The position numbers and the translations under genes were made by a program. Positions 1 through 64,000 of a stretch of DNA of 64,000 bases are shown in pieces (within the stretch, counting starts at the first letter, position 1; each line of letters starts with the position of its first letter). Source of the stretch: Bacillota bacterium (GTDB lineage: Bacteria; Bacillota; Ch66; Ch109); the NCBI GenBank assembly GCA_050952625.1, contig JBMNLH010000007.1, forward strand, positions 64,001-128,000, read 5' to 3'. The notes beneath the pieces are model-generated. The model was given only the letters and a program-made list of their open reading frames with translations. It was not told the DNA's origin and made no database searches.

Positions 1-35
1 AACTGTCTCACGACGTTCTGAACCCAGCTCACGTA

Positions 36-119
<84 letters not shown>

Positions 120-148
120 GCCGTCGATATGAACTCTTGGGCGAGATA

Positions 149-185
<37 letters not shown>

Positions 186-341
186 GATGGCCCTTCCACT
201 CGGAACCACCGGATCACTAAGCCCGACTTTCGTCCCTGCTCGAGATGTCTCTCTCGCAGTCAAGCTCCCTTCTGCCTTTACACTCTCCGAATGATTTCCA
301 ACCATTCTGAGGGAACCTTTGGGCGCCTCCGTTACGCTTTG

Positions 342-377
<36 letters not shown>

Positions 378-624
378 ATGTCCTCACCCTGGTTTACAGG
401 GCCGAGTTAGAACTTCAGTACACAAAGAGTGGTATCCCACCGTTGGCTCCACAAATCCTGGCGGACTTGCTTCTCTGCCTCCCACCTATCCTGTACATTG
501 CCTACCAAAATCCAATATCAGGTTGCAGTAAAGCTCCACGGGGTCTTTCTGTCCTGTCGCAGGTAACCGGCATCTTTACCGGTAGTACAATTTCACCGAG
601 CCCCTCGTTGAGACAGTGCCCAGA

Positions 625-709
<85 letters not shown>

Positions 710-731
710 TGGGGCTTCGGTTCAGAGCTTC

Positions 732-812
732 TCCAGCACTCAACCCTATATATCTCCTTTGTGGTATATCTCTATTGATATACAAGATTGATATACAAGG
801 TTGAGTGCTGGA
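732..812 (-). other. ~80-nt hairpin insertion in 23S helix 68 region
   Basis: Perfect 14-bp stem tccagcactcaacc/ggttgagtgctgga enclosing AT-rich sequence, about 25 nt 5' of the helix 69 motif where a short loop is usual. Confidence 0.8.
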
Positions 813-1008
813 TAACCCCTCCCCTTAACCTTCCAGCACCGGGCAGGCGTCAGCCCCTATACTTCAGCTTTCGCTTTGGCAGGGACCTGTGTTTTTGGTA
901 AACAGTCGCCTGGGCCTCTTCACTGCGACCCCCTCACGCTCTTTTGTGTTCACAATGTCACGCTACACGGGGTACCCCTTCTCCCGAAGTTACGGGGTCA
1001 TTTTGCCG

Positions 1009-1040
<32 letters not shown>

Positions 1041-1503
1041 AGGATTCTCTCCTCGCCTACCTGTGTCGGTTTGCGGTACGGGCACCCTTTTGCCTTGCTA
1101 GAGGCTTTTCTTGGCAGTTTGGGTTCAGCGACTTCGGTACTTAGTTTTCCCTCGGCGTCACCTCTCAGGGTTCACGTAAGACGGATTTGCCTATCTTACC
1201 CCCTACCAGCTTGCGCGTACTCGACCAACGGTACGCTTCGCCTACCCTCCTGCGTCCCCCCTTCGCTCGAGCGGCTTGGGGTGGTACCGGAATTTCCACC
1301 GGTTGTCCATCGCCTACGCCTTTCGGCCTCAGCTTAGGTCCCGACTTACCCTGGGCGGACGAGCCTTCCCCAGGAAACCTTAGGCTTTCGGCGGGCAGGA
1401 TTCTCACCTGCCTTTTCGCTTACTCATACCGGCATTATCTCTTCCCACCGCTCCACCATCCCTTCCAGGATGACTTCCACGCTGTGGGAACGCTCCCCTA
1501 CCA

Positions 1504-1789
1504 TGGTGGTTGGTCGGTTGGTCGTTGGGAGTGACCAGCCTTGCGGCGCTGCCGTTGGCCGCACGGCTCTGTCGGCTTTGCACGCAGGCGTGCTGTCCGG
1601 CGGGGGTGAATTCCGCAGTACCCCCTGCCTTCAGCAATTCAGCTGAGGGGCCCCAACTGCTCCCCCTTCGGGGGGTGACACGGTGTATTTCTAAAGACAG
1701 TTTATATGCCTTTTGATACACTTCCAATGTCCGATATCCAGCCATTTCCTTTCCTCCCAACCACTAACCACTAACCGCCAACCACCAAA
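1504..1789 (-). mobile_element. 23S rRNA intervening sequence (helix 45) with heptamer-repeat inverted arms
   Basis: ~285 nt inserted between conserved flanks gaacgctcccctacc and tccgtgatttcggtgg; arms 1505-1530 and 1755-1787 are complementary. Confidence 0.88.
1531..1745 (-). pseudogene. decayed four-helix-bundle (23S IVS protein / Avd-like fold) gene
   Basis: RBS GGAGGAAAGGA then MAGYRTLEVYQKAYKLSLEIHRVT; family-like motifs PKGEQ, QL, IAEG and TAEF follow in three different frames; no stop inside the IVS. Confidence 0.8.
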
Positions 1790-1838
1790 ATCCGTGATTT
1801 CGGTGGCGGACTTGAGCCCCGGGAATTTTCGGCGCAGG

Positions 1839-1874
<36 letters not shown>

Positions 1875-2138
1875 TGATGGCTGCTTCTAAGCCAACATCC
1901 TGGTTGTCTGGGCAACCCCACATCCTTTTCCACTTAGTCCACACTTGGGGACCTTAATCGACGGTCTGGGCTGTTTCCCTCTCGACTACGGATCTTATCA
2001 CTCGCAGTCTGACTCCCAAGGTCCGATTGATGGTATTCGGAGTTTGAGAAGGTTCGGTAACCGGGTAAGGCCCCTAGCCTATTCAGTGCTCTACCCCCAT
2101 CAATTATGCCTTGAGGCTAGCCCTAAAGCTATTTCGGG

Positions 2139-2180
<42 letters not shown>

Positions 2181-3192
2181 CCCACAACTCATCCACCGCT
2201 GTTTCAACAACGGTTGGTTCGAGCCTCCACGATGTCTTACCATCGCTTCACTCTGGTCATGGGTAGATCACCCGGTTTCGGGTCTACAGCAACTAACTTG
2301 CGCCCTCTTAAGACTTGCTTTCGCTTCGGCTCCGTTTCCTTAACCTTGCTAGTTACTGTAACTCGCCGGTCCGTTCTACAAAAAGTACGCCGTCACTCTT
2401 TCTTTCGAAAAAGCTCCGACTGGTTGTAGGCATACGGTTTCAGGTTCTTTTTCACTCCCCTCCCGGGGTGCTTTTCACCTTTCCCTCACGGTACTGGTTC
2501 ACTATCGGTCGCTAAGGAGTATTTAGCCTTAGGAGGTGGTCCTCCCTGATTCCCACGGGGTTCCACGTGTCCCGCAGTACTTGGGATCCCATCCAGGAGC
2601 CATAATCCTTTCGGTTACGAGGCTGTTACTCTCTGTGGCGGGGCTTTCCAGTCCGCTTCACCTAGAATTATGGTTTCTTACTCCTTTGGGCTGCTGCCGC
2701 TGCCCAGGATGGTCCCGCTACCCCTCAAAAGCAACGCCGGCAGGCTTTGACACTCTTGAGGTTTGGGCTCTTCCCGGTTCGCTCGCCGCTACTTGGGGAA
2801 TCACTGTTGTTTTCTTTTCCTCAGGGTACTAAGATGTTTCAGTTCCCCTGGTTGTCTCGGCTAACCTATGGATTCAGTTAGCCGTAACTGGACATTACTC
2901 CAGTTGGGTTGCCCCATTCGGAGATCCCCGGATCAAGGCCTGCTTGCGGCTCCCCGAGGCTTTTCGCAGCTTACCGCGTCCTTCTTCGTCTCTTAGCGCC
3001 TAGGCATCCTCCGTACGCCCTTAGTAGCTTGACCTTAGTCTTTCTACCTTAAGGTTTGTTTGGTTTATCCTTTGGCTTGCGCTTGACAGAACTTTTTTAA
3101 TATTCGCTGTGCAGTTTTCAGGGTTCAGTTGCATCATCTCTAGTCGAGCGGCATGGTCGCTTCGTAAGATAATTGCTAAGTTTAAAAAATTA

Positions 3193-3268
3193 TGGTGGAG
3201 ATGAGGAGAATCGAACTCCTGACCCCCTGCTTGCAAGGCAGGTGCTCTCCCAGCTGAGCTACACCCCC
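3193..3268 (-). tRNA. tRNA-Ala(TGC)
   Basis: GGGGGTGTAGCTCAGCTGGGAGAGC...TTGCAAG...TTCGATT...CCACCA, 76 nt. Confidence 0.98.
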
Positions 3269-3269
3269 A

Positions 3270-3392
3270 GATTAGACCTTAGAGTATAGATTTTAGATCA
3301 TTTTAGATCTTAGATATTTCATTTTTAAGGAATCGGTGTTAACCGATTCCTATTAGTCTAATATCTAATGTCCAATATCCAAAATCTAAATA
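3270..3392. repeat. ITS hairpin with degenerate AT-rich heptamer arms
   Basis: ttagacc/ttagagt/atagatt/ttagatc units face gtctaat/atctaat/gtccaat/atccaaa/atctaaa units around a perfect aggaatcggt-gtta-accgattcct stem. Confidence 0.65.
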
Positions 3393-3394
3393 AA

Positions 3395-3471
3395 TGGTGG
3401 GCCTAGGTGGACTTGAACCACCGACCTCGCGCTTATCAGGCGCGCGCTCTAACCAACTGAGCTATAAGCCC
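3395..3471 (-). tRNA. tRNA-Ile(GAT)
   Basis: GGGCTTATAGCTCAGTTGGTTAGAGC...CTGATAA...TTCAAGT...CCACCA, 77 nt. Confidence 0.98.
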
Positions 3472-3585
3472 ACATAAAACTTTTTTATTAAGCCTATTGA
3501 GGTACCGGTTACTGGTCCCTCAAAACTAAACAGTTGTTGCGAAGTCTGATGACCGACCTAGTTTCGCATCCTTTCGGATGTTACT

Positions 3586-5273
<1,688 letters not shown>

Positions 5274-5472
5274 AATATCGAAGAGCTTATCTTGCTCTTA
5301 TTTACTATCTCGCTAGCTTGTCGCTAGCCTTGCTTTGTCTTGAAACTCTCGTTGATCGAGGTCCTTGACTTTTGCATCAGGCTTCGCACATTTTGACAAC
5401 TGTTCAGTTTTCAGGGATCAGGGTCATTAGTTTGCTTGACCGAGCTTTCTACCGCTCGGTGTCGCAGAACAT

Positions 5473-5501
5473 ATTCTATCATTCACTCTTAAGGCTGTCA
5501 A
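5473..5501 (-). promoter_or_regulatory. sigmaA promoter of rrn operon
   Basis: TTGACA-17 nt-TAGAAT on the minus strand about 200 nt upstream of 16S. Confidence 0.75.
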
Positions 5502-5858
5502 GGATTTTTATTCATCCAAATTATGCCTCTTCGATCGACTCCCAAAACCCTTTTATGCTTGATTATTCCAATTATCTTGAAATCGAATTTGCTATAATCT
5601 CACTTTCAAAGGGGTTAGCTTCCATTCCTGGCAACTTCCTCTCAGAGGAGCCTCAACAAATATAACACGCCTCCTCCTAGCGGATCAAATCACAAATTCG
5701 TCAGATAATCGGCATGAACCCACATTGATTCCATTAAACTGAAGTATTCTCTGCGTTCGACGTTCTTATGCATAATTTGCTTTTATCCGATGCAAAAAAC
5801 TCCTATGAGTATATTATATGACCGGGACAGCGAGCCTTCCCCCCTGTCCCAGAGTAGC

Positions 5859-7364
<1,506 letters not shown>

Positions 7365-7451
7365 TCACCCCGCAAAAAATATATTCCATGCTTACCTCTT
7401 TTACACGAAAACCCCATGCCGCAAGGCACAGGGTATTGTGATAAATCTATT

Positions 7452-7928
7452 CTAGCGACAGATCTCCATGATTTGATACTGAATCATCCCCGCCGGCACC
7501 TTCACCTCAACGATCTGACCAGAAGTCTGGCCTAAAATAGCCCGACCAACTGGAGATTCAATCGAGACTTTCTTCGCCTCCGGGTCAGCCTCTGCCGAGC
7601 CGACTACTGTAAATTCAATTTCTTCTCCATCTTCTAAATCCTTGATTAGCACCTTACTGCCAACTGATACTACATCGGTGGCGATATCTGCTTCATCAAT
7701 TACCCTGGCTCGTCGGAGCATTTTCTCTAAAGTTAGAATGCGTCCTTCAACAAAAGCCTGCTCATTCTTAGCATCTTCGTATTCTGAGTTTTCTGAGATA
7801 TCCCCGAATTCTACCGCTTGCTTAATTCTTTCTGCAACCTCACGGCGTTTAACCGTCTTTAGTTGCTCCAATTCTGTTTCCAACTTCTTCAGGCCTTCTA
7901 GGGTTAGGATTACCTCCTTCTCGGGCAT
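7452..7928 (-). CDS. greA: transcription elongation factor GreA
   Basis: [13 protein letters not shown] and SPVGRAILG motifs. Confidence 0.97.
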
Positions 7929-8112
7929 TTAACTCGCTCCTTTATCTGAGAATAAGTACTCTCTCGCAAAGTATTTCTTCCCCAAGTCCGAATATCTTAT
8001 CAGTAACCCCAATTACTACCTACCGACCGTAGAATTGTAAAAATAATCAATATCGTTCAAGCCTTCACCCATCTTTGTTATTTCGGGCTGCCACCATTTA
8101 TCTTAGTTTGCT

Positions 8113-8141
8113 ATTATATAGACCGGTATCTAGCTTGTCAA
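8113..8141 (-). promoter_or_regulatory. sigmaA promoter of greA-lysS
   Basis: TTGACA-17 nt-TATAAT perfect consensus. Confidence 0.75.
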
Positions 8142-8196
8142 GACGCAATTCTAAATGCAGCAACCCCATTTCTCATCATTATCCAGATATTTTCGG

Positions 8197-8240
8197 TTAA
8201 CCGGGCATGCCTGTTAGGCACAACCACGGATGGAAATAAC
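8197..8240 (-). repeat. 44-bp dispersed repeat family D; other copies at 18013-18056, 47375-47418, 57311-57354
   Basis: Consensus gttattttcatnngtggttgtgcc-n4/5-ggcatgnncggttaa in four intergenic sites. Confidence 0.8.
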
Positions 8241-8325
8241 ACAAACTACGAGGAACGTGTTATTTTCTTACTGACGCATTTACCCAAACTATTATTAATC
8301 AAATATGAAACAATGTTGTTACATC

Positions 8326-9390
8326 TCATACATCTATCAGTTGTGGAATAAAGCCCAATCTGGTACTCATCTGATCCAACTGATTCACGCACTTTATTTT
8401 CATATATGACTCGGTCCCCGAAACAGTCAGTGGGTGATCTTGAGCCAGAAGCATCGTTTCAGCCAAGGCAACCGGCAGATTGCAGATTTCCGGAATTTCT
8501 GGTTTATTAAAGGTTAACTGATTAATCCACTCCGGCCAAGTAGCGTAAAAAAGACTACGTAAAACTTTAAATCTAAAGCGACTTCGAAAGAGAATTCGTT
8601 TTGAAAGAGTTACCATTAATTTATTTATCAAAAAAATATCTGGCCTGAATCTTTCAATTGAGTCCTTTGGTTCATACTGTCCCATTATAACCCAGGCCCC
8701 TGGTTTAAGTTGGGCCCATTCCCGTTCACCCCATCCCTGGTAGCTTTTATCGGTTAACAAAACCACGTCCGCTTCACGCAGCTCACGCTCCAATTCTCGT
8801 CCCAAACGAACTGAAACTCCTGTCTCATAAAGAATTTGTGTCGATAATAAACCAAATCCTTTTTCTGATATGCCAACTAAAACAAGATTGCGCAACTCAC
8901 CAGCCAACACTTGCGCGCAAAGCCTGCCTAACGCTCCACCAGCCCCTACAACCACTACTTTCAGTTGGGATAAAGGAATTCCTCTACACTTTGGTACCTG
9001 TCTAAGGAGACTCCGAATTATACAAGCACGATACACATTTCCCGAAGATAAAATGGGGAAGCCATACTTGCTGGCTGCATCAGGAGCTAGTTCTTCAAAA
9101 ACAGATTCACCAACACCTAGTATCTTTACTCCCAGTTTACGAGATAAAGCGATTACTTTAGAAGCTTGCCGGCCATTAAAGTCACCTGGAATCGTAGCCT
9201 GATCTTGGGCGGGTATTAGCGGAAGGCAGATTACCCATCCTTGCATCTCATGACCAGAAAGGGATACTAAACCCTCAAGACTACCGGCCAGAAAAGCTGA
9301 TGTACGAGTCAGAATTTGATATCCCGGATTATGAGAAACACTGGATAACCTGGGCTGAACTAAAATGGCAAAACTATTCACCCTTAACAA
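8326..9390 (-). CDS. Rossmann-fold oxidoreductase-like protein (COG5322 / acyl-ACP reductase-like), divergent
   Basis: VVVVGAGGALG dinucleotide-binding motif, SSGNVY resembling the family TTGNSY, and a LAETMLL C-terminal motif. Confidence 0.55.
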   Translation of the reverse strand: MLRVNSFAILVQPRLSSVSHNPGYQILTRTSAFLAGSLEGLVSLSGHEMQGWVICLPLIPAQDQATIPGDFNGRQASKVIALSRKLGVKILGVGESVFEELAPDAASKYGFPILSSGNVYRACIIRSLLRQVPKCRGIPLSQLKVVVVGAGGALGRLCAQVLAGELRNLVLVGISEKGFGLLSTQILYETGVSVRLGRELERELREADVVLLTDKSYQGWGEREWAQLKPGAWVIMGQYEPKDSIERFRPDIFLINKLMVTLSKRILFRSRFRFKVLRSLFYATWPEWINQLTFNKPEIPEICNLPVALAETMLLAQDHPLTVSGTESYMKIKCVNQLDQMSTRLGFIPQLIDV

Positions 9391-9632
9391 CTCCCTCCAG
9401 TGCTATAGTGTTTGAGTTATAATTACCGGTAAATCTAGTGAAATAAAAAAGGCATAGTCACCTTTCGGTTGATTCTATGCACGATTAGGCTAAGCTATTC
9501 AACTTTCTTATTTTTTTCCAGTCTGATAATAACTACGGTTCTGTTTAACGCAGTTAGCAGGCTAGACCGAGAACACAACCACTTAAAGAAGCGAATGTCT
9601 TTTGATACGGATAAATATGCTTGGGTGAACCC

Positions 9633-10538
9633 TTAAGAGATTAATTGAATAATTCTAGGCTCTAAACCTAGACGATTTAATAAATCCGAATACTCCTCAA
9701 CCTTGATCTCATCCGGGTGCTTTTCCAGGAGACTGACCAACACTCCTTCCATGACATTTGTTCCAAAAGAACGACCGCCTAATTCCGGCGTGGTGGTTAT
9801 CAAACTGGCTATCCCCCGACTTCTCAACAGTTCCAAATCCTCAACGGTTACGGTATTGGTAATAATCGTCTGTCCGTTCATCCTTTCAGGCAAGTGGCGC
9901 CGAATAAACAAAAAATCCCCCGCAATAATTTCGGCTTCGTGATAAAAAGAAGCATACTTAGGGACTACCTGCTCTTGTTTTTTTCCAGTAGGATATAGCA
10001 CACTAAAAGGCAGACGACTGATAATGGGAATCAAACAGCGGGCGGCTCGATTAAGGGTTTTTAGGGAACGCAATGGAATCGGGATACCCAAGCCAAAAAT
10101 CAAATCCCCATAAACTACCTCCGCCCCAACCTGATTCAAAGCCTCAGCCATACCGAACCGGTCCACCCCGGAAACCAAGAGAACCTTACGTCGCTGAAAA
10201 GAGATTTTCTTTTCCGCAGCCAGCTTCTCAATAACCATTCGCTCTAGAGTATTTTTCAGACCGCTTCCATCAACAATGGGGGTTTTTTTAGCCGCATTAG
10301 CAATCCGTCGAGCATCTCTTAAGGTATATCGCTTACCACCAGCATACAGATATAAGTCAATCCCGCCCATTCCGAAAGCATCAACTTCCCCATCCAACTC
10401 TCGAATAAGCGAGATAGCTAGTTCCATATCACCGTCGGTCCCAATCCGCTCAATCCAAAACTTTTCCCCCAAAAATTCAACCTCTACGCTGTGGTTGCGG
10501 CGGGAAGATCCCAGGCTAACGCTAACCACTCTTTTCAA
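9633..10538 (-). CDS. conserved protein of the family usually auto-annotated quinate 5-dehydrogenase; function unknown
   Basis: MKRVVSVSLGSS, GMGGIDLY, DGSGLKNTLER, GRSFGTNVMEG. Confidence 0.7.
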   Translation of the reverse strand: MKRVVSVSLGSSRRNHSVEVEFLGEKFWIERIGTDGDMELAISLIRELDGEVDAFGMGGIDLYLYAGGKRYTLRDARRIANAAKKTPIVDGSGLKNTLERMVIEKLAAEKKISFQRRKVLLVSGVDRFGMAEALNQVGAEVVYGDLIFGLGIPIPLRSLKTLNRAARCLIPIISRLPFSVLYPTGKKQEQVVPKYASFYHEAEIIAGDFLFIRRHLPERMNGQTIITNTVTVEDLELLRSRGIASLITTTPELGGRSFGTNVMEGVLVSLLEKHPDEIKVEEYSDLLNRLGLEPRIIQLIS

Positions 10539-11104
10539 TCCCGATTCCCCCTTCTTCCGGCATTCATGCTAACTGACTTCTGTCGACAAACTTGAAGTAT
10601 CTGCCGCAGCATTTCTGGCTCCACTCGCTTATCACCGGCAATTGGCGACTCACCGAGGTATAAGGGGATTACCTCTTTATCTAACAGGGCTTGCGCAATC
10701 TTTATCCTTAAGTCCGAACCAATCATTACCACCACGTCAAAAGTTCTTAGCTTCATGATTAAATCCATGATGGTATTAAGCAGTTCTGGTCCGGTTTTAT
10801 TTTCGACAAACCGCCACCTCTCTTGATCCGTCATTACAAAGGAAAAATCTACTGCCATTTCCTGGATTACGGCATCTAGTTCATCTTTGTTCGCGATTGG
10901 AAACCCAATTACTGCCACACGGCAGCCCTGCCTAATCTCACCCAACCCTTCCAATCGCGAAATGAAGGTGCGATCCAAACTTAAACGCTTCGCAACTTCT
11001 TGTTGTGATAAACCAGTTGCTCTTAACTCCAAGATCCGGTCCAGTTCTCCGATAATCTTTGATCGGTTGATTAGTTTGTCACCGATCCGAATTAACGTAT
11101 CCAT
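10535..11104 (-). CDS. HTH transcriptional regulator
   Basis: GLSQQEVAKRLSLDRTFISRLE helix-turn-helix; overlaps the next gene by 4 nt; start moved to ATG 11104 behind GAGG. Confidence 0.8.
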   Translation of the reverse strand: MDTLIRIGDKLINRSKIIGELDRILELRATGLSQQEVAKRLSLDRTFISRLEGLGEIRQGCRVAVIGFPIANKDELDAVIQEMAVDFSFVMTDQERWRFVENKTGPELLNTIMDLIMKLRTFDVVVMIGSDLRIKIAQALLDKEVIPLYLGESPIAGDKRVEPEMLRQILQVCRQKSVSMNAGRRGNRD

Positions 11105-11226
11105 AACAACCTCAAACAAGCCACCATTGGCTTGTACTCGTTAGTAATTATTTCTCGCAACACCACTTAGGTTATAACCAGTTATAAAGACTAAATATCT
11201 ATACTTAATATTACCTGGTTAAGCAG

Positions 11227-11250
11227 ATTGTACACATGTTTGTGTACAAT
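11227..11250. promoter_or_regulatory. putative operator (perfect inverted repeat)
   Basis: ATTGTACACA-tgtt-TGTGTACAAT about 120 nt upstream of the HTH gene. Confidence 0.6.
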
Positions 11251-11379
11251 AATTGTAACAAATTGCTTCTTTTATGACAAGAACCGCGCTGTCTTCACGG
11301 ACGAATGATCAATTGATTCTCAGTCCATTCTAGATAAATTTAGAGGTGTCGAAACATCGACACCCCCTCTCCTGTTTCA

Positions 11380-11428
11380 AGTGACCTCGTTCAGCTTCGC
11401 TGAACATCGAGGCTTCAGCTGGAGACTC
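11380..11428. repeat. miniature element family A, partial copy
   Basis: agtgacctcgttcagcttcgctgaacatcgaggcttcag shared with seven other sites. Confidence 0.8.
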
Positions 11429-12448
11429 TTAAGTTGTCCCATAACCAACCGGAAGAACCGTCCCTCCGGTTAGGTATTCCTCAAGGATCTCTTCTATTTG
11501 CTCAAGTGAATTCGCTCGGTTTATCTTTTCCCGAACCCGGGCTGCTCCGGGATAACCCTTCACGTACCAGACCAGATGTTTCCGCATCTCCCGGATAGCT
11601 GAGAATTCACCTTTCTGAGCCACCTCCAGCCGAATGTGCCGTTTAGCCAAGTCAATCTTTTCTGCCGGAGTTGGCGGCGGCAGGAGCTGACCCTCATTCA
11701 ATAAAGCAGCCGTTCTTTGAAAAATCCAGGGATTACCTAGAGCCCCACGGCCGATCATTACCGCATCGCAACCAGTTGTCTGCAACATTCTCAAAGCATC
11801 CTCCGGCTCCCAAATATCACCATTACCAATAACCGGTATGTTTACAGCCTTTTTAATGTCTCGAATAATCCCCCAATCAGCTTCTCCAGAATAAAACTGC
11901 ATTCGGGTTCGACCGTGCACCGTAACCGCGGCTATGCCACTACTTTCAGCCAGACGAGCTACAGCCGTTGCGGTTAGTTCTGTATCATCCCAACCTTTTC
12001 GCATCTTGACGGTTACCGGAATGGTCACTGCTTGAACCACTGCTTCAAAAATTCGGGCAACTAGGGGGAGGTTCCGCATCAGTGCTGCCCCTTCCCCATT
12101 AGTGACAATCTTTGGAGTTGGACAACCCAAGTTCAAATCAATAATTGCTGCCCCGATCGATTCAGCGATGCGGGCTGCTTCAGCCATTTTCGTTGGATCA
12201 GACCCAAAAATCTGCACCGCGACCGGGTAATCTTCCCCGGCTAGATCTATTAAGGCCTGAGTTTTAACACACCGATAGGTTAAGGCCTGGGCACTGATCA
12301 TCTCGGTAAAGGTCAATCCACAACCAAACTCAGTCGCCAGGAGTCGATAAACTTTATCTGTATAACCGGCCATTGGCGCAGCCAGGACTTGATTGACTAC
12401 CTCCAACGAACCAAGCTTAAATGAAGCCAGATCTAATAAACCTCCCAA
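11429..12448 (-). CDS. dusB: tRNA-dihydrouridine synthase B
   Basis: APMAG, NLGCP, VHGRT, VIGNGD, GRGALGNPWIF. Confidence 0.95.
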   Translation of the reverse strand: MGGLLDLASFKLGSLEVVNQVLAAPMAGYTDKVYRLLATEFGCGLTFTEMISAQALTYRCVKTQALIDLAGEDYPVAVQIFGSDPTKMAEAARIAESIGAAIIDLNLGCPTPKIVTNGEGAALMRNLPLVARIFEAVVQAVTIPVTVKMRKGWDDTELTATAVARLAESSGIAAVTVHGRTRMQFYSGEADWGIIRDIKKAVNIPVIGNGDIWEPEDALRMLQTTGCDAVMIGRGALGNPWIFQRTAALLNEGQLLPPPTPAEKIDLAKRHIRLEVAQKGEFSAIREMRKHLVWYVKGYPGAARVREKINRANSLEQIEEILEEYLTGGTVLPVGYGTT

Positions 12449-13213
12449 TCACCTATTTTTTTCATAGATAATTCTCAAACCTTCCAAAGTTAGCAACTGG
12501 TCGACCACATCAATAGTCCGCGATTCAGCGGCAATGAGCTCGGCAAAACCACCAGTGACCACGACCTTTGAATCTGGCCCTAATTCCGCCTTCATTCGCT
12601 CGACAATCCCATCTACTTGTCCAATAAACCCATAAACTACCCCAGCTTGCATACTGGCCACCGTATTCCGGCCAATAACTGATTTTGGTTTAACTAGCTC
12701 TATCCGTGGCAGCTTAGCGGCCCGTTGAAACAGGGCTTCCGACGAAATGCCAATCCCCGGGGCAATTGCTCCGCCTAGGTATTCTCCATGTCTGGAGATA
12801 GCGCAAAAGGTAGTAGCTGTACCAAAGTCGACTACAATAACTGGCCCGCCATAACGCTCGTAAGCAGCAACCGCATTCACCACCCGGTCCGCCCCCACTT
12901 CACGAGGATTTTCATATTTGAGGGCAATGCCAGTTTTTACTCCCGGCCCTACCTCTAGCGGTTGTACCTGAAAATACTGATGAGACATTTCCTCCAAAAC
13001 TGGATTTAGAGGAGGGACCACAGAAGAAATCACAACCGCTTTAATCGCTCGCATATCCAGACCCTGGTAATCAAATAAGCTGCGAATCAACATCCCGAAC
13101 TCATCTGAGGTTTTCTGCCGATCAGACGAAATTCGCCAGTGGGTAACCAGCTTTTCCCCCTGATAAACACCCAAGACCATATTAGTATTCCCCACATCAA
13201 ATACCAGGATCAA
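12449..13213 (-). CDS. coaX: type III pantothenate kinase
   Basis: DVGNTN, VGADR, DFGTATT, GGAIAPG. Confidence 0.97.
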
Positions 13214-13295
13214 CGCGCAACTCCCCTCTCCCTGACGTCTCTTATGGATTTATTCTTTATTGTAACCCCTCTCCGGTTTGTTGTAAATCCGAACT

Positions 13296-13556
13296 TCCCC
13301 ATGGCTTTAGGCAGGGGCTTTACGGCACGTTTCGGTAACACTATGCCAAAAAAAGAAACCCGGTCAAGCCCGAATCCGATGAAATCGCTGGCCTAATCCT
13401 CTAACCGGATAGACTTGGTCTTTTATCGGCAAATCAGCTGCCAGGATGTTTAAGAAGTATATGAAGTATATATTAACAAACAATTACGGTCTATCGGCCA
13501 CCGTGTCTTATATCCCCATGCCTGAAGGCAGGAGCTTTATGACACATCTCAGTAAC
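13296..13556. mobile_element. pair of 44-bp hairpin direct repeats resembling IS200/IS605-family ends; probable internally deleted element
   Basis: tccccatggctttaggcaggggctttacggcacgtttcggtaac (13296-13339) and tccccatgcctgaaggcaggagctttatgacacatctcagtaac (13513-13556). Confidence 0.55.
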
Positions 13557-13642
13557 TAATCGAGGAAATCCACGGGGTCCGGAAATCTCAGAAAAGTGTA
13601 TTAAAAATAATGGTGTATCAAAATAATGAGTATCCAAGTCTT

Positions 13643-14278
13643 TTAGCCGACCGGTCGTCGAACCATTGCCCCAACCCGCCGGGTAACCATGTGCGCGAGC
13701 ACGGCACCAAACCCGGCTTTTATCAGATCAAGGCTGATAAACGGCAAAAACCCTACTTTAATAACCGCTGTCGCGGACATCGCCTTGCCCAAAAAGAAAT
13801 TAACGACTACCCACATATAAGGAAGACCTACTAAATAAATAACCATAACTCCCACGAACATCGCTAAGCCGTAACGGGCCAAACTGGGGGCTGAGCCTTG
13901 CTCAATAATTTTCCCGGTTAGGTAAGCCGCAGCAATAAACCCCAGGATAAAACCGAAGGTAGGTTGTAACAGATACATTGGGCCCCCAAAGGGCGGCTTA
14001 GAAAATACCGGAATGCCAACTAGCCCCATCAAGACATACACAAGCATACTTATCGCCCCTAGACGCCCGCCCAAGAAAGCCCCGGCTAAAAGCGACATTA
14101 AAGGCAACAAACTAAAGGGAACCAGGATGTCGCCGCCCCACTTCAGAATCAGGGCAACAATACAGGTTAATCCGGTAAACAGTCCTACCAGCACGATATC
14201 CCGCGTCCCCAGTTTCCCCCGAACCCCTTTGTTCTCCCCCGGGGGTAATCCCTGATCCAGTTGTCCCTTGCTTAGCAT
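13643..14278 (-). CDS. bioY: biotin ECF transporter S component BioY
   Basis: VPFSL, GLVGIPVF, PTFGFILGF, PFISLDLIK; ATG 14278 follows AGGAGG. Confidence 0.92.
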   Translation of the reverse strand: MLSKGQLDQGLPPGENKGVRGKLGTRDIVLVGLFTGLTCIVALILKWGGDILVPFSLLPLMSLLAGAFLGGRLGAISMLVYVLMGLVGIPVFSKPPFGGPMYLLQPTFGFILGFIAAAYLTGKIIEQGSAPSLARYGLAMFVGVMVIYLVGLPYMWVVVNFFLGKAMSATAVIKVGFLPFISLDLIKAGFGAVLAHMVTRRVGAMVRRPVG

Positions 14279-14313
14279 CAAACAAAACCTCCTGACTGGC
14301 AACTCTTGCGGCC

Positions 14314-14347
14314 ATTGTTAACCATGATTAATAATTTAGTTAACAAT
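14314..14347. promoter_or_regulatory. BirA operator (bioO)
   Basis: ATTGTTAAC-16 nt-GTTAACAAT directly upstream of bioY, matching the Firmicute BirA box. Confidence 0.85.
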
Positions 14348-14401
14348 ACCACAGGATCTTTAACCAGTCAATCGGTTTTTGCATTGCCTTTAACTAAGAG
14401 T

Positions 14402-14428
14402 GGGACACGGGGACAGGTGTACTGTCCC
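14402..14428. repeat. GGGACA...TGTCCC REP-like hairpin; similar one at 5824-5850
   Basis: gggacacggggacaggtgtactgtccc. Confidence 0.45.
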
Positions 14429-14529
14429 GGGTAGTCTACTACTCAAAATACTATCGCTTGTATTTTCACTCAGTCAGCAGGCTAGACTGGGAACGAAAAT
14501 AAATTCCGCCTTGAAAAAGCCGGGCCAGG

Positions 14530-15360
14530 TTAGGCCGGCAAGAGTTTGACCAAACCAATCTCCGGTTTGATATTAAAACGGACCGGCAGGTCGCTTTCCC
14601 CCAATCCCCCGTTAATAATCATCGTCGTTTTGCCTCTCTGATATAACCCATAATCCCATTGGGGAAACAGGCCTTGACCCGGGGCAATCAAAGCACCAAT
14701 TAACGGGAGACGGACCTGGCCGCCATGGGTATGACCGGCCAGAACCAAGTCTAGTCTTTTTTCGATCGCCTCCGGGTAGATATTTGGCGAATGAGCCAAC
14801 AAAATCTTAGGGGCTGAATCATCTACTTGTTCCAGGGCCGCGTTTAGACATGCCTTGCCTAAATGGGGATCATCCACCCCTATTATCCAAAGGCATTGGC
14901 CATTTTTTACCATTCTTACCGCTTTGTTGTCCAGAATCCGGACCCCGGCAGCGTTCAGGGACTCCCGGGCTTGAAAACCGGTCTTCCTCTCATGGTTTCC
15001 CGGCACGAAATAAACTGGCACTTTGTTTAATTGGTTAATTAAATCAATCATTGGTTTAATATCCGGCTTAAATTTATTCACAAAATCACCGGTCAAGGCA
15101 ACTAAATCATACTTCTGCTGGTTGATTAAACGAACCAGTTTGGTTTGCCTCCGGCCAAATTGCTTACTATGCAAGTCACTCAAATGAAGAATAGTCAGCC
15201 CGCTAAAATTAGCGGGAAGGTTATTAAGGCAGACCGTGTACTGTTTTACTCTAATTGAGTAACGCTCAAAACACCAAAACGCACCGATGCCGAAAACGAC
15301 AACGATCAAAAACAATAACCAATAAATGGGCTGCACCAAATTCCCCCCTGAGATTATCAA
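14530..15360 (-). CDS. metallophosphoesterase (YkuE-like) with N-terminal TM helix
   Basis: SDLH, TGD, GNHE, LLAH, GHTHGGQ. Confidence 0.92.
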   Translation of the reverse strand: MIISGGNLVQPIYWLLFLIVVVFGIGAFWCFERYSIRVKQYTVCLNNLPANFSGLTILHLSDLHSKQFGRRQTKLVRLINQQKYDLVALTGDFVNKFKPDIKPMIDLINQLNKVPVYFVPGNHERKTGFQARESLNAAGVRILDNKAVRMVKNGQCLWIIGVDDPHLGKACLNAALEQVDDSAPKILLAHSPNIYPEAIEKRLDLVLAGHTHGGQVRLPLIGALIAPGQGLFPQWDYGLYQRGKTTMIINGGLGESDLPVRFNIKPEIGLVKLLPA

Positions 15361-15487
15361 TTAGTTAGTGTCTTTTACCAATTATCCTATTTCTAGGAAC
15401 CCTTCCCGCAAAACAACATAACATAAAGGGAGAGTAAGGCTTAGAGTGTTATTTATTTACCAAAATAATCCTAAAGGAGGAATTTTT

Positions 15488-15931
15488 ATGCATCATCGGG
15501 ATTACCATTACCGATACGGTGATGAAGATAACCGGTTGATTGATGATATTGCGAAAGCCATCAACGGAGAGTATAACGCGATTGTCTTTTACGATCAACT
15601 GGCGGATATGGCCCATTCCAAAGCAGAAAAAAAGCAAATCCGGGAAATCAGGCAAGATGAGCTGCATCATTATCGGGTATTTTCGCGGATATATCAAGAA
15701 CTCACGGGCCGGCATTTCAGGCCTAAGATTACAGAATACTTTCCAAACCAGTATAAAGCAGGCTTAAAATTTGCCATAGAGGATGAGCAAGAGACGGTAG
15801 ATTTTTATTTAGACATCGCTGAAGAGGCGAGGCAACCTTACATTAAGAGGCAATTCCAACGTGCTGCGGCTGACGAGCAAAACCACGCTGTTTGGTTTTT
15901 ATATTTTTACACTAAGCTTTGCTGTGACTGA
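15488..15931 (+). CDS. ferritin-like / rubrerythrin-fold protein, possibly spore-associated
   Basis: Paired ExxH motifs (DELHH, DEQNH), GEYNAI, DEQETVDFY; RBS AAAGGAGG. Confidence 0.8.
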   Translation: MHHRDYHYRYGDEDNRLIDDIAKAINGEYNAIVFYDQLADMAHSKAEKKQIREIRQDELHHYRVFSRIYQELTGRHFRPKITEYFPNQYKAGLKFAIEDEQETVDFYLDIAEEARQPYIKRQFQRAAADEQNHAVWFLYFYTKLCCD

Positions 15932-16109
15932 GGCTTTGATACGGGCGGTTTGAATAAAGTGTCTAATGTGGGCATTAACCCTGTACGATCATTTTTTTGA
16001 GATATAAATGGGCAACCGGTTAACCCTAAACCAGCAGGTCTAACCCGATGCCCATTGGAAATTAAAGGCCTTCCTGCTCTCATTTTCCTGACCTCTCTTT
16101 CATTTTATC

Positions 16110-16318
16110 AAAATCAGAAGACTCCCACTTCTAGAAGTGGGGGTTACCTTACTTAACATAATCAGAAAGTATAAGTAGACTTTCTGATTATAAGTAAGTG
16201 CAACTAGGGCTTCCACCTGCGCCAAGGGCTTGGCGTAAGCCAAGTTTTCTTTAACTTCAGGTGGGAGCAGAATCTCCATCTAAAGCCTCCATGTTCAGCG
16301 AAGCCGAACGAATTCACT
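16110..16318. repeat. miniature element family A, full copy interrupted by a family B element
   Basis: aagactcccacttctagaagtggggg...ttaa | ttaacttcaggtgg...gttcagcgaagccgaacgaattcact. Confidence 0.8.
16157..16254. repeat. ~95-bp palindromic element family B; other copies at 25985-26084 and 54208-54305 (inverted)
   Basis: cataatcagaaagtataag..actttctgattataagtaagtgcaactagggcttcc.cctgcgccaa.ggcttggcgtaagccaagttttctttaa. Confidence 0.85.
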
Positions 16319-16353
16319 CTCCACAAAAGGATCCACCCCAAATACGACTAGGC

Positions 16354-17097
16354 TTAACGAAGAACGGGAAATCTCAGCCGATTGGCATTAATAGCTGTCT
16401 CCCCTAATTTATCAAGAAAACGATAATTTGCGTAAGCCCCTACAATCGCGCCGATGCCGGGGACAAGCTGCAACATCTTGGCGAGGTCTATATAATCTCT
16501 ATATTCTTGTTGGAAGGTCCGCCAATCAAAAGAATTGATATCCAAAGGCAGTTCGCTGACGTAGTCATCCCAATTTAGGATTTGCTGATACACCTCCAGT
16601 CTTCTCTGTTCACTGGAAAAAGCCAATTGAAAAATATGCAGGATATAGACTCTTTCCCGATAGTCCTTTACATCAAACCCATATAAACCAGCCGTATCAA
16701 AGAGAAACTTAATTTTTATGCTCAAGAGGATCGGGTAATCCGCTAAACCCAGTAGAATCCCGCCCGCCCCAGTGCCGGCTCCGCTAGTGATCGCCGCTTT
16801 TTTATAAGTGTTTAATTTTTCTCCAACCAGGCGTTCCCGCTCTTCCAAAGTTCCCTCTAGCAGTGGTTTTTGAGTAATATACTTTGAGCCAAATAAGACC
16901 GCCTTAACCATCTGCTTGATCGCTTCCGTCACTACTTCATGCACCTTTTCTGGAAGCAGGTTATTCGCTTTTGTCTGCAGCCCCTTGGCCAGCCGGCCGG
17001 TCAAAGAAGGCTTCTTGAGCATCTTTTGCCGCCATATTCTCAGCTCTTGTTTGGCTTTTTGGTCGTAGCTATTCAACTTAACCCACCCCGGAAGCAA
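16354..17097 (-). CDS. ecsC: EcsC family protein (start uncertain)
   Basis: GAGTGAGGILLGLAD, WRTFQQEYRDYID, QLVPGIGAIVGA. Confidence 0.85.
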   Translation of the reverse strand: MLPGWVKLNSYDQKAKQELRIWRQKMLKKPSLTGRLAKGLQTKANNLLPEKVHEVVTEAIKQMVKAVLFGSKYITQKPLLEGTLEERERLVGEKLNTYKKAAITSGAGTGAGGILLGLADYPILLSIKIKFLFDTAGLYGFDVKDYRERVYILHIFQLAFSSEQRRLEVYQQILNWDDYVSELPLDINSFDWRTFQQEYRDYIDLAKMLQLVPGIGAIVGAYANYRFLDKLGETAINANRLRFPVLR

Positions 17098-17151
17098 ATA
17101 TATTTCTATCCTAAAAAGAAATTAAATATTCCATCTCCTTTGGTTTTATCT

Positions 17152-17218
17152 AAATCAAAAGACTCCCCATTCTGACCATTCTGAAGCCTCAATGTTCAGC
17201 GAAGCTGAACGAGTTACT
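17152..17218. repeat. miniature element family A, internally deleted copy
   Basis: aaatcaaaagactcccc...ctgaagcctcaatgttcagcgaagctgaacgagttact. Confidence 0.75.
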
Positions 17219-17234
17219 GATTAGACCTAAGAAG

Positions 17235-17867
17235 CTACATGGGTAGAACAAAGCATAACATCATGACATAGTGGAAAACTGACCCGAGTGAAACAAACAG
17301 ATGAAAAATTTCGTGGAAGCCGAATTTATTAGGAAAGAAATTAAAAATTTTAGTGCTGTAAATAACCCCACCGACTGTATAGGCCACTCCACCCAGGAAC
17401 ATTAAGATAATCGCCCCCATTGGCAGGTTCTGCACTAGTTTAAAAAGCGGAATAAGCGCCAACCACCCTAGTGAGATGTAAAACGCCGTCGAAACTGACC
17501 GGTGAATATCGATCAAGAACACCTTCATTATAATGCCAATTAAGGATAGTGCCCAAATAGAACATAACATGGCCCATCTCCAGATACCATCTAACCCATA
17601 GTATAAAACCGGGGTATAGGTGCCAGCAATTAACAAAAATATTGATATATGATCAAGCTTCCTTAACACGCGTTCTTTTTGCGGGGTAGTCTTAACCCAG
17701 TGATAAATCGTACTAGTGCCATACAAAATTATGACGCTTACTCCGAAAACCATCATGGTTATGAACTTTGAGGTATTACCGCGAGACAGAATAATCAAAA
17801 ATACTAACCCGACCAGACCAGCTAAAAAGGTAATAAAATGAGTCCAGGTGTTGACTGGTTCCTTCAT
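17235..17867 (-). CDS. hemolysin III / PAQR family membrane protein
   Basis: EPVNTWTH, STIYH, KLDHISIFLLIAGTYTP, FHEIFHLFV. Confidence 0.93.
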   Translation of the reverse strand: MKEPVNTWTHFITFLAGLVGLVFLIILSRGNTSKFITMMVFGVSVIILYGTSTIYHWVKTTPQKERVLRKLDHISIFLLIAGTYTPVLYYGLDGIWRWAMLCSIWALSLIGIIMKVFLIDIHRSVSTAFYISLGWLALIPLFKLVQNLPMGAIILMFLGGVAYTVGGVIYSTKIFNFFPNKFGFHEIFHLFVSLGSVFHYVMMLCFVLPM

Positions 17868-17926
17868 TACGCTGCCCTCTTTCCTTTACCTTCTTTAATT
17901 TAATTAGGAAAGTAGTATTAATACCG

Positions 17927-18006
17927 TGTCATTCTGAGCCGAGCGAAGAATCAAGAATCCTTTCCACGTTGAGAAGTCAGATCCTTCACTAACGCTCAGG
18001 ATGACA
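17927..18006. repeat. ~75-bp palindromic repeat family C; other copies at 38266-38336 and 47296-47366
   Basis: gtcattctgagcgaagcgaagaatc...gatccttcgc..acgctcaggatgac. Confidence 0.85.
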
Positions 18007-18149
18007 TATGCCGCTATTTTCATCGGTGATTGTGCTCCACAGGCATGGATGGTTAACATGGAATTTACTCATAACGTTAATATCAATAGTCTACCCATTC
18101 AAAAAAGGATCAGATACTGAGGCTATTATCCAACTTTTTTCATCAAAGT

Positions 18150-18391
18150 ATTTCAGGGTGCGGCAATTGATGGATCGGCATTACGGCCAGCTTACCCCAC
18201 AGTTAATGATGGAGTTTTTGGCGGACCATAATAACCACCCGACCGGGATCTGTCGACATTATGACTCGGAAACCCCCCGCTTATTCAACGCGGAAACATT
18301 AGCCTCATTCATTATGGTTCCGGCGGAAGGAAAAATGTATCTGACTAATGGTACGCCCTGTAAATCTGAATACTTAGAATATAGCATTTGA
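18150..18391 (+). pseudogene. C-terminal fragment of a C45-family peptidase/acyltransferase
   Basis: LADHNNHPTGICRH...TLASFIM...GTPC; the ORF 5' end is made of repeat C/D sequence. Confidence 0.6.
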
Positions 18392-18553
18392 GGAGAAACT
18401 GAGTCCAATTACTGATGATTATTCGTATCTCTATTAAGTTTGATCATATCCGGGCTTGGCAGGGATTAATCCCAACCGAGCCTTTATTTTTTACCGTTTG
18501 AAATTATTTGAAAATATTATAACATACTATTCTTAAAACTGTATATTTTGGTA

Positions 18554-19297
18554 TTAACCAGCAACCCCCGTATACAAGAAATAACCCCCCAGACCAATTA
18601 GAAATAAGCCACAAAGAATTAAAATACCTCGATAAACACGGTCGCTTAAAAACTTTCGGCTACCGGCCACCACTGCCGCAACCAGGCAGTACCAAACCAG
18701 ATCAGCTAGGATATGGCCGGTATAAAAAGCACCTAAACCGGTAGTGCCCAACTTCAATGATAAATTAATGTACCCGAGGCCAACCGTCGCCCACCAGAGG
18801 ATAACAAAAGGGTTCGCTAGGCTGATGAACAACCCAGCCAATACTGGGCCAAAGTAGTTACCGAAAAATTTGTCTATTATTGCCTGCTTCGGTTTGGCTG
18901 AATTAGTTTCCGTAACCCCCACTAGCTGACTGCTTACCTGCTGGTTAGACTGTGTTGCTTGACCAACTGGCCGACCCGACTCGTTAGTTAGGGAGAGCGA
19001 TACTCGCCCGGTCGCTGCATCTCTAGTCATGCCGTAACCCAAGTACAGCAGGAATCCACCCCCTAGAATAGAGATCACCTGGGAAACAGTGGCATTAGTC
19101 ATATAAGCAGCCAGACCCCCGACTAGGATTAAGATAAAAACAAGCTCCAGCAAGGCATGGCCGAGGACAATCATGGGACCCGCAATAAAACCGCGCCGGG
19201 CTGTCTCGCTGATGGTTACGGTCAGCAATGGGCCGGGCATCATTGCTCCGGAAAAACCGATAATAAAAGCAGTTACAAAAATACCGGTCAGACTCAA
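18554..19297 (-). CDS. LysE family amino acid exporter
   Basis: GFSGAMMPGPLLT, GHALLE, SLANPF..WW, GHILADLVW. Confidence 0.9.
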   Translation of the reverse strand: MSLTGIFVTAFIIGFSGAMMPGPLLTVTISETARRGFIAGPMIVLGHALLELVFILILVGGLAAYMTNATVSQVISILGGGFLLYLGYGMTRDAATGRVSLSLTNESGRPVGQATQSNQQVSSQLVGVTETNSAKPKQAIIDKFFGNYFGPVLAGLFISLANPFVILWWATVGLGYINLSLKLGTTGLGAFYTGHILADLVWYCLVAAVVAGSRKFLSDRVYRGILILCGLFLIGLGGYFLYTGVAG

Positions 19298-19329
19298 AGA
19301 ATCCTACCCCCCTATAACTAAATTTAAAT

Positions 19330-20334
19330 CTATCTAAATTCTGAGAATGAAGAGTCTAGGTTTAAGTGATTTGTTAATTTTAGCCGTGATTTATCCGCCT
19401 CTTTATCATAATTAGTCACCGGATAAGACCCTAACATTTTGCACCACACCGCCTGGCTTGTCAATCTTTCGAGAGCTTCCGTTATCCGCGGTTCTCGACG
19501 ATGCCCTTCTAGATCGACCAAAAACCAATAATCTCCAAGTCCTCGTTTGCTGGGCCGGCTTTCAATTCGGCCAAGATTAATCCCAGCCGCGGCAAATACA
19601 GACAGGACCTCCAGGAGACTGCCTGGTCGATGCGGCAAAGCAAAAACCAATGAGGTTTTATCATGGCCGGTGGCCGGGGCATCCTCCTGGCCAACGACCA
19701 CGAAGCGAGTATAGTTAGCGGCAGTATCGCTGATGTTTTCCGCTAGAATATCTAATCCGTAAATCTCAGCCGCCCGGACAGAAGCAATGGCCGCCCAATT
19801 GTTGCCATTTTTAGGGTAAAGGCTTAAATCAAAGGACCCCATCCCGGCATTGACCGGCCGCTTCCGCTCAACGTTAGCCACTATTTGAGCTGCTTCGGCG
19901 GTACTGCTGGCCGGGATCCACCTGGCACCAGGCAGGTTTTGAGCCAGATAACGCTGACATTGAGATAAAGCCTGAGGATGCGAGATAACTACCTCTATTT
20001 TTGCCAAATCAGCTCCCGGTGGTACCAACAAACAGTGTTTAATCGGCAGGACTAACTCTGCTCTGATGAGGAGACTGACCTCATTGGCCAAAAGATCGAC
20101 CGTTGCGTTGACTGTCCCTTCAATAGAGTTTTCCAGCGGCACCACGCCTTGGGTAACTACTTTATTTTCGACCGCCAACATCACTTCTCTAATACTAGAA
20201 AAAGACTGTTTGTCGACTTGACCTCTCATATACCTATTAGCGGCATCTTCACAATGAGTGCCGGTTGGTCCAAGATAACCCAAGGTAGCAGCATGTTCCT
20301 GGGATCTATCCATTGCTGCCTCTGCTGCCTCCAT
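19330..20334 (-). CDS. pheA: prephenate dehydratase with ACT domain (no chorismate mutase domain)
   Basis: LGPTGT, PLENSIEG, SHPQALSQC, NYTRF, IESRP. Confidence 0.95.
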   Translation of the reverse strand: MEAAEAAMDRSQEHAATLGYLGPTGTHCEDAANRYMRGQVDKQSFSSIREVMLAVENKVVTQGVVPLENSIEGTVNATVDLLANEVSLLIRAELVLPIKHCLLVPPGADLAKIEVVISHPQALSQCQRYLAQNLPGARWIPASSTAEAAQIVANVERKRPVNAGMGSFDLSLYPKNGNNWAAIASVRAAEIYGLDILAENISDTAANYTRFVVVGQEDAPATGHDKTSLVFALPHRPGSLLEVLSVFAAAGINLGRIESRPSKRGLGDYWFLVDLEGHRREPRITEALERLTSQAVWCKMLGSYPVTNYDKEADKSRLKLTNHLNLDSSFSEFR

Positions 20335-20478
20335 AATTAATGCACCCTCCAAAATATCAAGCTATGATTATATTAAAGCTTACAACTTATAGCTGATCGT
20401 GTAGTTTGTTTCTTATAACCATATGGGGATTGCCCGGCTGTATTAATCTCTTTTTTTCTTCAACAATCTATCGCCGGG

Positions 20479-21543
20479 CTAGGCCGGCTGCCACTGACGC
20501 AACCTCATCTTTCTTCCCACAACACCAGTCAGCGGAGTCAAGCTTTCGATAAGCCTAACAAATTTAGTCGGATTCAAAGACTGCGGGCCGTCGGATAAAG
20601 CCTTGGCCGGATCCGGATGGACTTCAACCATCAAGCCGTCTGCTCCTGAGGCAATCGCGGCTAAGGCCATCGGTTGGACCAACCGCCATTTACCAGTCGC
20701 ATGACTAGGATCAACGATAACCGGCAAATGACTAAGCTGCTTAACCACTGGTATCGCACTTAAATCCAAGGTATTGCGGGTATAGGTTTCAAAGGTGCGG
20801 ATTCCTCGTTCACATAAAATCACCTGGGGATTTCCTTCCGCGACAATATATTCAGCAGCCATCAACCATTCTTCAATCGTACTGGCCAATCCTCGTTTTA
20901 GCAACACCGGTTTGTTGATTCTCCCCACCCGTCGGAGCAGGGCAAAGTTTTGCATATTACGGGCCCCTATTTGCAGTAAATCCGTGTATTGGGCAACTAC
21001 CTCCACATCTTCGGAGTTAATGACCTCCGAGACTACCGGCAACCCCACCTTTTGGCCGGCCTCCGCCAGCAACTGGAGCCCTTCTTCGGCCAGACCTTGG
21101 AAAGTGTAGGGAGAGGTACGGGGCTTGAAGGCTCCGCCGCGCAGGATCTGACCGCCGATTGACTTGATAAGCTGGGCCGCACTCAGAATCTGTTCACGGT
21201 TTTCCACCGCGCAAGGGCCAGCCACCACCACAATTTCCTCGCCACCGACTGGGATTCCCTCAGATTCCTGGTTCCTACCCACCCAAACTACTGTATCTTC
21301 GGGCTTGAACTCCCGACTGACTAGTTTGAAAGGATGACGGACCGGTAATATCTTTTCCACGGCGGGCATGGTCTCCAAGCTCTCCTTCCCATTGAGCTTA
21401 CCCTGCCCGACCGCCCCAATTACCAGTCGCTCCACCCCGCGGATTAGATGATGCTGATAACCCATTTTCTCCAAACGTTGACACACCGCCGTCAATTGCT
21501 CTTCACTGGCCTCTAACTTCATCACAATGATCACTTTTCTCAC
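20479..21543 (-). CDS. aroF: DAHP synthase type I-beta with N-terminal ferredoxin-like regulatory domain
   Basis: AGPCAVE, GGAFKPRTSPY, IGARNMQN, LCERGIRTFE, DPSH. Confidence 0.96.
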   Translation of the reverse strand: MRKVIIVMKLEASEEQLTAVCQRLEKMGYQHHLIRGVERLVIGAVGQGKLNGKESLETMPAVEKILPVRHPFKLVSREFKPEDTVVWVGRNQESEGIPVGGEEIVVVAGPCAVENREQILSAAQLIKSIGGQILRGGAFKPRTSPYTFQGLAEEGLQLLAEAGQKVGLPVVSEVINSEDVEVVAQYTDLLQIGARNMQNFALLRRVGRINKPVLLKRGLASTIEEWLMAAEYIVAEGNPQVILCERGIRTFETYTRNTLDLSAIPVVKQLSHLPVIVDPSHATGKWRLVQPMALAAIASGADGLMVEVHPDPAKALSDGPQSLNPTKFVRLIESLTPLTGVVGRKMRLRQWQPA

Positions 21544-21585
21544 TCCTTTAAATTATTTGGGGTCGGGCGATTATTTTAGGCTTGC

Positions 21586-21680
21586 CTTTCCAATCCACTA
21601 TAGTGAAAAAGAGACATTGAACATTGGTATACTGCGAAGCTGCGTGCAGGGCTTTCCAATCACTATAGTGAAAAAGCAAC
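21586..21680 (-). CRISPR. orphan CRISPR-like mini-array (2 repeats, one 36-nt spacer)
   Basis: ctttccaatccactatagtgaaaaagagac (30 bp), 36 nt, ctttccaatcactatagtgaaaaagcaac (29 bp); minus-strand repeats start GT and end ATTGGAAAG; no cas genes in window. Confidence 0.55.
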
Positions 21681-21762
21681 CGACTAAAAGAAGACAAATG
21701 TTGGTAATGTCCCGGTCGCCAATTTAACTAGCCAAAAGGAAAAGCACATTAGATTTAGAAAC

Positions 21763-22194
21763 AAAAAAGTCCGCAACCATCATCCTTCAACAAAGGACGA
21801 AAGTAACGGACTTCCGTGGTACCACCTTACTTGATTGCCGATAAATAAGTTAACCTTGATTGAGGTTGTTCCGCCAAATAAAAAAAGCTTCTCCGTCCTG
21901 GGGACGAGAAACTTTGTCTCCGTGGTACCACCCCAATAAGTCACCTTTCCCGGCAACCCACTCTACCCGGTACGGAATGAGTAGAACCATTAGCTTGCCT
22001 CATTCGATACCTGCTTCCTTTTAACGGTGGAAGTCTCCGGGGAGATCTACTTTCCGAACTGGATTCAATCACCAGATCGGTTTCAATCACCAGCTCAAGA
22101 GGGAACTTCAAATAGGTCGGCAATAGAACTGCTTCCAGTCTGCGACAGTTCCTCCCTGCAATGCCTTACTATCCTACTTTCCTCTATCATGGCC
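21763..22194 (-). promoter_or_regulatory. T-box riboswitch, Phe (UUC) specifier, with two antiterminator/terminator units
   Basis: Stem I with GAAG-TTC specifier at 22105-22103; GGTGGTACCACGG at 21920-21934 and again at 21814-21828, each followed by a hairpin and U-tract. Confidence 0.9.
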
Positions 22195-22217
22195 ATTATC
22201 ATTATTTTGGTTGCTTA

Positions 22218-22246
22218 AGTATAGCATTCCTTTTCGGGTAATGCAA
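22218..22246 (-). promoter_or_regulatory. sigmaA promoter of the T-box/aroF-pheA operon
   Basis: TTGCAT-17 nt-TATACT with extended TG. Confidence 0.7.
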
Positions 22247-22295
22247 TATGTATTACTCAATTGAATAACATTAAATTTTTTATAATTGACTAAAA

Positions 22296-23129
22296 TTAAT
22301 GATCTTCCAGACGCGGTTTAATCCCTAACAGCGAGGCAGCGTTTAACCCTAAAATCTTGTCTTTGGTCTCTGGTTTTAAATTTAATTTCCTAATTTCATT
22401 TATGGTATAGGTAAAACCTGGCCCGGCCGGCCAATCGGTGCCAAACAGAATTTTGTCGGCATTTTTTTCGAGGTTTGGAAAATAGGTTAACAGATTCCGC
22501 GGCGGCAGGCCGGTTATTTCCATATATACATTGGGATGAAAACTAGCTAGGAAAAAACAGGCATCATACCAGAAGCCCCGGCCGCTGTGGGCCATAATAA
22601 TCTTAGTATTTTTAAAGTCTCGTGCTACGTCATCAAGGTAAATCGGGTCCCCGTACTTCAGCCGAGTTTCCGGAAAGATGGAAGAGCCAATGTGGTACAT
22701 CATAGGCAGATTTAACTCCTGAGCCGCATCATAAAAAGGATACAGCTTATTTTCATTGGGGTAGAAATGGTGATAGGTTGGTAAAAACTTTAGACCTCGG
22801 TACCCCTGTTTGACCCTTTTTTCGATTTCCCGAGCCGGGTAAGCTACCAGATGGGGATTTAGATTGGCATAAGGGATAAAACGGTCGCTTACTGAACAAA
22901 AGTCAGCCGCCCAGTCTAAAGCAAAGTAATCGACCACAATCACTGCATAATCTAACCCGGCCTCATCCATAAGCTGCAAAAGAAGATCCGGCTCTATCTC
23001 CCCGTTGCTTCCTTTGGTCCGGTCAAGTCCATTTTGTTCACTAAACGTTGCGACCAGATCCAATACCCAGGGCATATATTCTTGCCAATGCTTTAATCCA
23101 CCGATGTGCACATGAAAGTCGATAAGCAT
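22296..23129 (-). CDS. amidohydrolase_2 family metallohydrolase
   Basis: IDFHVH, GLK, YHIG, MAHSG, LFGTDWP. Confidence 0.9.
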   Translation of the reverse strand: MLIDFHVHIGGLKHWQEYMPWVLDLVATFSEQNGLDRTKGSNGEIEPDLLLQLMDEAGLDYAVIVVDYFALDWAADFCSVSDRFIPYANLNPHLVAYPAREIEKRVKQGYRGLKFLPTYHHFYPNENKLYPFYDAAQELNLPMMYHIGSSIFPETRLKYGDPIYLDDVARDFKNTKIIMAHSGRGFWYDACFFLASFHPNVYMEITGLPPRNLLTYFPNLEKNADKILFGTDWPAGPGFTYTINEIRKLNLKPETKDKILGLNAASLLGIKPRLEDH

Positions 23130-23570
23130 TTTTGCTCCTTGTAAAATTACACCTATTCAAGAAATCTTCGTAACAATATATGTAGGTAATTAAATCATTG
23201 AGAGTTTTCTAAGGACTTTCCAATATATACATTATATTCCTTAAAACAGCCATAATCAAGAAAAGAACGCCAAAATTCAAATCGGCGCTTCTTTCCCTTG
23301 TTTATGAAATATCACCTTTAACATTTAGTCCCACAAAATAGTTCAACTGAAACATCTATCTACTGGCCACTTTGTATATAGGTCAGCCTCTTTCCAATTT
23401 TAAAATTTTATGGAATTAAGCCGGGCTATTAATCTTTGGCTCTTATAATCCTGATTATGCTGTAATATGACTGAAATTTTTGAAATATCGTTGTAAAAAC
23501 CTGGTTGACTTTTGACCCTTAGCTGAAATATAATTAAACTGAACGTACGTACACTCGGAGGTATTAGCCA

Positions 23571-24173
23571 ATGCCTTTACCTGAATTAAAACAAAACAAA
23601 GAAAAAAGACAAAGACTCTTAGAGTGTGCCCTAGAACTTTTCGTTGAACAGGGGTACTTTAATACACCGGTCCGTCAAATCATTGCCAGGTCCGGATTTG
23701 GTACCGGTACCTTTTATAACTACTTCACTAATAAGGAAGATATTTTGAAGGCGTTGCTAGAACAGTTCGCGCACGAGATTATTTCCAGCGTCAAGAACTA
23801 TTACACTGTTGAAAAAGATTTAGGCAAGCGCTTTATCGAAACTAAGCGGTTAAATATGGAGGTCTTCATTCAAAATAGAAAATTGACCGAAATATACTGT
23901 CGAGTAGCCGGAGTCAGCGAGGTGATTGATGCCAGCTTAAAAGAATTCGAGGATAAGCTGATCGAGTTTTTTAGGAAAAATATTGAGTATGGCATTAAGA
24001 AGGGTGCTTTTAATGATGTTCCAGCGACTCCGGTTGCCTATGGTATCCTGGCGATCGAAAAACAACTTTTATATAAATGGATAGTTTTGAAGGATATAAC
24101 CGCTGAAGAGATGATCGAAATGGTCATATCTTATCACGAAACGTTGGCTGAAGGTCTGCTTAAAAAACACTGA
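23571..24173 (+). CDS. TetR/AcrR family regulator
   Basis: ALELFVEQGY...GTGTFYNYFTNKEDIL. Confidence 0.92.
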   Translation: MPLPELKQNKEKRQRLLECALELFVEQGYFNTPVRQIIARSGFGTGTFYNYFTNKEDILKALLEQFAHEIISSVKNYYTVEKDLGKRFIETKRLNMEVFIQNRKLTEIYCRVAGVSEVIDASLKEFEDKLIEFFRKNIEYGIKKGAFNDVPATPVAYGILAIEKQLLYKWIVLKDITAEEMIEMVISYHETLAEGLLKKH

Positions 24174-24300
24174 ACTCGTTTAGCTGCGCTGAACATCGGG
24201 GCTACTGAGACTTTACTCCACCTGAAGTTTAAACACTGAAGTTTAAACACTGAAGTTTAAACAAGGTAATCCCCACTTATGAAGGGGGAGTCCTGTGATT
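24170..24300. repeat. miniature element family A copy with an internal 14-bp triplication
   Basis: tgaactcgtttagctgcgctgaacatc...; ctgaagtttaaaca x3 at 24222-24263. Confidence 0.8.
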
Positions 24301-24536
24301 CAGTGCAATTATGTCTTAGGACCACTTACTACTTCTAGGGGGTGAGAGTCTATAAATTTGTCAAGTCATAATCTGCCTTCAACAAGGTAGTCATATTTAT
24401 TAATCCGGTTTAAACCAAGCGCAATGAAGATTTGGAGGCTAACAGGGTGTCTAAACACCCCGCGGGGAATTGATATATGGATTTTGTCTTTTGACTATTA
24501 AATTAAACCACCTATTTTAAATTTCTTAAGAGTGAG

Positions 24537-25067
24537 GTGTTCTTTTTGCAGAAGCTGAATCCCGACCACGTTAAGGCTGTATTGGACCTGATCAACCGAG
24601 GGCCATACTTTAGGCTCCTAGCGATGGAGGTCCGAGAGATGGGAATAGGCTTTTCGAAGGTTGTGGTTGACCTCGAAGACAAACACCTTAATCCATTTGG
24701 CGGAATTCACGGCGGGGTTTACTCCTCATTGATTGATACGGCTGCTTATTGGGCGGTTTATTGCGAAGTTGAAGAAAATGCTGGACTGATCTCGCTTGAT
24801 CTAAGGGTCGATAATTTAGCACCAGTAAAAGACGGGCGTCTGGTGGTAGAAGGAAAACGGATTAAAACCGGAAGAAATATTTGTATTGCCGAAGCAGAAA
24901 TAGTCAATGATCAGGGTAAACGTCTGGCGTATGGGATATCTAAACAGATGGTTGTGCCAGGGCTGCAAACCATCGCTCAAGCAGTGGCCGCGATGGGATA
25001 TGAACCGATCCCACCCAAATTCATTTATGAACCCACTTTGGAGCTTAAGCAATCAGTCCAAATGTAA
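24537..25067 (+). CDS. PaaI family hotdog thioesterase
   Basis: HLNPFGGIHGGVYSSLIDTA. Confidence 0.9.
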   Translation: MFFLQKLNPDHVKAVLDLINRGPYFRLLAMEVREMGIGFSKVVVDLEDKHLNPFGGIHGGVYSSLIDTAAYWAVYCEVEENAGLISLDLRVDNLAPVKDGRLVVEGKRIKTGRNICIAEAEIVNDQGKRLAYGISKQMVVPGLQTIAQAVAAMGYEPIPPKFIYEPTLELKQSVQM

Positions 25068-25098
25068 TTTGTAATTTAGGAAAGGAACATGCACGATT

Positions 25099-25929
25099 AT
25101 GAAAAAGGTGCTCGGATTGGTCATCTCCCAGAGAAAACTGGGCAACAGCGAACTATTAGTTAAAGAGATTATGAGCAATATCCCTGAAGAATGCCACCTA
25201 GAATTAATCCGGCTGACTGACTTAAAAATCGAGCCATGTAAAGCATGTTATCGCTGCCTGCAACCGGACACCGCTTGCCCGACAAAAGATGATTTTAATT
25301 ATGTAATGAATAAAATTAAAGCGGCGGACGCACTAATTATTGGAATGCCTGTCTATATCCTAGGGCCACACGGCTACTATAAGATGCTGACCGACCGTTT
25401 AGTGGGAGCAGAGAACTACTCCAAATATACGGCCGGTAAACCCTGCGTCATTGTTATCCCCTACGGAACAAAGGGGTGGCAAGGATACAGCAAGACTGCC
25501 GCTCTGGCCATGCCAAGATTCCTGAAAATGAAACTCATCGACTGTTGGCAGGTTCACGCTACCTTACCGGCGGAATCACTGTTGAACCCGGATAACCTGG
25601 AGTATGCGCGTACCTTGGGTCGCGACCTTTTTGGCAATCGGGAATACCCATATGGCCGCCGAGAGTGTATTTACTGCGGGTCTGACTTATTCCGACTGCT
25701 GCCGGAACGAAAAGTGGAATGCCCTCTCTGCGGAGCCCAAGGGATTCTTGACAGCGACAACCTCCCCGATTTTTCCATCACAGATTACTGCCGTTTTGCC
25801 AACAGAGAGATGGAAGAACATTTTAAAGTATGGTTGGTAGAAATGAAACAGAAGTTTTTAGCGGAAAAGGATAGTCTAAAAGAGGTTCAGAAAGGCTACG
25901 GGGAAAAAGACTGGTGGATTAAACCCTAA
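25099..25929 (+). CDS. flavodoxin-like iron-sulfur flavoprotein with C-terminal Zn-ribbon
   Basis: SQRKLGNS, CKACYRC..C, ADALIIGMPVY, CIYC...CPLC. Confidence 0.8.
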   Translation: MKKVLGLVISQRKLGNSELLVKEIMSNIPEECHLELIRLTDLKIEPCKACYRCLQPDTACPTKDDFNYVMNKIKAADALIIGMPVYILGPHGYYKMLTDRLVGAENYSKYTAGKPCVIVIPYGTKGWQGYSKTAALAMPRFLKMKLIDCWQVHATLPAESLLNPDNLEYARTLGRDLFGNREYPYGRRECIYCGSDLFRLLPERKVECPLCGAQGILDSDNLPDFSITDYCRFANREMEEHFKVWLVEMKQKFLAEKDSLKEVQKGYGEKDWWIKP

Positions 25930-26207
25930 TATAAACTGGTTTTAATGGAATTTCAAAGGCAGAGTACTGGAAATATTTTTCTTGCATAATCAGATAGTAT
26001 AAGTGGTGCTTTCTGATTATCAGTAAGTGGTGCAACTAGGCTTCCGCCTGCGCCAAAGGCTTGGCGTAACTGAGTTTTCTTTAACTAGCTTGATAAAAGG
26101 CTAAATGCACCTCCATTATATATAGCCCCCTTAGGGGGGCATATTTTACATTCCACTAGCACTATATCTACCCGATGTTTTCACCTAAGCGATTTGAGAT
26201 TTTGTCT

Positions 26208-26320
26208 GAATGAAAAACTCCCGCTCCACTCCTATAAGTGGGGTACCCTGTTTAAACTTCAATTGGAGTAGAGTCTTTCATCTGAAGCCTCGATGTTCAG
26301 CAAAACTGAACGAGTACACT
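26208..26320. repeat. miniature element family A copy
   Basis: ccactcctataagtggggtaccctgtttaaacttca...gttcagcaaaactgaacgagtacact. Confidence 0.8.
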
Positions 26321-26546
26321 TGGAAATATCTAGGTATTAGGTTGACTATAAAGTTTCTAGATTTTATAATATTAATTAATCGACCGTTTAATTAGTTGTA
26401 TATCTACTATTTTTGTCTGTGTGCACCCTGTTCTCTTTATGAAGCTCGCCGTAAGTTTGGCGGGCTTTTTTAAAGCAAATTCATACTTTCACTTTTTATA
26501 ATAATCAACTGCTTTCCGTCTAGAAAATTCCAAGGGAGGATAAATT

Positions 26547-26999
26547 ATGAATGAATACCAAGTTGAAAATAAGGGTCTTGATGAAAAACTTTTTAATACA
26601 ATATTAAAAACCATCCTCGATATGCCCGCCTTACAGAACATGCAAATAATCCCGAAGTATTTGGCCCCTGGTAAAGCGGGATTTGAAATGACTGTTGACC
26701 CGGCGTATTCCAACTCTAGAGGCACCGCCCACGGGGGATTGATTGCCGCCCTGGTTGATACAACCATGGGATATGCGGGTATCTGTTTAGATCTAATGTT
26801 AGTAACATTAGAAATGAATCTAAATTATTTTGCCTCCGTTAATGTGGGAGAAAAGATTTTTGCCGATGGTGAAGTAATTCATGCAGGTAGGACAACAGTG
26901 GTAGCAGAAGCCAGGGTATATGATAGCAAGAATAAACTCGTGACCAAAAGTCGAGGAACCTATTTTCCGGTTGGTAAAATGTCCGAGATCCAAGATTAA
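26547..26999 (+). CDS. PaaI family hotdog thioesterase
   Basis: NSRGTAHGGLIAALVDT. Confidence 0.9.
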   Translation: MNEYQVENKGLDEKLFNTILKTILDMPALQNMQIIPKYLAPGKAGFEMTVDPAYSNSRGTAHGGLIAALVDTTMGYAGICLDLMLVTLEMNLNYFASVNVGEKIFADGEVIHAGRTTVVAEARVYDSKNKLVTKSRGTYFPVGKMSEIQD

Positions 27000-27610
27000 C
27001 TTGTTTCTCGGACAGACAACATACCCTGCAATAGAATGTCTAGCGTCTTCTCCGCCAGCTTCTCATCATATTTATTTTGGTAGTCTGCCATTCCGGGAAA
27101 CCGGCTGGTTATAGGAGAAGACATGAAATACCAGAGAATCATCCCTCGGATACTGATGGTAACCAATCGGGTATCGATTGGCCGAAAAACTCCAGTTTTA
27201 ACACCTTTGCTCAGTATCCGCTCAATCATAATGAAATGTTTTGCCCAATAACGCTCCACCAGTAAATCCATATCGGTGTCCTTAAAAAAAATGGCCTGAA
27301 AGACTAGTTGAGCGGTCTTATTTCTTCGCCGCAGGAAATTGGTGTATTCGTAGACGTATCTTTTAAGATTGGCGACGGGGTCCCTCTCTTCTTGAATTGC
27401 CGACTCAAGTATTTCGCTCAACTCACTCAGCAACTTCTCGATGATCGCCTGGTAAAGGCCTTGTTTATTCCTGAAGTAGTAATAGATCATGGCACTGTTC
27501 ACTTGAGCCCCATCCGCTATCTCCCTAATCGAGACAGCATCAAACCCTCTATCCGCGAAGAGCGTTTCCGCAGTCTCGATGATCCTTTCCTTGGGGTCCG
27601 ACCTTTTTAT
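26996..27610 (-). CDS. TetR/AcrR family regulator, apparent ATA start
   Basis: Frame stays open upstream of 27502 and encodes KERIIETAETLFADRGFDAVSIREIA; GGAGGA sits 6 nt before ATA at 27610; no ATG/GTG/TTG before the upstream stop. Confidence 0.8.
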   Translation of the reverse strand: MKRSDPKERIIETAETLFADRGFDAVSIREIADGAQVNSAMIYYYFRNKQGLYQAIIEKLLSELSEILESAIQEERDPVANLKRYVYEYTNFLRRRNKTAQLVFQAIFFKDTDMDLLVERYWAKHFIMIERILSKGVKTGVFRPIDTRLVTISIRGMILWYFMSSPITSRFPGMADYQNKYDEKLAEKTLDILLQGMLSVRETS

Positions 27611-28005
27611 ACTAATTCCTCCAATCTTCTCTTTGTCTTTTTCAATTATCGCAGCCCATGTGTCTCCCTGTCAACATTAATGCTAACAATGTCGGAATTA
27701 TAAATATTATTAAAAGTTATCAATCAATTGATCGACACTTTTTAACATTTTTGCTGGAAATATCTGAAATATCTGTTGACTATAATTAAAGAATATTCTA
27801 TACTATTATTAAACAGCCGATAAGTCTGACAAATTACTGTTTCTAATTCTTATGTTCCTATGGGAATTCATTGCGTCTGTTGGTTTATTCAATAAAGCCC
27901 GCCCTAAATTGGCGGGCTTTATTGAAATGACGTGACTAACTGTTATGTAAGATAACAAATGCTTTGTTACTTCTTAAGTTGCAAAAATGAATGGAGGTAA
28001 TAGTT

Positions 28006-29142
28006 ATGAACGAAAAATTGAATTCCTTTCGTAGTTTGGCTGACTCAATGATTCAGGCCCACGAACAAGGCTGTATATTTTTTACTACTGACCTAGCTAA
28101 GTATGACTTCGTCCAGAATCATAAACTAGATTTACCAGGAGTAAAACCCGGCGAACCGCTAATTAACCTAGGTAATATAGAAACTTGTATTAAAGAAAGG
28201 AGGACCCTAGTCGGAGAGATTGAACGCCATATTTATGGAAAACGGATGAAGATTTGGGTTTGGCCAGTTATAGAGAACAACGAAGTAATCGGGACATACG
28301 GAATAATGATACCGAAAGAACATCCGGTAATTCAGGCCTTCGACTACTTTGCAGAACCGCTGGCCAACTCTTTCCCTGAAGGCACAGTTATTCTGGCCAC
28401 TGACAAGGAACAAATTATTAAAAAACAAGGCACGAAGAAATTTGACATTAAGGCTATTCAGGTTGGGACAAAGCTCCAAGAGCATGATGCCGCCCCCCGC
28501 TCCATGCGTTCCCGGTCCCAGGAAGTTTTAAATGTTGGAGCCAAGGCATTCGGCACTCCTTGTCAAATAGTCAGCAACCCCCTGATTGATGAGGAGTCTG
28601 GTGAAGTAGTAGGAGCTTTTGGTCTAATCTTCCCCCGTGCCCTAGCTGTAAAACTTAATGACTTAGCCACCCGATTAGGTGTCAGTACCCAGGAGATAGC
28701 TTCAGTTATGGAAGAGGTCGCCGCTTCTGCCAGCGAGATTTCGATGAATGAAGGGCAATTAAATGAAAAGGTAAAAGAAGTAGCTAACATATCGGTCCAA
28801 ATAAATGAAGTATTAGACTTTATTAAGAGCGTTGCTGACCAGACTAAAATGTTAGGCTTAAATGCGGCAATAGAAGCGGCCCGCGCCGGTGAACACGGCC
28901 GCGGGTTTGGCGTTGTGGCGGAAGAAATTCGCAAGCTTAGTGATCAGTCTAAGGAAACCGCCGAGAGCATCAGAAAACTCACTAAAGAGATTGAGGATAA
29001 GATGGAGGTAATCAGCGGTGCCTCGGGACTAACCCTGAAGCAAAGCCAAGAACAAGCAGCGGCCACCGAAGAAGTAACTGCCTCGATAATGGAAATAGCC
29101 CAAATGGCCGAAAGCTTGGCCGAAACTGCCAAAACATTGTAA
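28006..29142 (+). CDS. soluble methyl-accepting chemotaxis protein with two tandem N-terminal sensor domains
   Basis: [33 protein letters not shown]; no TM segments; duplicated N-terminal module. Confidence 0.92.
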
Positions 29143-29584
29143 GCTTCTTCAACGGTGAACCGATAAACGAAGCCTCTCCCGCCTGCTTTGCTATGAGGCG
29201 GGAACTCCCCGGTTTACAAACCGCAGCCACCGGTTGTTAAGAAACAACCTAACTCTAATAAAAATTTCCATACCAAATATTTCCATTCCACAGACGAACA
29301 GGACCACCTGCACGATCTTCCCTTACTAAAGCCGTCTGTTAAAGCCCAGGCATCTATATGTTCTGGGCTAAGGGTTTGTTCGCCGCTCCTTACTCACCTC
29401 CAAGTTGCAAGTGTTCCGATAAGCCCCACACTTTCTTAATGTTTCATAAAGGCAACAAACCCTTTGTTCCTTCCCCTCGATTCCCGCGACATAAAGAAAC
29501 CACTCTCGATAATAGAGTGGCTTCTTCTCATTTTTTCAGTCCAAGGCCAAAAGTTCAACCAGTTTCTCGGTTTCCGGCCAGACT

Positions 29585-30433
29585 TCACTGCGCTCCCTTG
29601 ATCTCCCCGATATCCAGACTTATATCCAGGGCTTTGACCGAATGAGTAAGCGCGCCTACAGAGATTAAATCTACGCCGGTCGCGGCCACTTCAGCTACGT
29701 TCTCTTCGGTAATTCCCCCCGAGGCCTCCAGCAAAGCTCTTCCCCCGGTTAATTCCACTGCCTGCCGCAATAAAGCTGGTGCCATATTATCCAGGAGGAC
29801 AATATCTACCTTTGCTTCTAAAGCTTCCTGAAGTTGGGCTAGGTCCTCCACTTCCACCTCAATTTTCATCGTGTGGGGAATCTGTCGACGGACCCGCTTC
29901 ACCGCCGCTTGGATGCTGCCGGCGACTTTGATATGGTTATCTTTGATCAGCACGGCATCGTATAGGCCAAACCGGTGGTTGCTTCCGCCGCCCATCCGTA
30001 CCGCATACTTTTCCAGAACACGCAACCCCGGGGTAGTCTTACGAGTATCCACTATTTTCGCTTTGTAATCCTTGACCCTTTCGACATAACGCTGGGTTTG
30101 ACTGGCGATACCCGATAACCGTTGAAGAAAATTTAAGGCCACCCTTTCTCCAGATAAAATAACGCCGGCCGGGCCGAAAACCTCAGCAATCAAGTCCCCC
30201 GCGCGGATGGGTTGACCGTCATTTTTCAGAGCAACAAAAGTAACCTGAGGGTTAAGCTGCTGAAAAACTAGCCGCGCCACCTCGATTCCGGCTAACACTC
30301 CAGAACTCTTGCTGTATAGCAAACCACGGGCCAGCTCCCCGGCCGGCACAATACTGTCAGTAGTGATGTCACCGGTTCCCAAATCTTCCTGCAATGCCCG
30401 ACTAACAATTTCCTTGATTACTTCGTGATTCAT
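29585..30433 (-). CDS. nadC: nicotinate-nucleotide pyrophosphorylase (carboxylating)
   Basis: DTRKTTPG, HRFGL, IKDNH, LLDNM, EASGG. Confidence 0.97.
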   Translation of the reverse strand: MNHEVIKEIVSRALQEDLGTGDITTDSIVPAGELARGLLYSKSSGVLAGIEVARLVFQQLNPQVTFVALKNDGQPIRAGDLIAEVFGPAGVILSGERVALNFLQRLSGIASQTQRYVERVKDYKAKIVDTRKTTPGLRVLEKYAVRMGGGSNHRFGLYDAVLIKDNHIKVAGSIQAAVKRVRRQIPHTMKIEVEVEDLAQLQEALEAKVDIVLLDNMAPALLRQAVELTGGRALLEASGGITEENVAEVAATGVDLISVGALTHSVKALDISLDIGEIKGAQ

Positions 30434-30518
30434 CGCTGTTCGTTAACTCCTTAAGTAAACTCGTTCGTCAGGAGAGTGTCTGAAGTCATTCAAGCAGTAT
30501 AAATTCGTTAGCTCCTTA

Positions 30519-30592
30519 AGTGAACACGTTCAGCTTTATTGAACACTGAGCTTCAGATAGAGAACAGAGACCCTAGTAGGGAGTCTTTTGAT
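30519..30592. repeat. miniature element family A, degenerate copy
   Basis: agtgaacacgttcagctttattgaacactgagcttcagat...gggagtcttttgatt. Confidence 0.7.
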
Positions 30593-30691
30593 TAAGATCA
30601 AAATGAATTGTACTATAAATCGTGTGACGAAAGGCGTGAAGCGTGTTGGTGGAATGGGAAACAGGAAAACCAGAACTATGAGTTTGGCTGA

Positions 30692-32377
30692 TCAATTCCT
30701 TTGGAAAACTATGTGGACTCGCCAAAGCCGATCCCGGGGATTGGGATAATCCAGGCGGAAATGAGCACCCCGGCTTTCTCGGCGAAACCAAGCTGCAGTG
30801 GCGACCAATCGACCGAGCATTAACAGGTTAGCCGCCTCAACTTGGACCGGCTCAGTTATAATAGTTGGAACCCTTAGTGCCTCAGTTGACAGCCAGTTGA
30901 TGGCCTGGACTAAACTTTCCGCATTTCGAACCAAGCCGACCTTGTCCCACATTAACTTCTGGATATTACAAATGGTTTCGGCGGGATCAAAGCCATTTTT
31001 CCAGTCGGTCGCAATAAAATCAATTAACGCTGCTTCAGGTAAAGGTTGATTGCCAAAATCCGGGGTCCAAGCAAGCACCTGATCGGCCCCGTGTCTTTCC
31101 AAAGGAGGAAACTTTTCTAGCGGAGCAATATCCTGCTTGTTCCAAAAGGGCGTGGTGTTCCAAAAGTCTAAGCAGGACCGAACTATCCGATCGCCAAAAA
31201 CCAGCCCATCCAACAAAGAGTTGCTAGCCAAACGGTTGGCTCCGTGCACTCCATTACAGGCTGCCTCGCCGCAAGCATATAGCCCGGGGACCGTTGTTCG
31301 TCCACAGCCATCGGTTTTAATGCCGCCCATGGTATAATGAGCTGCCGGAGCAATTGGGATCGGCTGTGTTCCAATATCTATTCCATATTTCAGACAATTA
31401 CGGCTAATGCTCGGAAAACGGCGTCGGACCCGGTCAGCCCCTAAACGGGTCGCGTCTAAATAAACCGGGCCTTCTTGCAGCTCCTGCCAGATAGCTCGGG
31501 CGACCACGTCTCGTGGTGCCAACTCGGCCAAGGGATGGTAACGCGGCATGAAGCGTTCCTGGCGGTGGTTAAATAACAAGCCACCTTCTCCCCGTACCGC
31601 TTCGGAGATCAAAAATCGAGGTGCCCCGGGCAGTGATAGCGCGGTGGGGTGAAACTGGACAAACTCCAAATCCATCAGCCGACAACCCACCCGATAGGCA
31701 GCCGCTACTCCATCGCCAGTAGCAATCGATGGATTGGTGGTATTCTGGTATAACTGGCCGGCACCGCCGGTAGCCAGCACCGTAACCCGCGCCAGGTAAA
31801 TAATCAAGTGACCGCTCTGCCGGTCCAAGGTCAATACGCCAATACATTGGCCGGCCTGGTTGGTCAAGATGTCCAACACCAAACTATTCTCGTAAACAGT
31901 TATTTTAGATGTTCGTTCACATTGCCGGACCAGGGTTCTCTGGATTTCATTACCAGTCGCGTCGCTAGCATGAATAATTCTCGGATGACTGTGAGCCGCT
32001 TCCCGAGTAAAAACAATATTGCCTTCAACCTTATCGAAGTCAGCCCCCATCCGGATCAATTCGCCTACTCGGGCCGGCCCCTCATTCACCAAGATCTCGA
32101 CGACTGATTCATCGCATAATCCCGCTCCAGCCGCTAGAGTATCCTCTCGGTGGAGTCGTGGAGAATCTCGTTCATCTAAGGCTACGGCGATGCCGCCCTG
32201 AGCTAAGTCGGTATTGCTATCCATCCTTCCTTGCTTGGTTAACACCGTTACTATTCCGTAGTCACTGGCCTTTAAGGCTGTAAACAGCCCGGCAATCCCG
32301 CTCCCGACTACTAAGAAATCAGTCTGAACTACATCCAATTGATTGGGGTCAAACCAAGTCAAGAACCTTCTGGTCAC
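30692..32377 (-). CDS. nadB: L-aspartate oxidase
   Basis: GSGIAG, AQGGIA, QFHPT, ISEAVRGEG, HYTMGG, GVHGANRLASNSLL, ESRGAH. Confidence 0.96.
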   Translation of the reverse strand: MTRRFLTWFDPNQLDVVQTDFLVVGSGIAGLFTALKASDYGIVTVLTKQGRMDSNTDLAQGGIAVALDERDSPRLHREDTLAAGAGLCDESVVEILVNEGPARVGELIRMGADFDKVEGNIVFTREAAHSHPRIIHASDATGNEIQRTLVRQCERTSKITVYENSLVLDILTNQAGQCIGVLTLDRQSGHLIIYLARVTVLATGGAGQLYQNTTNPSIATGDGVAAAYRVGCRLMDLEFVQFHPTALSLPGAPRFLISEAVRGEGGLLFNHRQERFMPRYHPLAELAPRDVVARAIWQELQEGPVYLDATRLGADRVRRRFPSISRNCLKYGIDIGTQPIPIAPAAHYTMGGIKTDGCGRTTVPGLYACGEAACNGVHGANRLASNSLLDGLVFGDRIVRSCLDFWNTTPFWNKQDIAPLEKFPPLERHGADQVLAWTPDFGNQPLPEAALIDFIATDWKNGFDPAETICNIQKLMWDKVGLVRNAESLVQAINWLSTEALRVPTIITEPVQVEAANLLMLGRLVATAAWFRRESRGAHFRLDYPNPRDRLWRVHIVFQRN

Positions 32378-32385
32378 TTAACGTT

Positions 32386-32668
32386 CCTGGTTTCAAAAAC
32401 ACAATCAAACCTAGGAGAACTGGACTAAATCGTGTTTTTCACCCGTTCAACTAACGAGTAGTAGCATCACCGGATTCAGCTACCTAGCCACCAGCTCTCG
32501 CTGATGTTTCAGGTGGTTAATCGGCCGCCCGTCCGTTCGGCCCGAAGGGGAGTGTTGCCCACCGCCTGTTTAAATCTATCCGCGCCCGACTTTCGCCGGC
32601 GATCTGAGCAATGCGGAAGGATTTAAAAAACCAGTAGCTCGTTTCGGTAATGCTGTCAGGAAACCAGG
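32386..32668 (-). ncRNA. unidentified multi-branched structured RNA candidate in the nadA-nadB interval
   Basis: Nested helices on the minus strand with GAAA, GAGA and UUCG tetraloops and G-U pairs; no match to RNA families I recognise. Confidence 0.55.
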
Positions 32669-32712
32669 CTGGCACCACCTTTCTTTTTCATTTTAAGAGT
32701 ATGACTTTATCT

Positions 32713-32821
32713 AAAATCACAAGCTTCCCCCTTCTCGAAGTGGGGTTTACCTTATTTAACCCGAGGTGGAGTAGAGTCTTTCTCGGAAACTTTGATGTTC
32801 AGCCAAGCTGAACGGGGCACT
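32713..32821. repeat. miniature element family A copy
   Basis: aaaatcacaagcttccccttctcgaagtggggtttaccttatttaac...gttcagccaagctgaacggggcact. Confidence 0.75.
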
Positions 32822-32846
32822 GATATCACTCCACTATTGGCAGCTG

Positions 32847-33821
32847 CTACCCCAGAGCTAACATTCGATTAAGGGCCAGAGTCGCTGCCTTGCTGACTGC
32901 CGGCGGGACGGTAACTCGTGGTGTTAACGTCTGAAGAGCTCGCTTTAGTTTAAATAGATCAATGCTTTTCATATTCTCACATAACAGGACTGGTGAAGCC
33001 AAATAAAATGCTTTCTCTGGGTAACGGGTTTGCAACTGGTAGAGGATTCCCTGTTCAGTGCCAATAATAAAACTGTTGTTCGAAGATTTGCCCACATACT
33101 CAATAATCCCGGCCGTGCTAAACACGCCGTCCGCTAAGTTGATTACCTCGGGCCGGCACTCAGGATGCACCAAAACTTCTGCTTCCGGATGTTGATCCTT
33201 AACCTGCTGGACCGCCTCCACGCTTAAGTCGTGATGACTTGGACAGTAACCTTCCCACAAGACCATCTTTCGACCAGTTTTTCTCTGCACCCATTTCCCC
33301 AGGTTTTGATCCGGGACAAAAATCAACGGGACATCAGCCGGTAAAGACTCAACTACCCGAACCGCATTGGAAGAGGTACAGCAGATATAGCTTTCAGCCT
33401 TGACCGCTGCCGAAGAATTGATATAACAAACTACCAGGGCTCCCGGTATTTTTTCCTTTAATAGTCTTAACGCAGCTGGTTCAACCATATCCGCCATCGG
33501 ACAACCCGCATTCTCCTCGGGGATTAGCACTAATCGGTCCGGACAAAGCAAAGCTGCGCTCTCAGCCATAAACTGAACGCCGCACATGACTAACACCTCA
33601 GCTGAGGTCTTGGCCGCCTGCTGGGCGAGTTGCAAAGAATCCCCGACAAAATCAGCCACCCGTTGTATATCGGGCGGCTGATAAAAATGAGCCAGGATAA
33701 CCGCCTTTCGTTCTTTTTTTAAGTCTGCTATCTCCTGGATCAGCTTTACCTTCTGCGGGTCCTGATGACTCGGATTGTACAGCTCCAAAGTCAAAGTCTT
33801 TTCCACGATCCTTCCTTCCAA
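32847..33821 (-). CDS. nadA: quinolinate synthase
   Basis: LAHFYQ, GDSL, CGVQFMAE, AGCPMA, YINSSA, HPEC, GTE, CENMK. Confidence 0.96.
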   Translation of the reverse strand: MEGRIVEKTLTLELYNPSHQDPQKVKLIQEIADLKKERKAVILAHFYQPPDIQRVADFVGDSLQLAQQAAKTSAEVLVMCGVQFMAESAALLCPDRLVLIPEENAGCPMADMVEPAALRLLKEKIPGALVVCYINSSAAVKAESYICCTSSNAVRVVESLPADVPLIFVPDQNLGKWVQRKTGRKMVLWEGYCPSHHDLSVEAVQQVKDQHPEAEVLVHPECRPEVINLADGVFSTAGIIEYVGKSSNNSFIIGTEQGILYQLQTRYPEKAFYLASPVLLCENMKSIDLFKLKRALQTLTPRVTVPPAVSKAATLALNRMLALG

Positions 33822-33847
33822 GCAATTAAGTGTTACAGAAACGAAAC

Positions 33848-34210
33848 CTAGCCTTTCCTTGTCTCCACGATTCTATTATTGGCATCGACAAAAACCAGGT
33901 CTGCTTTGTAAGTACGGGCTTCATTTTCCTCAAATATGCCGTAACCAATGATAATAATGATATCTCCTTTTTGTACCATGCGGGCTGCGGCACCGTTCAA
34001 ACAGATGACCCCCGATCCCCTCGGTCCGGCAATAACGTAGGTTTCAAACCGAGCCCCGTTGTTATTATTAACGATATGCACCTGTTCATTGGGCCAAATA
34101 TTCGCCGCATCCATCAGGTCCTGATCAATGGTAATACTGCCAATGTAATTTAAATCAGCATCCGTAACGGTAGCCCGATGGATTTTCGACTTCAACATAG
34201 TCCGAAACAC
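33848..34210 (-). CDS. panD: aspartate 1-decarboxylase
   Basis: [35 protein letters not shown]. Confidence 0.98.
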
Positions 34211-34215
34211 AGGAC

Positions 34216-35064
34216 TTACACCTCCACTATCCGGTTATCGATAAGTCTAGTCTTGCCAAAGAAAACTGCTAAGGCTATAAGAATCCGGCCTTGAAGGATC
34301 TCCACTGGCTTCAAATCCTCGGCTCCGACAATTTCTACATAATCAATCCGCGCCAAGGGCTCTGCCTGAATTTGGGTTTCAATCGCCTTACGTAATACAT
34401 TGGCATCCCTTTCCCCATTAGCTGCTAATTCCCCAGCTATATTTAAGGCTCGGGACAAAACCAGGCTGGCTTTTCGTTCGCTAGGACTAAGGTACACATT
34501 GCGTGAACTCATAGCTAACCCATCTGCCTCACGCATGATTGGTGCAACGATAATCCGTAGCGGCATATTCAAATCACGAACCATGCGCTGGATTACAATT
34601 GCCTGCTGGGCATCTTTTTGCCCGAACACGGCGATATCCGGTTGGACTATGTTAAAAAGTTTGGTGACTACCGTCGTGACCCCACGGAAGTGCCCAGGCC
34701 GTGACTTGCCACAAAGGCCTTCTGTCAGCTTTTCTACATCTACATAACTGTAATATCCGCCTGGGGGATACATTTCAGCTACAGACGGGGCAAAAATTGC
34801 CGCAACTCCACCTTCTTCTGCCAACTCACTATCCCGAGTCAAATCCCGGGGATAGTCCTCATAGTCCTCACCTACTCCAAACTGCAGGGGATTAACAAAG
34901 ATACTCATCACTACAACGTCACAGGCTTTTAACGCCTCCTGCACCAGGCTTAAATGACCTGCATGCAGGTAGCCCATTGTAGGAACCAGGCCGATCTGCT
35001 TTCCTGCCAGCCGTTGCTCTCGAACGAATTCCCGCATCCGGCCAATTCCTCTGATTACTTCCAC
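34216..35064 (-). CDS. panC: pantoate--beta-alanine ligase
   Basis: [39 protein letters not shown]. Confidence 0.98.
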
Positions 35065-35107
35065 CCGTCTTCCTCCTCAGTTACTACCTTAACATAGAAT
35101 ATTATCT

Positions 35108-35938
35108 CTAATAGAGTTTGTCCAGCACATCTTCTTTAATGGTATAACAGTGTTCCTCAGCCGGGAAAGTCCCTTTTTCCACATCTTCTTTGTATGCTTT
35201 AAAAGCCTCTTTCATAATTTCCCCAACTTGAGCGTACTGCCGAACAAACTTAGCCACATGGCCGCCAAAAAGGCCGATCATGTCATGATTCACTAATACT
35301 TGACCATCACAATCTGGGCCAGCCCCAATGCCAATCGTCGGGATGCCTACTTCCTGAGTCACTTTCTTCGCCAATGGAGCGGGAACACATTCCAAAACTA
35401 CCGCAAAGGCGCCGGCCTCTTCCAAGGCCTTGGCATCGTCAATCAATCTGCGCGCCGACTCGACATCCTTCCCCTGGACCCGAAAACCGCCTAGTTGATG
35501 GACGGTCTGGGGCGTTAACCCAATATGCCCCATGACTGGAATACCGGATTCAGTTAAGGCCCGAACGACAGCCACTCGTTCCCGGCCGCCTTCTATCTTA
35601 ACCGCGTGGGCCCCGGCTTCTTGCATTAATCGGCCGGCATTACGCAGGCTTTCCTCTACTGAGATATGGAAAGATAGAAAAGGCATATCAGCTACTACCA
35701 TGGTATTTTTTGCCGCCCGGGTCACAGCCTTGGTGTGATGAACCATATCATCCATCGTCACAAACAGGGTTGTCTCATAGCCTAATACCACATTCCCCAA
35801 TGAGTCGCCCACCAAAATCATGTCAATTCCGACCTCGTCCATCATTCGGGCAGTTGGGAAGTCATAAGCAGTTAACATCGAAATCTTCTGGCCATTGCGT
35901 TTCTTTTCTTTTAGCGATAAAACGGTAGCACGTGCCAC
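35108..35938 (-). CDS. panB: 3-methyl-2-oxobutanoate hydroxymethyltransferase
   Basis: LTAYD, LVGDSLG, VKIEGG, GHIGLTPQ, IGIGAG..DGQVLV. Confidence 0.98.
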   Translation of the reverse strand: MARATVLSLKEKKRNGQKISMLTAYDFPTARMMDEVGIDMILVGDSLGNVVLGYETTLFVTMDDMVHHTKAVTRAAKNTMVVADMPFLSFHISVEESLRNAGRLMQEAGAHAVKIEGGRERVAVVRALTESGIPVMGHIGLTPQTVHQLGGFRVQGKDVESARRLIDDAKALEEAGAFAVVLECVPAPLAKKVTQEVGIPTIGIGAGPDCDGQVLVNHDMIGLFGGHVAKFVRQYAQVGEIMKEAFKAYKEDVEKGTFPAEEHCYTIKEDVLDKLY

Positions 35939-36102
35939 TAATCTCACTCCTTAACTTTATTATTGCTTTTTCCAACAACAGCTAACATCGGTAAACCTGA
36001 CTCTGTAGTGTTAGCTTACCCTGAACTCTATCAGGGAACTCCGGGCAGTAAACTTACCATTACCCACCATTTACCCGCTAATTACTAAAGACTAGGGTGT
36101 AT

Positions 36103-36969
36103 CTACCGTAAGACTTTTTGCAATTCCTGGGCTCTTTCTCCCGTAATACTTCCTTTTCGCTCCGCAACTTCCACAGTTTGGCTCCCTAAAGATCGGTACA
36201 ACGATATTAGGTCCGGTGCCACCCCCTCCATCGTCGTTATATGTTCCTGAATGGTTGCTAAATCACCGCGGGCGATCGGCCCGGTTAAAGCCTGAGGTAT
36301 CCCGACCTTTCGAATATTAGCTAAGGTCCCTTCGATTAAAGGAAATAGGGCGGTTACCGCTGTTTCTTTGGGGATCCCGGCTGCTTCCAGCAGATGGGTG
36401 CCAAAATCAACCAAAGTAACTAGATAATTAGATACAACACAAGCCCCAGCGTGATACAGGGGCTTGGCCTTCTTATCAATAAAGAAATATTTGCCCTCCA
36501 AATCTTCGACAAGTCTAATCCCCAGCGGATAACCCGCTGGATTTCCCTCAATACTAAACACCGATCCTGGTAAAACCTTAATGGCCTGTTCGGTCGCCGC
36601 GAATGACTGCAAAGGATGCACTGAAAGGCAGACTGCCCCCTGCTCAGCCGCCGGCTCGAGAACCTCGCTGGTTAGTGCTCCGCTCATATGAATCACTACT
36701 TGTCCAGATTGGAAACAGCCTTCATGGGCCAGTTCTCGGGTTACTTGACCAATTGCACCATCGCTAGTTGTAATAAAAACCACTTCTGCCTGACGCGCCA
36801 CCTCAGATGGAAGCATACCCGAGGTTCCAAGTCGATCAGCCAACTGGTTCCTTTTTTCTGGGGCCTGATCGGCTACGCCGGTTATCTGATACCCTTTAGA
36901 CCGTAGGACTATACCGATTGCTGAACCAACCACTCCGGTTCCAATAATCCCCACCGTCGGTTTAGTCAT
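36103..36969 (-). CDS. Rossmann-like/DUF2520 protein, probable PanG-type ketopantoate reductase
   Basis: GTGVVG, HMSG, HPLQSF, YHAG...SN, LTGPIARGD; first gene of the pan operon. Confidence 0.85.
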   Translation of the reverse strand: MTKPTVGIIGTGVVGSAIGIVLRSKGYQITGVADQAPEKRNQLADRLGTSGMLPSEVARQAEVVFITTSDGAIGQVTRELAHEGCFQSGQVVIHMSGALTSEVLEPAAEQGAVCLSVHPLQSFAATEQAIKVLPGSVFSIEGNPAGYPLGIRLVEDLEGKYFFIDKKAKPLYHAGACVVSNYLVTLVDFGTHLLEAAGIPKETAVTALFPLIEGTLANIRKVGIPQALTGPIARGDLATIQEHITTMEGVAPDLISLYRSLGSQTVEVAERKGSITGERAQELQKVLR

Positions 36970-37059
36970 TATCCTCATCCTTCCACAGACCAAGATAAAA
37001 TGTTAATGATCAACTTTAAAACAAACAATGATTAAGGATAAAACCAACAATTAAGAAAC

Positions 37060-37172
37060 AAAATAGAGCCTTCTGGACACAATTACCCAGAAGGCTCCAC
37101 GAGAATTCCAAACGCACCTTCCGTCTCGGTCCAATTGGCTACAAGCGGATTTTGGTTTGTCACAGGGCACAT
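37060..37172 (-). promoter_or_regulatory. pan operon leader (pan RNA motif-like) followed by an intrinsic terminator
   Basis: atccgcttgtagcc...ggaccgagacgg then gagccttctgg/ccagaaggctc hairpin and T-rich tail upstream of the pan genes. Confidence 0.65.
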
Positions 37173-37259
37173 ACACAAAATATATTTTCTATATTAAATC
37201 ACTTTTATAGTCATAATCTTGCGATCAGGCAATTCTAAAAATTCCAGACATTTTAAAAA

Positions 37260-38228
37260 TCAACACTCATCCTTATCGCTTTTCGGATGCCGCGAATTAA
37301 TTTTAACATGGCTCCACAGTTTTTGACAACCGGTAGTTTCCGAATTAAATGATTGAGTAATAATTTTTTTTAAGAATCGACCATCCGGCATCAGCAGGTC
37401 AGGGGCAATTTCCACCAAGGGAACTAAAACAAAATCTCGTTCTAGCATTCGCGGGTGGGGAATAATCAGTTCTGGTTCCTCAATAGTTTGATTGCCATAA
37501 AGAAGCAGGTCTAAATCAATGGTCCGTGGACCCCAGCGGATGTCTCGCTGCCGCCCCAAACGGTTTTCAACGGCCTGCAAGATTTTTAGAAGTTCTTTAG
37601 GTTTTCGGTCCGTTTCCAGCTGAGCCACGGCGTTGAGAAATATTCCCTGATTTAAATACCCCACTGGTTCTGTTTCATAAAAGGACGATACCTTTTGGAC
37701 CTGCAGAGAAGGATGGGCAGCCAGCAAACCCAGAGCCTGCCACAGATACGCCTCTCGATCGCCCAAGTTTGAACCAAGAGCCACATAGGCAGTTTCCCTG
37801 ATTATCTGCTCACGGTTGAATTGTCGTTTTGACTCTTCCTCGTTCCGCCAACGGCTAATCTCTACCCCAGCCCACGCTAGCGGCCCGGGTAAAGGGACCT
37901 CGGGTTTTCGGACCCTGATGCGCACTCCTTCTATTGGGTATCCAGCCAATAAACTCTCAGCTAATCGGGCGGCCAGGGTTTCAATTAAACGATACTGCCG
38001 TCCTTCCACGATTTCTCGAATATTTTGGTAGACCAGGCTGTAATCTACCGCCTCGTTTAGCTCATCATGTTCAGCGACGGATTCCAAAGAACAAAAGAGT
38101 TCCGCATCCACTTCAAAAAACTGCCCCTGGGTTCTTTCCTCTGGGAGTACTCCATGATAACCAAAAAAACGCATTCCCTGCAACTGGATCCGATCACCAC
38201 CGCTCCAATGGTTACTGGTACAAGCCAT
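37260..38228 (-). CDS. folBK: fused dihydroneopterin aldolase / HPPK
   Basis: FFGYHGVLPEE...DY...LIE followed by ALGSNLGD, FLNAV, RWGPRTIDLDLL, PHPRM..R.FVL.PL. Confidence 0.93.
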   Translation of the reverse strand: MACTSNHWSGGDRIQLQGMRFFGYHGVLPEERTQGQFFEVDAELFCSLESVAEHDELNEAVDYSLVYQNIREIVEGRQYRLIETLAARLAESLLAGYPIEGVRIRVRKPEVPLPGPLAWAGVEISRWRNEEESKRQFNREQIIRETAYVALGSNLGDREAYLWQALGLLAAHPSLQVQKVSSFYETEPVGYLNQGIFLNAVAQLETDRKPKELLKILQAVENRLGRQRDIRWGPRTIDLDLLLYGNQTIEEPELIIPHPRMLERDFVLVPLVEIAPDLLMPDGRFLKKIITQSFNSETTGCQKLWSHVKINSRHPKSDKDEC

Positions 38229-38722
38229 CTCAGACCGCCTCCAACATCTTACGTTTTTAGTATTGTGCCATTCTGCGCGAAGCGAAGAGTCCTTCCCACG
38301 CTAGAAGAAAGATCCTTCGCCAACACCAGGATGACACACGTCCCGTTTTTCCCCCAGTAATTCGTCTTTTTCAGCGTCAATCATACCAATCCAGATGAGC
38401 AGCGTCAAAAACAATTCAATCACCAGCATCATTTCTCATCATTTCTTCAAAGCGAACCCTTCGTACTGCTAAGCAGAACATTATAAGACATTATAAGCCG
38501 ATCGCACAGTGTTATAACGAAGGTCAGGGATTGTTGGTCAACATCATAAGTATATTGTTTCCCAGTCTGGCCGGCTGACCAAGTTAAAATACAAGCTTAG
38601 GTACTTCATCAAAGCTATTAAGTAAGCTATACTACTATACTATCAGAAGGTATAATAAGCTTAACTCTGCCCCAGACGGGCATTTAAGATTAAATACAGT
38701 TTAAGGAGAGAGTAACTCTAGC

Positions 38723-39802
38723 ATGATCGGTCTATATGAAGAATTAGAAAAGACCCTTGATGAATCCATTGTGCAACAGATTTTGGAAGAGCACCCGGAA
38801 ATTAAAATTTTGTGGAACCGCCGGAAATCCTTAAAGAAACCGGCCATTATTGATCGGGAGGATGTCATCCTCCACGTGATTTTCGAAGCAGTAGTCGAAA
38901 AACAAATCCAGGACAATGATCCGGCGGAAGTTCGCGAAGCCTACCAAAAGCTGATTCAATCCGGTCTAGCCCCTCACGCAGCCAGAGGGAATATCGTTAA
39001 ACTCTTTCGCTGGCACCTTGATCAGGGATTACGCGAAAAAAAGCCTTTTGATCATCAAAGCTACACACGGCGATTACAATTTTTGGGCCATAATCCCCAT
39101 AAGACAGAACGAAATCAAGCTTGCCCCTGCGGCAGCGGTAAAAAATATAAAAAATGTTGCCTATCCTGCCAGGACCTGCTTGAAGTCTATCCAAAAGAAG
39201 GTGCTTTGATACTCGGATCAGGGGCTTACTTAGCCGCTGACTATTATAAAAAATCCGAGTATGATCCGCGCCGCCTCCAAGTGGAAAACCGAGTGCATCT
39301 CGCCTCATTCTTAGAAAGCCTGGGTGATTTCGAAGGAGCCTTATTCTATCTGCAAGAAAACGCCGCCGTATTTGAGCAGGATAATGATAAGGCACGCCTA
39401 GAAGACGCTTTACAAGATGTTCTTTTCTTCTGCAGCAATCACCCTGAGTATCTAGAAATCGGATTAAAAGTTGTCGATCAACTGATTGATCTGACCAATT
39501 CGATCCATAATCAAGGACTGTACCGATGTGACAAAGCTGATCTCTTGGCCCAAAAGGACGGAGTTGATAAAGGAGAACAGGAATTTTCAAAAATTTTCCA
39601 CGATCTCCCGCAGTTTTCTTTTGCCCATTTCCGTTACGCCAACTTCCTTAATCTATACGGCCAAAAAGAAAAAGCACTTACTGTGCTCAAAAAATTAGTA
39701 AATCAGCCCAATTTGGATAAAATGACCCTCGAGGCAGCTAATGAACTATTAAAGGATCTTTCACCAACGCAAAGCAATGCCGATAAGCGCCAAAACCAAT
39801 AA
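38723..39802 (+). CDS. SEC-C motif protein with helical/TPR-like C-terminus
   Basis: RNQACPCGSGKKYKKCC; N-terminal LHVIFEAVVEKQI DUF1841-like segment. Confidence 0.75.
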   Translation: MIGLYEELEKTLDESIVQQILEEHPEIKILWNRRKSLKKPAIIDREDVILHVIFEAVVEKQIQDNDPAEVREAYQKLIQSGLAPHAARGNIVKLFRWHLDQGLREKKPFDHQSYTRRLQFLGHNPHKTERNQACPCGSGKKYKKCCLSCQDLLEVYPKEGALILGSGAYLAADYYKKSEYDPRRLQVENRVHLASFLESLGDFEGALFYLQENAAVFEQDNDKARLEDALQDVLFFCSNHPEYLEIGLKVVDQLIDLTNSIHNQGLYRCDKADLLAQKDGVDKGEQEFSKIFHDLPQFSFAHFRYANFLNLYGQKEKALTVLKKLVNQPNLDKMTLEAANELLKDLSPTQSNADKRQNQ

Positions 39803-39807
39803 AATTA

Positions 39808-41031
39808 TCAACGGACAATGGCATCCGCCATGCGGAGAGCCGGCTTGATTTGCCGGACGTCGTGCACCCGAACGATATCAACCCCGGCCGCAATTCCCAG
39901 CACCACCGTGGCCGCGGTCCCCATATCCCGCTGGTCCACCGGTGCATCCAAAACCTGACCAATCATCGACTTGCGGGAAGTGCCCAACAGCAACGGTTTT
40001 CCTAGGTTGCGGAGTTCCGGCAGGCGTTTCATCACCTCCAGGTTGTGTTCTAGAGTCTTGCCGAACCCAATCCCGGGGTCAAGAATAATCTTGGCCGGGT
40101 CAATTCCGGCTTGGTCGGCAATCCGCAGGCTCTGTCCCAGGTCCTGAACCAGTTCGGCCATTAGATCCCGATACTCGGCCTTTTTTCGATTGTGCATCAC
40201 CACAACTGGAACCTGATACTCAGCGATCACCTCAGCCATGGCCGGGTCTCCCTGAAGACCCCAGATATCATTGATTAGGTGAACCCCCAGGTCCAGGGCC
40301 CGGCGGGCTACCTCCGCCTTATAGGTATCTAACGATATAGGGATCGGCAGTTCTTTTATGAGCAGCGGTAAAACTGTTTTCAGCCGTTCCCATTCCGCAG
40401 CGGCGGAAATTGGTCGAAACCCGGGTCTGGTTGACTCCGCCCCGACGTCTAGCAGATCAGCTCCCTCTTCGACTAGCTGCTGCGCCCTGGCCAAAGCGGC
40501 GGCCGGTTCACAGTACTTTCCACCATCCGAAAAGGAATCAGGAGTCAGGTTTAAGATCCCCATCATCAAGGTTCGTTCTCCCAGGGGCAACCAGCGGTCC
40601 CGACAGGCCAGCCCTCTGGATCTTAATTTTCGAGAACCGGTCCGAGACTGATCATCACCTTTAGCGATGGAATTCAGATCAAGAATAAATTCTATTTCCT
40701 CGGCCAGAGCTTTCAAGCCAAATGGTTGCTGCCGCATCCTGATTAGGGCTTGACGATACTGCTGCAAAGTCCCCATCAGCACCATATCCGTCTTATCCGT
40801 TTGGGCTACGATTACCTCCCGGTTAACGGCGGCCTCACCACCCCGGGCCAGCATCTCCTGTTTTAAAATCAAAGCCCCCGGCGTAGACACATCTTTCACA
40901 TATAAAACCAGGTGGACTGCTTTAGGGGCCATAATCCCTAAACCGGCGACATCAGGACCTACCCGACGAATCAATTCCCGGGCTTCCCCTTCATCCTGAA
41001 TTCGCACTACCCGTACCCGGCCGGTCAGCAT
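39808..41031 (-). CDS. folP: dihydropteroate synthase with N-terminal extension
   Basis: MGILNLTPDSFSDGG, GAESTRPG, LDPGIGFGK, GTSRKS, RVHDV. Confidence 0.95.
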   Translation of the reverse strand: MLTGRVRVVRIQDEGEARELIRRVGPDVAGLGIMAPKAVHLVLYVKDVSTPGALILKQEMLARGGEAAVNREVIVAQTDKTDMVLMGTLQQYRQALIRMRQQPFGLKALAEEIEFILDLNSIAKGDDQSRTGSRKLRSRGLACRDRWLPLGERTLMMGILNLTPDSFSDGGKYCEPAAALARAQQLVEEGADLLDVGAESTRPGFRPISAAAEWERLKTVLPLLIKELPIPISLDTYKAEVARRALDLGVHLINDIWGLQGDPAMAEVIAEYQVPVVVMHNRKKAEYRDLMAELVQDLGQSLRIADQAGIDPAKIILDPGIGFGKTLEHNLEVMKRLPELRNLGKPLLLGTSRKSMIGQVLDAPVDQRDMGTAATVVLGIAAGVDIVRVHDVRQIKPALRMADAIVR

Positions 41032-41245
41032 TCTTTTCCACCTACTCTTCTAACCCACATGCATCGGCTTAATTTTAAACCACCCTGGATCAAGGCTTTC
41101 AGGATTCGAGTGGTTTAACTCAGTCACAAGACTAAGGCGGGAACGAACTAATCGGCTTCGGGCAGGCATTAAGCTCGTTCTACGGAATCACTTAGTGATG
41201 CCTGCTGTTCCTCAGCCGCGTCCGTTCCCTGATCTCGATCGTCAA

Positions 41246-42913
41246 TTAGAACAAACCATATATTTTACCCTGCGCGTCAATATCAATATCAACCGCAGCC
41301 GGCCGTTTGGGCAGGCCGGGCATCGTCATGATGGTCCCAGTGATGGGGACCACGAAACCCGCGCCGGCTGAGAGCCGAACTTCCCGCACCGTCACCGTAT
41401 AACCGGTAGGCCTTCCCTTGACCGTGGGATCATCGGAAAGCGAAGATTGGGTTTTGGCCATACAGATTGGCAATTCACTAAATCCCATTTCCGTAAACCG
41501 GGACAAAGCGTTCTCCGCTTCTCGCGTATACTGAACCCCGTCCGCCCCATAGATTTCGCGGCAGATAATCTCGATTTTTTCTTTCAGGGGGCGATCCAGG
41601 GAATACAGATAATTAAACTGATTCGGTTTGCCGCAGGCTTCCATTACTTTCTCGGCTAATTCCAAACCACCCTCGCCGCCTTTGGCCCAAACCTCCGAAA
41701 TGGCGGTTTCCACGCCAACTGCCCGGGTATGCTCCTTAACCATATTCAACTCTTCTGCCGAATCAGTCGGGAAACGATTAACCGAGACAACTGCGGGCAC
41801 CCCAAAGCGGGCTACATTCTCCAAGTGTTTCTCCAAATTCGCCAGCCCTTTTTCCAATGCAGCCAGATTTGGTTGGCTTAAATCAGCCATTGGGACCCCG
41901 CCATGCATCTTTAAGCTACGGCAAGAAGCCACGATGACCACTGTATCCGGCTTTAATCCGGCTAAACGGCATTTCAGGTCCATAAATTTCTCGGCCCCTA
42001 GATCTGCACCAAAACCAGCCTCAGTTACCAGATACTCACCCAGTTTCAGGCCTAGGCGAGTGGCGACCAGACTATTGCACCCGTGGGCAATATTAGCGAA
42101 AGGCCCCCCATGAATCAAGGCCGGGGTATTTTCGAGAGTCTGCACCAAATTTGGTTTAATAGCATCCTTCATTAAGACGGTCATCGCCCCGGTTGCCTTT
42201 AAGTCAGCGGCCGTGACCGGTTGACCGTCATAGGTGTAGCCTACAATAATTTTTTCAAATCGAGCTTTCAGGTCCATTAAATCAGTGGCTAAGCAGAGAC
42301 AGGCCATAATTTCGGAAGCCACGGTAATGTCAAATCCCGATTCCCGCGGCACCCCATCTAAGCGGCCACCCAGCCCTAAAACCAGTTTGCGCAAGGCCCG
42401 GTCGTTCATGTCCAGTGCTCTCCGCCAAACTACTTGGCGCGGATCGATATTCAGGGGATTGCCCTGGTGCAGGCTATTATCCAGCATTGCCGCCAGCAAA
42501 TTGTGGGCGGTCCCTACTGCATGGATATCCCCGGTAAAATGAAGATTAATATCCTCCATCGGGACAACTTGCGCATAGCCGCCCCCGGCAGCCCCGCCTT
42601 TTATTCCGAAACTCGGTCCCAAAGAGGGCTCCCGTAGAGCAATAACCGCTTTCTTTCCCAATCGATTCAGAGCTTGTCCCAACCCAACAGTATTGGTGGT
42701 TTTACCCTCCCCGGCCGGCGTTGGCGTCATGGCGGTTACTAAAACTAATTTGCCGTCCGGCTGATTCTCTAATTTTTTCAAAACATTCAGCGAGACTTTC
42801 GCCTTATAACGGCCGTATAAATCCAAATCATCTTCGGATAAGCCCAGGCTGCTACCTACTTCAACGATTGGTTTAAGCTTAGCTGATTGAGCAATTTCAA
42901 TATCTGTTTGCAT
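41246..42913 (-). CDS. fhs: formate--tetrahydrofolate ligase
   Basis: [43 protein letters not shown]. Confidence 0.98.
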
Positions 42914-42933
42914 TATTTGGCTCACTCCATAAA

Positions 42934-43335
42934 TCAATTTTTGTTTTGTTTGCTCAGGTTTTTCCGCATAAATTTGTCCATCTGCACAATAAATCTTTCG
43001 TGGGTTCCTTCTCCCACCTTCTCTCGCTCATCAAATCCTTCGACCTTAAACACCAGGCGACGGCCATCTACCTCGACCAACTCGGCCCGGGCTGTCACAG
43101 TCAGGCCGATAGGTGTAGCGGCCGTGTGGCTGGTCCAAATGCTGATCCCGACAGTACAAAACCCGTCCGGCAGGTACTTGTCCACCGCATTAATGGAAGC
43201 ACCTTCCATTAAACCGACAAGGGCTGGGGTGGCAAAAACGGGTACATCCCCGCTGCCATATTTGATAGCGGTATTATTATCAGTTACCCGTTCCTGTTTT
43301 TCCCCGGTTAAACCTGGTTGCAAATTAATCTCCAT
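42934..43335 (-). CDS. FlK-like (fluoroacetyl-CoA thioesterase family) thioesterase
   Basis: [17 protein letters not shown]...H.AATP, GTHERF. Confidence 0.88.
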
Positions 43336-43413
43336 AATGTGCCCTCCCCTTAACTAAGGTAATCTATGACTTAGTGATTTGCCCAAAGAAAAAGGGCCGG
43401 CCGGGCCCTCTCT

Positions 43414-43866
43414 TTATTTCTCCATGAGCCAAGCATCCGCTGGTCGATCGTAAACCAAAATCTCCTCCGGTTTAAAATACAAAGCGATTTCTCGTTCTGC
43501 ACTCTCCACCGAATCTGAGCCGTGAATCACATTTCTGGAGATGGTTACCGCCAAGTTGCCTCGAATCGTTCCGGGTAAGGCCTCCGCTGGGTTGGTCGCT
43601 CCCATTAAGTCTCGAACTCCCTTAACCACGTTAGGCCCTTCCCAAACCATCGCGACTACCGGGCCTGAGGTAATAAACTCCACCAATCCCGGGAAAAAGG
43701 CTTTGCCCATGTGCTCCGCATAATGCCTCTCTGCCAAAGCTGTATCCATCTTGAGCATTTTCATGGCCACTAATTTGAATCCTTTGCGTTCCAAACCGGC
43801 AATGATTTCACCAGTCAGTTGCCGCATAACCCCATCGGGTTTTACCATGACAAAAGTTCTCTCCAC
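43414..43866 (-). CDS. ndk: nucleoside diphosphate kinase
   Basis: [24 protein letters not shown]. Confidence 0.97.
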
Positions 43867-43901
43867 CAGGTAACCTGCTCCTTTCTGCTGGGGTTCATTC
43901 G

Positions 43902-44008
43902 GTAAGCCTGTTCAGCTTCGCTGAATACTGAGGGTTAGATGGAAACTCCTGCTCCACCTGAAGTTAAACAAGGTAACCACCCCTTAGAGAAGTGGGCGTC
44001 TTTTGATT
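43902..44008. repeat. miniature element family A copy
   Basis: gttcagcttcgctgaatactgagggttagatgg...ctccacctgaagttaaacaaggtaacc...gaagtgggcgtcttttgatt. Confidence 0.8.
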
Positions 44009-44035
44009 CAGATCAACCCCATCCTGGTATTGCCC

Positions 44036-45982
44036 TTATTCAGGTGACGAAGCTATTACTTCGCCAACTGCCGGCCGGCGTATTCCTTCTAGGCTGTTGT
44101 CTGTCTTAGGATTGACAACCCCCTTAGTCTCCTCAGGAGAAGGATTGGCCGTTCCTTGAGACGCCGGTTTTTCAGTTGAAATGAACCCTTCTTTTAGCAA
44201 CTGCTCAAACTCTGATCCTTCTAGAGTCTCCTTTTCCATCAGAGTCCGGGCAACTAGCTCCAGTTTGTCCCGATTATTGGCCAGCAGTTCTTCTGCTTTT
44301 TGGTAGCAGGCATCGATAATTTTTCGAGCCTCCTGATCGATTGAATAGGCGACTGCTTCGCTGTAATTACGATCCCGGGCAATATCTCGACCTAAAAATA
44401 CCTGCTCCTCTTTTCGGCCAAAAGTCAATGGCCCAAGCTTTTCCGACATTCCATATTCAGTGATCATCTTCCGGACCAGGTCGGTGGCCCGTTCCAGATC
44501 GTTTTGAGCCCCGGTACTGATCTCTTTTAAGAACATACTTTCCGCAACCCGTCCCCCTAATAAGACTGTCACCTCATCCAACAAACGCGAACGGGTCATA
44601 TAGTAACGATCTTCAGTCGGTAATAATAAAGTATAACCCCCAGCCCGACCTCGAGGAATAATCGAAATTTTATGCACTGGATCGGTATTGGGCAACAAGG
44701 CCCCGACCAGAGCATGACCGGCCTCATGGTAGGCTACTAGCTCTTTTTCCTTCTCGCTGATCACCCGTGACTTCTTTTCTGGTCCCGCAATAACCCGTTC
44801 AATTGCGTCCTCTAATTCATTCATGCTTAACTTTGTCTTATTCCGACGCGCTGTTAAAAGGGCCGCCTCATTCATCATATTGGCCAGGTCCGCTCCGGTA
44901 AAACCAGGGGTCCGTCGGGCAAGAACCTCTAGGTCAACTTCTTTCTCCAGTGGTTTATCCTTAGCGTGGACCTTTAGAATAGCTTTCCTTCCGGCGACAT
45001 CCGGTCGGTCAACCATGATATGCCGGTCAAATCGCCCTGGCCGAAGCAAAGCCGGATCCAGGATATCCGGTCGGTTAGTCGAAGCGATGACAATAATCCC
45101 TTCGTTGGCACTAAAGCCATCCATTTCCACCAACAGTTGGTTTAAGGTTTGTTCGCGTTCATCGTGCCCGCCGCCCAGTCCAGCACCCCGATGACGTCCG
45201 ACCGCGTCAATCTCATCAATAAAAACGATACAGGGAGCGTTTTTCTTGGCTTGTTCAAACAAATCTCTAACTCGTGAAGCCCCCACACCTACGAACATCT
45301 CCACAAAATCCGAACCGCTGATGCTGAAGAAAGGTACTCCCGCTTCCCCGGCCACGGCCCGAGCCAGAAGTGTTTTCCCGGTCCCAGGAGCCCCAAACAA
45401 AAGAACCCCCTTGGGAATGCGTGCGCCAATCTCCGTAAATTTTTTCGGCTGTTTGAGAAACTCGACCACCTCGGCCAACTCCTCCTTGGCCTCATCAGCC
45501 CCGGCCACGTCCTCAAAGGTCACCTTTTTCTTTTCATCAGTGTGGAGTCGGGCCCGGCTCTTGCCGAACTGCATGACCCGGTTCCCCCCACCCTGAGTCT
45601 GCTGCATCATAAAGAACACAAATCCGATAAGCAAAAGAATCGGGAGAAATGTGGTTAACATACTGGTCCACCAGGGTGGTTGCGCTGGAGGACTAAAGAA
45701 ATACTCTACATTGTGTTCTCTTAATAAAGTAAGCAAAGTTTGGTCTTCCGGACCGGTAAGCTTAAATTTTTCTTCATTTTTCATTGTCCCGGTAATTCGG
45801 TAGAAATTATCCTCCAGAACAATGGTTACTGATTTAACCTTATCCTGCTGCACCGACTGGTAAAAGGTTCTATAATCAATCGCCTTTTCTTGCTTTTCTG
45901 GTTCAGCGGACCAGCGGAAAGCCGCAACTGCAATCAGGACAATCAGCAGGTAGATAGCTAGATTTTTAAAAATTCGGCTCAA
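44036..45982 (-). CDS. ftsH: ATP-dependent zinc metalloprotease FtsH
   Basis: [26 protein letters not shown]. Confidence 0.98.
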
Positions 45983-46225
45983 CCCCTATGTCCTCCTCTC
46001 TCGTTCTCAAGACAATAGATAATATATATTAACAAAACCATCGCCTCTTGTAAATCAATAAATTTATTACCAGTTATCGCCGTATAATACTAGATTCTAT
46101 AGAAAATGCCAAAAAAATCCGAAAAATGGCTTAAGTTGTTCCCTCTTAGCCCAAGACTTCTTTGGCACCGTATTAATAATTGTAACACAACCTTAAAGCG
46201 ACATCAAATAAACAAACAAACTAGA

Positions 46226-47251
46226 TTACCTTTCTTTCTTCCGACGCACCATCCTAGTTTCGATTATTAACCGGTTATACTCTCGCCGGCCCTGTAAATT
46301 TCCTGGCAAATAAATCCTGCGACCTCCAACTGGGTTAACCGCTAGTTCCAGCAGCCTTTCAATATGATCATAACTAAACTGCCGCAGATCGCCACTTAAC
46401 TTACCCAGAATCCGACGGAGCACTCGCCGCCGCAAAGCAACCGGCTCTGTTAATAACTGAGAGATAGATAAGGCGGCAGATCCTGTTGGCAAAGCAGACT
46501 CTGATTCAAGCAGGCAGCGTTGAGCAGATTCAGCAGCCAATTCTTCTAAGAGATCATTATCATCTCTAATAATTTCGGCCATCCTATTAAGACCAGTTAC
46601 TATGTTTGGGTTATACTTCTCTTGCAGGTAAGGAATCAACTCCAACCGGATACGGTTGCGCAGATAAACTAGCTTTTGATTGCTCGGATCCAGACAGTAT
46701 GGAACTTGGTTTTCCTTTAAGTATAGCTCAATCTCTTCTCGGGTCAGGTCAAGTAGCGGACGAACAACTGGTCCTCGCTGATAACGCATGCCTCCCAGTC
46801 CCGTTAGACCGCTGCCGCGCAAAATATTCTCCAGAATGGTTTCGGCCTGATCCTGAGCGTGATGGGCGACCGCAATCCGCTGGCAGCTTAAAGCTTGAGC
46901 GGTCTCTTCCAAAGCCTGATATCTCACCCGTCGCCCGGCCTCCTGTAAAGAACACCTCCACCTTTGAGCCAAGCGAGCTACTTCCACCCGATAAACCTTA
47001 ACCGGCACATCCCAACTTGCCGCTATTTCTTGCACAAAGGCAGCTTCCTGATCCGCTTCTTCACCTCGCAAACAATGATTAACGTGAACTACCTGAAGCC
47101 TAATCTCCAGTTCTTCCCTCAAAGATACCAAAGAATGCAAAAGAGCCATCGAATCAGGGCCGCCCGATACAGCTACGACCACCCCATCCCCTGGTCCTAT
47201 AAGCTTATGCCGGTTAATCGTAAGCTTTAGCTTCTCCAAAAAGTCATTCAC
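46226..47251 (-). CDS. tilS: tRNA(Ile)-lysidine synthase, short form
   Basis: AVSGGPDS, HVNH.LR, AHH..DQAET, RN.IR; 341 aa, no distal C-terminal domain. Confidence 0.92.
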   Translation of the reverse strand: MNDFLEKLKLTINRHKLIGPGDGVVVAVSGGPDSMALLHSLVSLREELEIRLQVVHVNHCLRGEEADQEAAFVQEIAASWDVPVKVYRVEVARLAQRWRCSLQEAGRRVRYQALEETAQALSCQRIAVAHHAQDQAETILENILRGSGLTGLGGMRYQRGPVVRPLLDLTREEIELYLKENQVPYCLDPSNQKLVYLRNRIRLELIPYLQEKYNPNIVTGLNRMAEIIRDDNDLLEELAAESAQRCLLESESALPTGSAALSISQLLTEPVALRRRVLRRILGKLSGDLRQFSYDHIERLLELAVNPVGGRRIYLPGNLQGRREYNRLIIETRMVRRKKER

Positions 47252-47548
47252 TTAGCGACCTAACTCCTTAATTAAGTAAATAGTTTTAATATCGGGTCAT
47301 TCTGAGCGAAGCCAAGAATCCTTCCCGCGCTGAGAAGCAAAATCCTTCGCGAACGCTCAGGATGACATATGTCCACTACTTTCATCAATGGTTGTGCCTT
47401 GCGAACACGGGCGGTTAGTATAAAAAAAGCGCTTTCGCGCTCTTGTTTTCGACACCCCTGGCCGAATTCCTGCTAATTTCTATTATTTCTCAGCTAATCT
47501 ACAGCTATACGGTGTTTCCATCGACTCTCAGGATAAAGATGTAAATGC

Positions 47549-47624
47549 CTAACCACTAACCACTAACCACTAACCACTAACCCCCCAACCACTACCACCC
47601 CCAACCACTCCCCAACCACCAAAC
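47549..47624. repeat. tandem heptamer array (CTAACCA)n, degenerating toward spoIIE
   Basis: ctaacca x4 followed by ctaaccc/ccaacca/ctaccac variants, abutting the spoIIE stop codon. Confidence 0.9.
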
Positions 47625-50306
47625 TTAACGCTCATCTATTCGGGCAACCAAGACAGCCATATCGTCCCTGACCCGGCTGCAATTGGCCAAGGCCTGTTCC
47701 AGCAAGGTGTTGGCTATTTCTCGAGGATTAAGACTGTTTATCTTTTCCAAGACTTCACCTAGCCAACTATCCCTTTCGGCGACATGAAACCGGCTATCTA
47801 ATAGACCATCCGTGACCATAACTACCAGATCTCCCGGTTCGAGACGGTGCTTAAGACTATTTACCTCCAACGTATCGAGGATGCCGATGGGGGGAGAATT
47901 GGCGGAAATAACAGTAACCTTTCCCTGTCGCACCAAGAAAGTCGGAGTAGCCCCCAGCTTGAAAAATTCGCCATCCCCGCTTTGCAGATTAATAATGGCT
48001 AGGTCTAGCGTGGCAAAGCTCTCTTCCTTGGACCTTAATAACAGGAGAGAATTAACCGCACACACCGCTTGGTCCGTTGGCAAGCCGGCTCCTAAGACTG
48101 TCTCTAGCAAACTCAAGGTTGAACGACTGGTCTCGTTAGCCACCGGTCCGACTCCCATCCCGTCACTGAGAGCCAGGAGATAACGCGCACCCGGCAAATT
48201 GATGGTTAAATAGTTATCGCCGGAACAATTATAACCATCTTCAGCCCGACAGGCTACGCCAACCTCGACGGTTAGGCGTCCTCCCCCAACCAGACAAACT
48301 TCACACCCCTGCTCAGCCGGCCAGGGACAGCGATCCGGCCGGAGTTCCAGTTGTTGTCCTAATATCGAGGTCAAAGCCGGCAATAAGCGATTCCGACAAT
48401 CGTTATCTCCCGGACATGCCTTACGATAAAAATATAACTCTAATTCGCCACTAGGCAAGCGGTAGGCCTGAATTCGTTCGGCATTAACCCCTAATCGTTT
48501 GAACTCACGGCTTAACCTTTTTTCCATCGGTTTAATCCGTTCCGCCCTTTTTTCAAATTCCGAAATCACCTTATTAACCACATCAGCTAGGCCTTTAACC
48601 TGGCAGGCGACCAGATCACGACCTTCTTCCATTCGGTCCAGCCAGTAGCTTTCTAATTTGAATTTTTCAGAAACCCGGTTCACTTGGTTGACCAAATCCC
48701 GAGGATATAAGCAGCGATTCTTAATAAATGGGGCCGCCTCATCCAAAGTCACACCTAACTTTTCTCGACTTTCTCCCAGCGATAGCAAGTCCAGCAAAAT
48801 CCGGTAGGTGGCATAAAAATCTTCCTCCCAACATACCCGCTGTGCCGAACAATTTAAACACGGTCCCTGCCTGACACTATCCATAAACTCAACGAGCCGA
48901 TCCGAATTATTTTCTAGAGCGGAGCCCTTTTCCTTTTCCAGCGTCGCCGATATTTCATTGAGCATTCCCCCTAGATTTTTCAGTTTCTGACCGGTCATTT
49001 TCCACCAGATAACATCCGCCTGTCCGGTTTCTGATCCGCAACTTTCTTTATCGTCTGCCGCTTCCTTTAAACGACTAGCCGGACTGCAACTATTCACGCT
49101 CATTTCGTTATCATCAAGGTTATCATTAATCGTTTCGTTCTCGTTAGAACGACTAGGCGAAAAAGAGAACATGCCCGATAAAAACCCGGACTTTGGGTTA
49201 TTGGGGGCAGATTGGATCTGGGTGCCTAAACGAGAAAAAAAGCGGGTCGGAAGTAAGAGGAATATCACAACCCCACTCCCCAGTTGAATTAGACTCTCCG
49301 GACTGGCACCTCCTTCTGCCAAGTAAAGGGTTAACAATAGGTTGCCCAAAAGAAAGCCTACGGCCATACCCAAGCGGCCCCAGGCTCGAAAAAGACCAGC
49401 TAAAAGCCCAGCTACAGCGTAGACTCCTACGGCATATGGCATTATCAGATGAGTAACACTAGGAAGCAGCCCAATCAAGGCTCCGGCTGCCGAACCAGCT
49501 CCGGCACCGCCTAAATAAGCAGCGATTAAAACCCCTAAGCTGGCAGTCAAAGGACCAAGCTCCCATTGGCCGATGTGAAGATCACAAATCCCCAGGATCA
49601 AACAAACCCCCAGGACAATAGCGGCAATCATTTCCTCTGCTCTCAGTTGATTAGGTTTCTCCCGGTTTTCTATCCACTGGACCGCGATCATAAAGATAAA
49701 CGAAAGCACTCCCGCGATGATCGCCTCAAAGATTATGGATATCTCCTGATACAGGTTCCAGCCGTGCCAGATTAAAAAACAGTTTTGCACCAGGAGGTAA
49801 ACGGCCATAACCAGCAAGGGCAGCAGAATCCACCACTGTTCCGGTTTCTTTCTAGCAGAGGTGATGACGCTGGTTAGCAAAAGAATCACCGCGACCTGAT
49901 TCCAAAACACTGCCGGTATCGACGTGCTCCATAACCCTAGGACCACCGAAAAAACCATTAACCCGGCCAGCCCTGGGCGAAAGACCAGGGTCGCGGCCAG
50001 GTAAGCACCGCCAAAAGGGAGAAGTTCGCCCAGCACCGCCCCCCGGGCCAGGAGCCCCCCGGCTATTAAATGAAACAGATCTGTCAGATGAAATCCATGT
50101 GCCAAAAATCGATAGATATATCTACCCAAAAATCCCTTTGCAGATGTCAGCCCCGTTTGCACGGTTTGCCCTATGGCCGCAAACAGCCTGGCTAATAAAG
50201 GAAACAAAGTTCTCTGGGATTTACGCCGGCCCCTGTCTTCCTCGCCTGCCCCTGCTAGATCACCTAAGCGGCAGTACGTGTAGACATTAAGATCATCATT
50301 AAACAT
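47625..50306 (-). CDS. spoIIE: stage II sporulation protein E (PP2C phosphatase)
   Basis: Multi-TM N-terminus, C..C...CW, SGDNY, SDGMG, FATLDL, VTDG, DDM; start placed at MFNDD behind GGAGATGA. Confidence 0.93.
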   Translation of the reverse strand: MFNDDLNVYTYCRLGDLAGAGEEDRGRRKSQRTLFPLLARLFAAIGQTVQTGLTSAKGFLGRYIYRFLAHGFHLTDLFHLIAGGLLARGAVLGELLPFGGAYLAATLVFRPGLAGLMVFSVVLGLWSTSIPAVFWNQVAVILLLTSVITSARKKPEQWWILLPLLVMAVYLLVQNCFLIWHGWNLYQEISIIFEAIIAGVLSFIFMIAVQWIENREKPNQLRAEEMIAAIVLGVCLILGICDLHIGQWELGPLTASLGVLIAAYLGGAGAGSAAGALIGLLPSVTHLIMPYAVGVYAVAGLLAGLFRAWGRLGMAVGFLLGNLLLTLYLAEGGASPESLIQLGSGVVIFLLLPTRFFSRLGTQIQSAPNNPKSGFLSGMFSFSPSRSNENETINDNLDDNEMSVNSCSPASRLKEAADDKESCGSETGQADVIWWKMTGQKLKNLGGMLNEISATLEKEKGSALENNSDRLVEFMDSVRQGPCLNCSAQRVCWEEDFYATYRILLDLLSLGESREKLGVTLDEAAPFIKNRCLYPRDLVNQVNRVSEKFKLESYWLDRMEEGRDLVACQVKGLADVVNKVISEFEKRAERIKPMEKRLSREFKRLGVNAERIQAYRLPSGELELYFYRKACPGDNDCRNRLLPALTSILGQQLELRPDRCPWPAEQGCEVCLVGGGRLTVEVGVACRAEDGYNCSGDNYLTINLPGARYLLALSDGMGVGPVANETSRSTLSLLETVLGAGLPTDQAVCAVNSLLLLRSKEESFATLDLAIINLQSGDGEFFKLGATPTFLVRQGKVTVISANSPPIGILDTLEVNSLKHRLEPGDLVVMVTDGLLDSRFHVAERDSWLGEVLEKINSLNPREIANTLLEQALANCSRVRDDMAVLVARIDER

Positions 50307-50371
50307 TCTTTCATCATCTCCGGTCAGCAATCTCATTCCCCCCCCGGCACCTGAATTCGTAGACAAGCTTA

Positions 50372-50437
50372 ATTATAGACTGCCCGCATGGAAATAACTG
50401 TCAAACAAGGAGACTGCGACCAAAGTAGATTTCGACA
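50372..50437 (-). promoter_or_regulatory. Spo0A-dependent spoIIE promoter
   Basis: TTGACA-21 nt-TATAAT (over-long spacer as in B. subtilis spoIIE) and a TGTCGAA 0A box at 50437-50431. Confidence 0.75.
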
Positions 50438-50715
50438 CAAAATATTTAGGCTATTCATTTTTATGGTAATTATTACATTTACGTTAATCTCTTAATTGAC
50501 TATTTTTCTCTTTATTTTTACAGCCCAAGAAAGAATCCCCACTAACAAAAGCCCACTATTAAGACTTGAAAGTCTAAATACGGACTATTTTGTCAAGGCA
50601 TAATATTGTATTAACACCTATTTTTGTCTGAATACTTTACTTTTCGTTTGACGATAAAATAAGTCTTTACAAAAATAATAATTATAACCGGAAGCTGGTT
50701 GCCCTCCGACAGTAA

Positions 50716-51462
50716 TCACCTGGCCGTATAACCACCATCAACTAACAAGCTGATCCCAGTGACAAACGAGGCTGCTTCCGAAGCCAGGAATAAAACACAC
50801 TGAGCCACTTCCTCCGGCTCTCCCAGCCGACCCAGCGGGTGGGCTTGCGCCAGCTGTTCCCGGACCTCTTCAGAAAGGCCATTCATCACCATTGGCGTTT
50901 TAATGAAGCCGGGAGAAACCGCGTTTACTCTGATATTATAAGGAGCGTAGTCCAGGGCCAGGTTACGGGTCAGCACCACTACTCCCCCCTTGGCCGCATT
51001 ATAGGCCGGGGTCGCGGGAAACCCTACATGACCAAGGATAGAGGCGTTATTGATAATTGCTCCTTTTTTCTTAGCGATCATAATGGGCAACACCGCTTTT
51101 GCCCCAAGATAAATACCTTTTAAATTAATATTAATGACTCGGTCCCACTCCTCTTCGGCCAATTCGACCACCGAACCCTGAGTACCGATACCGGCATTAT
51201 TAAACAGGATATCCACGGTCCCGAAATGCCTGACGGTTTCCTCAACCATTTTCTGAACCTGAGTGCCTGATGAAACATCCACCTGTACGAAGAGAGAACT
51301 CCCGCCCCCTTGCTGAATTTCCTCTACCGTTTTCCTTCCCTGCTCGGCATTATAATCAGCGACGACCACCCGGGCCCCTTCCTGAGCAAAAAGCAGGGCA
51401 GTAGTCCGGCCAATCCCGGTTGCTCCTCCCGTGATTATTGCGACCTTGTCTGCTAATTTCAA
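50716..51462 (-). CDS. short-chain dehydrogenase/reductase
   Basis: TGGATGIG, NNAGI, YNAAK, VDGG. Confidence 0.93.
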   Translation of the reverse strand: MKLADKVAIITGGATGIGRTTALLFAQEGARVVVADYNAEQGRKTVEEIQQGGGSSLFVQVDVSSGTQVQKMVEETVRHFGTVDILFNNAGIGTQGSVVELAEEEWDRVININLKGIYLGAKAVLPIMIAKKKGAIINNASILGHVGFPATPAYNAAKGGVVVLTRNLALDYAPYNIRVNAVSPGFIKTPMVMNGLSEEVREQLAQAHPLGRLGEPEEVAQCVLFLASEAASFVTGISLLVDGGYTAR

Positions 51463-51811
51463 TAAACTGCTCTCCTTTCCAAAATTGCTTTCCAGACTTT
51501 CCGCTTGAACATCTGGTACCCAGCGTCATGAACTAACCGTTATTGAAGCCATTAATTGAAGCCATTTAACATTTGAAAAGCTCTTCGGGTGCGCAGGTGA
51601 TGTCGATTCAAAGCTAAAACTTAGTTTATGTTTTCCTGATTACAATATTGCTCTTGCTCGTCATTCTCGACTTTCTCGTTCATGCTCGAACATATTTCGG
51701 GTTTATCCGGATAGCCCAAGCGTTCATAGTTTTTGTTGTACAAAGATTTATCATACTGTCGCCATTGCCCTTCAAGTTAAAACCAAAGAAAAAGTCTGGA
51801 TGCTTATAAAT

Positions 51812-51950
51812 CATAGGGTAACCAGCTCATCGAGGGAAAATAACGATGGTTGTAGAATATACAAGGTAATTCACCTCTCTTGGACCGTAGTATTTTAGTG
51901 GACGGTTACCTAAAATTTCTACATTTCATAGGGGTGAATTCCTTTTTTTC
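51812..51950 (-). mobile_element. possible transposase 5' remnant
   Basis: RBS GAGGTG then MYILQPSLFSLDELVTL-stop, resembling N-termini of Firmicute IS transposases. Confidence 0.35.
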
Positions 51951-51975
51951 AGGGGCTAAAACCCAATAAAATTAA

Positions 51976-52181
51976 TATTCAGCCCTGAACGGAACTTAGA
52001 AAGCTAAAAGCGGCTACCCCTAGTGTACCGATTAAGGTTAAGATAATAGCCCACAGAATAATTCCCATAATACACCAAAACATAAGGCATCAAGGGACGC
52101 TCCCAGGGTTATTCCGATGGCGGCCCCCAGGGGTGCTCCGGTTATAAGCGGGGCTAGCAAACCTAACCCGACGACCCCATA
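51976..52181 (-). pseudogene. diverged duplicate of the 3' half of the gene at 53627-54097
   Basis: Colinear with 53628-53836, with substitutions and a 1-nt deletion. Confidence 0.88.
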
Positions 52182-52480
52182 CGGTGCTTATAAAGTTCCA
52201 AATCGTAATGGCCATAGCGGATTTGATCATCTAGGGTTGGTTCGCTGGATTCGAACTCTAGATGGGCGATGGTATTATCAGCTAAGATAAAGTTGATGTC
52301 CATATCACGGTCTTTAACTTCAATCGTTGGTACTTTGGTTTGAATTACATCGACGATCCTTGCTAGTTTTAAGTCATAAAATTCTAATATTTCATCTTTA
52401 AAGGTTACGCTTAAGGAGCGCAAAGCTATGTCTTTATGGTGATAGGGAATCTTTAGTTCTGCACTAATAGGTATCCTCAC
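52182..52480 (-). pseudogene. N-terminal fragment of an Rpn-like PD-(D/E)XK protein
   Basis: HKD...DMDINFILADNTIAHLEFES...RY..YD; cut off at the duplicated segment. Confidence 0.55.
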
Positions 52481-52753
52481 TGATGACTCAATCCGGAAAG
52501 TGGTATTCCTTTCGGCTAGGGAAATCACAAAAAAGTGGACGCAGCCATCAAAGGACTGGGCAATGGCGTACAGCCAGATTTATCACTGGATAAATCTACC
52601 AATAATGATATTCCCAATCAGCAATCTTTTTAATCTCTAGAAATACGAGGACATCGGCAATCTGTTCTTGCGTGAATCCCTTTTCTTCCCGGATACGTTG
52701 ACTTTGGCAACGAAGTATGGAAATTGTTTTTCTGAACGCGGATAAACCCAGCA

Positions 52754-53146
52754 TTAACGGGCCTTTACATTATTCTTAATCCATTCTGTCAGTTCCTGTT
52801 TTGTTAATTCACCTGCTGCCAACTGCAACATTATCACGTATGTTTCCTTCTCTCCGGCTATTAGCTCCCATCCATTAAGCTGCAAGAATGTGTCTATTGC
52901 CACCAGGGCAATGCGTTTATTCCCATCAACAAAGGCGTGATTTTTACATAAATGAAAACCATACGTGGCGGCCATTTCAAAAATATCCTGATGCAAGTAT
53001 TCTCCGTTCATCGTCATTTGGACTTGTGATAAGGCAGATTCAAGCAGGCCCTCATCCCGCAGTCCACTACTGCCCCCATACTGGCGGATTAAACTTCGAT
53101 GAAAAAAAAGAATGATCTCTTTGTTCAGAAACTTAATCTTACTCAT
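52754..53146 (-). CDS. doc: Doc family toxin (Fic fold)
   Basis: GLRDEGLLESA, HAFVDGNKR. Confidence 0.92.
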   Translation of the reverse strand: MSKIKFLNKEIILFFHRSLIRQYGGSSGLRDEGLLESALSQVQMTMNGEYLHQDIFEMAATYGFHLCKNHAFVDGNKRIALVAIDTFLQLNGWELIAGEKETYVIMLQLAAGELTKQELTEWIKNNVKAR

Positions 53147-53367
53147 TTGCCCAACTCGCTTAAAACATTTTTATACTTGCTGTTAGTATTTCTAAATGCC
53201 TCAGCCCATTCGGCAAAATCAGGATCAAAGGCCTTTAAACGAATCCCTTCGGGCTCTTCAACAATTTGTAGCAAATCATTCTCTTTCAGGTAAAGTCGAT
53301 CAATGATCTCCTTCGGCAAAATAACACCCAGACTGTTGCCTATTTTTCTTATCTTTAACGTGGACAT
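53143..53367 (-). CDS. AbrB/MazE-type antitoxin
   Basis: KIRKIGNSLGVILPK; 4-nt overlap with doc. Confidence 0.9.
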   Translation of the reverse strand: MSTLKIRKIGNSLGVILPKEIIDRLYLKENDLLQIVEEPEGIRLKAFDPDFAEWAEAFRNTNSKYKNVLSELGK

Positions 53368-53382
53368 TATCTACACCCCCCC

Positions 53383-53401
53383 GTTATAACTTAATTATAA
53401 C
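53383..53401. promoter_or_regulatory. putative TA autorepression operator
   Basis: GTTATAAC-ttaa-TTATAAC palindromes just upstream of the antitoxin RBS. Confidence 0.55.
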
Positions 53402-53626
53402 TTTTCGCTTTTTATTCTTCAACTAGTATTCAATATCCCTACATTCATTGGCCTCACCCCGGGCAAACGAGCCAAAGACCCCGAGCTTAGAAACCAGGTA
53501 AACTTCACCTAATGCTGATATGGGTTTTCGGATACACTCAATTAGTTCATGCTGCTCCCTTATATTTTTCTCCAACGTGCGTTCCGCCCCCGTTCAATAC
53601 ACTCAATAAACCCATCATGCCCTAAC

Positions 53627-54097
53627 CTATTCAACTCCGGCCGGGGAACTTAGGAAGCTGAAAGCGGCTACCCCTAGTGTACCGATTAAGGTTAAAATAA
53701 TAGCCCACAGAATAATTCCCATAATACACCAAAACATAAGGCGTCGAGGGGATGCTCCCAGGGTTATTCCTATGGCGGCTCCCAGGGGTGCCCCGGTTAT
53801 CAGCGGTGCCAGTAAACCTAACCCGACGACCCCATAACGTTCCCAGATCCGATAGATCCGAGAATTTTTTTCCCGCTCTTTTCCGGGGCCGCGACGTTTG
53901 ATTAACCACGTCCGAAGACGGTCCCCGAGCAACACAACGAGCAAGGTCCCCAAAATGGTCCCCAGAGCAGATACAACTCCGTTTAATAAAGGATGCAGCC
54001 CAAACGCTATCCCGGCCGGGATGGCTGCCCATAACTCAATTATTCCGATCCCAAATACGGTCGCTGTCTTAAGAAAAAGATCCACTTTAGCCCCCAA
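53627..54097 (-). CDS. putative small multidrug export family membrane protein
   Basis: ELWAAIPAG, RYGVVGLGLLAPLITGAPLG. Confidence 0.75.
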   Translation of the reverse strand: MGAKVDLFLKTATVFGIGIIELWAAIPAGIAFGLHPLLNGVVSALGTILGTLLVVLLGDRLRTWLIKRRGPGKEREKNSRIYRIWERYGVVGLGLLAPLITGAPLGAAIGITLGASPRRLMFWCIMGIILWAIILTLIGTLGVAAFSFLSSPAGVE

Positions 54098-54335
54098 AGT
54101 ATTCTACTCTCAAATCCAAGACTACTTTTCTCAACAACATTTGATCCTTAATATTATAATAAATATTCCCAAACTCTGTATAAACGCCCCACCGATTAAT
54201 GCCCCTCTTAAAGAAAACTTGGCTTACGGCAAGCCTTTGGCGCAAGCGGAAGCCCTAGTTGCCCTTACTTATAATTCAGAAAGTCACTTATACTTTCTGA
54301 TTATGTAAAAAATCCTCTGAGGGGATACTTATGCC

Positions 54336-56516
54336 CTACAGTTTCAATTTAGCCAGTGCGTCCGCCAATGCGGTATTGATCGGCTCCTCCTTTTTAGTTT
54401 GCTGCTTTAAATACCGATCCACTTCTTTTTTGCTGATCTGTCCCTTTTCCGCTTCTCTTCGTTTATTATAGGTGCTTAGTTTTTCTCGAAAGCCGCAGAC
54501 ACAGGCAAAGGTTTTGTTCTCGCCTTCCCCTCGCAGTTCCATCTTTTTATGGCATTCAGGACAGCGGGCGTTGGAATTAATCGAGATCCCTTTGCGATAA
54601 CCGCATTCCCGATCCTGGCAGACCAGCATTTCCCCGCGCTTGCCCTTAACTTTTAAGAGGAATTTCTCGCACTCCGGGCACTTTGTTCTAGTCAGATTAT
54701 CGTGCCGAAAGGTTTGACTGCTGCCCTGAACCGCGGCGACTAATTGCGTGACGTAACCCCGGATGCCGCTGATAAACTTCTCGCTGTTGCTTCGGCCCTG
54801 ACTGATTTCATTCAATTGTTGTTCCCACTTGGCGGTTAGCTCCGGGGATTTAAGCTCCGGCGGTACCAGGTTGACTAACTGGATTCCTTTGGCGGTCGGA
54901 ATAATCTCTTTGCCCTGGCGCTCCATATAGAAGGAATTAAATAGTTTTTCGATAATGTCAGCTCGCGTCGCCGGGGTGCCCAGACCGCTAGTATGATCCA
55001 TCACTTCCCGCAGTTTCTGGTTTTCCAGGAGTTTACCCGGGTGTTCCATGGCTGAAAGCAACGTGGCTTCCGTATACCGGGCCGGTGGTCTGGTTTTACT
55101 GGCCACGGGCTTAACGGACAGGACTTTTAGCCGCTCTCCTTGGCGAATCGCCGGGAGGGTTTGTTCCGGTCCCTCATCGTCTGCCTCCTCCTCCCAACTG
55201 CCGATGCCCTCATAAACACTCCGCCAGCCTTTGTGTTTCACGATTTTTCCCTTGGCGAAAAAAAGTTCTCCTTTAATTGATACTTTGACCGTTGTTTGTT
55301 CGTATTCAAAAGCCGGCAAAAGGACCGCCAAAAACCTTTTCGCAATCAAATCATAAATTTTAAGTTCGTCGGAACTCAGCCGGGCTAAATTCACCGGCTG
55401 CTCCGTCGGGATAATGGCGTGGTGATCGGTCACTTTAGCATTATCCACCAACCGCTTGGTGGGGCTTATTTTACCCTTTAAAAGCAAACGGGCTGCTTCA
55501 GCATAAGGCCCAACCGCAATGTTTTTTAACCGTTCCGACAGGGTCGGCACGATGTCGGCACTAAGATATCGCGAATCAGTCCGGGGATAGGTAACCAATT
55601 TATGGTACTCGTAGAGCTGCTGCATGACTGAGGAGGTCTTTTTGGCAGAAAAGCCGTATTTCCGGTTAGCATCGCGCTGTAGTTCTGTTAAATCATACGC
55701 CAAAGGGGGTAATTCCCTTTTGGCTTCTTTTTTGATCTCAATAATTTCGCCAGTTTGTCCGGTAACTTTGGCCACCAGTTCATCCACCCTATTTTTATCA
55801 AAAATAGGGGTCTGACCGCTGTTTTTATCCTGCCACCTTAAAGAAAAGCCGTTAGTCATTGCTTTTATGGTCCAGTAGTCTTTGGGCACAAACTTTTTAA
55901 TTTCATTTTCCCGCTCCACCACCATGGCCAGCGTCGGAGTTTGGACCCGGCCAGCGGAAAGTTGAGCATTATATTTACAGGTTAAAGCTCTAGTGACGTT
56001 TAACCCGACTAGCCAATCAGCCTCCGCCCGGCATTCGGCCGCCAGATACAGATGCTCGTAATCCCGACCAGGTTTTAGGCGGCTAAATCCTTCCTTAATC
56101 GCCTTCTCGGTTTGCGAAGAAATCCACAAACGTTTAATCGGTTTGCGCCAGCCGGCTTTTTTAATGATCCATCGGGCTACCAACTCGCCCTCCCGCCCGG
56201 CATCTGTGGCGATAATTATCTCATCAATATCGGGCTGCTTCATAAGATTCCGGATTACGCTAAACTGTTTGGCAGTTTCTTTGATGACAACCAGATCCAT
56301 TTTCGGGGGAAGCATGGGCAGATCTTCTATTTTCCAGGTTTTATATTTAGCATCATACGCCTCTGGGTCCGCTAACGTCACCAGGTGCCCCAAGGCCCAA
56401 ACCACCACGTACTTGGCCCCCAGAAAACAACCGTTGCCTTTTTGATGGCAGTTCAGGATTTTGGCAATCTCCCGACCGACCGAAGGTTTTTCGGTTAGGA
56501 CTAGACTTTTTCCCAT
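54336..56516 (-). CDS. topB: DNA topoisomerase III
   Basis: EKPSV, TDAGREGE, SAGRVQTPT, TYPRTDS, HHAIIPT, GTPATRA, C-terminal Zn ribbons. Confidence 0.95.
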   Translation of the reverse strand: MGKSLVLTEKPSVGREIAKILNCHQKGNGCFLGAKYVVVWALGHLVTLADPEAYDAKYKTWKIEDLPMLPPKMDLVVIKETAKQFSVIRNLMKQPDIDEIIIATDAGREGELVARWIIKKAGWRKPIKRLWISSQTEKAIKEGFSRLKPGRDYEHLYLAAECRAEADWLVGLNVTRALTCKYNAQLSAGRVQTPTLAMVVERENEIKKFVPKDYWTIKAMTNGFSLRWQDKNSGQTPIFDKNRVDELVAKVTGQTGEIIEIKKEAKRELPPLAYDLTELQRDANRKYGFSAKKTSSVMQQLYEYHKLVTYPRTDSRYLSADIVPTLSERLKNIAVGPYAEAARLLLKGKISPTKRLVDNAKVTDHHAIIPTEQPVNLARLSSDELKIYDLIAKRFLAVLLPAFEYEQTTVKVSIKGELFFAKGKIVKHKGWRSVYEGIGSWEEEADDEGPEQTLPAIRQGERLKVLSVKPVASKTRPPARYTEATLLSAMEHPGKLLENQKLREVMDHTSGLGTPATRADIIEKLFNSFYMERQGKEIIPTAKGIQLVNLVPPELKSPELTAKWEQQLNEISQGRSNSEKFISGIRGYVTQLVAAVQGSSQTFRHDNLTRTKCPECEKFLLKVKGKRGEMLVCQDRECGYRKGISINSNARCPECHKKMELRGEGENKTFACVCGFREKLSTYNKRREAEKGQISKKEVDRYLKQQTKKEEPINTALADALAKLKL

Positions 56517-56765
56517 TTAGCTAACACTCCGTTTAAAATAATCCTATTTCATTTATAAGTCCTTGGTATTATATCACATAAAGGCTTTTAACACTTGACT
56601 TTGGTAACAGTTGTAACTGCCCACAACAGCCATTGGTTCCACCTGAAAAACCTCTATAAGTTAAACAGCAACAACTTTCATCCGGCTTATAGCCTCAATT
56701 TATTAAATTTATTGTATTAGATAAATAGATTTAAAAGTTTTTGAGAAATTTTTTGCGTATTTTTC

Positions 56766-56794
56766 TTGCATCTTTTTAGATTAGCGGTTATACT
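56766..56794 (+). promoter_or_regulatory. sigmaA promoter of zinc-ribbon gene
   Basis: TTGCAT-17 nt-TATACT. Confidence 0.6.
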
Positions 56795-56905
56795 AAAACA
56801 ACCATTAATGCTTATGGGCTTTTACAATAACCTTCTCTATTGCCGAACGCTGGGGAAGCTTATGAATTCCCTTTGCAATGGCAATAAATTTATGGAGGTT
56901 TTTTT

Positions 56906-57208
56906 ATGTTTAATGACAAGGTATTAAGTTGTAGGGATTGTGGTAACGAGTTTGTTTTTTCTGCTTCCGAACAGGAATTTTACGCAGAAAAAGGCTTTGC
57001 CAATGAGCCAGGCCGGTGTCCGGAGTGCCGGGCTGCCAGAAAAGCACAAGCTAGAGGCAACAACGGATACGGAAGAGCACCCCGAGAAATGTTCCCAGCC
57101 GTTTGTGCTGCTTGCGGCAAAGATACAACCGTTCCCTTCCAACCAAGTGGTGAAAAACCAGTTTACTGCAGAGACTGCTATCAACCCCGGAGCCGAAATA
57201 ACTGGTAA
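56906..57208 (+). CDS. double zinc-ribbon protein (zf-trcl plus CxxC-x17-CxxC)
   Basis: DKVLSCRDCG.EF.F...EQEFY..KGF..P.RC..CR and C..CG....VPF.P....PVYC.DC. Confidence 0.9.
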   Translation: MFNDKVLSCRDCGNEFVFSASEQEFYAEKGFANEPGRCPECRAARKAQARGNNGYGRAPREMFPAVCAACGKDTTVPFQPSGEKPVYCRDCYQPRSRNNW

Positions 57209-57239
57209 GACTTAACTAAAAATTAGTATACTAAGTCAA

Positions 57240-57280
57240 AAAACCTTCCCAAACTCACGAGAGAGCTGGGAAGGTTTTTT
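57240..57280 (+). terminator. intrinsic terminator
   Basis: aaaaccttccca...tgggaaggtttttt. Confidence 0.75.
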
Positions 57281-57494
57281 AAACTTGTTAACACGTATAT
57301 TGTTGTTTGGGTTATTTTCATTGGTGGTTGTGCCTAGCGGGCATGGGCGGTTAACAAGAATATCCAGCCAACAATAAAAGCAAGTAGGTGAACTCTACCG
57401 ATAGACCGTCACGGCAGCCGCTAGAAATGACTAATTAATAACGCTCGTATCCGGGATTAATTGAATATGGCCAAAATCACGGCCTGACCCATGT

Positions 57495-59723
57495 TTATAG
57501 AAACCGACTTTTTTCTCCCGTATAATACAAAGCCAGCCGATGAAGGGCTCGGGTACAGGCAACATAAAGCAGTTTTCGGTCATACTCACTGGAATAATTG
57601 TCGCGGTCAGCCCCATAGACCAGCACTACATCAAACTCCAACCCCTTGGCTAGGTAAACTGGGATAACCACCGCCCCCTTGGGCAGTTCTCCATCACCGG
57701 GGTTAATCAGTGGTTGATTCGTTAATTTCTTCAACCGGGCCCGTACTTTATGAGCCTCCTGCCGAGTTTTGCAGATAACCGCGACGGTTTTATATCCTTG
57801 TTCGAGGCAGGCCTCTAGATCACGGGCAATCGACTGATCGACCCGTTCCTCGTTCTCTTGAAACACAACGATCGGTTCGGCATCATGTCTTTCAAAAGGA
57901 ATGCCGTCCTGCTTTTTCCCCAGTAAATTCTGAGCAAACCGGCTTATTTCATAAGAAGATCGGTAGCTTTTATTCAAATGAAGGGTTATTGCTTTCTTTT
58001 TCCCGAGTGTATCGGCGATTTTTTTATACAGCGATTGATCCGCGTCTTGGACAATGCCTTGCTGGATATCTCCCAGCACCGTATATCGGGCCACTTTAAA
58101 CAAGCGTTTAAAGACCTCATATTGTAAAGGATAATAGTCCTGGGCCTCATCAATAATCACCTGCCGAATCTGCGGAAAAAAATCACCGCCTTCAATTCGC
58201 AGTCTAAGATAGAGCAACGGCGCAATGTCTTCATAGCAGATCCATCCCTGGTCTAACCTTTCCCGGGTGGTGGAGATTATCGGCAAGATTTCTGCCGGCA
58301 GTTCCAGTCCCCGGGCCAGCTTTAGAAAAAGCTGTGGCTCGTTAAAAAGCACCTGGTACACTTGTTCATAATCAACTTCGGTAAACCGGCGAAGCCGTTC
58401 CATAAAGACCTTGGTTTCTTTGATCGACAGCAGCCGGCTGAAGGACTTGATTTCCAGGTCATGGCCCTCAGATTTTTGAACGATCTCCTCAATTTTTTTA
58501 AGCCGCAGCTTGCGGAGGGAATGAACTTTTTCCAAGATCCGCTGCTTGATTTTTTCCAGCCGCCTGGCCATTGGTTGCTCAAACTTTTTATGGAGAAACT
58601 GGTTCTTTAACTGCTGCCGGGTCTCAATAATTTCTCCGTTGTAATACACGTCAGCAAAAGGAATTAGGTGGCGCGCATAATACTCCAGCAACCGATCCAG
58701 TATTACTTGAAAAACCGCGGACCCCTTAAACTCAATGCTCTTTCTCCTCAATTTCCCTTCTGTTGTGCCTTGGGAGGCAATCAGGGACTCCAGCTGGGCA
58801 TTTCGGGTTTCTAGCTTTAACCGGCCGGCCAGTACCTGGCGGGCAAGCTCGTCAAAGGTTATTTGCCCGACGTTTTTCTCCCCCAGTTCCGGCAGCACAC
58901 TGGAGATATACTGGCTAAATATGGTATTTGGCGAGATAATCAAAAAATTCTCCGGCCTAATGTTTGATTTCAGACCGTCGTAGAGCAAGAAAGCAATCCG
59001 GTGCAGGGCAATGGAGGTCTTACCGCTGCCGGCCACCCCTTGAACCATTAATAGTTCGTTAGTCGTATCCCGGATAATGATGTCCTGTTCCTTTTGAATG
59101 GTTTCCACGATATTCCTCATTTTCGCGGAAGAGTTACGGCTTAAGACCTCCTGCAGGATTTCATCATTAATCTGGATGCTGCAGTCAAAAAAATACTCTA
59201 GCTGCGAGTTCTGAATCTTATACTGCCGCTTTAATAAGACTTCCCCGGAAATAAGGCCGATTGGTGCCTCATAGGTCGCCGGCCCCAATTCATGGCGGTA
59301 GAAGATGCTGCAAATAGGAGCTCGCCAATCAAAAACATAAATATCGTTGGTTGCCGGATCCATCACATTACCTAGACCAACGTAAATCTTCTCCCGCTCC
59401 TCGAAACCATCCTCCACAAAATCAAACCGGCCGAAATAAGGAGAACCGATCATTTTTTTTAATTTCTCGATTCGGTTTAATGAGTTGATATAAGTGGCAG
59501 TCTGCCGGTTGACTTCAGCCAGGTATTGATTCAACTCGGTTAATCTGGCAAAATCATTAGAAAAGTGAACTGTGTTTTCCCACATGTCTTTTCTTGAGGC
59601 GATTAGGTTATTTCTACTGCTTTGCAGAGAGCCGGTTCCCTTTTCTATTTCATCCTGGATACATGCCAGGGTTTGCTCAAGATACTTTGTTTCCTCACGA
59701 AAATCTCGTTGATAATCGTCCAA
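57495..59723 (-). CDS. helD: HelD-family RNA polymerase recycling helicase
   Basis: SPYFGRFDF, DWRAP, IVETIQKEQ, QGVAGSGKT.IALHR, IDEAQD, SYRS, KGLEFD, YVACTRA. Confidence 0.9.
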   Translation of the reverse strand: MDDYQRDFREETKYLEQTLACIQDEIEKGTGSLQSSRNNLIASRKDMWENTVHFSNDFARLTELNQYLAEVNRQTATYINSLNRIEKLKKMIGSPYFGRFDFVEDGFEEREKIYVGLGNVMDPATNDIYVFDWRAPICSIFYRHELGPATYEAPIGLISGEVLLKRQYKIQNSQLEYFFDCSIQINDEILQEVLSRNSSAKMRNIVETIQKEQDIIIRDTTNELLMVQGVAGSGKTSIALHRIAFLLYDGLKSNIRPENFLIISPNTIFSQYISSVLPELGEKNVGQITFDELARQVLAGRLKLETRNAQLESLIASQGTTEGKLRRKSIEFKGSAVFQVILDRLLEYYARHLIPFADVYYNGEIIETRQQLKNQFLHKKFEQPMARRLEKIKQRILEKVHSLRKLRLKKIEEIVQKSEGHDLEIKSFSRLLSIKETKVFMERLRRFTEVDYEQVYQVLFNEPQLFLKLARGLELPAEILPIISTTRERLDQGWICYEDIAPLLYLRLRIEGGDFFPQIRQVIIDEAQDYYPLQYEVFKRLFKVARYTVLGDIQQGIVQDADQSLYKKIADTLGKKKAITLHLNKSYRSSYEISRFAQNLLGKKQDGIPFERHDAEPIVVFQENEERVDQSIARDLEACLEQGYKTVAVICKTRQEAHKVRARLKKLTNQPLINPGDGELPKGAVVIPVYLAKGLEFDVVLVYGADRDNYSSEYDRKLLYVACTRALHRLALYYTGEKSRFL

Positions 59724-59761
59724 CTTAACCTATCACCCTCCCAATTATCTTCAATAACCCG

Positions 59762-59866
59762 TTGACATGGCAATCTGCTTTGTGCTAAAATTTTTGGTGA
59801 AAAGATTAGTAAATTGGGTTACTGTGTGCATTTATCAATTATACTAAAAAGGGGTATTCAAGTAAA
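59762..59866. promoter_or_regulatory. convergent promoter pair upstream of helD
   Basis: Plus: TTGACA-18 nt-(TGc)TAAAAT 59762-59791; minus: TTTACT-17 nt-TATAAT 59866-59838. Confidence 0.65.
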
Positions 59867-59922
59867 GCTTGGATACCCCTTTACAAAATTTGTTTAGCTC
59901 TACTGGCAAGCTCGGATAAAGA

Positions 59923-59964
59923 GAAAGGCGTTTTAGCGTGACAAGTTGCACTAAAACGCCTTTC
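59923..59964. terminator. hairpin / probable terminator for the gene at 59995-60546
   Basis: gaaaggcgttttagcg...cactaaaacgcctttc. Confidence 0.6.
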
Positions 59965-59994
59965 CAGAGTTTTGTATATTTGGATTAATTACTA

Positions 59995-60546
59995 TTAATG
60001 TCCGGTTACATATATTTTCCATTCTCCGTTATGATGAAGGTACTTTAATTGATCTTCAGTATTATTCCTGAGTTCTATATCTACTTCTGCCACCCAAATC
60101 GTTCCTTTTTCCGATATTTTATCTTCTATTTGTTTCTGTGCCTTTAAAATTTCTTTGAAGTCCTCTTCCCTAAATACTTCATGATTAATACGCTCCGGAT
60201 GGTTCTGTGCTTCTATAACCTCGGCGGGAACTTCTTCAATGGGAATTTCTTTAAAAGGCATACTTTCATCTTCGAAAATTGGTCTTTCCCTCAATTGGTC
60301 GACCGGTATCTCTTTGACAGAAATAACCTTAGCAGAAATAATGGATGGCCCGACGTTATCACGAAGTAATTCATAAAGTTTCCTCTGGTCTTCTATAGAT
60401 CCTCGGACATCCAAACAATATTTCATCATGCTATCAATATCTCCGCGCTGGTCAGCTTCAACGAAATTATTGATAACAGACTCTGCCTCTGCTAAGGTTA
60501 AAATTGGATCAAGTCCGTATAATGGTGTAGAAATAAAATGAGCCAT
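59995..60546 (-). CDS. hypothetical protein (possibly NTF2-like fold)
   Basis: Open frame with GAGG RBS, acidic, ends NGEWKI. Confidence 0.55.
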   Translation of the reverse strand: MAHFISTPLYGLDPILTLAEAESVINNFVEADQRGDIDSMMKYCLDVRGSIEDQRKLYELLRDNVGPSIISAKVISVKEIPVDQLRERPIFEDESMPFKEIPIEEVPAEVIEAQNHPERINHEVFREEDFKEILKAQKQIEDKISEKGTIWVAEVDIELRNNTEDQLKYLHHNGEWKIYVTGH

Positions 60547-60574
60547 AAATTCATTTCCTCGGTTAAGATATAAG

Positions 60575-60675
60575 TGCCTATCAAATACCAAACCGAGGGA
60601 GGAATGAATCCATGACTCAGTTTAATATTACCCTAACCGAAGAACATTTACACGGACTTTTTGTTTCAAATGGAG
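60575..60675 (+). mobile_element. IS256-family 5' remnant
   Basis: GGAGG RBS then MTQFNITLTEEHLHGLFVSNG, resembling Firmicute IS256 transposase N-termini. Confidence 0.55.
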
Positions 60676-60901
60676 GCTTGGAATATGAAGAGAAAAATAA
60701 ATATAACTTGATTGGACACCAATTGTTGTACTTCTTCCTCCAGGCAAATCTGCTTATGGTGGCTGGAATGCATATGATTTTTGGCTGACAATTAGTCTAC
60801 CACGCACAGGGGATTACACGACTTTAGTAAGTTGCAGTGATATATATTGGCCATTGTCTTCAACTAGACAACTATATTTTTAATTGTGAGGTGTTAAAGT
60901 T

Positions 60902-61600
60902 ATGAAAAGCAAAAAAATAATCATGCTTACCAGTGCTTTCTTGTTTTTCATTGGACTAACAATATTTGTTCAATCCTCATATGCTAATACTCTAAGCCAA
61001 AAAATAGAACAAATAAAGAGAAATGAAATTCATCAAAGATTGGGGGAGGCGTTAAAAGATAACGTCACCGTTAGTAATTCAGAAAATATAGTAGCTATAG
61101 TAAATGGAGAAAATATTTCAGTAAATGAATGGAACTATTATAAAATTTGGGACACTGAGAAAGTAAAAAATTTTGGAGAAGTAGTTCCTTCCGACCAACA
61201 AATTTTAGATAGCCTTGTTAAAAATAAAGTGATTGTGAGTGCTGCTAAACAACAAGGTTTGTATCCTAATGAAGAAGAAATTAATTCATATATAAGCGAG
61301 CAACGTCAAATTATGGCTAAGGAACGACCTCAGGATGTTTATAACCTTATTAAGGGATGGGGCATTAGTGAAGAAGAATATTTTTCTATAATGAAAGATA
61401 TTTGGGGTGACTCAATTGCGAGGTTAAATTGGTATGATGCACTGCGTAAGAACTCGCCTCAAAAAGGGAATGAAACTACGGAGGATTATATGATAAGATT
61501 GAAAAAGATTTACAATGATGAAGTAGCTAGCTTAGTGGAGAAGCCAAATATAGAAATTACAAATCAAGGGATGCTATTGGGACTTAGTTACAGTAAATAA
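60902..61600 (+). CDS. secreted protein with SurA N-terminal-like domain
   Basis: Signal peptide, IVAIVNGENIS, ILDSLV...AKQQGL. Confidence 0.65.
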   Translation: MKSKKIIMLTSAFLFFIGLTIFVQSSYANTLSQKIEQIKRNEIHQRLGEALKDNVTVSNSENIVAIVNGENISVNEWNYYKIWDTEKVKNFGEVVPSDQQILDSLVKNKVIVSAAKQQGLYPNEEEINSYISEQRQIMAKERPQDVYNLIKGWGISEEEYFSIMKDIWGDSIARLNWYDALRKNSPQKGNETTEDYMIRLKKIYNDEVASLVEKPNIEITNQGMLLGLSYSK

Positions 61601-61914
61601 AAATAGAGCAGAGGGCGGGTGTATTTGTCAACCGAAATGTTGACCACCTTGGCGAAAAAAATATATGATAGTTTACCTGTAACTAATAAAAAAACATTGA
61701 ATTTTGGAGGGTTTATGAATTAGCATAATTTTCAATCTATATTGGCAGATAATCAGCATATATGAGTAATATTTTGAGATAGTCCCATTAGTGTACTTAA
61801 ATAGGACCATTATGTGCATCAAATAAATCCACTTTGGTCATGATGAGATCCACTTTCTGTATAATGATGAAATACACTACAAATGGTGTAAATCTTTATC
61901 AGGGGGTCGATCAA

Positions 61915-62940
61915 ATGATCAAGTATCGAGAAATTCTTCGGCTTCACAGCCAAGGTGTAAGCCAGCGCGGTATTGCCGCCGGTTGCCAGTGCTCACGAAC
62001 CTCTATCCGCAATGTGCTTGAGCGAGCAGAAAGACAGGGTGTTTCTTGGCCTTTCAAAAAAGACCTGACAGATGCAAACCTTCAGGAATTGCTTTTTCCC
62101 GAAAAGAGCAGTCAGTCCAATCGAAAGCCGCCGGATTGCGAATACATCCACCGAAAAATGGCCAAAAGTGGTGTTACCCTAAGTCTGTTATGGCATGAGT
62201 ACTGTGAGCAGTGCCGGTTAAGCGGTGAGATTCTACTTATGTACAGCCAGTTTTGCCGGTATTACCGCAAGTATGCCAACACCACCAAAGCCACCATGCG
62301 CATCAAACGTAAACCAGGTGAAATGCTTGAGGTGGACTGGGCTGGAAAGACTGCATTCATCACCGATAATCTAACAGGCGAACCCATCCCAGCATACATC
62401 TTTGTATCCGCTTTGTCCTGCAGTCAGTATGCTTATGTTGAAGCTTTTTTGTCCATGAACATGGAAAGCTGGATCAATGCTCATATCAATGCTTTCAACT
62501 ACTTTGGCGGTGCTACCAGAATTTTGGTGCCGGACAACCTAAAGACCGGTGTAGACAAAGCCTCTCGTCAGGATCCTCAGATCAATAAAACCTACCACGA
62601 GATGGCGGAGCATTACGGTACAGCGGTGATTCCAGCCCGGGTGAGACACCCCAAGGACAAACCCACTGCAGAAGGCACCGTGGGAATCATCTCCACCTGG
62701 CTTATTGCCTCCCTGCGGCACCAACAGTTCTTTTCCCTTCGAGAACTTAACAGTGCCATTCGGCTGAAGCTGGAAGAATTCAATCAGAAACCTTTTCAAA
62801 AGAAACCGGGAAGCAGGAAAAGTGCCTTTCTTGAAGAGGAAAAAGCCTTGCTACTGCCATTACCGGCCTCCCCATACGAACTTGCCACTTGGTCAACGGC
62901 ATCCGTACAGTATGATTATTGCATAATTGCAGATAAAAAT
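61915..62940 (+). mobile_element. istA: IS21-family IstA transposase, 3'-truncated; istB absent
   Basis: N-terminal HTH, PGEMLEVDWAG, VPDNLKTGV, P.DKP.AE; similarity ends near 62940. Confidence 0.88.
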
Positions 62941-62964
62941 CTTGAGTATCACACCGACCGGAAG

Positions 62965-63160
62965 TTAGATAAGATACCGATGATAGTTGATCCCCTTTGC
63001 TTCGCACCAAGCCTTTGCGGTCATTCCACTGGCCCGGCATTCAACCACTAGTGCCTGCTGTTCATTTTTGTCCATCTAAAACCTCCATACCTTAGTTTTA
63101 TGGAGATATTTTCTCATGGACAGGGCGTGTTGACCATGCACCCGAATACTGAGCACTTAC
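62965..63160 (-). mobile_element. IS66-family left-end remnant with truncated tnpA
   Basis: Begins GTAAGTGCTC at 63160; GGAGG then MDKNEQQALVVECRASGMTAKAWCEAKGINY...-stop (63075-62965). Confidence 0.7.
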
Positions 63161-63298
63161 CCTTGTTCTTTATGCCATACTCGCTTCTTTTTTTGCTAGC
63201 TGAAAGGGCAAAGACTCTCTGCCTCTGCCCTTAATCCTGTTTCTTATTCAGTCTTAACTATTTACATAAAATCTAAAAGTCTCGCAACTGATAATTAT

Positions 63299-64000
63299 TT
63301 ATTGTATCTTTCCGTCAGATCCCCCTACCTGGAATTCACCTATTACAGTTTCCCCATCAACATCATAAAGCGGAATAGTAAATCCCGCTAGAGATTTTTT
63401 TGTCATTTCTAAACATTCTTTTTCAGATGTAGGATCCTCCCCATCTAAATCTTTGGAATAAACATATCCTACTGTTACTCCATCAACACCCATAGCTAGA
63501 ATTAAATCCGGTTCATCATCTGGAGAGATAGCATCAAGCCCGCTTCCATAGGTTTGACCGTTCTTATTCACTTTGTAAGGTTGTTTCTGGGATTCTTCCT
63601 GAACGTTACCTGACTTGGCTGATGGCGCATATGGCCACCAATCAGTTGTATAACAATTATAGTCATTCCAAAAGTTATTTGAAGCAGTGTAAACTCCAAA
63701 TTGTCCTTGACTTCTCCAAGAACCATATGGGTTAGGAACTAAGGTTGTCCTGGCCATAACTTGAGTTGTTTCAGTATTAGTTACCCATCCAGATTCACGG
63801 TATAAAGCATCAATTCCATCGTACAATCTAGCTTTTGCCCGCAGGGTACTTACCGGAGTAGTTTGCCCACCAGACACACCTGCCCAAGTCTGCGCGCTTA
63901 CCTCAGTTTGATAATAACCAGTAAGTTTAGATACTCCTGCATAAGTCTTATTATTATGATATACATATTTTGCAGAACTCTCTATAGTCTCTGCTAGTGC
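63299..64000 (-). CDS. hypothetical, probably secreted protein; 5' end outside window
   Basis: Frame open to the window edge; C-terminal NGQTYGS...PDLI...GYV...IPLYD.DG.TVIGEF module. Confidence 0.7.
   Translation of the reverse strand, partial: ALAETIESSAKYVYHNNKTYAGVSKLTGYYQTEVSAQTWAGVSGGQTTPVSTLRAKARLYDGIDALYRESGWVTNTETTQVMARTTLVPNPYGSWRSQGQFGVYTASNNFWNDYNCYTTDWWPYAPSAKSGNVQEESQKQPYKVNKNGQTYGSGLDAISPDDEPDLILAMGVDGVTVGYVYSKDLDGEDPTSEKECLEMTKKSLAGFTIPLYDVDGETVIGEFQVGGSDGKIQ

Follow-up and report, generated by a model that had tools for sequence, protein, structure and literature searches.

A structured RNA upstream of nadB in a Bacillota genome is probably an orphan guide-RNA relic of an IS607-type, TnpB-related transposon

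The spacer between nadA and nadB in a Bacillota bacterium (NCBI GenBank assembly GCA_050952625.1, contig JBMNLH010000007.1) carries on its minus strand a large structured RNA, which is most probably an orphan guide-RNA (omega RNA or reRNA) relic of a decayed IS607-type, TnpB-related transposon, the terminal AGGA of which now serves as the nadB ribosome-binding site (RBS). The RNA is an uncatalogued member of the TnpB guide-RNA class, a class that is itself known. The assignment is carried by homology, by association with TnpB-related genes, by the motifs at the element junctions, by an empty site in a relative, and by the lack of a cognate protein in the genome under study. The function of the RNA as a guide in intact elements is suggested by analogy with studied TnpB systems; the nadB copy itself would now be a passive relic, with the supply of AGGA as its only necessary role. 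The window that was analysed is a stretch of 64,000 nucleotides of this contig, and all coordinates given without a prefix are positions within it.

The whole relic occupies positions 32386–32705 of the minus strand and consists of the terminal codons of a tnpB-related gene, now lost, followed by a structured RNA of approximately 300 nt, which reaches to the transposon right end. These borders rely on an alignment of six genomic copies, on a match to the covariance model R1 described below, and on the same RNA standing 3' of TnpB-related genes elsewhere. The relic is followed by nadB (L-aspartate oxidase, 30692–32377, minus strand; Pfam FAD_binding_2, 3.4e-94, and Succ_DH_flav_C) and preceded by nadA (quinolinate synthase, 32847–33821, minus strand; Pfam NadA, 1.1e-119). 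The identities of nadA, nadB and nadC were confirmed by Pfam, and the GTG at 32377 is the conserved start of nadB, the N-terminus being shared by relatives. In this genome the nadA–nadB spacer measures 469 nt and is composed of two repeats: the structured RNA and, in the 5' 115 nt, an unrelated dispersed repeat (repeat A, 32706–32821, minus strand). Aligned over 33 long copies, repeat A is sharply bounded and contains three internal hairpins, of which one has a UUCG loop; 86 further BLAST hits were obtained in the 2.9-Mb genome, and matches were also present in the second species of the genus (G001) and in another relative (G004). An Rfam search with repeat A gave no match, and a MITE or a REP-like sequence are the candidate natures. 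The sequence GAGAAGGGGG in the nadB spacer was considered as an old Shine-Dalgarno (SD) sequence with a left end, and was rejected, being a hairpin of repeat A.

The initial annotation had described 32386–32668 as a large structured RNA on the minus strand. A sequence check together with the MFE fold of 32370–32680 recovered every helix it had named: an outer helix P1, two nested helices inside it, a multiway junction bearing a GAAA-capped and a GAGA-capped hairpin, and two 3' hairpins. P1 is formed by CCUGGUUUC (32668–32660) and GAAACCAGG (32394–32386), with 95.8% of its cells paired over 21 sequences, and the helices within it are GCAUUACCG/CGGUGAUGC and AGCUAC/GUAGCU. The minus-strand fold has an energy of −118.8 kcal/mol and a z score of −4.43, which none of 100 shuffles equalled; the plus-strand value was −1.98, and here 3 of 100 shuffles did as well. 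The 3' strand of P1 (32386–32394) is also the transposon right end, with the GG core at its end. AGGA (32388–32385), the present nadB SD, lies in and next to this strand, stems from the last bases of the element, and is found 7 nt 5' of the nadB GTG (32377–32375), in agreement with the earlier view that the outer helix covers the nadB RBS; in relatives without the element, GGAGG is found 6–8 nt 5' of the same GTG. Of the proposed extent, the 3' end holds, and the 5' edge has to be moved from 32668 to approximately 32705 according to the alignment of the six genomic copies. Similarly, the cUUCGg noted in a hairpin is present in the sequence, but instead of capping a tetraloop hairpin it is probably one strand of a CUUCGGG/CCCGAAG long-range helix. 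The conserved core, as defined by the copy alignment and the structure, spans 32440–32570 (P5, P6, the 3' strands of P3 and P2, and P7).

The structure is conserved among the copies. RNAalifold applied to 11 full-length copies gave 12 pairs with compensatory changes, and a set of 48 hand-placed pairs was then evaluated over 21 aligned copies, which stem from 8 genomes. In this set 87.0% of the cells were paired, as compared with 31–46% when the partners were slid, and the check for homolog covariation that the initial annotation had suggested came out in its favour: 68 double-change cells were observed against 27.7 ± 4.7 in shuffles, none of 500 shuffles reaching 68. Covariation was strongest in two helices, the GAGA hairpin with 5 of its 7 pairs and AGCUAC/GUAGCU with 4 of its 6. 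In the long-range helix of CUUCGGG with CCCGAAG 2 of 7 pairs covary, and a competing GGYGG/CCRCC pairing is likewise kept; the 3' hairpin P7 has two registers, which is beyond a MAFFT alignment. The RNA thus has a conserved secondary structure with covariation, as do TnpB omega RNAs and reRNAs, although covariation among paralogs can date from the time when the elements were active.

The RNA does not belong to a catalogued family, as had been suspected from the sequence. Rfam 15 at the gathering threshold found only rRNA and tRNA in the whole window; an rRNA operon lies at 1–5273 on the minus strand (a 23S gene cut by the window edge, two tRNAs and a 16S gene). At E ≤ 10 on 32300–32900 there were just two snoRNA matches, both at chance level and on the opposite strand, and at E ≤ 1 on 13 loci with copies just an unrelated Moco (molybdenum cofactor) riboswitch and a chance miRNA match. 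This riboswitch (80.4 bits, G004 L049:2231–2351) is located approximately 0.6 kb from the C277 copy of G004. The RAGATH-18 covariance model matched neither the window region (E ≤ 10) nor the 13 copy loci (E ≤ 1), and the same holds for the Intron_gpI and ribozyme models, the sensitivity of Rfam for divergent introns being limited. Resemblances to RNase P RNA, a T-box leader, SRP RNA and a group I intron were also considered and were rejected, as there was no Rfam match and the motifs are explained by the transposon context.

A search of the window's own genome (G000, 95.9% complete) with the 469-nt nadA–nadB spacer as the query revealed six copies of the structured RNA with 72–78% identity. 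Each is located directly 5' of a gene on the same strand: nadB, the L25/ctc gene, pyrE, and the genes of a histone-deacetylase-family protein, an OpuAC-type binding protein and a transketolase N-subunit. The full 300-nt fold is kept in all six, and the copy alignment places the 5' ends of several of them at nearly one position; neither of these features would be predicted by pure decay. In the second species of the genus, G001, the orthologs of tkt, opuAC and the deacetylase gene have copies too, and others lie 5' of metK and of an MBL hydrolase gene. A genome from another family contains one copy, 5' of larC. Deletion variants devoid of P4–P6 occur 5' of metK and in G004. The last option listed by the initial annotation, a mobile structured RNA, was essentially correct: six copies precede unrelated genes, and the same RNA is part of TnpB-related elements.

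The link to these elements was established with R1, a covariance model of 133 positions based on the conserved core and built only from gene-less copies, which matches the window at 32440–32570 with 125.7 bits. Of 7 genomes in the class, 3 gave an R1 match, as did 6 of the 151 genomes sampled across the phylum and 3 of 4 from the order of G039. In these remoter genomes, the 3' end of an ORF overlaps with the RNA, and the C-terminus of the encoded protein has a RuvC-III-like motif. The protein family, annotated as 'IS200/IS605 family accessory protein TnpB-related protein', gave 485 hits among 8000 candidates scored. A scan with one genome per species yielded 226 confirmed loci, 80 of which were kept for the R1 test, and in 66 of these R1 matched at E ≤ 0.01 on the plus strand, 100–260 nt 3' of the TnpB protein match. 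The best scores belonged to Pelotomaculum, Desulforamulus, Desulfotruncus and related loci. No R1 match at E ≤ 0.01 was obtained in the other 14 of the 80 loci, at least 5 of which are cut by contig ends; the rest encode the most divergent proteins, with Halanaerobacter and some Clostridium loci not interrupted in this way. The RNA is therefore encoded, as omega RNAs are, on the same strand as a tnpB-family gene, at or just after its 3' end, while the window keeps only remnant codons.

Intact elements were found in the genome G068, which has two copies of a 2321-bp element, 99.7% identical. Each contains, in this order, an ORF with a MerR-type HTH and a Resolvase domain, a 468-aa TnpB-related ORF, and the RNA up to the right end. 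The first ORF matches Resolvase with 9.8e-22 and MerR with 5e-8, so that the element possesses a serine-recombinase TnpA with an N-terminal MerR-type HTH, which is characteristic of IS607. The 468-aa ORF matches NCBIfam TIGR01766 ('TnpB-related') with 41.4 bits against a cut-off of 32; its AlphaFold model has a pLDDT of 80.6, and a fold search placed it closest to Cas12f, Cas12k, Cas12m and Fanzor2 (best E 2.5e-10), whereas the sequence search against PDB chains gave no match at E ≤ 1. The two G068 copies part exactly after ...CCAGG, and this terminus recurs across loci; the scaffold thus ends at the transposon right end, so placed that the flank could act as a guide. A tnpA-like ORF, judged by position, was present in only 12 of 53 loci examined (within L083–L162) and is absent from the window copy. 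Most loci are TnpB-only elements with the left end 130–390 nt 5' of the gene.

Traces of the protein gene remain beside the orphan copies. The 5' part of the window element at 32673–32705, including the SD-like AAAGGUGGUG (32682–32673), is a degenerate remnant of tnpB-related C-terminal codons, as judged from the nucleotide alignment to copies with an open frame (G001 C80, G039 and G154); an interpretation of AAAGGUGGUG as a stabilising or stand-by SD was rejected, because it aligns with these tnpB codons. Profile A5, derived from the protein family, detected remnants of the C-terminus next to copies in G001 and G004. No cognate TnpB was found in G000 either with the G068 protein (E ≤ 10) or with profile A5 (E ≤ 0.01), and in the five other genomes of its family only remnants of the cognate gene were found; at 95.9% completeness, the gene could be in an unassembled part of G000. 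This genome has one other TnpB-family gene (C1:1582831–1584042, L070; guided_TnpB, 103 bits, a 490-aa open frame) and a broken fragment of another at C5:102167–102476. Both are unrelated to the protein clade to which the nadB RNA belongs, and R1 has no match beside either.

The junctions of the elements follow a simple rule. At the left end, GGAGG stands directly 5' of the conserved left-end motif in all 12 loci with a tnpA-like ORF. With a loose left-end pattern, GGAGG was found in 59 of 73 loci (about 5 judged spurious by eye); a stricter pattern had matched 11 of the 73 and missed known cases, and the loose one was used instead. On the right side, 62 loci could be assessed: in 42 of them ...CAGG is followed after 5–10 nt by the start codon of an ORF with 60 codons or more, the commonest distance being 7 nt (20 loci), and in 52 such a start is found within 30 nt. 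A GG core is hence present at both junctions, directly before the border on the left (GGAGG) and on the right (...CAGG), with the target motif at the left flank, as in IS607 elements. The pattern matches published IS607 biology. The study of the CboIStron (Zedaveinyte et al., 10.1101/2023.11.20.567912) reports a strict need of the IS607 TnpA_S for a GG core and a target that equals the TAM, and the ISFba1 study (Cell Res 2024, PMC11061315) gives 5'-AGGAG or GAGGG as TAMs of the IS607 TnpB, the same SD-like motif as the left flank here. A full-text search of main texts, with incomplete coverage, found no paper stating SD-directed insertion for IS607.

At the nadB locus itself, the comparison with relatives is informative. 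In G004 the nadA–nadB spacer is only 47 nt long and GGAGG is found 6 nt before the same GTG, which represents the empty site; in G002 and G005 GGAGG lies 8 nt before the nadB GTG. As the nadB copy has no left side, its insertion into the nadB SD is deduced from the relatives and the empty site rather than seen directly. A recognisable left end is absent from most G000 copies as well, and a left-end-like motif, after AAGG, was noticed by eye only before the opuAC copy.

From these results, a hypothesis regarding the origin of the nadB leader may be proposed. The intact IS607-type element encodes a serine-recombinase TnpA and a TnpB-related protein of the Cas12f fold; its RNA begins within the final codons of tnpB and stops exactly at the right end (...GAAACCAGG). 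Host DNA just past this end would, by analogy with studied TnpB systems, be the guide, and the protein–RNA complex would recognise the vacant site, that is, the GGAGG motif with its flank. Recombination would take place at the GG inside the SD, leaving GGAGG at the left junction, and the right end would set ...CAGG approximately 7 nt before the host start codon, by which a weak RBS would be rebuilt. In the window's genome, such an element would have landed in the nadB SD and would since have been stripped of tnpA and of nearly the whole of tnpB. The junction pattern suggests that the family targets RBSs and rebuilds a weak one, which would explain how it is tolerated inside operons before essential genes.

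The divergence between orthologous copies is in line with such decay. Two pairs of orthologs in G000 and G001 are 91.7% and 95.4% identical, as compared with 92.1% and 89.2%, respectively, at the 4-fold sites of the neighbouring genes; for the transketolase copies the element identity is 87.6%. Substitutions affect 17 of 283 paired and 56 of 621 unpaired columns, and are thus somewhat rarer in the former. Of 15 pairs changed between the species, 6 stay paired and 9 break. Judged from these sequences, the divergence appears close to that of neutral decay and fits drift, while the preserved fold with the SD inside P1 makes a residual effect on translation possible.

No promoter or terminator was found on the minus strand of the nadA–nadB spacer, so the element probably lies inside the nadABC transcript, and the orphan RNA module is probably co-transcribed in the nadA–nadB–nadC message. 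Metatranscriptome contigs from 4 runs of 4 studies cover the element; such contigs, which may stem from DNA carry-over, give no information on ends, strand or level. One of them, 349 nt long, spans 32370–32718, which is no proof of transcription or processing. A separate 57-nt contig (run X11) joins 32514 to 32646 and skips 131 nt of the interior; its shorter side has 27 letters, and it may come from a deletion-variant copy elsewhere.

Several known systems are related to the elements described here. The closest is the ISFba1 reRNA, which belongs to an IS607 TnpB and is derived from RAGATH-18: this scaffold (PMC11061315) also lies 3' of tnpB in a serine-recombinase element and ends at the right end. 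However, it is 187 nt long, while the scaffold found here measures approximately 300 nt, overlaps the end of the ORF and does not match RAGATH-18; the proteins also differ, the one in this work having 470–485 aa, lacking a zinc finger and carrying His at the position of the RuvC-III Asp, whereas that of ISFba1 has 387 aa and D-E-D. The CboIStron (10.1101/2023.11.20.567912) shares with our elements the strict GG core at both junctions, a target motif that equals the TAM, and a right-end omega RNA with a guide from the flank, but it has a group I intron and targets TGGG, while here no intron was found and the target is GGAGG at RBSs. In alignment A5, a Glu and a His are invariant and an Asp is nearly so, the His occupying the place expected for the RuvC-III Asp, and zinc-finger cysteines are missing. 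The same replacement of the RuvC-III Asp by His and loss of the C4 zinc finger are reported for the TnpB clade RIIIr-4 by Altae-Tran et al. (PNAS 2023, PMC10691335), and on these two features the protein family may be placed in RIIIr-4. With its His-type RuvC-III, its SD-like TAM and its missing zinc finger, this protein clade may interest those who mine genomes for compact RNA-guided nucleases. In practical terms, a ~300-nt uncatalogued structured RNA is now tied to a widespread Bacillota TnpB-related family (226 confirmed loci), and R1 can be used for the annotation of both intact elements and stranded relics.

A passive relic is not the sole reading of these data. The orphan modules could have been exapted, i.e. 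kept by selection as 5' leaders in which the SD is locked in P1, so that folding and unfolding gate the translation or stabilise the message of the six genes. Such a role would agree with most copies having no SD-like sequence 5' of the start codon other than the AGG(A) of the P1 3' strand, with the full fold of all six G000 copies, with the three copies that remain at orthologous loci in the second species of the genus, with the slightly lower rate of change in paired columns, and with a position inside an operon transcript, as suggested by the spacer having no detected minus-strand promoter or terminator. Nevertheless, we consider it unlikely: the preference of the intact transposon for its insertion sites fully accounts for the place before start codons, the downstream genes have no common pathway, the orthologs diverge at about the neutral rate with 9 of 15 changed pairs broken, and variants without P4–P6 exist before metK and in G004. 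Doubtful to a similar degree is the broader proposal that the TnpB-related IS607 lineage is a 'Shine-Dalgarno-homing' transposon which enters between the SD of a gene and its start codon and carries a replacement SD in its last bases, and whose leftover guide modules are retained as leaders that, with the new SD locked in the outer helix, gate the translation of housekeeping genes such as nadB, pyrE, ctc and tkt.

It is still less probable that the copies work as guides in trans, as mini-elements similar to the PATEs of IS605, with RNAs loaded by a TnpB-type protein encoded elsewhere and with TnpA acting in trans to move them. Gene-less IS605 elements encoding omega RNAs are described by Meers et al. 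(PMC10055086), and these resemble our copies in being dispersed, gene-less and equipped with a guide-RNA module. The left-end-like motif seen by eye before the opuAC copy and the one other TnpB-family gene of G000 (103 bits) might be taken in the same sense. The PATEs, however, belong to the Y1-transposase IS605 group and keep both ends, whereas most copies here have no recognisable left end and look like decay products. In addition, no cognate TnpB-related gene was found in G000 and only remnants in five other genomes of the family, and an identity of 72–78% between the copies argues against recent movement.

A self-splicing or self-cleaving RNA, similar to an IStron, that would leave the mRNA and join the upstream SD-like AAAGGUGGUG to the start codon is very improbable. 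IS607 elements with group I introns do exist, as described in 10.1101/2023.11.20.567912, and the element has an SD-like motif at its 5' edge and a start codon at its 3' edge. On the other hand, the SD-like motif is explained as tnpB codons, the fold is fully nested and has no P3–P7 pseudoknot order, and in the intact G068 element tnpA begins after only ~50 nt, too little space for an intron core. The ribozyme that the initial annotation had put forward as an option likewise gained no support, the Intron_gpI and other ribozyme models having failed to match at E ≤ 10 or at E ≤ 1 in the regions named above.

The favoured option of that annotation, a cis-regulator of de novo NAD synthesis, is refuted by the genomic context, homologs at unrelated loci being the outcome that the annotation itself had named as refuting it, and a riboswitch or another metabolite sensor controlling nadBC can practically be dismissed, since apart from the position 5' of nadB and the RBS in the outer helix nothing points to it: only one of the six copies in the genome precedes an NAD gene, all the copies examined in relatives stand before genes unrelated to NAD, metK, larC and the MBL hydrolase gene among them, no Rfam riboswitch model matches the element, and relatives express nadB from a plain 47-nt spacer. 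NAD+ riboswitches are the nadA and pnuC motifs, which are Rfam families. The element resembles them only in its place 5' of an NAD biosynthesis gene; it is about six times larger, matches no NAD+ riboswitch model in Rfam, and has five of its six copies at loci unrelated to NAD. In this way a tempting but false riboswitch call before an NAD operon is removed.

Two further features of the copies in G000 were recorded. The transketolase copy (L005:1499–1857) has an AT-rich insertion of approximately 57 nt in the loop after P3, composed of AGCTATAAAG-like repeated units, which is absent from the G001 ortholog. Besides the six copies, five short matches (26–40 nt, 83–96% identity) to only the conserved 5' edge, i.e. 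the tnpB tail and the 5' strand of P1, are present at C1:217623–217657, C3:56281–56310, C2:104306–104331, C4:320806–320841 and C4:131349–131388; one of them is accompanied by a weak R1 match (E 0.006), and they may be further-decayed copies.
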